Assembly (NCBI GenBank): GCA_042216675.1
Contig: JBDGTS010000043.1
Coordinates: forward strand, 1-35,707
Source of the DNA: Halobacteriaceae archaeon
Lineage (GTDB): Archaea > Halobacteriota > Halobacteria > Halobacteriales > Halobacteriaceae
DNA length: 35,707 nucleotides
Reading direction: 5' to 3'
Shown: piece by piece, positions 1 to 35,707 of the stretch
Layout of the letters: each line of letters starts with the position of its first letter
How positions within the stretch are numbered: position 1 is the stretch's first letter
Made by a program: the position numbers and the translations under genes
The notes under the pieces: model-generated
What the model saw: only the letters and a program-made list of their open reading frames with translations
Databases searched by the model: none
Told to the model about the DNA's origin: nothing

Positions 1-2
1 CC

Positions 3-686
3 AACCCGGCGGGCATCTGGGTCGAACCGATTCAGGGCGAGGGCGGCGTCGTCGTGCCCCCTGAGGGGTTCCTCTCGGGCCTGCGCGACATCGCGGACGA
101 ACACGACGTTCCCCTCGTCGTCGACGAGGTGCAGGCCGGGTTCGGGCGAACGGGCGAGTGGTTCGCCTGCGAACACGAGGACGTGACGCCCGACGTCATG
201 CCCGTCGCGAAAGGTGCGGGCGGCATCGGAATGCCGCTCTCGGCCACCATCTACGACTCGGACCTCGACTTCGAACCGGCGGACCACTCGGGCACCTTCC
301 GTGGCTACCTGCCGGCGATGGAGGCCTGCATCCGCACCATCGACTACGTCGAGGACCACGACTTGCTGGCCCACGCGAGTGACCTCGGCGCGTACATTCA
401 GGAGCGTCTGCACACCGTCGCCGACGACGTGCCGGAAGTCGCGGACGTGCGCGGCCGGGGCCTCTTCGTCGGCGCCGAGTTCCGCGACGACGGCGAGGCG
501 GCGCCGGACCTCGTAGACGAGATTCGCCGCGAGTGCATGCGGCGGGGCGTCCTGACGTGGGGCGGGGGGCGAGAGGCCAACGTCCTCCGCCTGATGCCGC
601 CGCTGGTGATGACCCGCGAACAGGCCGCCACCGGCCTCGACGTGGTGACGGACGTGATTCGGTCCGTCTCGGAGACGGATTCCTGA
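3..686 (+). CDS. Class III PLP-dependent aminotransferase (diaminobutyrate/4-aminobutyrate transaminase-like), 5'-truncated by the window edge
   Basis: Frame is open from base 3: EPIQGEGG, VVDEVQAGFGRTG, PLP lysine in PDVMPVAKG, HSGTFRG, VRGRGL, LRLMPPL. Confidence 0.9.
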   Translation, partial: NPAGIWVEPIQGEGGVVVPPEGFLSGLRDIADEHDVPLVVDEVQAGFGRTGEWFACEHEDVTPDVMPVAKGAGGIGMPLSATIYDSDLDFEPADHSGTFRGYLPAMEACIRTIDYVEDHDLLAHASDLGAYIQERLHTVADDVPEVADVRGRGLFVGAEFRDDGEAAPDLVDEIRRECMRRGVLTWGGGREANVLRLMPPLVMTREQAATGLDVVTDVIRSVSETDS

Positions 687-763
687 CCGGAACCCGCCGG
701 AGGCGCCGCGACGGCGGTGTGTCGTCCACCAGAGTTATTACTCGGGGATTCGCACTCCGTTCC

Positions 764-1222
764 ATGGAACGCGCACTTGTCGTCGTGGACGACACTGACG
801 AGCATCGGGAGCTGCTTCGCGAGGCCGGCGAACTCGCCGCCGGCGTCGACGCCGAACTCGTTTTGCTGACGACGCTCACCGCCGAAGAGTTCGCCGAGGA
901 CGCGGCGACCATCGAGCGAATCGCGGAGATGGAACACACCGGCTACGAGGAGGACGCCGCCATCGAGGCGGCCCGGAACTTCGCCCGCGACACCGCAGAG
1001 GAGGAACTGGGGGGACTCGGTGTCTCCTTCGAGGCCATCGGACGCGTCATCGAGGAGAACGAACACGCCGACGCCGTCCTCGACACCGCCGCGGAGCGCG
1101 ACTGCGACCACGTGTTCATCACGGGCCGCCGCCGCTCCCCCACCGGGAAGGCCATCTTCGGTGACGCCGCACAGCGCGTCATCCTCAACTTCGACGGCCT
1201 CGTGACCGTCAAGACGTCGTAA
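764..1222 (+). CDS. Universal stress protein (UspA family)
   Basis: ATG at 764 (MERALVVVD...). C-terminal Usp motif DHVFITGRRRSPTGKAIFGDAAQRVILN. Confidence 0.9.
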   Translation: MERALVVVDDTDEHRELLREAGELAAGVDAELVLLTTLTAEEFAEDAATIERIAEMEHTGYEEDAAIEAARNFARDTAEEELGGLGVSFEAIGRVIEENEHADAVLDTAAERDCDHVFITGRRRSPTGKAIFGDAAQRVILNFDGLVTVKTS

Positions 1223-2092
1223 TCAGAACTCGATTCGGGATCGGAACTCGGGGAGACCGTTCACGGCTGGCGTGAACGAGAACAGCGCACCGGCGCCCTC
1301 TCCTTCCACGTCACGCGAATAGCCAGCCGTCGCTGTGGGCGCGAACGCCGTCCCGTAGTCCTCGCCGCCGAACGCGACGCTGGCGACTTTTCTGGCGGGG
1401 AAGCGCACCCGTGCGTCTTCGCTCCCGTCGGGCGCGAACCGGACGACTGAGTGGCCGTTCCACCGCGCCGACCAGACGTAGCCGTCCTCGTCGACGGTGA
1501 GGCCGTCCGGTTTGCCGGGGCCGCCGACGGTGGTGACGAACGGCCGCCGGTTGCGCAGGTCGCCCGTCTCGCGCACGAAGTCGAAGGCCCACACCGTCTC
1601 AGCGTTCGTTTCGGTGAAGTAAAAGCGGTTGTTGTCGGGCGAGAAGCCCATCCCGTTGGCCGTCGCCACGCCCTCGATGAGCACGTCGAACGTGCCGTCC
1701 GTCTCGAAGCGGTAGAGCCGTCCGCGACTGCCGCCCTCGGCCATCGTGCCGGCGTAGACGCGTCCCTCGGGACCCGCGATGACGTCGTTGAAGCGCGACC
1801 CCTCTTCCTCGGGGATGCCGGAGAGAATCACGTCGCCGAGGCCGTCCTCCTCGTTCCACAGTTGCACTTCGCCGTCGTCCATGAACAACAGGAGGTCGCC
1901 GTCTGCCTGAATCGTGAAGCCGCCGATGCGTCGGTCGTCCTCGTGGACTCGCTCGTGGTCCCCCGTCTCGGGGTCGTAGCGGAAGATGCGCCCGTTCGGG
2001 ATGTCGAGCCAGTACACCACTTCCTCGTCGGGGTGCCAGAGAACGCCCTCGCCCGTCTCGGTGCCGTAGTCGGCGGCGCGTGTCACGTCCAT
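1223..2092 (-). CDS. SMP-30/gluconolactonase/LRE family lactonase (sugar-acid lactonase-like)
   Basis: GEGVLW, RFNDV, NGMGFSPD, PDGLTVDEDG beta-propeller metal-ligand motifs. TATA-like AATTTAAG at 2124-2117 on the minus strand. Confidence 0.9.
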   Translation of the reverse strand: MDVTRAADYGTETGEGVLWHPDEEVVYWLDIPNGRIFRYDPETGDHERVHEDDRRIGGFTIQADGDLLLFMDDGEVQLWNEEDGLGDVILSGIPEEEGSRFNDVIAGPEGRVYAGTMAEGGSRGRLYRFETDGTFDVLIEGVATANGMGFSPDNNRFYFTETNAETVWAFDFVRETGDLRNRRPFVTTVGGPGKPDGLTVDEDGYVWSARWNGHSVVRFAPDGSEDARVRFPARKVASVAFGGEDYGTAFAPTATAGYSRDVEGEGAGALFSFTPAVNGLPEFRSRIEF

Positions 2093-2141
2093 GCGACACG
2101 CTGACGCCCCCGCAGTCTTAAATTGGGGCTATCCCGGCCGG

Positions 2142-3257
2142 CTATTCGCCGCCGCTCCCGTAGATGGGGCCTTCGTCCTGTCCGTTGGGTTCGGGGTCGA
2201 AGATGTCGGTCTGTTTGTCGCCGAGGACGTCGATTTCGGCGAGGAGTCCCTTGCGGGCGACCCGACTGAGCGCGTGGTCCACGAGTTTGATGCGCTCGGG
2301 GACGGGGCACTCCATCGTCCCGACCATGCAGGACCCCGGCGGGACCTTCATCGTCTGGACGTTCTTCTCCGTCGGCCCTTCGAAGGCGCCGTCGCGGTAG
2401 CCCTTCGCCCAGACGTTGCCGATGGGGTGGAAGTTCGAGGAGACGTTCGGACCGCCGTCGACCATGAACACCCGGACGGAGTCACCGACCGAGACCTCCT
2501 TCGGCCCGTAGCGGGCCGCCGCGTAGGCGTACTTCTCGCCGTTGAGGAGGACGTACGTTGGATCCTCGGCCTTCATCGCCTCCATGTCGAAGGCGTGGTG
2601 CCCCTTCGCGCCCGTCGGCTGCTTCGTGTAGACCTCGTGCTGGCCGAAGTAGAACTCGTGGTCGACCTCGGGAAGGCCCTCTTTGGGTTCGACCACGATC
2701 ATCCCGAACATGCCACTGGAGATGTGGTAGTCGAGGTTCGGGACCGCACAGTGGTAGATGTACGCGCCGGGGTACGTCGCCTTGAACTTCTCGCTGTTGG
2801 ACTCGCCCGGGGCCGCGGTCGTGGCGACGCTGCCGCCACCCGTCCCGTAGATGGCGTGCATGTCAACGTTGTGCGGCATCTTGTTGTCGGGGAGGTTCTT
2901 CAGCGTGAACGAGACGGTGTCCCCCTGCCGAACGCGGAGCATCGGGCCGGGGACAGTCCCCCCGAAGGTCATGTAATCGAAGGTGACGCCGGGTTCGATT
3001 TCCGCGGTCACCTCCTCGACTTCGAGCGTGATGTCGTGGTGTTTCGGCTCGTCGCGGTCGATGGGCCCGGGCATGTCCGCGGGGTCACGCGCGACTTGGT
3101 CGACGTCGGTCTGCTTGGTCGTCGCCTGTTGCTGTTGCTCGCTGGGGGTGGGGTCCTCGTCGGCGTTCGACGGTGCGTTCGCGGAACAGCCCGCCACCGC
3201 GGCCGTCCCACCGATGCCCAGTGCCTGTAGCGCGCGACGACGAGTGCTTTCGAACAT
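2142..3257 (-). CDS. nirK: Copper-containing nitrite reductase, Tat-exported lipoprotein
   Basis: Type 1/type 2 Cu motifs PHNVDMHA, YHCAVPNLDYHISSGM, SSNFHPIG, LVDHAL. N-terminal TRRRAL twin-arginine and AVAGC lipobox. Confidence 0.96.
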   Translation of the reverse strand: MFESTRRRALQALGIGGTAAVAGCSANAPSNADEDPTPSEQQQQATTKQTDVDQVARDPADMPGPIDRDEPKHHDITLEVEEVTAEIEPGVTFDYMTFGGTVPGPMLRVRQGDTVSFTLKNLPDNKMPHNVDMHAIYGTGGGSVATTAAPGESNSEKFKATYPGAYIYHCAVPNLDYHISSGMFGMIVVEPKEGLPEVDHEFYFGQHEVYTKQPTGAKGHHAFDMEAMKAEDPTYVLLNGEKYAYAAARYGPKEVSVGDSVRVFMVDGGPNVSSNFHPIGNVWAKGYRDGAFEGPTEKNVQTMKVPPGSCMVGTMECPVPERIKLVDHALSRVARKGLLAEIDVLGDKQTDIFDPEPNGQDEGPIYGSGGE

Positions 3258-3295
3258 GGTTGGGTTCCTCGCACGTGGAGTTCGGGGCCCGACCC

Positions 3296-3302
3296 ATATA
3301 AA
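3296..3302 (-). promoter_or_regulatory. Putative TATA box of nirK
   Basis: TTTATAT on the minus strand about 40 nt upstream of the nirK ATG. A GAGG SD-like element lies just upstream of the ATG. Confidence 0.6.
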
Positions 3303-3337
3303 CCGGCGAGCGAGTTCCGACGCCGCTGGAAGGGGCC

Positions 3338-3349
3338 TGAACCTGTTCG
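3338..3349. promoter_or_regulatory. Palindromic operator copy (TGAACCTGTTCG) upstream of nirK
   Basis: Near match to CGAAC-N2-GTTCG in the nirK/halocyanin intergenic region. It resembles the CGAA-N4-TTCG element I recall from haloarchaeal denitrification promoters. Confidence 0.65.
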
Positions 3350-3406
3350 CCCCTCAGTTTAAGTGGTGCATCGGGCGGTGACGTTCCCGAACGGCGAGAA
3401 TCCGAC

Positions 3407-3418
3407 CGAACGTGTTCG
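3407..3418. promoter_or_regulatory. Palindromic operator CGAACGTGTTCG upstream of halocyanin
   Basis: Flanked as CCGAAC-GT-GTTCGG. Lies 38 nt before the in-frame GTG at 3457. Confidence 0.75.
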
Positions 3419-3462
3419 GGAGAACGCACGTGCCCGACAGGGACTCACCTACACCCGTGGAG

Positions 3463-3924
3463 ATGACTGACACCGACGACAGCCCGGCAGTTCGGCGGCG
3501 GACCGTTCTCTCGACAGTCGGCGCGGCCGCGGGCGTGGCGCTCGCTGGCTGTTCCGGCGGGGGCGGAAGCAGCGACGGCGGCGACAACGGCGGCGGTGGC
3601 GGGAGCGACAACACCGTCGCGGTCGGCCCCGGCGGCGACTTCAAGTTCAAGCCCGAGGAACTGACAGTCAGCAAGGGAACCACGGTGACGTGGGAGTTCA
3701 AGAGTAGCAGCCACAACGTGTGCGCGTGGCCGGACATGCACGACAAGGTCTCGATTCCCGACGGCGCCAGCGGCTTCGGGACGATGGATCAGGGCGGCGA
3801 CGCCTACGCCACCGTCTCGAAGGGCGAGACGTTCGAACACACCTTCGAGACGACGGGTGAATACACGTACGTCTGCATGCCCCACGCCGCCTCGGGGATG
3901 GTCGGAACGATAATCGTCGAGTAA
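3463..3924 (+). CDS. Halocyanin / plastocyanin-azurin family blue copper lipoprotein (alternative start GTG 3457)
   Basis: RRRTVL Tat motif, LAGC lipobox, Gly/Ser linker, type 1 Cu ligands HNV...YVCMPHAASGM. Confidence 0.93.
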   Translation: MTDTDDSPAVRRRTVLSTVGAAAGVALAGCSGGGGSSDGGDNGGGGGSDNTVAVGPGGDFKFKPEELTVSKGTTVTWEFKSSSHNVCAWPDMHDKVSIPDGASGFGTMDQGGDAYATVSKGETFEHTFETTGEYTYVCMPHAASGMVGTIIVE

Positions 3925-4154
3925 CGACGTTCCTCACCGAGCGCCCCGGCGTTCACCACGGGTAACGAACATTCCGGTCCGCAGAGGGCGTCTTTCTGAA
4001 AGCGTACCACCGCGTTCGCCGTGCGACCGTCCACCGACACTGGTGAGCGACTGCGCCGGGACCTGGTGGCTGCTTCTGCCGCTCTCCGGAGCGAAGTCAA
4101 CTGCCGGCGCCTCGTGCGCTCCTTCGGGAAGCCCCACCCTCGGACCGCAAACGG

Positions 4155-4430
4155 TCACGTGACGAACAGCGAGTAGAGAATCGTCGCGAAGCCGACCAGC
4201 AGGAACACGCTCTCGACGGCCAACGCGACGATCGGGTCCATCCGCGTTATCTGGTCGATACCGCCGCCGATTGCGGAGCCGAGCGTGACGACCCCGAACC
4301 CGATAGCCAGCGCTCGGAGCGCCGGCGACCCGGTGCGGCGGTACGCCCGGACGGCGTAGAACGTGATCAGACCTCCCGTGACGAACGTCAGCGTCTTGAG
4401 AACGACGATTGCTGTGAGGGCGTGGCTCAT
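4155..4430 (-). CDS. Small three-helix membrane protein of the type paired with haloarchaeal winged-helix regulators
   Basis: 91 aa with three hydrophobic segments and AYRRTGSPALRALAIGF. ATGA overlap with the upstream HTH gene. Confidence 0.75.
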   Translation of the reverse strand: MSHALTAIVVLKTLTFVTGGLITFYAVRAYRRTGSPALRALAIGFGVVTLGSAIGGGIDQITRMDPIVALAVESVFLLVGFATILYSLFVT

Positions 4431-4804
4431 GTTTCGTGGCGCACCTCCGACCAGAGGTCGGCCAGCCGTTCTTCGGGACTCTCAGTGGGTCGCTCGACGG
4501 CCACCCGAAACGCCCGGTCCTCGTCGAGTGCGACCTGCACTTCCTCGAAGTCCACCTCGTAGCGGGTGGTGTGCTGGCCGTCAGTCCTGATTTCGGTCAG
4601 TTCTCCGACGAGCGAGGCGTCGGAGAGCAGTTCGAGCTTCCGATACGTCGTGGACAGCGGAACGTCACAGACGTCGGACAGTTCGCTCGCGGTCATCGGC
4701 TCCTCCATCGCGCGGACGAACTCGCGGCACGTCGGGTCGTCGAGCGCGTCCAAGACGTCCTGTAGGTCCGGCGCCTCATCGTCCGCGAACGGGTCACGTA
4801 CCAT
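4427..4804 (-). CDS. ArsR-like winged helix-turn-helix transcription regulator
   Basis: LDALDDPTCR...MTASELSDVCDVPLSTTYRKLELL wHTH pattern. Confidence 0.85.
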   Translation of the reverse strand: MVRDPFADDEAPDLQDVLDALDDPTCREFVRAMEEPMTASELSDVCDVPLSTTYRKLELLSDASLVGELTEIRTDGQHTTRYEVDFEEVQVALDEDRAFRVAVERPTESPEERLADLWSEVRHET

Positions 4805-4892
4805 GTATCGCGTCCGTGTTCAGCGTCGTTCGGTGCCAGCGGCCCCACCCCTCCGCCCCGAGGCTCGGCATGCCAGAAGATACGCACATCGG

Positions 4893-5537
4893 TTATTTGA
4901 GTGTAGTGTTGTCGTCCGCGTCGAGGAACTCCGTCACGATGCGGGATTCTGCCCGATGAAGCGTCTCGCTACAGGTAGACTTGGCGATGCCCACCTCCTC
5001 CGCGAGTTCGGTCAGCGAGCACTCCCGTGGCGTGTCGTAGTAGCCGTGGTCGGCCGCGGCGCGGAGGAGGCGCTCCTGTCGGTCCGTGAGAAGCGGATCC
5101 GGTTCGATGCGTTCGCGGATGTGCTCGACGGTGAAGGAGACGCCGAAGGCGTCCAACTGGTCCCCCAGCGCCGAGAGGCTGTCACGCGGCGCCGTCACGT
5201 CCCACGTGGCTTCGCCACCCTCGATGTCGAACGGCATCTCAAGCGGGATGCCCGAGTCCTGCACCGCTAACAGCAACAGCGGCGTCGTCGTCTCGAACTG
5301 GATGAGGGCGGTGTCCTCGTGGCGGTGCAACAGGTCGAGCGCCGTCACCTCCTCCCGGTCGTGGACCGCCGCGACGACGTCTGGGAGGTCCGGCCCCGAG
5401 AGCTCAGCGTGCCCGACGCCGGTCCCCCCGTCCGCGAGCGCCGCGAGGATGCGGAACCGGACCGACGGGTACTCCCGCGACACGTCGCCGATCCACGCCC
5501 CCTCCGGTATGGTGAGGGTCAGTCGCGCCCGTGGCAT
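4893..5537 (-). CDS. Bat-type (HTH_10) transcription regulator with an N-terminal sensor-like domain
   Basis: C-terminal LTDRQERLLRAAADHGYYDTPRECSLTELAEEVGIAKSTCSETLHRAE is the HTH_10 signature. Confidence 0.9.
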   Translation of the reverse strand: MPRARLTLTIPEGAWIGDVSREYPSVRFRILAALADGGTGVGHAELSGPDLPDVVAAVHDREEVTALDLLHRHEDTALIQFETTTPLLLLAVQDSGIPLEMPFDIEGGEATWDVTAPRDSLSALGDQLDAFGVSFTVEHIRERIEPDPLLTDRQERLLRAAADHGYYDTPRECSLTELAEEVGIAKSTCSETLHRAESRIVTEFLDADDNTTLK

Positions 5538-5614
5538 ATGTTAGGCTCCTCGGGAGTCGCATTTGAGGCTGTCGCGGATATTCGGCATCTGGGAACGGTC
5601 GCGACTGGATTCAC

Positions 5615-5626
5615 CGAACATGTTAC
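5615..5626. promoter_or_regulatory. Degenerate operator copy CGAACATGTTAC upstream of the HTH_10 regulator
   Basis: 10/12 match to CGAACATGTTCG. Overlaps the DUF2249 stop codon. Confidence 0.5.
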
Positions 5627-5880
5627 CTCTCCCAGATGGCAGTCACGACGGCGTCGGCCGTCTCGACCGTCTCGTACTCGTAGCCTCGGTCGATTAGTTT
5701 GGGGTAGAGGTGCTGGGGCGCCCGGTCGTTCAACTGGACGAGGACCGTGCCCGGGTCCATCTCCTCGACGCGTTCGAGCGTCTCGGCCAGCGGTTCCGGT
5801 GGCGGCAACTCCCGCACGTCGAGTCGCGTGCGCGTGCCGTCCGGCGCGTCCGTGTCGTCCACCGCACTCTCGACTGACAT
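5623..5880 (-). CDS. DUF2249 domain protein (SirA/TusA-like fold, no persulfide cysteine)
   Basis: ATG at 5880. LDVRELPPPEPLAETLE...NDRAPQHLYPKL is a typical DUF2249 pattern. Confidence 0.85.
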   Translation of the reverse strand: MSVESAVDDTDAPDGTRTRLDVRELPPPEPLAETLERVEEMDPGTVLVQLNDRAPQHLYPKLIDRGYEYETVETADAVVTAIWER

Positions 5881-5918
5881 GTGCGACCGTTCGGGCCGCC
5901 ACCGGGGGAGGGTTCTGC

Positions 5919-5930
5919 CGAACATGTTCG
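5919..5930. promoter_or_regulatory. Perfect 12-bp palindrome CGAACATGTTCG between divergent DUF2249 and cysK
   Basis: Perfect inverted repeat 38 nt upstream of the DUF2249 ATG. Confidence 0.8.
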
Positions 5931-5955
5931 TTTTCCCGTGAACTGAAAATGGACC

Positions 5956-5967
5956 CGGAGATGTGCG
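5956..5967. promoter_or_regulatory. Degenerate operator copy CGGAGATGTGCG upstream of cysK
   Basis: 9/12 match to the palindrome, also 38 nt upstream of the cysK ATG (6006). Confidence 0.45.
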
Positions 5968-6005
5968 GCGTGGGGGCTACGGTCGACGACCCGAACGCTC
6001 CCCAC

Positions 6006-6950
6006 ATGGACGTTGCCGACGACTTGACAGACCTCGTGGGGGAGACGCCGCTCGTGGACTTCGGCGGCCTCGCGCCGAACCTCTATGGCAAGGTGGAGGC
6101 CGCGAACCCCTACTCGGTGAAAGACCGCATCGCGCGCGAGATGGTCGAGCGAGCGGAGGACGCGGCCGAACTCGACGCCGGAACGCGCGTCGTCGAGGCG
6201 ACGAGCGGCAACACCGGCATCGGCCTCGCGGCCATCTGCGCCGCAAAGGGGTACGACCTGACGCTGACGATGCCCGCCTCGATGAGCGAGGAGCGACGGG
6301 ACCTGCTGGTCGCTCTCGGCGCCGACCTCGTGTTGACGCCCGCGGACGACGGGATGGGCGGCGCCATCGAGGCGGCTGAGGACATCGCCGACGGCGACGA
6401 CGCCATCCGACCGCGGCAGTTCGAGAACCCGGCGAACCCCGATGCCCACCGCAAGACGACGGGACCCGAGATCTGGGCCGCCACGGACGGTGACGTGGAC
6501 GCCGTCGTCGCGGGCGTCGGCACCGGCGGCACCATCACCGGCGTCGGCGAACACCTCGTCGAGGAGCGAGGCGCGGACGTGCGGATGGTCGCCGTGGAAC
6601 CCGAGGGGTCGCCGCTTCTCTCGGCGGACGACCCCGGCGACCACGGGATTCAGGGCATCGGCCCGAGTTTCGTGCCCGACACGCTCCGCCGCGAACTCGT
6701 GGACGACGTGCGCACCGTCGCCACCGACGACGCGAAGGCGACGGCGCGGGACCTTGCGGCCGGGACGGGCCTCCTCGTCGGCATCTCCTCGGGCGCGGCC
6801 CTCGACGCCGCCATCGCCGAGGCCGAGGAGCATCCCGACGACGTGGTGGTCGTCGTCCTCCCCGACACCGGCGAGCGTTACCTCTCGACGGACCTGTTCG
6901 AGGGCGGTGAGGGCTCCGTCGCCCGCCTCGAAGCACCGACCGGCGACTGA
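6006..6950 (+). CDS. cysK: PLP-dependent cysteine synthase (O-acetylserine sulfhydrylase family)
   Basis: NPYSVKDR (PLP Lys), EATSGNTG, QFENPAN, GVGTGGT, IQGIG, PDTGERYLST. Confidence 0.88.
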   Translation: MDVADDLTDLVGETPLVDFGGLAPNLYGKVEAANPYSVKDRIAREMVERAEDAAELDAGTRVVEATSGNTGIGLAAICAAKGYDLTLTMPASMSEERRDLLVALGADLVLTPADDGMGGAIEAAEDIADGDDAIRPRQFENPANPDAHRKTTGPEIWAATDGDVDAVVAGVGTGGTITGVGEHLVEERGADVRMVAVEPEGSPLLSADDPGDHGIQGIGPSFVPDTLRRELVDDVRTVATDDAKATARDLAAGTGLLVGISSGAALDAAIAEAEEHPDDVVVVVLPDTGERYLSTDLFEGGEGSVARLEAPTGD

Positions 6951-6962
6951 CGAACACGTTCG
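6951..6962. promoter_or_regulatory. Palindromic operator CGAACACGTTCG upstream of the CGCGG/radical SAM operon
   Basis: Begins immediately after the cysK stop and ends 38 nt before ATG 7001. Confidence 0.78.
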
Positions 6963-7000
6963 GGACCGGCTACTGGGCCGTTCGGCACGCATCTCCACCC

Positions 7001-7294
7001 ATGACCGCGCTCGCAACCGACGACCCCGTGACCGACCGCGTCCACGAGAACTCGTGGTCGGCGAACCTCGAAGAGCCACGACACGCCGACGACCGGGCAC
7101 TCGTCGTCGCACAAGCCATCGACGCCGTCCGGCACACGGCGCCGGGGCACCACGTCAACCTCGTGAGCCACGGCGACCACGGCCACCCCGAGGAGTACCT
7201 CTTCGCGGCCCTCGACGCGGCCTTCGAGGAGGCCGAGTACGAGTTCGTCGAGCGCTGTGGCTGTGGCGGCTACGTCACCCGCGTCCACCGATGA
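7001..7294 (+). CDS. CGCGG-family small protein (His-rich, C-terminal CGCGG motif), usually annotated as a putative rSAM-modified peptide
   Basis: NSWSANLE, HHVNLVSHGDHGHP, RCGCGGYVTRV. ATGA overlap with the radical SAM gene. Confidence 0.85.
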   Translation: MTALATDDPVTDRVHENSWSANLEEPRHADDRALVVAQAIDAVRHTAPGHHVNLVSHGDHGHPEEYLFAALDAAFEEAEYEFVERCGCGGYVTRVHR

Positions 7295-8358
7295 TGGGGG
7301 CCATCGACACGGACGAGCGACCGGTCGTCCTCGTCTGGGAGGTGACCCAAGCCTGCGAACTGGCCTGCGAGCACTGCCGGGCCGACGCGCAACCCGACCG
7401 GCACCCCGACGAACTGTCGACGGCCGAGGGGAAGGCGCTCCTGCGCGAGGCGGCCCAGTTCGGCGACGATCAGTTGGTCGTCCTCTCGGGAGGTGACCCG
7501 CTAGTCCGCGACGACTTGCCCGAACTCGTCGAGTACGGCGTGGACCGCGGCCTCCAGATGACGCTCACCCCGAGTGGAACGGCACACCTCACGCCCGAGC
7601 GAATCCGCGAACTCGCCGACGCGGGCCTGCGACGCCTGGCGCTCAGCATCGACGGCGCAACCGCCGACTCTCACGACTCGTTTCGCGGCGAGGAGTGCTT
7701 CGCGGACACGCTGGCGGCCGCCCGCGCCGCGAACGAGGCGGGCATTCCGGTGCAGATCAACACCACCGTCTGTGCGTCCACCGCCGAGGACCTGCCCGGC
7801 ATCCGCACCCTCGTCTCTGACCTCGACGCGGTGCTGTGGTCCGTCTTCTTCCTCGTGCCAATCGGCCGCGGGACGGCGCTCGACCCCGTGTCGCCGGCGC
7901 GCGCCGAGCGCATCGCCTCGTGGCTCTGCTCGGTGCGCGAGAGCGAGGACTTCGGCATCAAGACGACGGAGGCCCCGTTCTTCCGGCGCGTCGCGGCCCA
8001 ACGCGGCGAGGGCGGTCCCGGCGCGCGCCGCCCCGGAATAACGGCCGGCGACGGCTTCGCGTTCGTGAGCCACGTCGGCGAGGTGTACCCCTCCGGCTTC
8101 CTCCCCGAGTCCGCCGGCACCGTGCGCGGGGAGAGCGTCGTCGACATCTACCGGGACAGCGACCTGTTCGAATCGCTTCGGGACCCCGACGCCCTCACCG
8201 GGAAGTGTGGCGCCTGCGAGTACCGGGGTCTCTGTGGCGGGAGTCGCTCGCGGGCTTACGCCTGCACGGGTGACCCCCTCGCGAGCGACCCGCTCTGTGC
8301 CTACGTCCCCGAGTCCTACGACGGCCCCATCCCGAGACAGGAGGTGGCGCGATCGTGA
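7291..8358 (+). CDS. ahbD: Radical SAM/SPASM protein of the NirJ/AhbD-like group (TIGR04053-like), probable anaerobic coproheme decarboxylase/heme synthase
   Basis: WEVTQACELACEHCRA (CxxxCxxC), SGGDPL, SIDG, C-terminal CGACEYRGLCGGSRSRAY...DPLC. The ahbD label rests on my recollection of the nirK-adjacent radical SAM of Haloferax and is less certain than the family call. Confidence 0.7.
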   Translation: MMGAIDTDERPVVLVWEVTQACELACEHCRADAQPDRHPDELSTAEGKALLREAAQFGDDQLVVLSGGDPLVRDDLPELVEYGVDRGLQMTLTPSGTAHLTPERIRELADAGLRRLALSIDGATADSHDSFRGEECFADTLAAARAANEAGIPVQINTTVCASTAEDLPGIRTLVSDLDAVLWSVFFLVPIGRGTALDPVSPARAERIASWLCSVRESEDFGIKTTEAPFFRRVAAQRGEGGPGARRPGITAGDGFAFVSHVGEVYPSGFLPESAGTVRGESVVDIYRDSDLFESLRDPDALTGKCGACEYRGLCGGSRSRAYACTGDPLASDPLCAYVPESYDGPIPRQEVARS

Positions 8359-8615
8359 GCGCCCTCGAAACAGAGGAATCCGCGCTCGCGCGGCGGATTC
8401 GGGACCGCGGCGAGGAGATTCGACGCGAGGAGCTGTCGCAGGCGCTCTCGAAACTCGACGACCTGACGCCCGCCCAGCGACGGGCCGTCGAAGAGATGAC
8501 GGAGAACGTCGTGGACGCGCTTCTGACCCCGCCGGCGGAAGCGATTCGGGACGCCGAGGACCCCGAGACGCTGGCCGCGGCGCGGGCCGTGTTCGACCCG
8601 GAGAGCCGACACTGA
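8355..8615 (+). CDS. Stand-alone glutamyl-tRNA reductase (HemA) C-terminal dimerisation-domain protein
   Basis: EEIRREELSQALSKL..LTPAQRRAVEEMTENVVDALLTPP...IRDA....AARAVFDPE matches the GlutR_dimer helical pattern. GTGA overlap with the radical SAM stop. Confidence 0.75.
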   Translation: MSALETEESALARRIRDRGEEIRREELSQALSKLDDLTPAQRRAVEEMTENVVDALLTPPAEAIRDAEDPETLAAARAVFDPESRH

Positions 8616-8644
8616 CTTGTCGGGCGCGGGGGAACCCCGGCCCC

Positions 8645-9361
8645 ATGGCCGCTATCAGGACCGAGGGGTTGGCGAAGACGTACGGAGACCTCAGAGCGCT
8701 CGACGGCCTCGATGTGGCAGTGGAGCGCGGCGAACTGTTCGGCTTCCTCGGCCCGAACGGTGCGGGCAAGACGACCACGATTCGGATTCTCACCGGCCAA
8801 CTCCGCCCGGACGCCGGCGAGGCGTCGGTGCTGGGCGTCGACCCGGTGGCCGAACCCGTCGCAGTGCGCGAGAAAATCGGCGTCCTGCCCGAACGTGAGT
8901 CGCCGCCGGCGTTCATGACGCCCCGGGAGTACTTCGAGTTCGTCGGCACGGTGCGCGGGATGGGCGACGAAACAATCGCGTCCCGCGTCGAGACGTGGGC
9001 CGACAGGCTCGACTTCGGCGCGAAACTCGACACGCTCTCGACGGACCTCTCCCGGGGCCAACAGCAGAAGGTGATGATAGCGCAGGCGTTCCTCCACGAC
9101 CCCGACGCGGTGTTCATCGACGAACCGTTGGCGAACCTCGACCCAATCGTGCAGGAACGAGTCAAGGCGTTCCTGCGGGAGTACGTGGCCGAGGACAACG
9201 CCGCGTTCATCTCGACGCACGACATCGGCGTCGCCGAGGAAATCTGTGACCGCGTCGGCGTCGTCACCGAGGGGGAACTCATCGCGGACCGCGACCCGTC
9301 GGCGCTCGGCCCAGACGAGTCGCTGTTGGACCTGTTCTTACACGACGTGGAGGGGTCGTGA
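8645..9361 (+). CDS. ABC transporter ATP-binding protein (exporter type)
   Basis: Walker A GPNGAGKTT, signature LSRGQQQK, Walker B VFIDE, H-loop STH. Confidence 0.93.
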   Translation: MAAIRTEGLAKTYGDLRALDGLDVAVERGELFGFLGPNGAGKTTTIRILTGQLRPDAGEASVLGVDPVAEPVAVREKIGVLPERESPPAFMTPREYFEFVGTVRGMGDETIASRVETWADRLDFGAKLDTLSTDLSRGQQQKVMIAQAFLHDPDAVFIDEPLANLDPIVQERVKAFLREYVAEDNAAFISTHDIGVAEEICDRVGVVTEGELIADRDPSALGPDESLLDLFLHDVEGS

Positions 9362-10770
9362 TGGGCGTCACCCGCACCGTCTTCGCGGCGATGGTGCGCG
9401 AGGAGTGGCGCCTCCACGCGGACCTGTTCGGCGGCCGGCGCTTCGCCGCGTTTCCGCTCGTCGTCCTCGCCGTCGGCGCAGCGACGGTGGCGGCGCTGGT
9501 GGAGACGGGCACGCCCGCGGGGCAGGTGGTGGCCGGCTTCCACGCCCTCGTCTTCGTCTTCGGCCTCCATACGGGGTCGCTGGGCTTCGTCGGGCGGGAC
9601 GCGCTCAGAGGCGTCTTGGAGGAGATGACGCTCATCATCTCCTCGGCGCGGACGCTCCCCATCTCCCAGCGCCGCCTCTTCGCCGTCTTCCTCGTGAAGG
9701 ACGCCTGCTACTACGCGGCGCTGTTCTTGCTCCCCCTGTCGCTCGCGTTCGCGCCGGCGCTGTCGCTCGCCCGACTCCCCTTGCTCTGGCTTTCGACGGC
9801 CGTGACGTTCACCTTCGGCGTCGTCGTCACGTTCGCCGCCATCGCGCTCTCGACGCGGGGACTGTCCGGCCGACTGCTCCTCCTCGGTGCGGCGGCGGCG
9901 CTCGGCCTCGGGTGGGCCGCGGGCCTCGACCCGGTGGGTGCGACGCCGTACGCGCTCTACGCGGCGCCGCTCTCGACCGGCGCGGCCGTCGCCGTCCTCG
10001 CGGTGCCGGCGCTCGGCGCGTTCGGCGTCCTCGCCTTCGACACCAGTTACGTCCGCCCGGCCCGGACCGGCGAGAACGGCTTCGGACGCTGGCAGAACCG
10101 CCTGCCCGGCGGGGACCCACTCGTCGCGAAGAGCCTCCTCGACGTGGCGCGGAGCGGTGGCGGGTTCGGGAAGGTGCTGTTCTCCGCGGGCGTCCTGTTC
10201 GCCGTCAGCGCCGGGCTGGTGGGCCTCGTGGAGTCCATCACCGGCGTCGAACCGTCGTTTCCGGTGTCTCTCGGGGCGATTCTCGGGCTGACGGGGTTCA
10301 CGACGTACAACTGGCTCACGCAGTTCGACGGCCCGGACACCTACGCGACGCTCCCTGTCTCGACGGCGGCGGTGTTCCAAGCGAAGTTCCGGGCGTTCCT
10401 CGTCCTCGGGCCGCCCGCGGCGCTTGGCTTCTACGCGCTGGCGGCGGCGTGGCGCGGCGGTGCGGCCGGCGAACTGCTCGCCGGCGCGGCGCTGGTGGTC
10501 GGTTTCGTGGTCTATCTGTTCGGCCTGACCGTCGCGCTCTCGGGTCTGAGGCCGAACGAGTTCCTGTTCGACACGGCGCTGTTCGCGGCGTTCGGCCTCG
10601 GCGTGGCGGTGCCGCTGGTGCCCGTCCTCGTCGTCGGTTTCGTCCTCGCGCCCTACGAGGTGGCGACGCTCGGCGCACTCGTGGCGGTCGGAGTCGCCGC
10701 CGCGGCGGCGGGCGTTTTCCTCTATCGACGCGGGATTCCGCGCTGGGAGCGCCGCTATCGGGAGGGGTAG
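9361..10770 (+). CDS. Multi-pass membrane protein, probable ABC exporter permease
   Basis: More than 10 hydrophobic helices. Two halves each contain a TLP(I/V)S motif. Overlaps the ATPase stop (TGATG). Confidence 0.8.
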   Translation: MGVTRTVFAAMVREEWRLHADLFGGRRFAAFPLVVLAVGAATVAALVETGTPAGQVVAGFHALVFVFGLHTGSLGFVGRDALRGVLEEMTLIISSARTLPISQRRLFAVFLVKDACYYAALFLLPLSLAFAPALSLARLPLLWLSTAVTFTFGVVVTFAAIALSTRGLSGRLLLLGAAAALGLGWAAGLDPVGATPYALYAAPLSTGAAVAVLAVPALGAFGVLAFDTSYVRPARTGENGFGRWQNRLPGGDPLVAKSLLDVARSGGGFGKVLFSAGVLFAVSAGLVGLVESITGVEPSFPVSLGAILGLTGFTTYNWLTQFDGPDTYATLPVSTAAVFQAKFRAFLVLGPPAALGFYALAAAWRGGAAGELLAGAALVVGFVVYLFGLTVALSGLRPNEFLFDTALFAAFGLGVAVPLVPVLVVGFVLAPYEVATLGALVAVGVAAAAAGVFLYRRGIPRWERRYREG

Positions 10771-10806
10771 CGTCAGGCATAGGTGCGCCCCCGGCCAACA
10801 CCGCCC

Positions 10807-10944
10807 ATGGACGTCGAGCCGTGGACCGCGGTCTGTCAGGACTGTGACTTCGAGCGCCAGATGCCGAGCCGCGACCACGCCGAACACGCCAAGCGGGTCC
10901 ACGAGGACCGCACCGGACACACCGCGTTCCTCGAACCGGAGTAA
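10807..10944 (+). CDS. 45-aa zinc-finger-like microprotein (CxxC...H...H...H), not in the ORF track
   Basis: MDVEPWTAVCQDCDFERQMPSRDHAEHAKRVHEDRTGHTAFLEPE. Haloarchaeal codon usage, and it fills the intergenic gap. Confidence 0.75.
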   Translation: MDVEPWTAVCQDCDFERQMPSRDHAEHAKRVHEDRTGHTAFLEPE

Positions 10945-11029
10945 ATCGGCTTAACTCGGGCCGAAAGTGCCTGAAGCCGGGACGATTATGTTTCCCGTTG
11001 AAGATGCCGGCGCTCCATCGGTCGGACGC

Positions 11030-11932
11030 ATGAGACAGAACTTCGCGACAGTCGCACTCGCACTCGCCGTGGTCCTCGCCGGATGCGCCGGCGGCCTCGG
11101 CCCCGGCGCCGAGTCCGGCGGCGAGGCGGACGCCGCGGGCACGGTCCAGTTCTACGTGTCCGACGAGCGCAACGCCATCGACCAGTTCGAACACCTCAAC
11201 GTCACGCTCTCGACGGTCGGTTTCCAGAGGGCCGGTGGCGAGAACGTGACGAACGGCAGCGACATCGACACCGAGAGCGGGTCGTGGGTGACCCGCGACG
11301 CGAACAACACGACGGTGGACCTCACCGAACTGCAGGGCGCGAACGCGACGCTCGTCGACGCGTTCGACGTGCCCGCCGGCAACTACACCACCGTGTTCGC
11401 CCACGTGAGCGAGGTCAACGGCACGCTCACCGCCGGCGAGCAGGTGAACGTGAAACTGCCGAGCGAGAAACTCCAACTCCACACGCCGTTCACCGTCGGC
11501 CCGAACGAGTCGGTGGACTTCGTGTTCGACATCACCGTCTTCGAGGCGGGCAAGTCCGGCAAGTACATCCTCAAGCCCGTGGTGAGCGAGTCCGGAACGG
11601 ACGTCGAAATCGAGGAGCGCGGCGACGATGACGACAGTGACGACAGCGACGAGAGCGAGGCGGCGGCCCTGAACGCGACCATCGAGGGTCCCGTCCGCGC
11701 CGGTGAGAACGTGACGGTCACCGTCACCAACGCGTCCGGTCCGGTGGCGAACGCGACGGTCACGGTGAACGGCGAGGAGATGGGGCTGACCGCCGCGGAC
11801 GGCACCATCACGGTGGCGGTGCCGGACGCGGAGGACCTCGAACTGACCGCGACGAATGGCGACGTGGAGGTCGAACTCGAACGGCCCATCCAGCAGTCCA
11901 CGACGACAGCGTCGAACACGACGGCGGCCTGA
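11030..11932 (+). CDS. DUF4382-domain lipoprotein with acidic linker and C-terminal Ig-like domain
   Basis: LAGC lipobox, FYVSDERNAIDQFEHLNVT, VDLTELQG, KLPSEKLQL, FVFDITV, YILKP. Many N-x-S/T sequons. Confidence 0.82.
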   Translation: MRQNFATVALALAVVLAGCAGGLGPGAESGGEADAAGTVQFYVSDERNAIDQFEHLNVTLSTVGFQRAGGENVTNGSDIDTESGSWVTRDANNTTVDLTELQGANATLVDAFDVPAGNYTTVFAHVSEVNGTLTAGEQVNVKLPSEKLQLHTPFTVGPNESVDFVFDITVFEAGKSGKYILKPVVSESGTDVEIEERGDDDDSDDSDESEAAALNATIEGPVRAGENVTVTVTNASGPVANATVTVNGEEMGLTAADGTITVAVPDAEDLELTATNGDVEVELERPIQQSTTTASNTTAA

Positions 11933-11972
11933 GGCCGACACCTATTTGCGGACCCGGCGCCCCTCACGACCC

Positions 11973-13637
11973 ATGCCTACGGGTGGTGAACTCGTCTGCG
12001 ACGCCCTTCGGGACGCCGGCATCGACGTTCTCGTCGGCCTCCCCGGGACACAGACCCTTCCCCTCGACCGCGTCGTCGCGACGCGGCCCGAGATGCGGTA
12101 CGTGATGGCCCGCCACGAGACGGCCGTGCCACACGTCGCGTGGGGGTACTACGAAGCCAGCGGCCGCCCCGCGGCCACGCTGACCGTCCCGGGACCGGGC
12201 GACACGAACGCGATGCACGGTCTGAAGAACGCCCTGAACGACAACGTCCCCCTGATTCACGTCGCGGCGGACGTCAACCCCGAGGACCGGGGCAAAGGCC
12301 CCATCCACGAAATCGAACCCGACACCGTGGACAACGCGGTGAAGGCGAACGTCACCGTCGAGAGCACTCTCGAACTCCGCGAGGCCGTCGAGCGCGGTGT
12401 CGAGACGGCGCTCACGCCGCCTCTCGGTCCCGTACGGCTCGGAATTCCGAGCCGGGTTCTCGCGGACCCCGTCGAGAGTCCACCGGCCGACGTGACGCCC
12501 GAGACAGTCTCCTACGACACCGGTCCCGCCGTCGAGCGAGCAGTCGCGGCGCTCGCGGACGCTCAGCGACCGGTGCTGTACGTCGGCGGCGGCGCGCGGC
12601 GCGCCGAGGGTGGCCCGGCGGCGGTGCGCGAACTCGCGGACGCACTCGACGCGCCGGTCGCCGTCTCCTACAAGGGCAAGGGCGTGGTTCCCGACGACGA
12701 CCCCCGAGTCGTCGGCGTCACCGCCTCGCACCTCAACAGCGGAGCGCGGCGCGTTCTCGACGCGGCGGACGTGGTGCTGGCCGTCGGCACCGACTTCGAC
12801 GGCGTCACCACCGACTCGTGGTCGCTCCCGATGGGCGACACGCTGATACACGTCACCCTCGACCCGGACGACGTGGACGCCGGCTACGAGGCTGACGTGC
12901 CGATTCTCGGCGACGCCGCCGAAGCGGCCGCGGCCATCGCCGAGCGACTGCCGGCCGACGCGGGCGGGTGGGCCGGCCCTCGAATCGGCGCGGCCGTCGA
13001 GGAGGAGTACCTCGCGCACCTCGACGGCGAGGGGTTGCTCGACGACAGGGCGCCCGCACCGACGCCCGCCACCCTGCGAGCCATCCGCGGCGCCGTGCCC
13101 GACGAGGCAGTGGTGACGACGGACATCGGGGGGCATCGGCTCTGGGCGCTCCAACTGTTCGACGCCCTCGGACCGCGCCGCTACGTCACCGCGGGGTCGT
13201 GGGCCGGGATGGGCGTCGGTCTGCCCGCCGCCGTCGGCGCGCGTCTCGCCCGCCCCGAGCGCCCGGTGGTGTCGCTCCACGGCGACGGCGGCCTGATGAT
13301 GTGCGTCCACGAACTCCACACCGCCGCCGAGGAGGGGCTCGATTTGGTCTGCGTGGTCTTCGCGGACGACGACTACGGCATCATCAGCAAGTCGCCGGAA
13401 ATCAGCGACCACGGCGGCGGCCGACAGTTCGCGTGGTCGGCCCCGGACTTCGTGGGCGTCGCCGAGGGGTTCAACGCGAACGGCGTCGCCGTCGACACGC
13501 CGTCGGCGGCCGCCGACGCAGTCAGAGAGGCACTGGACGCCGGCGGGCCGTGTGTCGTCTGCGTCGAGACGGACCCCGACCAGCAGTCCGTCGTCGAGGC
13601 GGCCGACTACGACTCGGCGGTCGACCTCGGTAACTGA
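11973..13637 (+). CDS. Thiamine-pyrophosphate-binding enzyme (acetolactate synthase-like superfamily)
   Basis: GLPGTQ, ARHE, PGPGDTN, GMGVGLPAAVGA, TPP motif GDGGLMM. Confidence 0.9.
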   Translation: MPTGGELVCDALRDAGIDVLVGLPGTQTLPLDRVVATRPEMRYVMARHETAVPHVAWGYYEASGRPAATLTVPGPGDTNAMHGLKNALNDNVPLIHVAADVNPEDRGKGPIHEIEPDTVDNAVKANVTVESTLELREAVERGVETALTPPLGPVRLGIPSRVLADPVESPPADVTPETVSYDTGPAVERAVAALADAQRPVLYVGGGARRAEGGPAAVRELADALDAPVAVSYKGKGVVPDDDPRVVGVTASHLNSGARRVLDAADVVLAVGTDFDGVTTDSWSLPMGDTLIHVTLDPDDVDAGYEADVPILGDAAEAAAAIAERLPADAGGWAGPRIGAAVEEEYLAHLDGEGLLDDRAPAPTPATLRAIRGAVPDEAVVTTDIGGHRLWALQLFDALGPRRYVTAGSWAGMGVGLPAAVGARLARPERPVVSLHGDGGLMMCVHELHTAAEEGLDLVCVVFADDDYGIISKSPEISDHGGGRQFAWSAPDFVGVAEGFNANGVAVDTPSAAADAVREALDAGGPCVVCVETDPDQQSVVEAADYDSAVDLGN

Positions 13638-13673
13638 CGCCGGATATTTAACCTCAGGCCCGAAGGCTCGGGC

Positions 13674-16664
13674 ATGGCAGCGGACCGGGACCCACGGGAC
13701 GACCCCGCCGCAGACTACGACTACGGTGGGGGCGACGTCGCGCGGCCGGGCCTCGTCGCGGACCTCGACGGCCTCGTGGACGGCGAGGTGCGTTTCGACG
13801 AGTACACCCGCGAACTGTACGCGACGGACGCCAGCGCATACGAGGTGACGCCCGTCGGCGTCGTCCTCCCGCGGACGACGGCGGACGTGGCGGCCGTCGT
13901 CTCCTACTGCGCCGAGCGAGAGATTCCCGTCCTCCCGCGCGGCGGCGGCACCAGCCTCGCCGGGCAGGCGGTCAACGAGGCCGTCGTCCTCGACTTCTCG
14001 ACGCACATGGACGCCGTCGTGGACGTGTCACCGGACGAGCGACGGGCGGTCGCCCAAGCCGGGTGCGTCCTCGAAGAACTGAACGCCGAACTCGCGCCCC
14101 ACGGCCTAAAGTTCGCGCCCGACCCGGCGTGGGGCGATAAGAGCACCGTCGGCGGCGCGGTGGGCAACAACTCCACCGGCGCACACTCCCTCGTCTACGG
14201 GAAGACGGACGCCTACGTGGAGTCCTGCGAGGCCGTCCTCGCCGACGGCACCGTGACCACCTTCGGCGAGGTGAGCCTCGACAAACTCCGGGCGGGCGCC
14301 GACCCAGAGGGCGACGCCGAGGAGCGAATCTACGCCGCCGTCGCGCACATCGTGGACGAGGAGAGCGCGGAAATCGCGGCCGCCTACCCCGAGTTGAAGC
14401 GCAACGTCTCGGGCTACAACCTCGACAGACTCGTCGACGAGGCCGAATCGGGGTCCGTCAACCTCGCTCGCTTGCTGGCGGGGAGTGAGGGCACCCTCGC
14501 CATCGTCACCGAAGTCGAGGTGGCTCTCGAAGACGTTCCCGAGACGAAGGCCGTCGCTTTGCTCACGTACGACGGCTTGCTTGACGCGATGCACGACGTG
14601 GCGCCGATTCTCGACCACGACCCCTGCGCCGTCGAGGTGTTGGACGACGTACTCCTCGACTTGGCGCGCGACACCGAGGAGTTCGCGGACGTGGTGGGGA
14701 TGCTCCCCGAGGGCACCGATGCCGTCCTCCTCGTGGAGTTCTACGCCGAGAGCGACGCGGAGGGGCGCCAGAAGGTGGCGGACCTCATCGCGGACCGGGC
14801 GCCCGCGGCGACGCCCCGCACCGACCCGGGCGACGGGGCCGCTGAGATGACGGGCGCGGAGATTCGCGCCCGGAACGCGTTGGAGGCCCACGACGCCGAG
14901 CGACGCGAAAAGTTCTGGAAGATGCGCAAGTCCGGTCTCCCGATACTCCTCGGGCGCACCTCCGACGCGAAGCACATCGCGTTCATCGAGGACACGGCCG
15001 TCCCGCCCGAGAACCTCCCGGAGTTCGTCGCCGACTTTCAGGCCGTCCTCGACGACCACGACACGTTCGCCTCCTACTACGCCCACGCCGGCCCGGGCGT
15101 CCTGCACATCCGCCCCCTCGTGAACACGAAGACGGCCGACGGCGTGGCGGCGATGGAGTCAATCGCCGACGCCGCGACGGACCTCGTCGTGGAGTACGGC
15201 GGCAGCGTCTCCGGCGAACACGGCGACGGCCGCGCCCGCAGCCAGTGGAACCGGAAACTGTACGGCGACCACGTCTGGGGCGTGTTCCGCGATTTGAAAT
15301 CCGCCTTCGACCCGGACTGGATTCTCAACCCCGGGCAGGTGTGTGGCGACGTGGACATGACCGAGAACCTCCGCTTCGACCCGGACTACGACTTCGACGC
15401 CGGCCTCGACCCCGCGCTGGAGTGGGACAACGAGAACGGCTTTCAGGGGATGGCGGAACTGTGTCACGGCTGTGGGGGCTGTCGGGGAGAGCAGGAGACG
15501 ACGGGCGGCGTGATGTGTCCGACCTACCGCGCCGCCGACGAGGAACTGCTGGCGACCCGGGGCCGCGCCAACATGCTCCGGCAGGCGATGTCCGGCGAGT
15601 TGCCCGACGACGAGCAGTTCAGCGAGGAGTTCGTCACGGAGGTCCTCGACCTCTGCATCGGCTGTAAGGGCTGTGCGCGGGACTGCCCCAGCGAGGTTGA
15701 CATGGCGAAACTCAAACTCGAAGTCCTCCACGAGCGACATCAGCGAGAGGGCGCGGACCTCCGGTCCCGCCTGTTCGCCAACTTCGACCGCGTCGCGCGC
15801 CTCGGGAGCGCCACCGCGCCCGTCTCGAACTGGCTCGCGAACCTGCCGGGGGCGGATTGGCTCGGCGAGAAACTGCTCGGCGTCGCGGCCGACCGCGACC
15901 TGCCGACGTTCGAGCGCACGACGTTCCGCGACTGGTTCGAGAGCCGGGAGCCGGCGGTGGCGCCCGCCGAGGCGACGCGGGCGGTCACGCTCCTCCCCGA
16001 CACGGACACGAACTACGTCCACCCCGAGGTGGGCAAGGCCGCCGTCCGCGTCCTCGAAGCCGCGGGGGTCCACGTCGAACTCGCGTCTGTCACCGACACC
16101 GGCCGGCCCGCGCACTCGAAAGGCTTCCTCGACGACGCCCGCGAGACGGCGCGCGAGAACGTCGCGGCACTCGCTCCCCGCGTCGAGGCCGGCCGCGACG
16201 TGGTGGTCGTCGAGGCCTCTGACGCGGTGATGCTCCAGTCGGACTACCTCGATTTGCTCGCCTCCGAGGACGCCGAGCGAGTCGCCGCGAACACGTATGG
16301 CCTCTGTGAGTACCTCGACGTCTTCGGCCTCGACGTGCCTGAGGCCTCGACCGCGGCGTCGCTCACCTACCACGGCCACTGCCACCAGAAGGCGACGGGG
16401 AAAGACGGCCACGCCGCCGCCGTCCTCCGCGCCGCCGGTCACGAGGTGGACCGCCTCGACTCCACCTGCTGTGGCATGGCCGGCACCTTCGGCTACGAGG
16501 CCGAACACTACTCGCTCTCACAGGCCATCGGCTCGATTCTGTTCGACCAAATCGGCGACAGCGACGGCGAGACGGTCGTGGCGCCGGGCACCTCGTGCCG
16601 GACGCAACTCGACGACCACGACCCGGTCCACCCCGTCGAGAAACTCGCGGCCGGCCTCGACTAG
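13674..16664 (+). CDS. FAD-linked oxidase / Fe-S (GlcD-GlcF type fusion) 2-hydroxyacid dehydrogenase-like protein
   Basis: PRGGGTSLAGQ, GSEGTL, SGEHGDG, CHGCGGC, CIGCKGCARDCP, HGHCHQ, CCGMAGTFG. TTTAA at about -27. Confidence 0.92.
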   Translation: MAADRDPRDDPAADYDYGGGDVARPGLVADLDGLVDGEVRFDEYTRELYATDASAYEVTPVGVVLPRTTADVAAVVSYCAEREIPVLPRGGGTSLAGQAVNEAVVLDFSTHMDAVVDVSPDERRAVAQAGCVLEELNAELAPHGLKFAPDPAWGDKSTVGGAVGNNSTGAHSLVYGKTDAYVESCEAVLADGTVTTFGEVSLDKLRAGADPEGDAEERIYAAVAHIVDEESAEIAAAYPELKRNVSGYNLDRLVDEAESGSVNLARLLAGSEGTLAIVTEVEVALEDVPETKAVALLTYDGLLDAMHDVAPILDHDPCAVEVLDDVLLDLARDTEEFADVVGMLPEGTDAVLLVEFYAESDAEGRQKVADLIADRAPAATPRTDPGDGAAEMTGAEIRARNALEAHDAERREKFWKMRKSGLPILLGRTSDAKHIAFIEDTAVPPENLPEFVADFQAVLDDHDTFASYYAHAGPGVLHIRPLVNTKTADGVAAMESIADAATDLVVEYGGSVSGEHGDGRARSQWNRKLYGDHVWGVFRDLKSAFDPDWILNPGQVCGDVDMTENLRFDPDYDFDAGLDPALEWDNENGFQGMAELCHGCGGCRGEQETTGGVMCPTYRAADEELLATRGRANMLRQAMSGELPDDEQFSEEFVTEVLDLCIGCKGCARDCPSEVDMAKLKLEVLHERHQREGADLRSRLFANFDRVARLGSATAPVSNWLANLPGADWLGEKLLGVAADRDLPTFERTTFRDWFESREPAVAPAEATRAVTLLPDTDTNYVHPEVGKAAVRVLEAAGVHVELASVTDTGRPAHSKGFLDDARETARENVAALAPRVEAGRDVVVVEASDAVMLQSDYLDLLASEDAERVAANTYGLCEYLDVFGLDVPEASTAASLTYHGHCHQKATGKDGHAAAVLRAAGHEVDRLDSTCCGMAGTFGYEAEHYSLSQAIGSILFDQIGDSDGETVVAPGTSCRTQLDDHDPVHPVEKLAAGLD

Positions 16665-17194
16665 TCGCAGGCCCAGAGACCGCGGTCCGCCGCCTGCGCC
16701 GCCTCCGCCGCGTCTCGGAACGCCGAGAGTCGCGAGAACCCGGTCACGTACACCCGCGCGTGGCCCGCGGCGAGGAGCGCGCGGTTGAACGACTCGTCGG
16801 CCCCCGGCGCCCGAACGTAGGCCAGCAGTCGCCCGTAGCCGCCGCGCCGGTCGGCCGTCGGGTCGGTCGTCACGACCACCTCGCGCCCGGCGAGACGGGC
16901 CTGCGCGAAGGCGGTGGCGTCGTCGGCCGCGGTGCGCAGGCAGTCCCGAACCGCCTCGGTGTCGGGCAGTCCGAACTCCGAGGGAGTCACGTCGCCGCGC
17001 GTCTCGGGCGCGTCGACGCCCAACAGCCGAACGGTGTCCGTCGATCCGTCCGCGAAGCGCACGTCGATGGTGTCGCCGTCGACGACGTGCGTGACCGTCG
17101 CCGTCCGCTCCCGCGTCGGCGTCTCGGTGCCGGCCGGCAGCGACCCGGCACAGCCAGCGAGCAACAGGAGCAAGGCGACGGCGACGCGCTTCAT
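16661..17194 (-). CDS. Thermonuclease (staphylococcal nuclease-like) lipoprotein
   Basis: LAGC lipobox, VVDGDTI, VRLLGVDAPE, YGRLLAYV, A..ADRGLW. Confidence 0.92.
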   Translation of the reverse strand: MKRVAVALLLLLAGCAGSLPAGTETPTRERTATVTHVVDGDTIDVRFADGSTDTVRLLGVDAPETRGDVTPSEFGLPDTEAVRDCLRTAADDATAFAQARLAGREVVVTTDPTADRRGGYGRLLAYVRAPGADESFNRALLAAGHARVYVTGFSRLSAFRDAAEAAQAADRGLWACD

Positions 17195-19152
17195 CGGCGC
17201 CGCGCGGCGACGAGTGCGGCCCCAGCGATGGCCACCAGTCCCGCGCCGACGCCGAACCCGGGGACCCCGCCGTTGCCCTCGCCGGTGGCGGACTCGACGG
17301 TGACGGTCAGGGACTGGTCGCCGACGCGGATAGTCCGCTCGCCCGCCCTCTCCAGCGTGACCGTGGTCGTGACAGTCGTCTGGTTGCCGGCTCCGAGGGC
17401 TATCTCGTGACTGTCCACCTGCGTGCCGCCGACGGTGACGGGTACCGTGCCGCGCGCGGCGCTATCGGCCGGGGCGCTGACCGTCGCGGAGACGGTGACG
17501 GCACCGCCGCGCTGAACCGTCGTCGCGTTGACGCTAGCGTCGCTGACTGCCAGCGGCGCCGGGTCGACCACGGACACCGTCACCCGTTCGAGGCCCACGG
17601 TGAGTGCGTAGGTGCCCGTGGACTCGAAGGCGGTGCCGAGGGTCAGCGTCGTCTCCTCACCCGAGCCGAGGTCGACGACCGCCGAGTCGACGGGCGTGCT
17701 GTTGCGGGCCAGCGTCACCGTCTCCTCGCCGCGCACGTCGCCGGTGTTCTCGGCGACGACGGAGACGGAGAGCGTCTCGCCGGGGTAGAGCGTCGGCACG
17801 TCGGTCGTCGTCCGAGTCCCGTAGGGGCCCGTGACTCGGTACGCCGGTCCGTCGCCGGCGCCGATTCGCGCGTCGATGGTCGGCGGCACCGTCCCGAAGG
17901 CCCGGGCGTGTGCTCGCTGCGACCACGTGTCCGGCGCGTTCGACGTCGTCACCCAGTACGCCGCGCGTTCGCCCGCCGCGTCGCCGGCCATCTGCGTGAT
18001 GACGCCCTCGAACATGATGCCCGTAATCGGGACCGGCCTGCTGTTCAGGTCCTCGAACACGTCGGCGAGGCTGTGCCGGCTTCCGGTTTCGAGGCGCACG
18101 CGCCGGTCGATGGCTCCGAGGACGAGTGCGCCGCGGTAGTACTGACTTCCCGCGACCCACGTTACCGGTTCCGCGAGCGTCGTCCCGTCGTACACCGGGC
18201 GCTGACCGCGGGCGAGGTGCGCGCGGAAGTCGTCGTAGCTGATGCGGTCCTGCTGGAGGGCGAGGAATGCCGCGTAGTACTCCGCGCTGGCCTCCGTGAA
18301 CCACCGCATCTGCGTCGACGTGCTGAACGCCTGTCGCGTGTGGACGTACTCGTGGAGCCACGGGTTGCTCGCCGTCCCGAGCTGGGAGTTAGCGAGAACC
18401 CACGCGTCGGTGTCGCCGTACTGGATGCCGCGAGCGCCCCACGGCGCGTCGGTGGGCGCGACGAACATGTTCACGCGTGAGTCGCGGTCACCGACGCGGA
18501 GCGACCCGGACGCAGCGGCGAGTGCGTCGAGGATTGTCTCTGGCGACTCGGCGAGGTCGGCGGCGTCGGGCACCACGAGGGTGAACGTCTGCCCCGCCGC
18601 GGTTCGCCGATAGCGCTCATAGGGCCCGAGGTAAGCCATCGTATCGCCGACGTAGCCGGACCCGTTCGTCGCGTACGCCGTCTCGATGGAGACGCTGCTC
18701 CCGGCGTCGCCGGCCCACGACCAGCGACTCGCCGTCTGCGGGATGCGGACGATGGCCCACGGCCCGTGGTCCATGAAGTTGTACTCGCCGCCGGTGACCT
18801 GATGGCCGCCGGTGGAGGAGTCGTTCGCGACCACGTCGAAGGATATCGACACATTCCGAGACTCGGTCGTCCACTCGTATCGGCGGAACGCCGACTGCTC
18901 GAAGCCGTCGACGCTGCGGACGGCGCTGTCCTCGGGGATGGTCACCTCGAAGGACCGGAGCGAGGACGGGAACCGGTAGGAGATGGTGACGCCGATGCGT
19001 CCGGGTTCCCCCGGCGTGAGCGACAGCGTCACCGTCCGCTCGATGGTCGCCGACCCGTCCGGGCCCGTCTGTGCCGCGCCGACGCCGGCCGTACCGGCGA
19101 TAGCGGCGAGGAGCAGTACCACGCACACCGCGACGGCCGCGCGGCTGGTCAT
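17191..19152 (-). CDS. Secreted gluzincin-type metallopeptidase-like surface protein with CARDB/Ig-like repeats and PGF-CTERM anchor
   Basis: Signal peptide, WLHEYVH...WFTEASAEYY (HExxH...E), YYRGAL, two Ig-like repeats, VPGFG-TM-RRR tail. Confidence 0.8.
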   Translation of the reverse strand: MTSRAAVAVCVVLLLAAIAGTAGVGAAQTGPDGSATIERTVTLSLTPGEPGRIGVTISYRFPSSLRSFEVTIPEDSAVRSVDGFEQSAFRRYEWTTESRNVSISFDVVANDSSTGGHQVTGGEYNFMDHGPWAIVRIPQTASRWSWAGDAGSSVSIETAYATNGSGYVGDTMAYLGPYERYRRTAAGQTFTLVVPDAADLAESPETILDALAAASGSLRVGDRDSRVNMFVAPTDAPWGARGIQYGDTDAWVLANSQLGTASNPWLHEYVHTRQAFSTSTQMRWFTEASAEYYAAFLALQQDRISYDDFRAHLARGQRPVYDGTTLAEPVTWVAGSQYYRGALVLGAIDRRVRLETGSRHSLADVFEDLNSRPVPITGIMFEGVITQMAGDAAGERAAYWVTTSNAPDTWSQRAHARAFGTVPPTIDARIGAGDGPAYRVTGPYGTRTTTDVPTLYPGETLSVSVVAENTGDVRGEETVTLARNSTPVDSAVVDLGSGEETTLTLGTAFESTGTYALTVGLERVTVSVVDPAPLAVSDASVNATTVQRGGAVTVSATVSAPADSAARGTVPVTVGGTQVDSHEIALGAGNQTTVTTTVTLERAGERTIRVGDQSLTVTVESATGEGNGGVPGFGVGAGLVAIAGAALVAARRR

Positions 19153-19167
19153 ACCGGTTCGAACGGC

Positions 19168-20409
19168 CTACCCGCCCTTAGACTTCGGGGCCATTTCTGT
19201 CACCGCCTCGGCGACGGCGTCCGGAACGTCAGTCGGGGACGCTTCGCGGCCCCGGGATTCGAGGCGGCGCCACCGCTCGCGCCCGGCCTCGCCGGCGCCG
19301 TTGCGGGCGTCGAGCGACCGGTCCGAGACGACCACGAGCGATTCGGCGTCGGCCGCGGCGTCGAGAAGCGGGAGCGTCCCGGGGTGAACGTCCACGTCCG
19401 CGACGACGACGGCGTCGGCGTCCTCGATTCGTTCCTCCACGGCGGTGAGTGACTCGTCGAGCGGTTCGAAGGGAGGCGCCGTCACCACGTCGCCGCCGAG
19501 AGCACGGGTCACCTCGGCGTCGCGGTCACCGGACGGCACCGGCCCGAGCGACACCGAGAACCCCGCGGCGCGGAGCGGATACAGAAGCGGCGCCGCCCGA
19601 CCGCCACCGCCGACGACGTGGACGTTGCCGGCGTCGCCCGACTGCTCGGGGAGCGCCGTGACGAGTGGCGCGCCGGTCACCGGGTCCGTCGTCACCGCCG
19701 CCGCGACGCCGAAGGCCCGTTCGACGGCGTCGGGCGTCAGCACCTCGGCGGGCGGCCCGGCGGCGACGACGCCGCCGGCCGCGAGCAGGGCGAGTTCGTC
19801 GCAGAAGCGCGCCGCGAGGTCGAGGTCGTGGATGGCCGCGACGACAGTTCGCCCTTCGGCCGCGAGGTCGCGGGCGATGCCGAGCGTACGCATCTGGTGG
19901 TTCACGTCGAGGCTCGCCGTCGGTTCGTCGAGGAGAACGACTGGCGCGTCCTGCGCGACGGCGCGCGCGACGAGGATTCGCTGGCGCTCGCCGCCGGAGA
20001 GCGACGTGATGGGGCGGTCCGCGAGCGCGGTGGCCTCGGTGAGTTCGAGCGCCCGGTCCACCGCGTCCGGGTCCGGGTCACCGCCGAAGCGCGGCGCGTG
20101 GGGGTAGCGCCCCATCTCGACGACTTCGCGCCCAGTGAACTCGAAGTCGAGCGCCGGGTTCTGCGGGAGCGTCGCGACCCGTCTGCTGGCCGCCTTCGAC
20201 GGAAGCGCGTGGACGTCGTCGCCGCCGACGCGCACCTCGCCGGCGGCGGGCGTCAGCGTCCCGTTCATCGTCTGGACGAGCGTCGTCTTGCCCGCGCCGT
20301 TCGGCCCGACGACGCCGACGAACGACCCCGAGTCGACCGACAGCGACACGTCCGAGAGGACGGTGGCGTCGCCCCGGCGCACCGTGAGGTCCGTGACGGT
20401 GACGTTCAC
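19168..20409 (-). CDS. btuD: BtuD/HmuV-type ABC ATP-binding protein with haloarchaeal C-terminal extension
   Basis: GTG at 20409 overlapping the permease stop. GPNGAGKTT, LSGGERQR, LLDEPT, AIHDL. Confidence 0.85.
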   Translation of the reverse strand: MNVTVTDLTVRRGDATVLSDVSLSVDSGSFVGVVGPNGAGKTTLVQTMNGTLTPAAGEVRVGGDDVHALPSKAASRRVATLPQNPALDFEFTGREVVEMGRYPHAPRFGGDPDPDAVDRALELTEATALADRPITSLSGGERQRILVARAVAQDAPVVLLDEPTASLDVNHQMRTLGIARDLAAEGRTVVAAIHDLDLAARFCDELALLAAGGVVAAGPPAEVLTPDAVERAFGVAAAVTTDPVTGAPLVTALPEQSGDAGNVHVVGGGGRAAPLLYPLRAAGFSVSLGPVPSGDRDAEVTRALGGDVVTAPPFEPLDESLTAVEERIEDADAVVVADVDVHPGTLPLLDAAADAESLVVVSDRSLDARNGAGEAGRERWRRLESRGREASPTDVPDAVAEAVTEMAPKSKGG

Positions 20410-21425
20410 AGCGCGTACACCTCCCGACGCCGGAGCAGATAGAGGAAGAACGGCGCGCCGACGGCGGCGGTGACGATGCCGACGGGGAACTCTTGGGCGC
20501 CGGCGCGGGCGATAGTGTCCGAGATGACGAGGAAGGACGCGCCGGCGAGCGCACTCGTCGGCAAGAGGACGCGGTGGTCCGGGCCGACGAGCAGACGCAT
20601 CACGTGCGGGACGACGAGGCCCACGAAGCCGATGACCCCGACGTACATCACCGCGAAGCCGGTGAGAAGACTCGATACAGCGAGGAGAATCCGCTTCGTG
20701 CGCTCCACCTCGACCCCGACGGCGTGGGCGTCCGCCTCGCCGAGGAGCAGGACGTTCAGGTCGCGCCCGTAGGACCCCAAGACGAGGAGACCGACCACCG
20801 TGGCTCCGGTGACCGTCGCCGCCTCGGACCACGCGCTGTCACCGAGGCTCCCGATGAGCCACACGACTGCGGCCCGGAGGCTGTGTGGCTTCGACTGCAC
20901 CATCATGAACGAGATGGCGGCGCCGAGGAACGTCTGGATGGCGACGCCGGCCAAGAGGAGCGTCGCCACCGGTGTGTGGCCGTCACGCGTCGCGATGAGG
21001 TAGACGGCGAAGGCGGTGACGAGGCCACCGACGAGCGCCGCGACAGGCAGGCCGAACGGGATGAGTGCCGGGAGGACGAGGACGGCCACCGCGCCCGCCG
21101 CGGCGCCCGTCGAGACGCCGATGATCGAGGGGTCGGCGAGTGGGTTCCGGAAGAAGCCCTGCATCACCGTCCCGGCGACGGCGAGGGCGGCGCCGACGGC
21201 CGCGGCCAACGCGATGCGCGGCAGGCGAAGTTGGAGGACGATGTACGTGTAGTGTGGCCCCGTCGGCGTGTAACTCAGGAGTCCCAGCCGGTCGAGGACG
21301 ATGCGGGCCACCGCTGTCGGTGTGATTGGCGCCGCGCCCACGGTGGCGCCCCAGAGGACGGCCGCGACTAACAGCGCTCCCAGTCCGAGGAGCCACCCCG
21401 CGAGGACCGACCGCGACTGTCGCAT
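20406..21425 (-). CDS. btuC: BtuC/FecCD-family ABC permease (cobalamin or iron chelate)
   Basis: [46 protein letters not shown]. Confidence 0.88.
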
Positions 21426-21485
21426 CTATCGCAAATTGGGTTGGGTTAGACAAATACTTATTGAACTAGCCCACAACCTCTCCCT

Positions 21486-22694
21486 GTGCCTTCGAAACAG
21501 TCTGTAGTCGCTACCATCGCTGTCGCACTGCTACTCGTGTCGACACTGCCGGCGGGAACCGCCGTGGCGAGCCACGGCGACGGCGCGGAGTGTTCGTTCC
21601 CGGTGACAGTCACCGACGCGACGAACACGAGCGTCACCGTCTCAGAAGAGCCACAGCGCATCGTCATCATCGGCCCGAGCGCCGTCCAGACGGCGTGGGA
21701 GGTTGGCGCACAGGAGAAAGTCGTCGCCATCGACTCCTTCTCGACGTACTTGGAGGGAGCCGGTGACCTGCCGACCGTCGCGGGTTACCAGAGCGTCGAC
21801 TACGAGGCCGCTCTCCAGCAGAACCCCGACCTCGTTGTCGTCGCCGGCAACAGCTACACCGACGCCGTCGCGACGAACTTCCGCGACGCCAACGTGACGA
21901 CGTTCAAGATGCCTGACGCCACGTCGCTGAACGCCGTCGTCGACAAGACGCGGACGGCGGGCCACCTCTACGGTGCCTGTGACGGCGCCGCGGAGACGGC
22001 CAACTGGATGGAAGAGCGCATCGGCGTCGTCGCTAACGCCACTGCGGACGTGAGCGAACCGTCGCTGTTCTACGACCTCGGTGCCTCGCGGGACGGCGAG
22101 AGCCGCTTCTCCGTCGGCCCGAACACCTTCATCGGCCACCTCATCTCCACCGCGGGCGCGTCGAACATCGTGGCGAACGCGAACGTCTCCTCGCCGTATC
22201 CGCAGTTGTCGAACGAGTTCATCCTCTCGGAAAACCCCGAGTGGCTTCTCGTGACGTACACGCCGGGGTCGTCCTACGGCGCGACGACGCCCGCGGAGGC
22301 CCGCGCCGCAGTGCAGAACTCTTCCGTCCTCTCGCAGACGGCCGCGGCCCAGCAGGGCAACGTCGTCGCGGTGAACGCGAACAACCTGAACCAGCCGGCG
22401 CCGCGGGTCGTCTATCCGCTCCAGAAACTCGCACAGGAACTCCACCCCGAGGCGTACGCCGAGGCGAACCAGACGACCCAGCCGACGGCCACCGCCACGG
22501 CGACTGCGACGCAGACGGCCACCGCGACCCAGACGGCCACCGCCACCGCGACGGCGACGCAGACGGCCACCGAAACCGAGACGCCCACCGCGACTGACGG
22601 TGGCTCCTCCGGCGGCGTCCCCGGCTTCGGTGCTGGGCCGGCGCTCGTCGCCCTCGCGGGTGCGGCGCTGATGGCGGTCCGACGGTACCAGTAG
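21486..22694 (+). CDS. PGF-CTERM-anchored ABC substrate-binding protein (BtuF-like)
   Basis: CSFPVTVTDAT, EPQRIV, GPNTFI, NQPAPR, Thr/Ala linker, VPGFG-TM-RR tail. Confidence 0.88.
   Translation: MPSKQSVVATIAVALLLVSTLPAGTAVASHGDGAECSFPVTVTDATNTSVTVSEEPQRIVIIGPSAVQTAWEVGAQEKVVAIDSFSTYLEGAGDLPTVAGYQSVDYEAALQQNPDLVVVAGNSYTDAVATNFRDANVTTFKMPDATSLNAVVDKTRTAGHLYGACDGAAETANWMEERIGVVANATADVSEPSLFYDLGASRDGESRFSVGPNTFIGHLISTAGASNIVANANVSSPYPQLSNEFILSENPEWLLVTYTPGSSYGATTPAEARAAVQNSSVLSQTAAAQQGNVVAVNANNLNQPAPRVVYPLQKLAQELHPEAYAEANQTTQPTATATATATQTATATQTATATATATQTATETETPTATDGGSSGGVPGFGAGPALVALAGAALMAVRRYQ
22470..22596 (+). repeat. Low-complexity Thr/Ala/Gln coding repeat (TATATQ)n, stalk of the binding protein
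   Basis: Repeated CAGACGGCCACCGC units encoding QTTQPTATATATATQTATATQTATATATATQTATETETPTAT. Confidence 0.8.
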
Positions 22695-22724
22695 GCGTTT
22701 AAGTCGCCCCGTCCGAGGGCGGAT

Positions 22725-23003
22725 ATGGTCGAGAACGTACTCTGGCCGGCCTACTTCGACGCGGACCTGACCCGCGCCGAGGGCCGCCGCGTCCCCGCGG
22801 ACCTCGCCGTCGAGGACCCCTCCGTCGACGAAATCGCGGAGGCCGTCGGACAGGTCGGATACGACGCGGTCATCGAGCGAGACGTGACGTATCCCAGAGA
22901 GTACGACCCGCGGGGCCGCGTCCTCGTGAAGGACGCCGACGACGCCAGCAAGGGTGACCTCCTGCAGGCCGTCGCGGCGTACGTGGCGGCGCTTCGGGAC
23001 TGA
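22725..23003 (+). CDS. srp19: Signal recognition particle protein Srp19
   Basis: [20 protein letters not shown]...YPR...GRV. TTTAAG TATA at 22698-22703 (leaderless spacing). Confidence 0.95.
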
Positions 23004-23230
23004 TGGAGAAACTCGGCACCGTCGTTCGGACGGCCCAGAACCTCGCCGTGGTGCGCTGTCCGGGCGCGGACCACCCGGACATCGGCGCCGTAGCCGTCGA
23101 CGAGCGTCTCGACGACGTGGGGCGCGTCGTGGACGTGTTCGGCCCCGTCGAGCGTCCCTACCTCGCCGTCTCGCCCGGGTCCGGCCGCGACTTGCCGGCG
23201 CTGCTGGGGGAGACGCTGTACGTCCGATAG
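23003..23230 (+). CDS. gar1: H/ACA RNP component Gar1
   Basis: VGRVVDVFGPVERPYLAV. Coupled to srp19, a typical haloarchaeal order. Confidence 0.9.
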   Translation: MEKLGTVVRTAQNLAVVRCPGADHPDIGAVAVDERLDDVGRVVDVFGPVERPYLAVSPGSGRDLPALLGETLYVR

Positions 23231-23260
23231 GTCAAAGGCCCTCGAAGCGGACCGTCCGCC

Positions 23261-24232
23261 ATGGACTACCGCACGCGCGCCGTCGCCGCGAGCGCCGGCG
23301 CCCTCTGTCTCTTCGCGCTCGTTCAACTCGGTGCCATCGCGCTGGTGACGCCCTTCAAGGAGGCGGGCTTTCAGGCCGTCGAAAACCCACAGGACCCGAC
23401 GAACAGCGCCGTCTACCTCGCGTTCATCCTCGTCGCCACCGGGGCGATGCTCCTCGTCATCAAGTACGACGTGGAGTGGCTTCTCCGTGGTTTCCTCGTC
23501 GCCACCTCGGCGATGATTTCGTGGTACGTCTTCTCCGTGCCCGCAGGGGCCATCGCCCCGTCGCTCGGCGTCCCGTCCCTCGCCCTCTCCGGTAGCGCGG
23601 CGCTCATCGTGGGCGCGGCACTGTACGTTCACCCGGAGTGGTACGTCATCGACGCCGCGGGCCTGATAATGGGCATCGGCGCGGCGGCGCTCTTCGGCAT
23701 CAGTTTCGGCGTCCTGCCGGCGCTGTTGTTCCTGAGCGCCCTCGCAATCTACGACGCCATCGCCGTCTACCGGACGAAGCACATGCTCACACTCGCGGAG
23801 GGCGTGATGGACCTCCGGGTTCCCGTCGTCCTCGTGTTTCCGCTCCGCCTCGACTACTCCTTCCTCGACGACGATGGCCCACAGGCCACCGAAGAGGGCG
23901 AAAGTGAACACGAAGGCGAGGACGACGGCCGCCGCGACGCCTTCTTCATCGGCCTCGGCGACGCGGTGATGCCGAGCATCATGGTGACGAGTAGCGCCTT
24001 CTTCATCGAGGCGCCGGCGCTCGTCGCCGGCACGGCGCTCACCCTCCCCTCGCTGGGCGCGATGGTCGGGACGCTCCTCGGTCTGACGGCGCTCCTCCGG
24101 ATGGTGTTCCGCGGCGAGGCCCACGCCGGCCTCCCGCTTCTCAACGGCGGCGCCATCGGCGGCTACCTGCTCGGCGCGCTCGCGGCGGGGGTGCCCATCG
24201 TCGATGCGCTCGGCCTCACGCCGTACGTCTGA
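23261..24232 (+). CDS. Presenilin-family intramembrane aspartyl protease (PSH)
   Basis: YDAIAVY (YD), FIGLGD (GxGD), AGLP (PAL-equivalent), about 9 TM helices. Confidence 0.93.
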   Translation: MDYRTRAVAASAGALCLFALVQLGAIALVTPFKEAGFQAVENPQDPTNSAVYLAFILVATGAMLLVIKYDVEWLLRGFLVATSAMISWYVFSVPAGAIAPSLGVPSLALSGSAALIVGAALYVHPEWYVIDAAGLIMGIGAAALFGISFGVLPALLFLSALAIYDAIAVYRTKHMLTLAEGVMDLRVPVVLVFPLRLDYSFLDDDGPQATEEGESEHEGEDDGRRDAFFIGLGDAVMPSIMVTSSAFFIEAPALVAGTALTLPSLGAMVGTLLGLTALLRMVFRGEAHAGLPLLNGGAIGGYLLGALAAGVPIVDALGLTPYV

Positions 24233-24307
24233 CGGCCAGCGATGCGGTCCGCACCGCCGTCTGTCGGGGCCGGAACGACTTTCAGCGCACAGACGAGTTA
24301 GATTTCT

Positions 24308-25006
24308 ATGGTTTCCGCAGATCGTCTCGCCCTCCTGCTCATCGGCGTCGGAATCGTCCTGACGGCGTCGCCCGTCGCTGTGGTCTCAGCGGACATCGGC
24401 GCACCCACGTACGAGTATCGGGCGTCCGAACTCTCCTACGAAGACGGCACGCTCCAGTATTCGGACCAAATACCGTTCAGCACCTTCAGTATCGACGCCA
24501 TCGCCTGCGTCGGCGAATCGCGGGTCTGCAAACTCGAACGGCACGTCCACGAGAACGGCCGCGTCGCCGTCGAGGACGCGGACGCCGTCCGAGGCTACTA
24601 CGAGTTCGTCTTCCTCGACGGCTCGTTTTATCGGCCGGTGACCACGAGAGAGAACGGCACCGTCTATCTCACCCACGAACCGGTGCGCGCCGATTTCGCG
24701 CTCAGAGCCGCCTCGGTTTCGTACGACAGCGCCGAGTCGGCGTATCGGCGCGCAGTCGACGAGGGGCACGTGACGGTGACGTCGACGGAACGACTAGAGA
24801 TGCGGAAAGTCGTGTCCAAGGAGAGCGAACGCGGTGACCGGACCGTCTACTACGTGTATGCGACCAAAATGCCGCCCGCCGGAGGGCACACGGCGTCCGT
24901 CGGGGAGAAACTCACGACGTACGGGCTCTCCATCGCCGGGTTTCTCGTCGGCCTCGCGCTGATCGGATACGGACAGCGAATGCGCGTCCGGGCACGGCTC
25001 CGATAG
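24308..25006 (+). CDS. Hypothetical membrane protein with an extracellular domain between N- and C-terminal TM helices
   Basis: Two hydrophobic ends, a Cx5C pair, YYEFVFLDGSFYRP. Plausible codon usage. Confidence 0.7.
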   Translation: MVSADRLALLLIGVGIVLTASPVAVVSADIGAPTYEYRASELSYEDGTLQYSDQIPFSTFSIDAIACVGESRVCKLERHVHENGRVAVEDADAVRGYYEFVFLDGSFYRPVTTRENGTVYLTHEPVRADFALRAASVSYDSAESAYRRAVDEGHVTVTSTERLEMRKVVSKESERGDRTVYYVYATKMPPAGGHTASVGEKLTTYGLSIAGFLVGLALIGYGQRMRVRARLR

Positions 25007-25015
25007 GCGAGCCGT

Positions 25016-26011
25016 CTACCCCGAGAACGCCTCGCTGGCCGGCGCGAAGTCCAGTTCCGTTCCCCGCCCCTCTTCGGTCGCTCGCTCGTACAGCATCGCG
25101 GCCGCGGCCACCGTCTCGATGCCCGTGCCGCCGCTGTCGAACACTGTCACGTCGTCGGCTGACGCGCGCCCCGGCGCGTCGCCGACCAGCACCTCGCCGA
25201 GTTCGGCGTGCACGTGGTCCTCGTCGACGACGCCGGCCTCGCGGGCACTGAGAAAGGAGCCGGCGTCCTGACCCACCCGCTCGCGGAGGTCCGGCACGTA
25301 GGTGGCGCGCTCGACGGTCTGGTGGTCCAATTCGCGGCGTTCGGGGTGGTACTGCCCCATCGCGGTGACGTGGGCGCCATCTGCCAACACGTCGCCGTCG
25401 AACACCGGCTCTGAGGCCGTCGTCGCCGTGACCACGACGTCGGCTCCCTCGACGGCGGCGGCGCTACTGGCGACGGCCGCGACGGGCGCGTCGAGTTCGT
25501 CGTTCATCTCCGCCGCGAACGCCTCGCGGTGTTCGTTCGTGGGCGAGTACACCCACACGTCCTCGAAGTCGCGGACCGTCGCCGTCGCCCGGACCTGCCC
25601 GCGGGCCTGCGCACCGCTCCCGATGACCGCGAGCGAGGTGGCGTCGGGTCGCGCGAGGGCGTCGACGCCCACGGCGCCCACCGCGCCCGTCTTGAGGGGG
25701 TTCATCGCGGCGCCGTCGAGGAGCGCCAGCGGTTCGCCCGAGTCGGCGTCGAACAGCGGCGTCACGAACCACGCGTCATCGGCGCCGAAGCCGGCGCTGT
25801 ACGTGTAGCCGCCCATCGCGCCCGTCTCGGGCAGAATCGCGGTGTAGCCGGTGAGGATGCCGGCGGGGTCCTCCCCGGGGAGCGTCGTCCGGGGTTCGGC
25901 CGGCGCGCCCTCACCGCGTTGCCGGTAGCCGTCGCGGACGGCGGCCACGTAGTCTGTCGGCGACGCGAGGTCGGCAACGTCGTCGCTCCGGAGAAACAGC
26001 GCCTCTGTCAT
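25016..26011 (-). CDS. Ornithine cyclodeaminase / mu-crystallin family protein
   Basis: ATG 26011. NPLKTGA, AVIGSGAQA, ADVVVTAT, FDSGGTGIET. Confidence 0.92.
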   Translation of the reverse strand: MTEALFLRSDDVADLASPTDYVAAVRDGYRQRGEGAPAEPRTTLPGEDPAGILTGYTAILPETGAMGGYTYSAGFGADDAWFVTPLFDADSGEPLALLDGAAMNPLKTGAVGAVGVDALARPDATSLAVIGSGAQARGQVRATATVRDFEDVWVYSPTNEHREAFAAEMNDELDAPVAAVASSAAAVEGADVVVTATTASEPVFDGDVLADGAHVTAMGQYHPERRELDHQTVERATYVPDLRERVGQDAGSFLSAREAGVVDEDHVHAELGEVLVGDAPGRASADDVTVFDSGGTGIETVAAAAMLYERATEEGRGTELDFAPASEAFSG

Positions 26012-26048
26012 GGCCGAATACAGCACGCCGACCGGGAAAACAGTTGGC

Positions 26049-26258
26049 TCAGTCCGCGTGGGGTGCGGTGCCTGAGGAACGAGCGACCTCGTCGACCGGT
26101 CCGCGGACGAACATCGCGTGCCCGATGACGCCGAGGGTCACGACGCCCGCCACGGAGACGGCGCCCGTCAACACGAGGCCACCGACGTGGAGGGCAGTCG
26201 CAATCCCGAACAGCGCGAGGGGAATGAGCGCGAGGACGAGGTCATAGTACCCGGGCAT
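26049..26258 (-). CDS. Small two-helix membrane protein
   Basis: MPGYYDLVLALIPL...GHAMFVRGP. TTTATATG TATA at 26292-26285. Confidence 0.75.
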   Translation of the reverse strand: MPGYYDLVLALIPLALFGIATALHVGGLVLTGAVSVAGVVTLGVIGHAMFVRGPVDEVARSSGTAPHAD

Positions 26259-26331
26259 ATCTACTGTATGCTACTCGCTGTGGGCATATAAATCCCTGTG
26301 GTATGTGTTTAGCACCTTCCGTGTATGCCAC

Positions 26332-26757
26332 TCATAACTTATGGGCGACCATCGGCCACGCGGCCACCCGGAGCAGGCGCCACGCGACGAGGAGCGCACC
26401 CCCCACGATAGCCGAGACGAGGTAGAAGTCAGGGTGCGCGCTTCCGGGGAAAGCGGCGGTGTCTCGGATCCCCATCGCCACGAGCGCACCCGGGAGCCAC
26501 GCGGCGACGGCGAGGAGCAGCGACCACCGGGTCGAGGTGCGGGCCCGCCGACTGTACGCACCGAGCGCCAGCGACGCGACGGCCCACCCGACGACGAACG
26601 GGAGGACCACGCGCAGATAGCGCATCTGGTACTCCCACGGCGGGAGGTGATGCCGAATCTCGCCGACGGCGACGAAGAGGAGAATCATCGCCACGTCTCC
26701 GGGGGCCAGCGCACCGAGACTGTCGCGGTCCACGCCGAACGGCCACGCGTCGAGCAT
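26332..26757 (-). CDS. DUF3054 family membrane protein
   Basis: GDVAMILLFVAVGEIRH, PFVVGW, GAY, four TM segments. Confidence 0.8.
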   Translation of the reverse strand: MLDAWPFGVDRDSLGALAPGDVAMILLFVAVGEIRHHLPPWEYQMRYLRVVLPFVVGWAVASLALGAYSRRARTSTRWSLLLAVAAWLPGALVAMGIRDTAAFPGSAHPDFYLVSAIVGGALLVAWRLLRVAAWPMVAHKL

Positions 26758-26780
26758 GCGCGGCGATTGGACTGGCCGCG

Positions 26781-27356
26781 CTATTGTTCTCCCGATTCCG
26801 GCTTGACGCCGACGGCGGTGTAGCCGAAGCCGCGGTCCGGAAGCGCCGTCTCGAAGCCGGCGTCGGCCAATAGCCCGCAGAGGGCGTCCGGCGCCCGAAA
26901 CGTCGAGTCGAAGCCGACGAGCCGTTCCCCCAGCGCCACTCCCCGGCCCCGCAGCGTCGTGGGGTCGAACTCCCGAATCACGATGGCACCGCCGGGCCGA
27001 AGCACCCGGAACGCCTCCGCGAGGGCGTTCTCCGGGTCCGGAAGGTGGTGAAACGCGTCTGCGACGACTACCGCGTCCGCAGCACCGTCGCGAACCGGGA
27101 GGCGAGCGGCGTCACCGACGACGCCCGGAACGCCGTGACTCCGACCCTGTTCGACCATCCCCCGCGCCGCATCGACGACGAGCGTCTCGCGGTCCAGCGC
27201 TCGCGCCACGCGGCCCGCGCCGCCAGCCACGTCGAGGACGAACTCGACGTCCCCCGACGCGTGTGCCAGCCCCGCCTCTACCGTCTTCGGGTCGGCACGC
27301 CACATCAACGCGTCGTAGAGGGGGGCGAAGCGGTCGAACGAACGCACGTCGTGCAC
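26781..27356 (-). CDS. Class I SAM-dependent methyltransferase (UbiE-like)
   Basis: GTG 27356. FDRFAPLYD, VLDVAGGAG, GDAARLP, AFRVLRPGG. Confidence 0.88.
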   Translation of the reverse strand: MHDVRSFDRFAPLYDALMWRADPKTVEAGLAHASGDVEFVLDVAGGAGRVARALDRETLVVDAARGMVEQGRSHGVPGVVGDAARLPVRDGAADAVVVADAFHHLPDPENALAEAFRVLRPGGAIVIREFDPTTLRGRGVALGERLVGFDSTFRAPDALCGLLADAGFETALPDRGFGYTAVGVKPESGEQ

Positions 27357-27380
27357 GAACAGGGGTTCGTGCGCCGCGTC

Positions 27381-27386
27381 TATAAA
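27381..27386. promoter_or_regulatory. Shared TATA element between the divergent methyltransferase and GNAT genes
   Basis: TATAAA (+) / TTTATA (-) lies 21-24 nt from both start codons in a 51-nt gap. Confidence 0.6.
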
Positions 27387-27407
27387 CGTCGGCGGCGAAC
27401 GACGGAC

Positions 27408-27923
27408 ATGGAGTTCGCCCTGCTCGGATGGCCCGCGGACGGGCCGACGCTCCGCCTCGACCACCGCGAGTTCGCCTACGCGGGGAAGTTCGTCATGTCG
27501 AACACGGGCAAGGCCGTCGCGCGCGAGGGCGACGCGGTGGTGGCCGCCGTCTCGTTCAACGCCGACCGGACGGACGACGACACGGCGTGGCTCCGCTACG
27601 TGACGGTGCGCGAGGACCGGCGCGGCGAGGGGGTCGGCCCGCGCCTCGTGGCCTTCGCCACCGAGCGACTGCACGAGCGCTTCGACGTGGTGCGAATCGC
27701 GGTCAACAACCCCTTCGCTTTCGAGGCACTGCACAAGGCCGGCTTCGGCTGGACGGGCACGGAGACGGGGATAGCAGAACTGATCCTCGAACACCCCGGC
27801 GACCCGGACCGCTACGAGGACGGACTGGCGGTGTTCGCCGAGCGAGACCTGTCGTCGGACGAGGAAGCCTTCCTCGCCGAGCGGTCGGGGCCGCCGGCGA
27901 CGCTGGACCCGGAAGCGTATTGA
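27408..27923 (+). CDS. GNAT family N-acetyltransferase
   Basis: [16 protein letters not shown] acetyl-CoA motif, [14 protein letters not shown]. Confidence 0.88.
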
Positions 27924-27946
27924 GGGGGGCGCCCGACCCGGCGGGC

Positions 27947-28927
27947 ATGGGAAACGCCGCACTCCGCCAACTCGCGGCGATCGAGGACGTGACGTTCGAC
28001 GCGGTGGGCGGGAGCGTCGTCGCCGTCGACGCGCACAACTGGCTCTACCGCTATCTCACGACGACGGTGAAGTTCACCGCCGACGACGTGTACACGACGA
28101 GCGAAGGCACCGAAGTCGCGAACCTCGTCGGCGTCGTACAGGGTCTCCCGAAGTTCTTCGAACACGACGTCACGCCCGTCTTCGTCTTCGACGGCGGCGT
28201 GACGGAACTCAAGGAGGCCGAAATCGAGGAGCGGCGGGAGGCCCGCGAGGCCGCCGAGGACAAGCTCGAAGCCGCCCGAGAGCGCGGCGACGAAGTGGCC
28301 GCGGCCCGCCTCGAATCCCGCACGCAGCGACTCACGGACGTGATTCACGAGACGACCCGGGGGCTCTTCGACAGACTCGACGTGCCGTACGTCGAGGCGC
28401 CGGCCGAGGGCGAGGCCCAGTGTGCCCACATGGCTCGCACCGGCGCCGCCGACTACGCCGGAAGCGAGGACTACGACACGATGTTGTTTGGCTCTCCCTT
28501 GACCCTCCGGCAACTCACGAGCAAAGGAAACCCGGAACTCATGGACTTGGAGGCGACCCTCGACCGACACGACGTGACGTGGGAGCAACTGGTCGACGTG
28601 GCCGTCCTCATCGGCACCGACTTCAACGAGGGCGTCAGCGGCTACGGTCCGAAGACGGCGCTCTCGGCGGTCAAAGAGCACGGCGACATCTTCGCCGTGA
28701 TGGAGGCCGAGGACGTGTACGTGGACCACGCCGACCGCATCCGCACGCTGTTCCTCGACCCGAACGTCACCGACGACTACGACTACGACCTCGACGTCGA
28801 CCCCGACGTGGACGCGGCGAAGCGCTACGTCACCGAGGAGTGGGAGGTCGACCCCGACGAAGTCGAACGCGGCTTCGAGCGAATCGAAGAGTCGCTGGTC
28901 CAGACGGGACTGGACGAGTGGACGTGA
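27947..28927 (+). CDS. fen1: Flap endonuclease 1
   Basis: [39 protein letters not shown]-terminal PIP box QTGLDEW. Confidence 0.96.
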
Positions 28928-28964
28928 CCCCTGCGCTTTTGCGTCGGTCACCCCTCTCCCGAAT

Positions 28965-29426
28965 ATGAACGCGCTCGACCCGCGGGTCAGAGTCGTCTGG
29001 GCCGGCCGCGCCGTCGCCCTCGCGGCGGTCCTCGGCGCCGCCCTCGTTCTCGCCGACCGGTACGCCCTCGCTGTGCCGGCGTGGGCCGTCGTCGCCGTCG
29101 TCGCTCTCGCGGCCACGCTCGGACTGGCTCACACGGCCCTCCGCTACCGCCGCTGGCGCTACGAGGTCCAAGAGGACGCGCTCTACCTCGAACGCGGCGT
29201 CGTGACCGAGGTCGAGACGGCGGTGCCGTTCGTCCGCATCCAGCACGTCGACACCCAGCGCGGACCGCTGGAGCGACTCGCCGGCGTCACCTCCGTCGTC
29301 GTCTACACTGCCGGCTCCCGCGGCGCGGACGTGACGGTGCCCGGACTCGACCCCGAGCGGGCCCGGACGCTCCAGCGCAGGCTCCGGCAGCTCGCGGTGG
29401 TGAGCGAGGCCGGGGACGCGGTATGA
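28965..29426 (+). CDS. bPH_2 (YdbS-like) membrane protein
   Basis: Two TM helices then VPFVRIQHVDTQRGPLER..G. Confidence 0.88.
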   Translation: MNALDPRVRVVWAGRAVALAAVLGAALVLADRYALAVPAWAVVAVVALAATLGLAHTALRYRRWRYEVQEDALYLERGVVTEVETAVPFVRIQHVDTQRGPLERLAGVTSVVVYTAGSRGADVTVPGLDPERARTLQRRLRQLAVVSEAGDAV

Positions 29427-30892
29427 GGCGCCTGCATCCACTCGTCGCGGTGCGCCGGGCAGTCGGCTACGCCGTCAACCTCGCCGGAGCGGCCGTTCTG
29501 CTCGTCGGCTTCGTCCTGCCCGCCGTCGGCGTCGACGCGGGCGACGCGTTCGCGCTCCTGCCGGCGGGCGTCGCTGCGGGCGCGCTGTTCGGCCTGCTGT
29601 CGTATCTCCGCTTTCGCTACGAGGTGACCGACGACACCGTCGACGTGAACTCGGGCGTCGTGAGTCGGCGTGAGCGCGAGATACCGCTCGACCGCATCCA
29701 GAACGTCGACGTGGAGCGGAGCGTCTGGCAACGGCTCCTCGGCGTGGCGACGCTCCGCGTCGAGACGGCCGGCGGCGGGTCGACGGAGGCCACCCTCGAC
29801 TTCGTGAGCGCCGACGAAGCCGAGCGAGTGCGGGCGCTCCTCCGCGCGGAAGCGCGCCCCGCGGAGGTGACGCCGGAGGCGCCCGCGGAGGAACCGCTGT
29901 TCGCCCTCCGGCCGCGCGAACTGGCCGTCTACGCGGCCACGGAGTTCCGGCCGGGGGCGCTCGCGCTGACGCTGTTCGGCCTGCCCGTCGTCGGGCGCGT
30001 GGCGACGGACGCGCTCCTCGCCGCCGCGGCGCCGCTGGGCGGGCCGGAACGACTCGCGGGCGGGTCGCTCACGCCCGACGAGGCGCTCGCGCTCGCGGCC
30101 GTCGGCCTCCCGGCGCTGGCGGCTGGCGGGTGGCTGCTCGGCGCGGCACTCGCGCTCAACGAGCAGTACGGCTTCACCCTCGTCCGGAGCGGCGAAGACG
30201 TGCAGTACAGCCGCGGCCTGCTCACGACGTACAGCGGCGCGATTCCCGTGGAGCGCATCCAGACGCTCACCATCCGCGAGAACGTCGTCCAGCGAGCGCT
30301 GGGGTACGGCGCCCTCACCATCGACACCGCCGGCTACGCGGGAGAGGAAGGTGCGGGTCGCCGGTCGGCGATTCCGATGGCCGAGCGGGAGAGGGTGACG
30401 GCGCTCGCGGACGAGGTGGCCGGGGTCACCTCCGGCGCCGACTTCGAGCGCCCGCCGACGCGCGCACGGCGTCGCTACCTCGCCCGCTACGCCGTCGCCG
30501 TCGGGCTTCTCACCGTCGCCGCGTTCGCGGTCTCCCGGCGCGTCGGGGGGTTCTCGCTCTGGTGGACGGCGGCCCTGCTGTTCGTCGCCGTCCCGCCCGC
30601 GGCCCACCTCAAGTGGCGCCACCGGGGGTACGCCGTCCGCGACGACCACCTCCTCGTCCGAGCGGGCTTCTGGACGCGGCGCACCACCGTCGTGCCCTAC
30701 GAGCGACTCCAGACTGTCCAGCGCCGTGCGACGCTCTTCCAGCGGCGCCGCGGACTTGGCAGCGTCGTCGCGGACACGGCCAGCGGCGCAGTTCTCCGGC
30801 GCGGCGGGGCCGTAGTACACGACGTCGACGCCGGGGACGCGTCGGCGCTGAGCCGGCGTCTGCGGGACGCGCTGGACACGGCAATCCGCTGA
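29423..30892 (+). CDS. bPH_2 repeat (YdbT-like) membrane protein
   Basis: Three PH repeats (IPLDRIQNV, IPVERIQTL, VPYERLQTV). ATGA-coupled to the YdbS-like gene. Confidence 0.88.
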   Translation: MRRLHPLVAVRRAVGYAVNLAGAAVLLVGFVLPAVGVDAGDAFALLPAGVAAGALFGLLSYLRFRYEVTDDTVDVNSGVVSRREREIPLDRIQNVDVERSVWQRLLGVATLRVETAGGGSTEATLDFVSADEAERVRALLRAEARPAEVTPEAPAEEPLFALRPRELAVYAATEFRPGALALTLFGLPVVGRVATDALLAAAAPLGGPERLAGGSLTPDEALALAAVGLPALAAGGWLLGAALALNEQYGFTLVRSGEDVQYSRGLLTTYSGAIPVERIQTLTIRENVVQRALGYGALTIDTAGYAGEEGAGRRSAIPMAERERVTALADEVAGVTSGADFERPPTRARRRYLARYAVAVGLLTVAAFAVSRRVGGFSLWWTAALLFVAVPPAAHLKWRHRGYAVRDDHLLVRAGFWTRRTTVVPYERLQTVQRRATLFQRRRGLGSVVADTASGAVLRRGGAVVHDVDAGDASALSRRLRDALDTAIR

Positions 30893-30970
30893 CAGCAGGG
30901 CCCTCGGTCAGGAAGGTTGAAAAAGCCCCATCCGCCACGTCCGCTCGTGGGCCGGAGGCACAACCGCGCG

Positions 30971-33091
30971 GTGACGACGGTTCTGGTGGTGTCGCCCGAC
31001 GAGGCGTACACCGAATCGGCCGTCCAAGAGTTATCAGAGGAGCGTCACCTCAGGGTCCGCACGGCCGCGACTGCCGCGGACGCGTTGAGCGCACTCCGCT
31101 CGGAGACCCCCGTCGACTGTGTCCTCTCCGACAGCGACCTTTCCGTCGTGGACGGGGCGACTCTGCTGGCGCTCGTTCGCGCACAGTGGCCGGACCTGCC
31201 GTTCTTGCTCCTCGCCGACGCGGACGGAGACGTGGGACGACGCGCCGCCGCCCTCGGCGTCACGGAGCGGTTCGTCGGGGAACGCAAGCGCAGCGACTGG
31301 GACGACGTCGTGGCGGTGGCCGAAGCCGCGGCAGCGTACTTCCGCCGGCGGGACCCGCCCCGCGGCATCGAACGGCAGGCGGCCCGAATAGACGCCGCTC
31401 GCGACGCCATCGCCGTCTTCACCGGGGGCCGCCTCGTCCACCTCAACGAGGCGTGGGTCGACCTCTTCGACGAGTCCGCCGCGGAGATGCTGGGACGGCG
31501 ACCGACCGCGGCGCTTCGCGCCGACCGTGACGCCCTCTCGGACCCGTGGTTCGCCGCCGTCGCGGACGGCGCGGACCCGCTCCGGCAAGTGGACGTCCAC
31601 GCGAAGCGACCAAACGGGTCCCTACTCCCCGTGAGGGTGACCGCGACGCCGCTGGACTGGAGTGACAGGGCGGCGGCGCTCGTCGTCTGTCGGACCCGGT
31701 CGAAACAGCGGGAGCAAGCCCGGTTCGAGCGGGCGGTCGAAGCCGCTGGTCACGCGGTCTACGTGACGGACGCCGAGGGGACCATCGAATACGTCAACCC
31801 GGCCTTCGAGGACATCACCGGATACAGCGCCGCGGAAGCGGTCGGGCGGACCCCAGCGATACTCAAATCCGAGGCGCACGACGACGACTACTACGAGGCC
31901 CTCTGGGAGACGATCACCGCCGGCGACGTGTGGGAGGAGGAGGTCGTCGACCGCCGGCAGTCGGGCGAGAAATACTACGCGCACCAGACCATCGCGCCGA
32001 TCGTGGCCGACGGAGCGATCGAGGGTCACGTCGCCATCCAGACTGACGTGACAGAACAGCACGAGCGACAGGAGCGCCTCGCTCACTACGAACGCGCCAT
32101 CGAAGGGAGCAACGACCTCATCGCGGCCATCGACGCCGACTACAACTATCTGTTCGCCAATCAGCGCTATCGGGAGTACCACGACCTCCCGCCCCGGACG
32201 GAGACGGCCCGCCTCGACGAAGTGCTCGACGCGGAGACGTGGGCCGAGGCTGAGCCGCGCGTTCAGCGTGTTCTCGACGGGGAAGAGGTCCGCTACACGA
32301 CCGAGCGGTCCCGACCCGGGGAGCCCTCGCGTGTGTTCGACGTGCGGTACTATCCGCTTCCGGACCGCGAATCGGAGCGCATCGCCGGCGCCGTGGCGAC
32401 GATTCGTGACGTGACCGAACGCGAGAACCGGGACCGACAGCTCCTCGTGTTGAGCCGGATCCTCCGTCACAACCTCCACAACGACATGAACGTGATTCTG
32501 GGTCACGCGGAGACGCTCGCGTCGGAGCGCTCCGGAGCAGTCCAAGACCGGGCCGAGCGCATCGTGGCCACCGGGGAGGGGCTTCTCGACCTCACCGACA
32601 AGCAGCGGTCGGTGGTCGAGTTGATCTCGGAGGAGCGGACGCCGGTCTCGCTCTCCGCCGCGAGCGCGATTCGAGCCCCCGTCGAACGCCTGCGACGAAG
32701 CCGCGACGACGCGCACATCGAGATCGACGTTCCGGACGTGACGCTTCGCGCGATTCCCCAACTATCGGACGCCGTCGCCGAACTCGTCACGAACGCCGTC
32801 GACCACTCCGACCGCTCGACCCCGCGGGTTCGCGTCAGCGCCGCGGTTCGGTCGGACCGCGTGCTCGTCGAGGTGGCCGACGACGGCCCGGGCATTCCGC
32901 CACAGGAGCGGCGGATTCTCACCGGCGACCACCGAATCGACCAACTGTACCACGGGAGCGGGATGGGCCTGTGGCTCGTCCACTGGATCACGTCCCGCTC
33001 CGACGGAACGCTCGGGTTCGAGGAGAACGACCCACGCGGGAGTCGCGTCACGATGTCGCTGGAACGCGCGTCCGACACCGACGCCGATTAG
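30971..33091 (+). CDS. Hybrid sensor histidine kinase: degenerate receiver, three PAS domains, HisKA/HATPase
   Basis: REC-like DCVLSD..DG, PAS YVNPAFEDITGYS, H-box LRHNLHN, ELVTNAVDH, DDGPGIP, GSGMGL. Start codon uncertain. Confidence 0.9.
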   Translation: MTTVLVVSPDEAYTESAVQELSEERHLRVRTAATAADALSALRSETPVDCVLSDSDLSVVDGATLLALVRAQWPDLPFLLLADADGDVGRRAAALGVTERFVGERKRSDWDDVVAVAEAAAAYFRRRDPPRGIERQAARIDAARDAIAVFTGGRLVHLNEAWVDLFDESAAEMLGRRPTAALRADRDALSDPWFAAVADGADPLRQVDVHAKRPNGSLLPVRVTATPLDWSDRAAALVVCRTRSKQREQARFERAVEAAGHAVYVTDAEGTIEYVNPAFEDITGYSAAEAVGRTPAILKSEAHDDDYYEALWETITAGDVWEEEVVDRRQSGEKYYAHQTIAPIVADGAIEGHVAIQTDVTEQHERQERLAHYERAIEGSNDLIAAIDADYNYLFANQRYREYHDLPPRTETARLDEVLDAETWAEAEPRVQRVLDGEEVRYTTERSRPGEPSRVFDVRYYPLPDRESERIAGAVATIRDVTERENRDRQLLVLSRILRHNLHNDMNVILGHAETLASERSGAVQDRAERIVATGEGLLDLTDKQRSVVELISEERTPVSLSAASAIRAPVERLRRSRDDAHIEIDVPDVTLRAIPQLSDAVAELVTNAVDHSDRSTPRVRVSAAVRSDRVLVEVADDGPGIPPQERRILTGDHRIDQLYHGSGMGLWLVHWITSRSDGTLGFEENDPRGSRVTMSLERASDTDAD

Positions 33092-34734
33092 GGCGCGACC
33101 GCTTCGCGCCGGGCGGATTCGGGGACGGTGAAGGAGTCGAGGAGGCTGTCGAGGTCCGTCGCGCGCCCTTCGAGCGAGTTGACCTCCGTCTCGATCTGGT
33201 CGAGTGCCGCGGTTTGTTGTTGGGCCGCGGCCGCCACCGATTCCGACTCGGTAGCCGTCTCCGCGGCGATGCTAGCGACGTCGTCCACCATCTGAACGAC
33301 CTGTTGGGCGCTCTCGGCCCCCTGATCGGTGGCGTCGCTGATCTCCTGTACGCTGTCGTCCAGTTCCTCGACGACTGCCACGACGTCCTCGAAGTCACGG
33401 AGCGCCGCCTCGACAGTCTCGACGCTCGTTCGGACCTGCTCGCTCATCTCGCGCACGTCGGCGATGGTGTCGTCGGCGTCCTCCTGAACGTCCGAGACGA
33501 CGTCGCCGACCTCCTCGGCGGAGTCCCGCGTCTCCTCGGCGAGCGACTTCACCTCGTCGGCCACCACCTCGAACCCGTCGCTGTCGTCAGAGGCGTGTGC
33601 GGCCTCGATGGCGGCGTTGATGGCGAGGAGGTTCGTCTCCTCTGCGACGTCGTCGATGAACGAGACGATGTCGCCGATGCGGTCGATCTCTGCCACGAAG
33701 TCTTCGACGGCGCTCACCGTCGTCTCCATCGTCTCTTCGACGTCGTTGAGGGCGTCGATGGCGTCTCCAGCGGCCTCGCTTCCGGACCGGCCGCGGTCGG
33801 CCGCCTGCGTCGCCGTCTCCGCGACGGTGTCGGCGGTGGACGCGATTTCCTCGACGGTCGCGGAGAGGGTACTCATCTCCTCGGAGATCTCTTGGAGGTC
33901 CCGTGACTGCTCGTCGGCCCCGTCCGCGATCTCTCCGACGGAGACGGCGATGTCCCCGCTCGCCTCGCTGAGTTCCTCGACGCTCGTGCTGACGCTGACG
34001 GTGGCGTCGGCCACGTCGCCGGCGAACGTCTGGGCCTCGGCAACCGTTTCCCCGACGGTGTCGAGGAGGGCGGTGTAGTTCTCGACCAGTTCGCGGTACT
34101 CCGGTGCCACCGCGTCGTCGTCGACGGTCGCCGTGAGGTCGCCGGACCGGGCGCGTTCGGCGGCGTCGTCGAATGCGGCCACGAGGTCGGCCATCTGCTC
34201 GGAGCGCCGTTCGAGGTCGGCGGTGTAGGTGCGGAGGTTCTCGGCCATCTGGTCGAGGGCGTCGCCGAATTCGCCGGGCACGGAGTCGTCGAGGACCGGG
34301 TCGTCGAACTCCTGTTCCGCGAGCGCCGACGCCTGTCGCGACACGAGGTCGATGTGGTCAGCCATCGCCGAGAACGAGCGCTGGAGGTCCCCGAGTTCGT
34401 CACGCTGGTCCGTCTCGGGGACGGAGACGCCCACCTCGCCGGCACCGATTGCGGCCGCCGCGCGGTCGAGTCGCTCTATCGGCGCGACGATGTCGCGACG
34501 CGTGATGAGGACCGTGTTGAGAAAGGCGACGGCCGCCGCGGCGAAAAAGCCCGCTTGTACCGCGAGGAGGACGCGGCCGCTCAGTAGCGCCGGAGAAACC
34601 ACCTGCACCACGGAGACGAGAAACTGGACGCTGACGGCGGTCAGAACCTTGCGTTCGACCGACTTCGAGACACCGATTACGTCCATCGTCGACCAGAGCA
34701 AGTCGCAGTACCGCCGTTTGATCCCACCGAACAT
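33088..34734 (-). CDS. Methyl-accepting chemotaxis protein (halobacterial transducer, Htr) with two TM helices and HAMP domains
   Basis: HAMP PIERL...DELGDL, signalling hairpin TNLLAINAAIEAA...GFEVVADEVKSLAEET. TTTATAAG TATA at 34768-34761. Confidence 0.93.
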   Translation of the reverse strand: MFGGIKRRYCDLLWSTMDVIGVSKSVERKVLTAVSVQFLVSVVQVVSPALLSGRVLLAVQAGFFAAAAVAFLNTVLITRRDIVAPIERLDRAAAAIGAGEVGVSVPETDQRDELGDLQRSFSAMADHIDLVSRQASALAEQEFDDPVLDDSVPGEFGDALDQMAENLRTYTADLERRSEQMADLVAAFDDAAERARSGDLTATVDDDAVAPEYRELVENYTALLDTVGETVAEAQTFAGDVADATVSVSTSVEELSEASGDIAVSVGEIADGADEQSRDLQEISEEMSTLSATVEEIASTADTVAETATQAADRGRSGSEAAGDAIDALNDVEETMETTVSAVEDFVAEIDRIGDIVSFIDDVAEETNLLAINAAIEAAHASDDSDGFEVVADEVKSLAEETRDSAEEVGDVVSDVQEDADDTIADVREMSEQVRTSVETVEAALRDFEDVVAVVEELDDSVQEISDATDQGAESAQQVVQMVDDVASIAAETATESESVAAAAQQQTAALDQIETEVNSLEGRATDLDSLLDSFTVPESARREAVAP

Positions 34735-34853
34735 ATCTTCCTGTTGGTATTCGGAAGGGGCTTATAAACGGGACGTTCGCTATCAACGACTGAAAACAGT
34801 CGGCACGGACGCGAACCGACCCCTTTTACTCACGGCCACGCCGAGGTCCGGGT

Positions 34854-35707
34854 ATGTCGGAGGACTACCGAATCGAGCAGGACAGCCTCGGCGAGATGGA
34901 GGTTCCCAGCGACGCCTACTGGGGCGCACAGACACAGCGCGCGGTGGAGAACTTTCCCATCAGCGACCGACGCTTCGGGCGGCGCTTCGTCCGCGCCCTC
35001 GGCGTCGTGAAGAAGGCGGCGGCGCAGGCCAACCGGGACCTCGGCACCGTCGACGAGGAGACGGCCGACGCCATCGTGGCGGCGGCGGACGAAGTCATCG
35101 CCGGCGACCACGACGACCAGTTCCCCGTCGACGTGTTCCAGACGGGGTCGGGCACCTCGACGAACATGAACGCAAACGAGGTCATCGCCAACCGCGCCTC
35201 CGAGATTCTGGGCGAGGAAATCGGCTCGCGCGCCGTCCACCCCAACGACGACGTGAACTTCGGGCAGTCCAGCAACGACGTGATTCCGACGGCGATGCAC
35301 GTCGCGTCCCTCGAAGCGCTGGTGAAGGACGTGGAACCCGGCCTCGAAGTCCTCCGCGACGAACTCGCCGCGAAGGAAGACGAATTCGACGACGTGGTCA
35401 AGACGGGCCGCACCCACCTGCAGGACGCGACGCCGGTCCGTCTCGGACAGGAGTTCGGCGGCTACCGGACGCAGGTCGAGAAGGGCATCGAGCGAGTGCA
35501 GGCGGCACAGGACAGCCTACGGGAACTCGCCCTCGGCGGCACGGCCGTCGGCACGGGCCTGAACACCCACCCCGACTTCCCGCCCCTCGCGGCCGAGTAC
35601 ATCAGCGAGGAGACGGGCGTCACGTTCGAGGAGGCCGACGACCACTTCGAGGCGCAGGCCGCCCACGACGCGATGAGCGAGGCCCACGGGGCGCTCCGCA
35701 CCGTCGC
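34854..35707 (+). CDS. fumC: Class II fumarate hydratase, 3'-truncated by the window edge (not in the ORF track)
   Basis: MSEDYRIEQDSLGEMEVPSDAYWGAQTQRAVENF, FQTGSGTSTNMNANEVI, HPNDDVNFGQSSND, KTGRTHLQDATP, GGTAVGTG. Confidence 0.96.
   Translation, partial: MSEDYRIEQDSLGEMEVPSDAYWGAQTQRAVENFPISDRRFGRRFVRALGVVKKAAAQANRDLGTVDEETADAIVAAADEVIAGDHDDQFPVDVFQTGSGTSTNMNANEVIANRASEILGEEIGSRAVHPNDDVNFGQSSNDVIPTAMHVASLEALVKDVEPGLEVLRDELAAKEDEFDDVVKTGRTHLQDATPVRLGQEFGGYRTQVEKGIERVQAAQDSLRELALGGTAVGTGLNTHPDFPPLAAEYISEETGVTFEEADDHFEAQAAHDAMSEAHGALRTV

Follow-up and report, generated by a model that had tools for sequence, protein, structure and literature searches.

A putative anaerobic operon of a Halobacteriaceae archaeon joining the heme b synthase AhbD to a CGCGG-family protein and a stand-alone HemA dimerisation-domain paralog

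AhbD-type radical SAM enzymes catalyse the last, oxygen-independent step of heme b synthesis, and HemA (GluTR) catalyses the first committed tetrapyrrole step. The closest described systems are the AhbDs of H. volcanii and M. barkeri. When the H. volcanii ahbD gene (HVO_2144) is deleted, anaerobic growth is abolished, and heme restores it (PMC5746218). The same work reported a CGAA-N4-TTCG palindrome for the nirK, nor and ahbD promoters of haloarchaea (PMC5746218), and the haloarchaeal anaerobic promoter motif has also been given as CGAAYATDKTYG (PMC11218638). At the other end of the pathway, the dimerisation domain of plant GluTR is the binding site of the negative regulator FLU (PMC4726326). 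Our literature searches found no paper on the CGCGG family (TIGR03995) or on TIGR04053 (judged partly by title and abstract only) and none on a stand-alone archaeal GlutR_dimer (PF00745) protein (judged by title and abstract).

The locus compared here with these systems lies in a stretch of 35,707 nucleotides of a Halobacteriaceae archaeon (contig JBDGTS010000043.1), called the window below. Three plus-strand open reading frames overlap stepwise in the DNA of the window, namely a CGCGG-family gene (7001-7294), a radical SAM gene (7291-8358) and the gene of a HemA dimerisation-domain paralog (8355-8615). The ATG of the radical SAM gene (7291-7293) overlaps the TGA of the CGCGG gene (7292-7294) in an ATGA, and the GTG of the paralog (8355-8357) overlaps the TGA of the radical SAM gene (8356-8358) in a GTGA. 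The ORF coordinates therefore confirm the sequence-only reading of this DNA in describing a trio joined by such overlaps behind a single palindrome.

This palindrome, CGAACACGTTCG (CGAA-N4-TTCG; 6951-6962, no strand), immediately follows the stop codon of cysK, with 38 nt between it and the ATG of the CGCGG gene, and is the presumed binding site of a NarO-type anaerobic activator. It was absent from the repeat-search list because its arms are only 5 nt long. The arrangement by which a NarO-type regulon is recognised, CGAA-N4-TTCG just upstream of the core promoter, was found at 6951-6962. The motif occurs five times in the window against 1.14 expected, a count reached in 0 of 100 shuffles, and 58 of 70 CGCGG genes, as well as 32 of 89 radical SAM genes, have it within the 220 nt ahead of them (background 0.059 per 220 nt). 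The bacterial promoter and terminator scan returned 0 sites, as expected with bacterial models and an archaeal host. Membership of the operon in the denitrification/anaerobic gene set is supported. We infer that the three genes are co-transcribed and, by extrapolation from H. volcanii and H. mediterranei, that the operon is induced under anoxia. Among sequencing runs, a search found this DNA in two metagenome DNA runs, from which it may stem, and in no RNA run.

The trio had been described as lying beside nirK. This holds only loosely: the copper nitrite reductase gene (2142-3257, minus strand; TIGR02376, 376.9 against a cut-off of 296.3) is in the same window, but it is 3.7 kb upstream on the minus strand with six genes between. 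A second palindrome, CGAACGTGTTCG (3407-3418, no strand), is located in the divergent nirK/halocyanin promoter region. The genes between include an HTH_10/BAT-type regulator, a candidate NarO-like activator (4893-5537, minus strand; PF04967, 71.3 bits), with homologs in 36 of 80 AhbD loci, and a DUF2249 protein (5623-5925, minus strand; PF10006, 60.9 bits) that has its own palindrome at 5919-5930. DUF2249 is a recurrent neighbour of both ahbD and CGCGG genes and is found in 29 of the 80 AhbD loci.

When NCBIfam profiles were searched, the 355-aa radical SAM protein (7291-8358, plus strand) matched TIGR04053 with 464.3 bits (cut-off 395) and was assigned to the non-methanogen archaeal type of AhbD, the radical SAM heme b synthase. 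The next-best model was AhbD TIGR04545, with 309 bits and below its cut-off of 500, which is passed by just 21 of 101 genomes of the phylum and by one of 14 named control genomes. Among the HMM scores, AhbD (309) was followed by AhbC (162), the mycofactocin maturase MftC (135) and PqqE (125). The radical SAM CX3CX2C cysteines C22, C26 and C29 are invariant (37 sequences) and align with those of 14 canonical AhbDs, and the cysteines of the C-terminal CX2CX5CX20C motif (AuxII; C306, C309, C315 and C336) are invariant in the alignment as well. Both motifs are shared with HVO_2144 and M. barkeri AhbD. In contrast to methanogen AhbD, the window protein has no AuxI cysteines, but E227, S268 and S318 in their place; the columns that hold Cys in all 14 canonical AhbDs show E227, I/V250, A257, S268 and S318 in all 13 haloarchaeal rows. 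PMC10452713 defines the AuxII motif as CX2CX5CX20-38C and describes other non-methanogen AhbDs as likewise having no AuxI. The cysteine pattern observed here matches that of the non-methanogen archaeal AhbDs described there.

In the phylogenetic tree, the window protein and 12 haloarchaeal orthologs, including the Haloferax one (68 % identity), formed one clade with a support of 99. This clade is sister to the 14 canonical AhbDs, as against the AhbC-like rows, on a long branch (1.69). The tree covered haloarchaeal, canonical AhbD and AhbC-like rows, and the comparison with peptide maturases is that of the HMM scores. Orthology to HVO_2144 was derived indirectly, from synteny and from the radical SAM protein of the Haloferax sp. 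locus L081 (68 % identical), which sits in the order nirK-DUF2249-ahbD-halocyanin; Haloferax loci keep this published order (PMC5746218). Family scores, cysteine pattern, tree and synteny together support an enzyme of the AhbD type, and the HMM scores speak against a peptide maturase. Since this AhbD part has already been published (HVO_2144, PMC5746218), the operon as a whole is not an undescribed system, for which it had been named a candidate.

The Haloferax ahbD has in common with the window gene the promoter palindrome and a neighbourhood of nirK, DUF2249 and halocyanin. The window gene, however, has a small, translationally coupled gene on either side; the two Haloferax loci on chromosomes have the CGCGG gene at least 4.7 kb away and no HemA-domain paralog within 10 kb. 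The host genome also encodes ChdC (NF008913, 258.6 against a cut-off of 253) and a full-length HemA of 428 aa. No AhbC (TIGR04546 or TIGR04347) scored over cut-off in the 80 %-complete assembly, and the anaerobic pathway is therefore not shown to be complete in it. Very probably, AhbD supplies heme where the aerobic ChdC cannot work.

The product of the third gene (8355-8615, plus strand; 86 aa, GTG start) was identified as a GluTR (HemA) dimerisation-domain paralog. It matches Pfam GlutR_dimer (PF00745) with 51.7 bits against a gathering score of 22.9, and a second family member, at locus L140, does so with 35.5 bits. Over residues 339-408 of the 428-aa host HemA, 28 of 70 positions are identical (40 %; E-value 2e-12). 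The AF2 model (pLDDT 83.8) has three helices (3-33, 39-66 and 70-80), and the top five Foldseek rows, each a GluTR C-terminal region, are led by 4yvq_A (TM 0.68, rmsd 2.2, but an E-value of 0.062). Pfam family, homology to the host HemA and fold thus bear out the earlier description of the gene as a stand-alone HemA dimerisation domain. The Pfam family and the three-helix model are those of the GluTR C-terminal domain, the FLU docking site (PDB 4yvq, 5che). Unlike full GluTR, the window protein is free-standing, without a catalytic or NADPH domain, and unlike the GluTR C-terminal domain it is encoded after ahbD under an anaerobic promoter.

The paralog family evolves fast (20-38 % identity between genera). 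A word-index search returned only three relatives, and many more were found with an HMM built from neighbouring ORFs; tblastn with the paralog alone overlooked most of the genes that the HMM recovered. The paralog directly follows the radical SAM gene in 12 of the 80 named AhbD loci (species); in the other 68 it does not, and 63 of the 80 have none in the locus. Among the matches listed, 16 of 25 stand-alone rows lie directly after the radical SAM gene, in six GTDB families; among the same listed matches, five of the 25 are in nirK/DUF2249 clusters away from ahbD, and one follows the CGCGG gene in a genome that has no radical SAM gene. Overlaps of radical SAM and paralog genes were also observed in L034, L041, L057, L059 and L076, and L138 has a DUF2249-paralog operon with a 4-nt overlap. 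In some genera the paralog has ahbD on one side and a gene of the protoporphyrinogen oxidase family (TIGR00562, 153.9 against 97.85) on the other. We rejected the reading of the paralog as a decaying hemA fragment because copies that are intact and high in GC3 turn up repeatedly, in six families, and the coupling is conserved. The recurring link between the paralog and AhbD was found in no paper of our searches, judged by title and abstract.

The CGCGG protein (7001-7294, plus strand; 97 aa, ending in ...ERCGCGGYVTRVHR) scores 132.5 bits with TIGR03995 (cut-off 70) and is a full member of TIGR03995/PF26005, the 'CGCGG family putative rSAM-modified RiPP protein'. It is 61-88 % identical to relatives across the class (40 sequences), with 28 invariant columns and a C-terminus that is invariant, not variable. 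The AF2 model (pLDDT 83.3) predicts a beta-alpha-beta-alpha-beta-beta order with the CGCGG motif within a beta-hairpin. The top VIA-align rows, which are TusA, SirA and YeeD chains (8j4c_B, Z 9.2; 3hz7, Z 8.8; 3lvj_C, Z 8.2), would point to their two-layer fold, but the Z values are borderline, near the usual best Z of unmatched models. Foldseek of the model against the PDB gave no match at E <= 0.001, the family profile had 0 matches among PDB sequences, and the Pfam scan of the protein reported 0 families, with no TusA (PF01206) match. The TusA/SirA sequence signature is a Cys-Pro motif. In TusA the cysteine stands at the start of helix 1, unlike the CGCGG cysteines, which are in the beta3-beta4 hairpin. 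In the Atlas, the closest clusters other than its own are those of DUF2249 (0.79 and 0.78), a family that has common gene neighbourhoods with CGCGG genes; hhalign of the two gave a probability of 0.2 % and no profile relation.

Two features are universal in the CGCGG family, a strand with WSxNLE and a hairpin with Cys-Gly-Cys. The sequence-only reading had called the protein metal/heme-binding. The haloarchaeal His cluster behind this claim is lost in the bacterial branch, and a His/Cys metal site is therefore no feature of the family. Three database proteins join CGCGG to a partial DUF2249 (P0002), to a membrane protein (P0160) or to the radical SAM enzyme (P0142). Their linkers are garbled, and all three were taken for products of gene calling or frameshifts and counted as adjacency evidence only. 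A fusion of CGCGG with Cupin_2 (P0183), present in a single cluster, looks genuine.

The names given by NCBI and Pfam imply a RiPP or protein-modification cassette, in which a SPASM-type radical SAM enzyme would act on the CGCGG protein at its Cys-rich C-terminus, with the third gene as an accessory. Such a cassette would fit the translational coupling of the two genes in the window, the CGCGG gene directly upstream of the radical SAM gene in 17 of the 80 AhbD loci and the radical SAM gene directly downstream of it in nine of 30 CGCGG loci, and the presence of both in 190 of 301 genomes; P0142 reads as a fusion of the two, and SPASM enzymes frequently modify Cys-containing peptides (PMC10452713). 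The normal RiPP precursor, however, has an unstructured, variable core and does not occur without its maturase, whereas the CGCGG protein is confidently folded with its motif in a hairpin, and 22 of the 212 CGCGG-positive genomes have no TIGR04053 match. Further evidence against a cassette is that deletion of the radical SAM ortholog has a heme-rescued anaerobic phenotype, that the enzyme has no AuxI cluster cysteines, that the P0142 junction looks frameshifted, and that an AhbD-type radical SAM gene directly follows the CGCGG gene in 0 of 38 divergent-branch (non-haloarchaeal) loci. A conserved protease or exporter of the RiPP type was not found across the 80 loci, where the ABC permease downstream of the trio is conserved in 0 and the ATPase is found in 12, at merely ~30 % identity. 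We consider the cassette very improbable. The usual RiPP annotation is probably wrong, as had been suggested, and the CGCGG protein is likely a folded small protein of TusA-like shape and not a peptide precursor. A dedicated partner of AhbD, acting as a redox or iron-sulfur carrier that takes the decarboxylation electrons in place of AuxI, would account for the strong co-occurrence (190 genomes with both genes, against 22 with CGCGG alone and 26 of the 216 radical SAM-positive genomes without CGCGG), for the frequent translational coupling and for the haloarchaeal AhbDs having no AuxI cysteines. PMC10452713 gives the external electron acceptor of AhbD as not identified and describes AuxI as important for the second decarboxylation by the M. 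barkeri enzyme. Yet the further AhbDs of non-methanogens described there also have no AuxI, and the named CGCGG relatives listed are all haloarchaea; the bacterial CGCGG branch has no AhbD directly downstream, the Haloferax CGCGG gene is 4.7 kb from ahbD with other genes between, and half of the AhbD loci (40 of 80) have no CGCGG gene within 10 kb. Such a dedicated partnership is rather unlikely.

It is also conceivable, though we doubt it, that there is no functional module and that the genes merely share an anaerobic promoter in a shuffled arrangement of a denitrification island. Gene orders are highly variable (radical SAM-CGCGG; radical SAM-paralog-HTH-CGCGG; CGCGG-radical SAM-x-paralog; or CGCGG several kb off), and each of the three families is also found apart. 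The neighbourhood survey found the tight CGCGG-ahbD-paralog trio in only six of the 80 named AhbD loci, a minority arrangement, which goes against the idea of a trio conserved together; species of Haloplanus, Halococcus and Haloarchaeobius are among its carriers. On the other hand, the radical SAM gene and the paralog adjoin each other repeatedly, overlapping or a short gap apart, across six GTDB families, and paralog-like genes are nearly restricted to AhbD-positive genomes: a second GlutR_dimer-like match was found in 100 of 216 AhbD-positive and five of 85 AhbD-negative genomes, counts that are not corrected for kinship. The small protein could instead have nothing to do with HemA and have been recruited to serve AhbD, or another protein of the anaerobic regulon such as DUF2249 or CGCGG, as a three-helix dimeriser or adaptor of a generic kind. 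Adaptor proteins often evolve fast, and this family does; its coupling to the radical SAM gene in the window and five further loci, and to DUF2249 in L138, and its pairing with CGCGG in the genome with no radical SAM gene, would suit an adaptor. A generic role is nevertheless of low probability in our view, as the protein retains 40 % identity to the host HemA domain and stands between two heme-pathway genes in some genera.

The most conserved neighbours of CGCGG genes are NO/anoxia accessory genes and not AhbD. Outside the haloarchaea these neighbours are DUF2249, DUF59, hemerythrin and an oxidase-like membrane protein; of the 19 divergent-branch loci that span 6 kb or more, 13 hold the membrane protein, 12 DUF59 and eight DUF2249. 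The CGCGG protein belongs to this accessory set, where it would, at about even odds, handle a metal or redox centre, the gene having been set before ahbD only in some haloarchaea.

Overall, we favour, as somewhat probable, an anaerobically switched AhbD operon that adds a TusA-like CGCGG protein and a HemA-domain paralog that acts by binding. A NarO-type activator at the palindrome would switch the whole operon on as oxygen runs out, and since one palindrome stands ahead of the first gene, all three products would be made together without oxygen, with the 4-nt overlaps coupling the translation of CGCGG protein, AhbD and paralog. AhbD would turn iron-coproporphyrin III into heme b without oxygen. 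The paralog would act by binding HemA, or a partner that recognises the HemA pairing domain, and the first committed tetrapyrrole step would be adjusted as the anaerobic last step comes on. This role in binding and adjustment is a tentative proposal drawn from sequence. The link between the first and last heme steps put forward by the sequence-only reading is plausible, and the tuning of tetrapyrrole flux would depend only on what the paralog suggests. A bolder version, which we regard as speculative, places the paralog in a wider, undescribed class of free-standing GluTR pairing-domain proteins that would dock on HemA or compete for the binders of its pairing domain; made along with AhbD from the anaerobic promoter, the paralog would couple the first and last steps, with the CGCGG protein as a TusA-shaped redox or metal carrier. 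The new part is the link of the HemA domain to AhbD; AhbD itself was already known.

If true, microbes would have in the paralog an equivalent of the FLU-type control of plant GluTR, and under anoxia or NO stress the CGCGG carrier would serve AhbD as well as an uncharacterised membrane enzyme that resembles an oxidase. Little is understood of how microbes set the flux into the tetrapyrrole pathway as they change over from aerobic to anaerobic heme synthesis, and the small HemA-derived paralog, encoded next to the last enzyme of the anaerobic route, offers a concrete entry point to flux control. The label 'CGCGG family rSAM-modified RiPP protein' is probably mistaken, and 'Htur_1727 candidate RiPP', beside an AhbC-like enzyme, may be mislabelled too; both labels spread into genome mining for archaeal natural products. 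CGCGG, DUF2249 and the oxidase-like membrane protein form a conserved, unexplained set of denitrification/NO-response islands in archaea and bacteria.

A, for the CGCGG-family protein (7001-7294, 97 aa, C-terminal end ERCGCGGYVTRVHR), B, for the radical SAM (rSAM) enzyme AhbD (7291-8358, 355 aa), and C, for a HemA-domain paralog (8355-8615, 86 aa, GTG start), all lie on the + strand. The three overlapping genes described in the sequence-only reading are present as ORFs with ATGA (7291-7294, A/B) and GTGA (8355-8358, B/C) overlaps, and at the sequence level this arrangement shows translational coupling of A, B and C. GC3 values of A (0.90) and C (0.85) are in the range of the real genes of the window. 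The palindromic operator placed ahead of them by the same reading was also confirmed (CGAACACGTTCG, 6951-6962, no strand assigned); it opens the 50-nt gap between the stop of the upstream gene, cysK (TIGR01139, 372.6 against a cut-off of 350.95), and A. NirK (TIGR02376, 376.9 against a cut-off of 296.3) is encoded 3.7 kb from the operon. An ABC ATPase gene (8645-9361) starts 30 nt after C and is followed by a 470-aa permease gene (9358-10770), with no terminator-like site seen between C and the ATPase gene. This ABC pair is not a conserved neighbour of ahbD elsewhere; the permease has no Pfam match and was found in 0 of the 80 AhbD loci of named species. Genes for an HTH_20 regulator and a DUF7521 membrane protein (4155-4430 and 4427-4804, both on the - strand, 4-nt overlap) recur near ahbD in 23 and 11 of the 80 loci, respectively.

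B is AhbD, an already known enzyme. It scored 464 with TIGR04053 (cut-off 395), followed by the models for AhbD (309), NirJ2 (214) and AhbC (162), and peptide maturase models ranked lower (MftC 135, PqqE 125). B has CX3CX2C and CX2CX5CX20C motifs, and in the alignment E227, S268 and S318 occupy positions of cysteines in 14 canonical AhbDs, a replacement pattern reported for AhbDs of non-methanogen archaea (PMC10452713). In a quick tree of 37 AhbD and AhbC-like rows, the haloarchaeal clade (support 99) was sister to canonical AhbD rather than to the AhbC-like rows. The AhbD-like identity proposed from the sequence was supported by model ranking and cysteine pattern, and the tree of AhbD and AhbC-like rows agrees with it; the comparison with peptide maturases was by HMM score. 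The claim of an undescribed system did not hold for the AhbD part, which has been published as HVO_2144 of H. volcanii (PMC5746218). According to that paper, HVO_2144 lies between nirK (HVO_2141) and norB (HVO_2147) with a CGAA-X4-TTCG palindrome in its promoter, and its deletion abolished growth by denitrification or DMSO respiration, with protoheme rescuing the latter fully and denitrification only partly. The gene order in Haloferax loci is nirK-DUF2249-rSAM-halocyanin, with 68 % identity between the rSAM enzyme there and B. Pfeiffer and Dyall-Smith reported chdC in nearly all haloarchaea, two-thirds of which also have ahbD, and 42 % identity between HVO_2144 and M. barkeri AhbD (PMC8305020). 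TIGR04053 was over cut-off in 213 of the 301 sampled genomes of the class. The AhbD features of B are apparent at the sequence level, and a heme synthase role would follow from that of the enzyme in other species. The same genome also encodes ChdC and full-length HemA; AhbC was not found in the assembly (80 % complete). Two genomes of the same GTDB family (G004 and G010, genus g2; also loci L152 and L153) carry two TIGR04053 paralogs (second 446 bits) and no CGCGG gene.

C passes PF00745, is 40 % identical to residues 339-408 of the HemA of the same genome and was modelled as three helices, which bears out the proposed stand-alone HemA dimerisation domain. The five best structural matches are all GluTR C-terminal regions (top 4yvq_A, TM 0.68, E 0.062), and by sequence C is assigned to the GluTR dimerisation domain. 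With an HMM built from neighbouring ORFs, a C-like gene was found directly after the rSAM gene in 12 of the 80 named loci (Halarchaeum, Haloplanus, Halococcus, Halomicrococcus, Haloarchaeobius, Halorussus, Halopelagius and a Halobacteriaceae MAG), within 2.5 kb in three further loci and elsewhere in two. All 301 genomes had a HemA match and 105 had a second one (100/216 rSAM-positive against 5/85 rSAM-negative genomes; odds ratio 13.8, kinship uncorrected). Among the 25 stand-alone matches listed, 16 lie directly after the rSAM gene, across six GTDB families, three within 2.5 kb, five in nirK/DUF2249 clusters, and one after a CGCGG gene in a genome without the rSAM. Between genera, members of the C family are only 20-38 % identical. 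In L008 (G188:C1:2285130-2288378; genome 95 % complete, no TIGR04053 match), a C-like gene directly follows a CGCGG gene, an arrangement suggestive of an A-B-C operon from which ahbD has been lost. In L138, a DUF2249 gene (3998-4270, -) and a C-like gene (4267-4581, -) overlap by 4 nt as an operon in a nirK cluster away from ahbD. C may act by binding through its pairing surface, most simply to HemA; in plants, the negative regulator FLU docks onto this same domain of GluTR (PMC4726326). Literature searches turned up no paper on a link between C and ahbD. In Halomicrococcus and in three genomes belonging to a single genus, ahbD is followed by C and then by a protoporphyrinogen-oxidase-family gene. 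In some haloarchaea (copies at L137:4261-5526, L140:4258-5553 and L143:2579-3919; also in L033, L043, L045, L053 and L082), this last gene (TIGR00562, 153.9 against a cut-off of 97.85) comes after ahbD or ahbD-C, with a count of 5/80 among named loci, and PgoX is described as absent from H. volcanii (PMC5746218).

The window contains five copies of CGAA-N4-TTCG (1.14 expected; 0/100 shuffles reach five), and the extended form CGAAC-N2-GTTCG is found at three sites, all in promoter gaps (nirK/halocyanin, DUF2249/cysK and ahead of A). Within 220 nt upstream, the palindrome was present for 58/70 CGCGG genes, in most cases at a distance of about 50-60 nt from the start and regardless of whether ahbD adjoins, and for 32/89 rSAM genes (background 0.059 per 220 nt, computed in the same 1.58 Mb; the two locus sets may share some species). 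At the sequence level the operon has a compact promoter with the anaerobic palindrome, and anaerobic induction would be expected from other species. For the nirK-nor island of H. mediterranei, an RNA-seq study described motif CGAAYATDKTYG together with DUF2249 genes and regulators of the bacterioopsin-activator-like type; CGCGG, radical SAM and ahbD have no occurrence in the main text of that paper (PMC11218638).

The CGCGG family was found in 212/301 genomes (207 over cut-off) and 59/81 genera, and only 119 clusters among 1.84 billion representatives match it. Forty sequences selected from the 120 listed (585 found) share 61-88 % identity with A, and 28 columns of their alignment are invariant. 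A and the rSAM co-occur in 190 genomes, with 22 having A only, 26 B only and 63 neither. In the neighbourhood survey, the rSAM gene lies directly after the CGCGG gene in 9/30 CGCGG loci; among 80 AhbD loci, A is right before the rSAM gene in 17, after it in two and elsewhere in the locus in 21, and 40 have no A within 10 kb. The AF2 model of A is a confident beta-alpha-beta-alpha-beta-beta fold (pLDDT 83.3), for which Foldseek gave no match at E ≤ 0.001; TusA-family chains were top in VIA-align at a borderline Z of 8.2-9.2. The nearest non-self Atlas clusters were DUF2249 (0.79 and 0.78), a lead only, and hhalign of A with DUF2249 gave no relation. One JGI metagenome cluster (P0183, 220 aa) fuses a CGCGG domain to Cupin_2, and a cupin gene often follows the DUF2249 gene in haloarchaeal clusters (L138, L139, L142, L143), which hints at similar roles of CGCGG and DUF2249. 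A protein of about 180-215 aa that carries the motif HLPDPGPFL and is matched by neither Pfam nor NCBIfam (L138:2832-3365 (-), L136:85-735, L137:1460-2077, L140:1573-2127) is encoded in 33/80 AhbD loci and 19/42 haloarchaeon-like metagenome loci.

The family also has a non-acidic, divergent branch, with one member from Anaerobacillus, that keeps WSxNLE, VN(L/I)(V/I)T and CGCGG without the haloarchaeal His cluster. An AhbD-type rSAM directly follows the gene in 0/38 divergent metagenome loci against 16/42 haloarchaeon-like ones; one of the 38 has a 46 %-identical AhbD-type rSAM 2.5 kb away. Nineteen of the divergent loci are 6 kb or longer, and neighbours there include a membrane protein of about 430 aa (13), DUF59/FeS_assembly_P (12), DUF2249 (8), hemerythrin (2), RIC/ScdA (1) and, in L177, a Crp/Fnr regulator. 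The membrane protein, also present in 34/80 haloarchaeal AhbD loci, is the most conserved CGCGG neighbour in both branches. It has no Pfam or NCBIfam match; its name in the Atlas, 'putative Cbb3-type cytochrome c oxidase subunit I' (with COX1 on 13 % of one cluster), marks it as oxidase-subunit-I-like. Copies of roughly 410-437 aa lie at L138:4626-5939, L169:3394-4635 and 7064-8374, and L200:6225-7532. We concluded that A belongs to the NO/anoxia gene set as a folded accessory protein and that its position ahead of ahbD is secondary; the Cys-Gly-Cys hairpin of A may carry a redox or metal centre.

A haloarchaeal AhbC-like enzyme (L141:524-1744, - strand) matches TIGR04347 ('pseudo-SAM/SPASM', 729.9 bits), the next best models being NirJ1 and AhbC (about 440). 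Its small neighbour (L141:1744-2055, - strand) matches TIGR04031 ('Htur_1727 family rSAM-partnered candidate RiPP', 116.7 bits), and a C-like gene lies 2 kb from the pair. Because this pair parallels AhbD and CGCGG, the RiPP labels of both Htur_1727 and CGCGG may be mislabels of heme-enzyme partners.

What the first reader, a model, noticed from the sequence alone, without database searches (positions are those of the whole stretch)
8355..8615. Free-standing glutamyl-tRNA reductase dimerisation domain, a possible microprotein regulator of HemA
Seen: an intact 86-aa ORF with its own coupled start and stop, resembling only the C-terminal helices of HemA (EEIRREELSQALSKL...LT..QR..VE.M...VV..LL.PP...IR...VFDPE). 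No catalytic or NADPH-binding domain remnants are visible next to it. Known: HemA is a V-shaped dimer held together by this domain. Inference: the isolated domain could heterodimerise with HemA as a dominant-negative or stabilising partner, or tether HemA to the radical SAM enzyme.
Basis: partly seen in the sequence, partly recalled or inferred. Interest (0 to 1): 0.8.

Follow-up and report, generated by a model that had tools for sequence, protein, structure and literature searches.

The report
Free-standing HemA dimerisation domain beside AhbD
A small, conserved haloarchaeal gene encodes only the dimer-forming tail of the first enzyme of haem synthesis and is co-transcribed with the last enzyme of anaerobic haem synthesis, so it may tune haem precursor supply during denitrification.

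Summary
The ORF at 8355-8615 (+) encodes 86 aa that match Pfam GlutR_dimer (E 1.1e-13). It has a GGAGGTG site 8 nt upstream, and its GTG start overlaps the stop of the upstream radical SAM gene. It is not a decaying hemA piece. The genome has a full hemA elsewhere, and dN/dS against a syntenic orthologue is 0.19, like its neighbours.

It belongs to a large haloarchaeal family of 75-160 aa domain-only proteins. The upstream radical SAM enzyme (TIGR04053) is the positional orthologue of Haloferax volcanii AhbD, the anaerobic haem b synthase. The operon (CGCGG protein, ahbD-like, this gene) sits in a nirK/DUF2249/HTH_10 cluster behind the published denitrification palindrome CGAA-N4-TTCG.

Family members always lie in tetrapyrrole-linked contexts:
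- after ahbD or DUF2249 in nirK/norB clusters;
- beside KatG, cupin and globin genes;
- between cobN and cbiC.

A complex model with the genome's own HemA C-terminus passes (0.67 against 0.01), though possibly by likeness to solved GluTR dimers.

Best reading (about 0.4): it pairs with HemA to couple ALA supply to haem demand. The direction of the effect, and any link to AhbD, are untested.

The parts
8355..8615 (+). 86-aa free-standing GluTR (HemA) dimerisation-domain protein, the finding itself
   Evidence: PF00745 E 1.1e-13. AlphaFold model pLDDT 88.2, helices 3-33, 39-66, 70-80. dN/dS 0.19 against L127.
8340..8346 (+). GGAGGTG Shine-Dalgarno-like site 8 nt before the GTG start
   Evidence: Read from the sequence.
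7291..8358 (+). Radical SAM/SPASM enzyme, TIGR04053 family, inferred haloarchaeal AhbD (anaerobic haem b synthase). Its stop overlaps the start of the 86-aa gene.
   Evidence: TIGR04053 464.3 bits (cut-off 395); TIGR04545 AhbD 309 bits, below its cut-off of 500. It is 64-72% identical to the rSAM of nirK/norB clusters. Haloferax sp. Q22 has a copy in the nirK-DUF2249-rSAM-norB order that also scores as TIGR04053. HVO_2144 ahbD lies between nirK and norB (PMC5746218).
7001..7294 (+). CGCGG-family small protein (TIGR03995), first cistron. Its stop overlaps the rSAM start (ATGA).
   Evidence: TIGR03995 132.5 bits, cut-off 70; overlap read from sequence.
6951..6962 (.). Palindrome CGAACACGTTCG (CGAA-N4-TTCG), 39 nt upstream of the CGCGG start: likely operator of the denitrification regulon
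   Evidence: 11 matches with up to 1 mismatch against 1.28 expected. The motif is taken from PMC11218638 and PMC5746218. A matching site lies upstream of the operon in 28 of 30 related loci.
8645..9361 (+). ABC transporter ATPase, 30 nt downstream; possibly the same transcript in this lineage only
   Evidence: PF00005 E 5.7e-25. Syntenic in L127 and L128, but not next to the small gene in other lineages.
9358..10770 (+). 470-aa membrane protein that overlaps the ATPase stop; no family match
5623..5925 (-). DUF2249 protein, a recurrent partner gene of the family
   Evidence: PF10006 E 1.1e-16. In 10 related genomes the small gene directly follows a DUF2249 gene.
5919..5930 (.). Perfect palindrome CGAACATGTTCG across the DUF2249 start codon
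4893..5537 (-). HTH_10 (bacterio-opsin-activator type) regulator, conserved in the neighbourhood
   Evidence: PF04967 E 5.6e-20; synteny.
2142..3257 (-). Copper nitrite reductase NirK; the motif overlaps its start (3251-3262)
   Evidence: TIGR02376 376.9 bits, cut-off 296.3.
3412..3924 (+). Halocyanin/plastocyanin-like blue copper protein, below the curated cut-offs; motif at 3407-3418

Best explanation
The ORF is a real gene for a domain-only paralogue of the glutamyl-tRNA reductase (GluTR, HemA) dimerisation domain. It is the third, translationally coupled cistron of an operon made of a CGCGG protein, an AhbD-type radical SAM haem synthase, and this protein. The operon sits in a nirK/DUF2249/HTH_10 cluster and follows the CGAA-N4-TTCG palindrome that marks denitrification promoters in Haloferax. 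All of this is shown.

Inferred: when the cell switches to anaerobic, denitrifying growth, the protein is made together with AhbD, the last step of O2-independent haem synthesis. It uses its conserved HemA-like helical interface to pair with the dimerisation domain of the full-length HemA encoded elsewhere. That would change the dimer state, stability or partner binding of the first committed enzyme, and so match 5-aminolevulinate supply to haem demand.

Sister subfamilies sit next to KatG/globin genes and between cobN and cbiC. They would do the same job for other tetrapyrrole-consuming modules. The sign of the effect, activation or inhibition, is not known.
For: Domain identity:
- PF00745 at E 1.1e-13.
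- The family profile hits the Arabidopsis GluTR dimerisation domain in the PDB: 4yvq_A E 7.2e-6, 4n7r_A E 5.7e-5.
- The five best Foldseek matches of the model are all GluTR chains (prob 0.89-1.00, TM by query 0.57-0.71), though E is only 0.1-1.9.

A real gene:
- dN/dS is 0.19 against the syntenic metagenome orthologue L127; eight genes there range 0.08-0.22.
- Within-family pairs give 0.2-0.56.
- A profile of seven standalones found 1249 representatives at E<=1e-3. Of the 152 sequences I held, 133 are 170 aa or shorter.
- 88 of 88 aligned members hit PF00745.

A full HemA is present: TIGR01035 303 bits.

Context of the 31 genomes where I located the gene near CGCGG loci:
- 16 directly after the TIGR04053 rSAM;
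- 10 directly after a DUF2249 gene;
- 3 after CGCGG;
- 2 elsewhere in the cluster.
In 80 named rSAM-centred loci it follows the rSAM in 12 and lies elsewhere within 6 kb in 4.

Other subfamilies:
- KatG, cupin, DUF2249 and globin neighbours in G100, G224 and G268.
- CobN, small gene, CbiC in G308, G306 and G274.

Regulon:
- The window has 11 motif matches against 1.28 expected.
- A palindrome lies within 200 nt upstream of the operon in 28 of 30 related loci, against 0.07 expected per such stretch.

AhbD link (PMC5746218 passages):
- HVO_2144 ahbD lies between nirK and norB.
- Its deletion blocks anaerobic growth, and protohaem rescues it.
- The Haloferax sp. Q22 gene in that position scores as TIGR04053, 503.5 bits.

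Binding model, q86 with own HemA 296-428:
- ipSAE is 0.67 in three runs; the best of 3 controls is 0.01.
- The mark was reached by 58 of 80 solved complexes and 2 of 110 mismatched pairs.
- The runs agree in at least 93% of contacts, and the partner pLDDT is at least 78.
- These counts hold only roughly, because my own alignments were used.

Interface: standalones carry the HemA consensus residue at 52% of 35 modelled interface positions, against 29% of 35 others (Mann-Whitney p 5e-4). No interface position shows a non-conservative group-specific switch.

Genome level, by hand count: 82 of 87 genomes with a second GlutR_dimer locus have TIGR04053, against 134 of 214 of the rest.
Against: - No binding, expression or phenotype data exist for any member.
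- The complex pass is expected for a homologue of a domain whose homodimer is solved, so it shows likeness rather than binding. The same conserved interface would equally serve a homodimer.
- Interface residues are also the hydrophobic core of a helical bundle, so their conservation is expected anyway.
- HemA-invariant residues outside the interface are lost: W395 is 0% shared, and M334/Y335 become I/R.
- Standalones sit on long branches, with inner branches around 1 change per column against 0.1-0.5 for HemA. They are therefore free to have acquired another partner.
- Tight coupling to ahbD or DUF2249 genes fits a partner inside the cluster as well.
- Most AhbD-bearing genomes lack the gene: 64 of 80 rSAM loci have none within 6 kb. 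It is an accessory.
- Genome counts are hand-made, the genomes are related to each other, and the 87 include at least two second full-length HemA paralogues (G068, G292).
Confidence: 0.4

Rival explanations
1. The protein is a self-contained helical homodimer that acts inside the cluster, for example as an adaptor or stabiliser of AhbD, the DUF2249 protein or the CGCGG protein. It inherited only the fold from HemA and never touches HemA.
For: - The start overlaps the ahbD-like stop in the window.
- The gene lies directly after the rSAM in 16 genomes, after DUF2249 in 10, and after CGCGG in 3, of the 31 genomes located.
- In G211 the rSAM is missing, the small gene has an altered C-terminus, and dN/dS is relaxed (0.58-0.75).
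- Branches are long, and HemA-specific surface residues are lost.
Against: - No single neighbour is constant. In genus g20 the gene lies hundreds of kb from the rSAM.
- The CobN-CbiC and KatG contexts share only tetrapyrrole use with the denitrification cluster.
- The HemA-like interface is retained without insulating switches.
Confidence: 0.3
2. The protein is a decoy. It mimics the HemA dimerisation domain and titrates a factor that normally binds that domain, such as a FLU-like inhibitor, a protease adaptor or GSA aminomutase. It would regulate HemA without pairing with it.
For: In plants the regulator FLU binds this same domain: 4yvq is the FLU-TPR complex with the GluTR C-terminal region, and it is the best PDB sequence hit. 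The tetrapyrrole contexts listed for the best explanation also apply.
Against: No archaeal factor that binds this domain is known to me (recalled; no search was made). HemA surface residues outside the dimer interface are poorly kept, which argues against mimicry of an outer surface.
Confidence: 0.1
3. The protein is a peptide chaperone for a CGCGG RiPP precursor. It would be the functional analogue of PqqD or MftB in a precursor, radical SAM/SPASM, small-protein cassette.
For: The gene order of CGCGG (TIGR03995, named a putative rSAM-modified RiPP), rSAM/SPASM and small protein resembles PQQ and mycofactocin cassettes (the cassette comparison is recalled). The gene directly follows CGCGG in 3 genomes.
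Against: - No PqqD/RRE family match at E<=1.
- The model is all-helical with no beta strand.
- The rSAM is the AhbD-type haem synthase by synteny with HVO_2144.
- Many CGCGG-rSAM pairs lack the gene, and many members lie far from any CGCGG gene.
Confidence: 0.07
4. The ORF is a decaying fragment of a former second hemA copy and has no function.
For: Some haloarchaea carry a second full-length hemA (G292, G068).
Against: - dN/dS is 0.19.
- The frame is intact, with a Shine-Dalgarno-like site and start-stop overlap.
- The gene is conserved across at least six family-level groups, with hundreds of 50%-identity clusters.
- No N-terminal remnants exist.
Confidence: 0.02

Closest known systems
C-terminal dimerisation domain of glutamyl-tRNA reductase (HemA/GluTR; Pfam PF00745; Arabidopsis structures 4n7r, 5che, 5yjl)
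   Same: Sequence family. Three-helix fold. It is 40-42% identical to the genome's own HemA residues 339-408. Interface residues are conserved.
   Different: It has no catalytic or NADPH-binding domain and no spinal-helix start (profile positions 1-26 are missing). HemA-invariant W395 is lost. It is a separate gene in another operon.
Plant GluTR regulators FLU and GBP (4yvq, 5che)
   Same: They are proteins whose role is to act on GluTR. FLU binds this same dimerisation domain.
   Different: FLU is a TPR membrane protein and GBP is unrelated; neither is a paralogue of the domain. No archaeal counterpart is known to me (recalled).
MicroProteins: domain-only paralogues that poison or modulate multidomain dimers, such as LITTLE ZIPPER and Id proteins (recalled, no call)
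   Same: A small single-domain protein homologous to the dimerisation module of a larger enzyme and lacking its functional domains.
   Different: Those examples are eukaryotic and target transcription factors. Here the putative target is a metabolic enzyme in an archaeon, and heterodimer formation is only modelled.
PqqD/MftB small partners of radical SAM/SPASM enzymes (recalled)
   Same: A roughly 90-aa gene coupled to a SPASM radical SAM gene, with a small protein gene upstream.
   Different: No sequence match. It has an all-helical fold. The rSAM here is AhbD-type rather than a shown peptide maturase.
Haloferax volcanii ahbD locus (HVO_2141 nirK, HVO_2144 ahbD, HVO_2147 norB; PMC5746218)
   Same: The same cluster type and the same CGAA-N4-TTCG palindrome.
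   Different: The paper's passages name no small GlutR_dimer gene. Haloferax sp. Q22 and H. marisrubri loci show none within 6 kb of the rSAM, while Haloferax sp. YSSS75 has one next to the membrane protein gene.

Membership tests
Pfam PF00745 GlutR_dimer domain family | Profile match above the gathering score | tested here: met
   51.7 bits against 22.9. 88 of 88 aligned family members also match.
Pfam PF00745 GlutR_dimer domain family | Helical fold of the GluTR C-terminal domain | tested here: met
   Model pLDDT 88.2 with three main helices. The top five Foldseek PDB hits are GluTR chains, TM by query 0.57-0.71, but E is only 0.1-1.9.
Pfam PF00745 GlutR_dimer domain family | Forms a dimer through this domain | tested here: inconclusive
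   Only a model with own HemA 296-428: score 0.67, best control 0.01. The pass may come from likeness to solved dimers. The homodimer was not modelled.
Glutamyl-tRNA reductase enzyme (HemA, TIGR01035) | N-terminal catalytic domain and NADPH-binding domain; full-length model score | tested here: not met
   TIGR01035 18.9 bits against 209.55; only profile positions 341-402 match. No other HemA part lies in the window.
MicroProtein-type regulator (concept) | Small, single interaction domain, paralogous to a multidomain protein encoded in the same genome | tested here: met
MicroProtein-type regulator (concept) | Physically pairs with the parent protein and changes its activity | not testable with these tools
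   Only the model is available; biochemistry is needed.
RiPP recognition element / PqqD-like chaperone | PqqD/RRE sequence family and winged-helix fold with a beta sheet | tested here: not met
   No such Pfam or NCBIfam hit at E<=1. The model has no strands.
AhbD haem b synthase (for the upstream gene) | Score above the TIGR04545 cut-off | tested here: not met
   309 bits against 500. It passes TIGR04053 instead, 464.3 against 395.
AhbD haem b synthase (for the upstream gene) | Orthology to the genetically characterised HVO_2144 | tested here: inconclusive
   HVO_2144 itself was not fetched. The Haloferax sp. Q22 gene in the nirK-DUF2249-rSAM-norB position is 68% identical to the window's rSAM and is TIGR04053 at 503.5 bits. 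The TIGR04053 control rings over cut-off in H. volcanii. PMC5746218 places ahbD between nirK and norB.

The most novel reading that the evidence does not exclude
Haloarchaea carry a family of pathway-embedded GluTR dimerisation-domain microproteins. One subfamily is made with AhbD, NorB and DUF2249 under denitrification, one with KatG and globin, and one inside the cobN-cbiC cobalamin cluster. Each would pair with HemA and so let an individual tetrapyrrole-consuming module set the flux through the first committed step. This would be a prokaryotic, enzyme-directed microprotein system and the first post-translational regulator of GluTR in archaea.
Probability: 0.33. Interest if true: 0.85.

Novelty: new variant of a known kind. 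Interest (0 to 1): 0.68.

Why it matters
GluTR is the control point of all tetrapyrrole synthesis, and no archaeal regulator of it is known to me. I did not search the literature on that point.

If these domain-only paralogues act on HemA, they would explain how haloarchaea match ALA supply to the switch between aerobic (ChdC) and anaerobic (AhbD) haem synthesis. The same logic would apply to cobalamin and catalase demand.

They would also be a clear prokaryotic case of regulation by a dimerisation-domain mimic.

Even if the target is not HemA, the work assigns an uncharacterised family to the haloarchaeal denitrification regulon. Automatic databases label it only 'GlutR dimerisation domain-containing protein'. 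The work also links the TIGR04053 'RiPP maturase' family to AhbD.

My searches found no paper on the free-standing domain:
- 'haloarchaea + denitrification + glutamyl-tRNA reductase' gave 2 unrelated papers.
- 'PF00745' gave 5 unrelated papers, 4 of them listed.
- 'TIGR04053' gave 0 papers.
- 'glutamyl' occurs 0 times in the main text of the H. mediterranei denitrification transcriptome paper.
Supplementary tables of that paper were closed and may list the gene.

Tried and rejected
Ideas rejected:
- Decaying hemA fragment: rejected by dN/dS, breadth of conservation and the absence of N-terminal remnants.
- Gene fission of hemA: rejected, because the genome's HemA keeps its own GlutR_dimer domain (76.6 bits; TIGR01035 303 bits).
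- PqqD-like chaperone: no family match.

Steps that led nowhere:
- The word-index protein search found only 3 relatives. With 'longer' lengths it found only 2 full HemAs and no fusions.
- Intermediate-length profile hits looked like HemA fragments or over-called ORFs.
- The search for related loci with P0001 on genome contigs found no relative.
- The literature searches 'CGCGG + radical SAM' and 'PF00745' gave only unrelated papers.
- No RNA holder was listed for window 6900-8700.
- The careful tree did not finish in 300 s. The quick tree (SH-aLRT only) is what I cite, and I did not run test_one_clade.

My own slip: one search used E<=1e-100. That missed split matches, including the window's own genome, so its 142 of 301 is a lower bound. 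I repeated the search at 1e-80 (216 of 301, 213 over cut-off).

Limits on the counts:
- The figures 87, 82 of 87 and 134 of 214 are hand counts from the tables.
- The 87 include second full-length HemAs (G068, G292) and CobN-type copies.
- The 74 loci were chosen mostly from genomes that already had two matches. They show where the gene sits, not how often. 44 of the 74 have no family member within the stretch fetched.
- The G-handle loci and the named loci may overlap, so I did not add them together.
Full report
OBSERVATION

The window is 70% G+C. The ORF at 8355-8615 (+) encodes 86 aa.
- It matches Pfam GlutR_dimer at E 1.1e-13, 51.7 bits against a cut-off of 22.9. Residues 13-81 align to profile positions 27-98 of 99.
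- NCBIfam hemA models match only with their last 60 or so positions and far below cut-off.
- The GTG start overlaps the TGA of the upstream gene (GTGA), and GGAGGTG lies 8 nt upstream.
- The assembly (58 contigs, 80% complete) holds a full-length hemA on contig C11: PF00745 76.6 bits and TIGR01035 303 bits.
- tblastn with that HemA finds nothing else in the genome except window 8412-8603, hit by residues 339-408 only.

THE OPERON AND ITS SURROUNDINGS

Three overlapping cistrons precede and include the ORF.
- 7001-7294 is a TIGR03995 'CGCGG family' protein (132.5 bits).
- 7291-8358 is a TIGR04053 radical SAM/SPASM protein (464.3 bits). The next best model is AhbD haem b synthase at 309 bits, below its cut-off of 500.
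- An ABC ATPase and a membrane protein follow after 30 nt.

Upstream lie several further genes.
- cysK.
- A DUF2249 gene and an HTH_10 regulator.
- An ArsR-like gene paired with a DUF7521 gene.
- A halocyanin-like gene and nirK.

The motif CGAAYATDKTYG was reported for promoters induced by denitrification in Haloferax mediterranei (PMC11218638, passages read). It occurs 11 times with up to 1 mismatch, against 1.28 expected; 0 of 100 shuffles reach 11. The sites include the starts of nirK, the halocyanin-like gene and DUF2249, and 6951-6962, which is 39 nt before the CGCGG start.

WHAT THE RADICAL SAM ENZYME IS

PMC5746218 (passages read) reports the following for H. volcanii.
- ahbD (HVO_2144) lies between nirK (HVO_2141) and norB (HVO_2147).
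- The palindrome CGAA-X4-TTCG occurs in those promoters and in the ahbD promoter.
- Deleting ahbD blocks anaerobic growth, and protohaem rescues it.

PMC8305020 (passages) states that two-thirds of haloarchaea have ahbD. I find TIGR04053 in 216 of 301 Halobacteria genomes, 213 of them over cut-off. The control rings over cut-off in H. volcanii. In Haloferax sp. Q22 the gene in the nirK-DUF2249-rSAM-norB position is 68% identical to the window's rSAM and scores as TIGR04053, 503.5 bits.

I therefore read the window's rSAM as the haloarchaeal AhbD. This rests on synteny and family membership; HVO_2144 itself was not fetched.

THE 86-AA PROTEIN IS ONE OF A LARGE FAMILY

A profile of seven standalones found 1249 representatives at E<=1e-3 and 241 at E<=1e-10.
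- Of the 152 sequences I held, 133 are 170 aa or shorter. The rest are HemAs or fragments. All look haloarchaeal in composition.
- 88 of 88 aligned members hit PF00745.
- The ESM Atlas holds archaeal clusters of 94-106 aa with 58-181 members, automatically named 'GlutR dimerisation domain-containing protein'.
- In 301 Halobacteria genomes every genome has a match (HemA). By my hand count, 87 have a second match at E<=1e-8. That is an upper bound, since at least G068 and G292 carry a second full HemA.

WHERE FAMILY MEMBERS SIT

I located the gene in 31 genomes around CGCGG loci.
- 16 directly follow the TIGR04053 rSAM.
- 10 directly follow a DUF2249 gene.
- 3 follow CGCGG with no rSAM between.
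- 2 lie beside the HTH regulator or a COX1-like membrane protein.
- qNor-type norB, nirK and a TIGR04347 AhbC-like rSAM recur nearby.
- Two more genomes of genus g31 show the rSAM followed by the small gene.

In an unbiased set of 80 named rSAM-centred loci, the gene follows the rSAM in 12 and lies elsewhere within 6 kb in 4. Eleven of the 12 are within about 110 nt of the rSAM match end, and one is about 500 nt away. The carriers include Halarchaeum, Haloplanus, Halococcus, Haloarchaeobius, Halorussus, Halomicrococcus and Halopelagius. The other 64 loci have none.

In 28 of 30 related carrier loci a CGAA-N4-TTCG palindrome lies within 200 nt upstream of the first gene of the co-directional string that holds the small gene. 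The expected count per such stretch is 0.07.

Two further contexts turned up.
- In genus g20 the gene lies next to DUF2249, a cupin and KatG (G100, G224, G268), with a bacterial-type globin as well in G100. In G227 and a second copy in G268 it lies next to nirK. The rSAM in these genomes is elsewhere.
- An 'MTT...' subfamily lies between cobN (TIGR02257, 902 bits) and cbiC (PF02570) in G308, G306 and G274, which belong to three family-level groups.

The only theme common to all contexts is tetrapyrrole synthesis or use.

SELECTION AND ORIGIN

Against the fully syntenic metagenome orthologue L127 (81% identical by tblastn), dN/dS is 0.19. The eight genes compared range from 0.08 to 0.22. Other orthologue pairs give 0.2-0.56.

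G211 is an exception. It lacks the rSAM and shows an altered C-terminus, and its pairs give 0.58-0.75.

In the quick ML tree (70 rows, 115 columns, SH-aLRT only):
- HemA C-termini form one group (support 90);
- the CobN-type joins them (96);
- the denitrification-type copies sit on long branches.

These are old paralogues, not recent fragments.

STRUCTURE AND BINDING MODEL

AlphaFold with the 88-row alignment gives pLDDT 88.2 and helices at 3-33, 39-66 and 70-80.
- The five best Foldseek PDB matches are all Arabidopsis GluTR chains, including 4yvq, the FLU-bound C-terminal region. Their E-values are weak, 0.1-1.9.
- The family profile hits 4yvq_A at E 7.2e-6.

The complex test with residues 296-428 of the genome's own HemA gave these results.
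- The score was 0.67 in three runs, and the best of three controls was 0.01.
- The mark was reached by 58 of 80 solved complexes and 2 of 110 mismatched pairs.
- The runs agree in at least 93% of contacts, and the partner pLDDT is at least 78.
- These counts hold only roughly, because my own alignments were used.

Since GluTR homodimers are solved, this pass shows likeness rather than binding.

At the 35 modelled interface positions, standalones share the HemA consensus residue 52% of the time, against 29% at 35 other positions (p 5e-4). There are no non-conservative group-specific switches. HemA-invariant W395 and M334/Y335 are lost.

READING

Shown:
- The gene is real and selected.
- It encodes a GluTR dimerisation-domain-only protein.
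- It is co-transcribed with an AhbD-type gene.
- It sits behind the denitrification palindrome.
- It belongs to a family that always lies in tetrapyrrole-linked neighbourhoods.

Inferred (about 0.4): it pairs with HemA through the retained interface and couples ALA synthesis to haem demand.

Three points favour a target encoded elsewhere.
- Its neighbours vary while its regulon membership stays constant.
- A sister subfamily sits in the cobalamin cluster.
- The interface has not been insulated from HemA's.

The main rival (about 0.3) is an adaptor that works only inside the AhbD/DUF2249 module. Decoy, RiPP-chaperone and pseudogene readings are less likely.

The sign of any effect on HemA is unknown. 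All contexts are ones of raised tetrapyrrole demand, which would argue for activation or protection rather than a dominant-negative role, but that is speculation.

TOOLS AND SOURCES THAT WERE CLOSED

Supplementary files of papers were not available.

Noticed in passing
window 3251-3262, 3407-3418, 5919-5930: The denitrification palindrome is centred on the called start codons (CGAAC-ATG/GTG-TTCG). As a result nirK, the halocyanin-like gene and DUF2249 all begin M/V-F-(E/G). Either these are leaderless starts inside the operator, or the true starts lie downstream.
   Followed up: partly
L137 7986-8357 (-), L146 about 1486-1842 (-), L161 1501-1890 (+): A distinct 'MTT...' subfamily of free-standing GlutR_dimer proteins lies between cobN and cbiC in the cobalamin cluster of three genomes from three family-level groups. 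It is the subfamily closest to HemA in the tree.
   Followed up: partly
L129, L130, L131 (about 7900-8400 in each): In genus g20 the small GlutR_dimer gene sits with DUF2249, a Cupin_2 protein and catalase-peroxidase KatG, plus a bacterial-type globin in L129. In L133 and L134 it sits directly upstream of nirK.
   Followed up: partly
L067 (G211) 7635-8303: Here the rSAM between CGCGG and the small gene is missing, and TIGR04053 was not found in the genome at E<=1e-80. The small gene has a divergent C-terminal end and relaxed dN/dS (0.58-0.75). It looks like decay after loss of ahbD.
   Followed up: partly
L019 / L057 (G030) about 7239-8311: The AhbD-type rSAM appears split into two overlapping frames (TIGR04053 374 bits, model positions 2-306 only), while the small gene downstream is intact.
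   Followed up: no
L138 (G292) 5710-8291; L139 (G068): Some haloarchaea carry a second full-length hemA paralogue. In G292 it directly follows an AhbC-like (TIGR04347-like) radical SAM gene.
   Followed up: no
L053-L055, L173, L180, L220, L229, L251: CGCGG-family genes often lie directly downstream of qNor-type norB with no rSAM beside them. Many CGCGG genes have no rSAM within 1.5-8 kb. Together with the AhbD reading, this questions the 'rSAM-modified RiPP' label of TIGR03995. The His-rich and Cys-rich motifs suggest metal or haem handling.
   Followed up: no
window 8645-10770; L127, L128: An ABC ATPase and a 470-aa membrane protein with no family match follow the small gene only in this lineage. 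ABC ATPase genes also lie 2-3 kb from CGCGG genes in several g20 loci (L080, L121, L123, L124).
   Followed up: no
L058 1327-2673 and homologues ('memb449'): A roughly 440-aa membrane protein recurs in the cluster, often within 1-2 kb of the small gene. It has only a weak, partial COX1 match: 31.2 bits, below cut-off.
   Followed up: no
window 6006-6950: A cysK gene (TIGR01139, 372.6 bits) sits between the DUF2249 gene and the CGCGG operon in the window and in L127. cysK also lies near the cluster in several other loci (L061, L072, L084, L096, L107).
   Followed up: no
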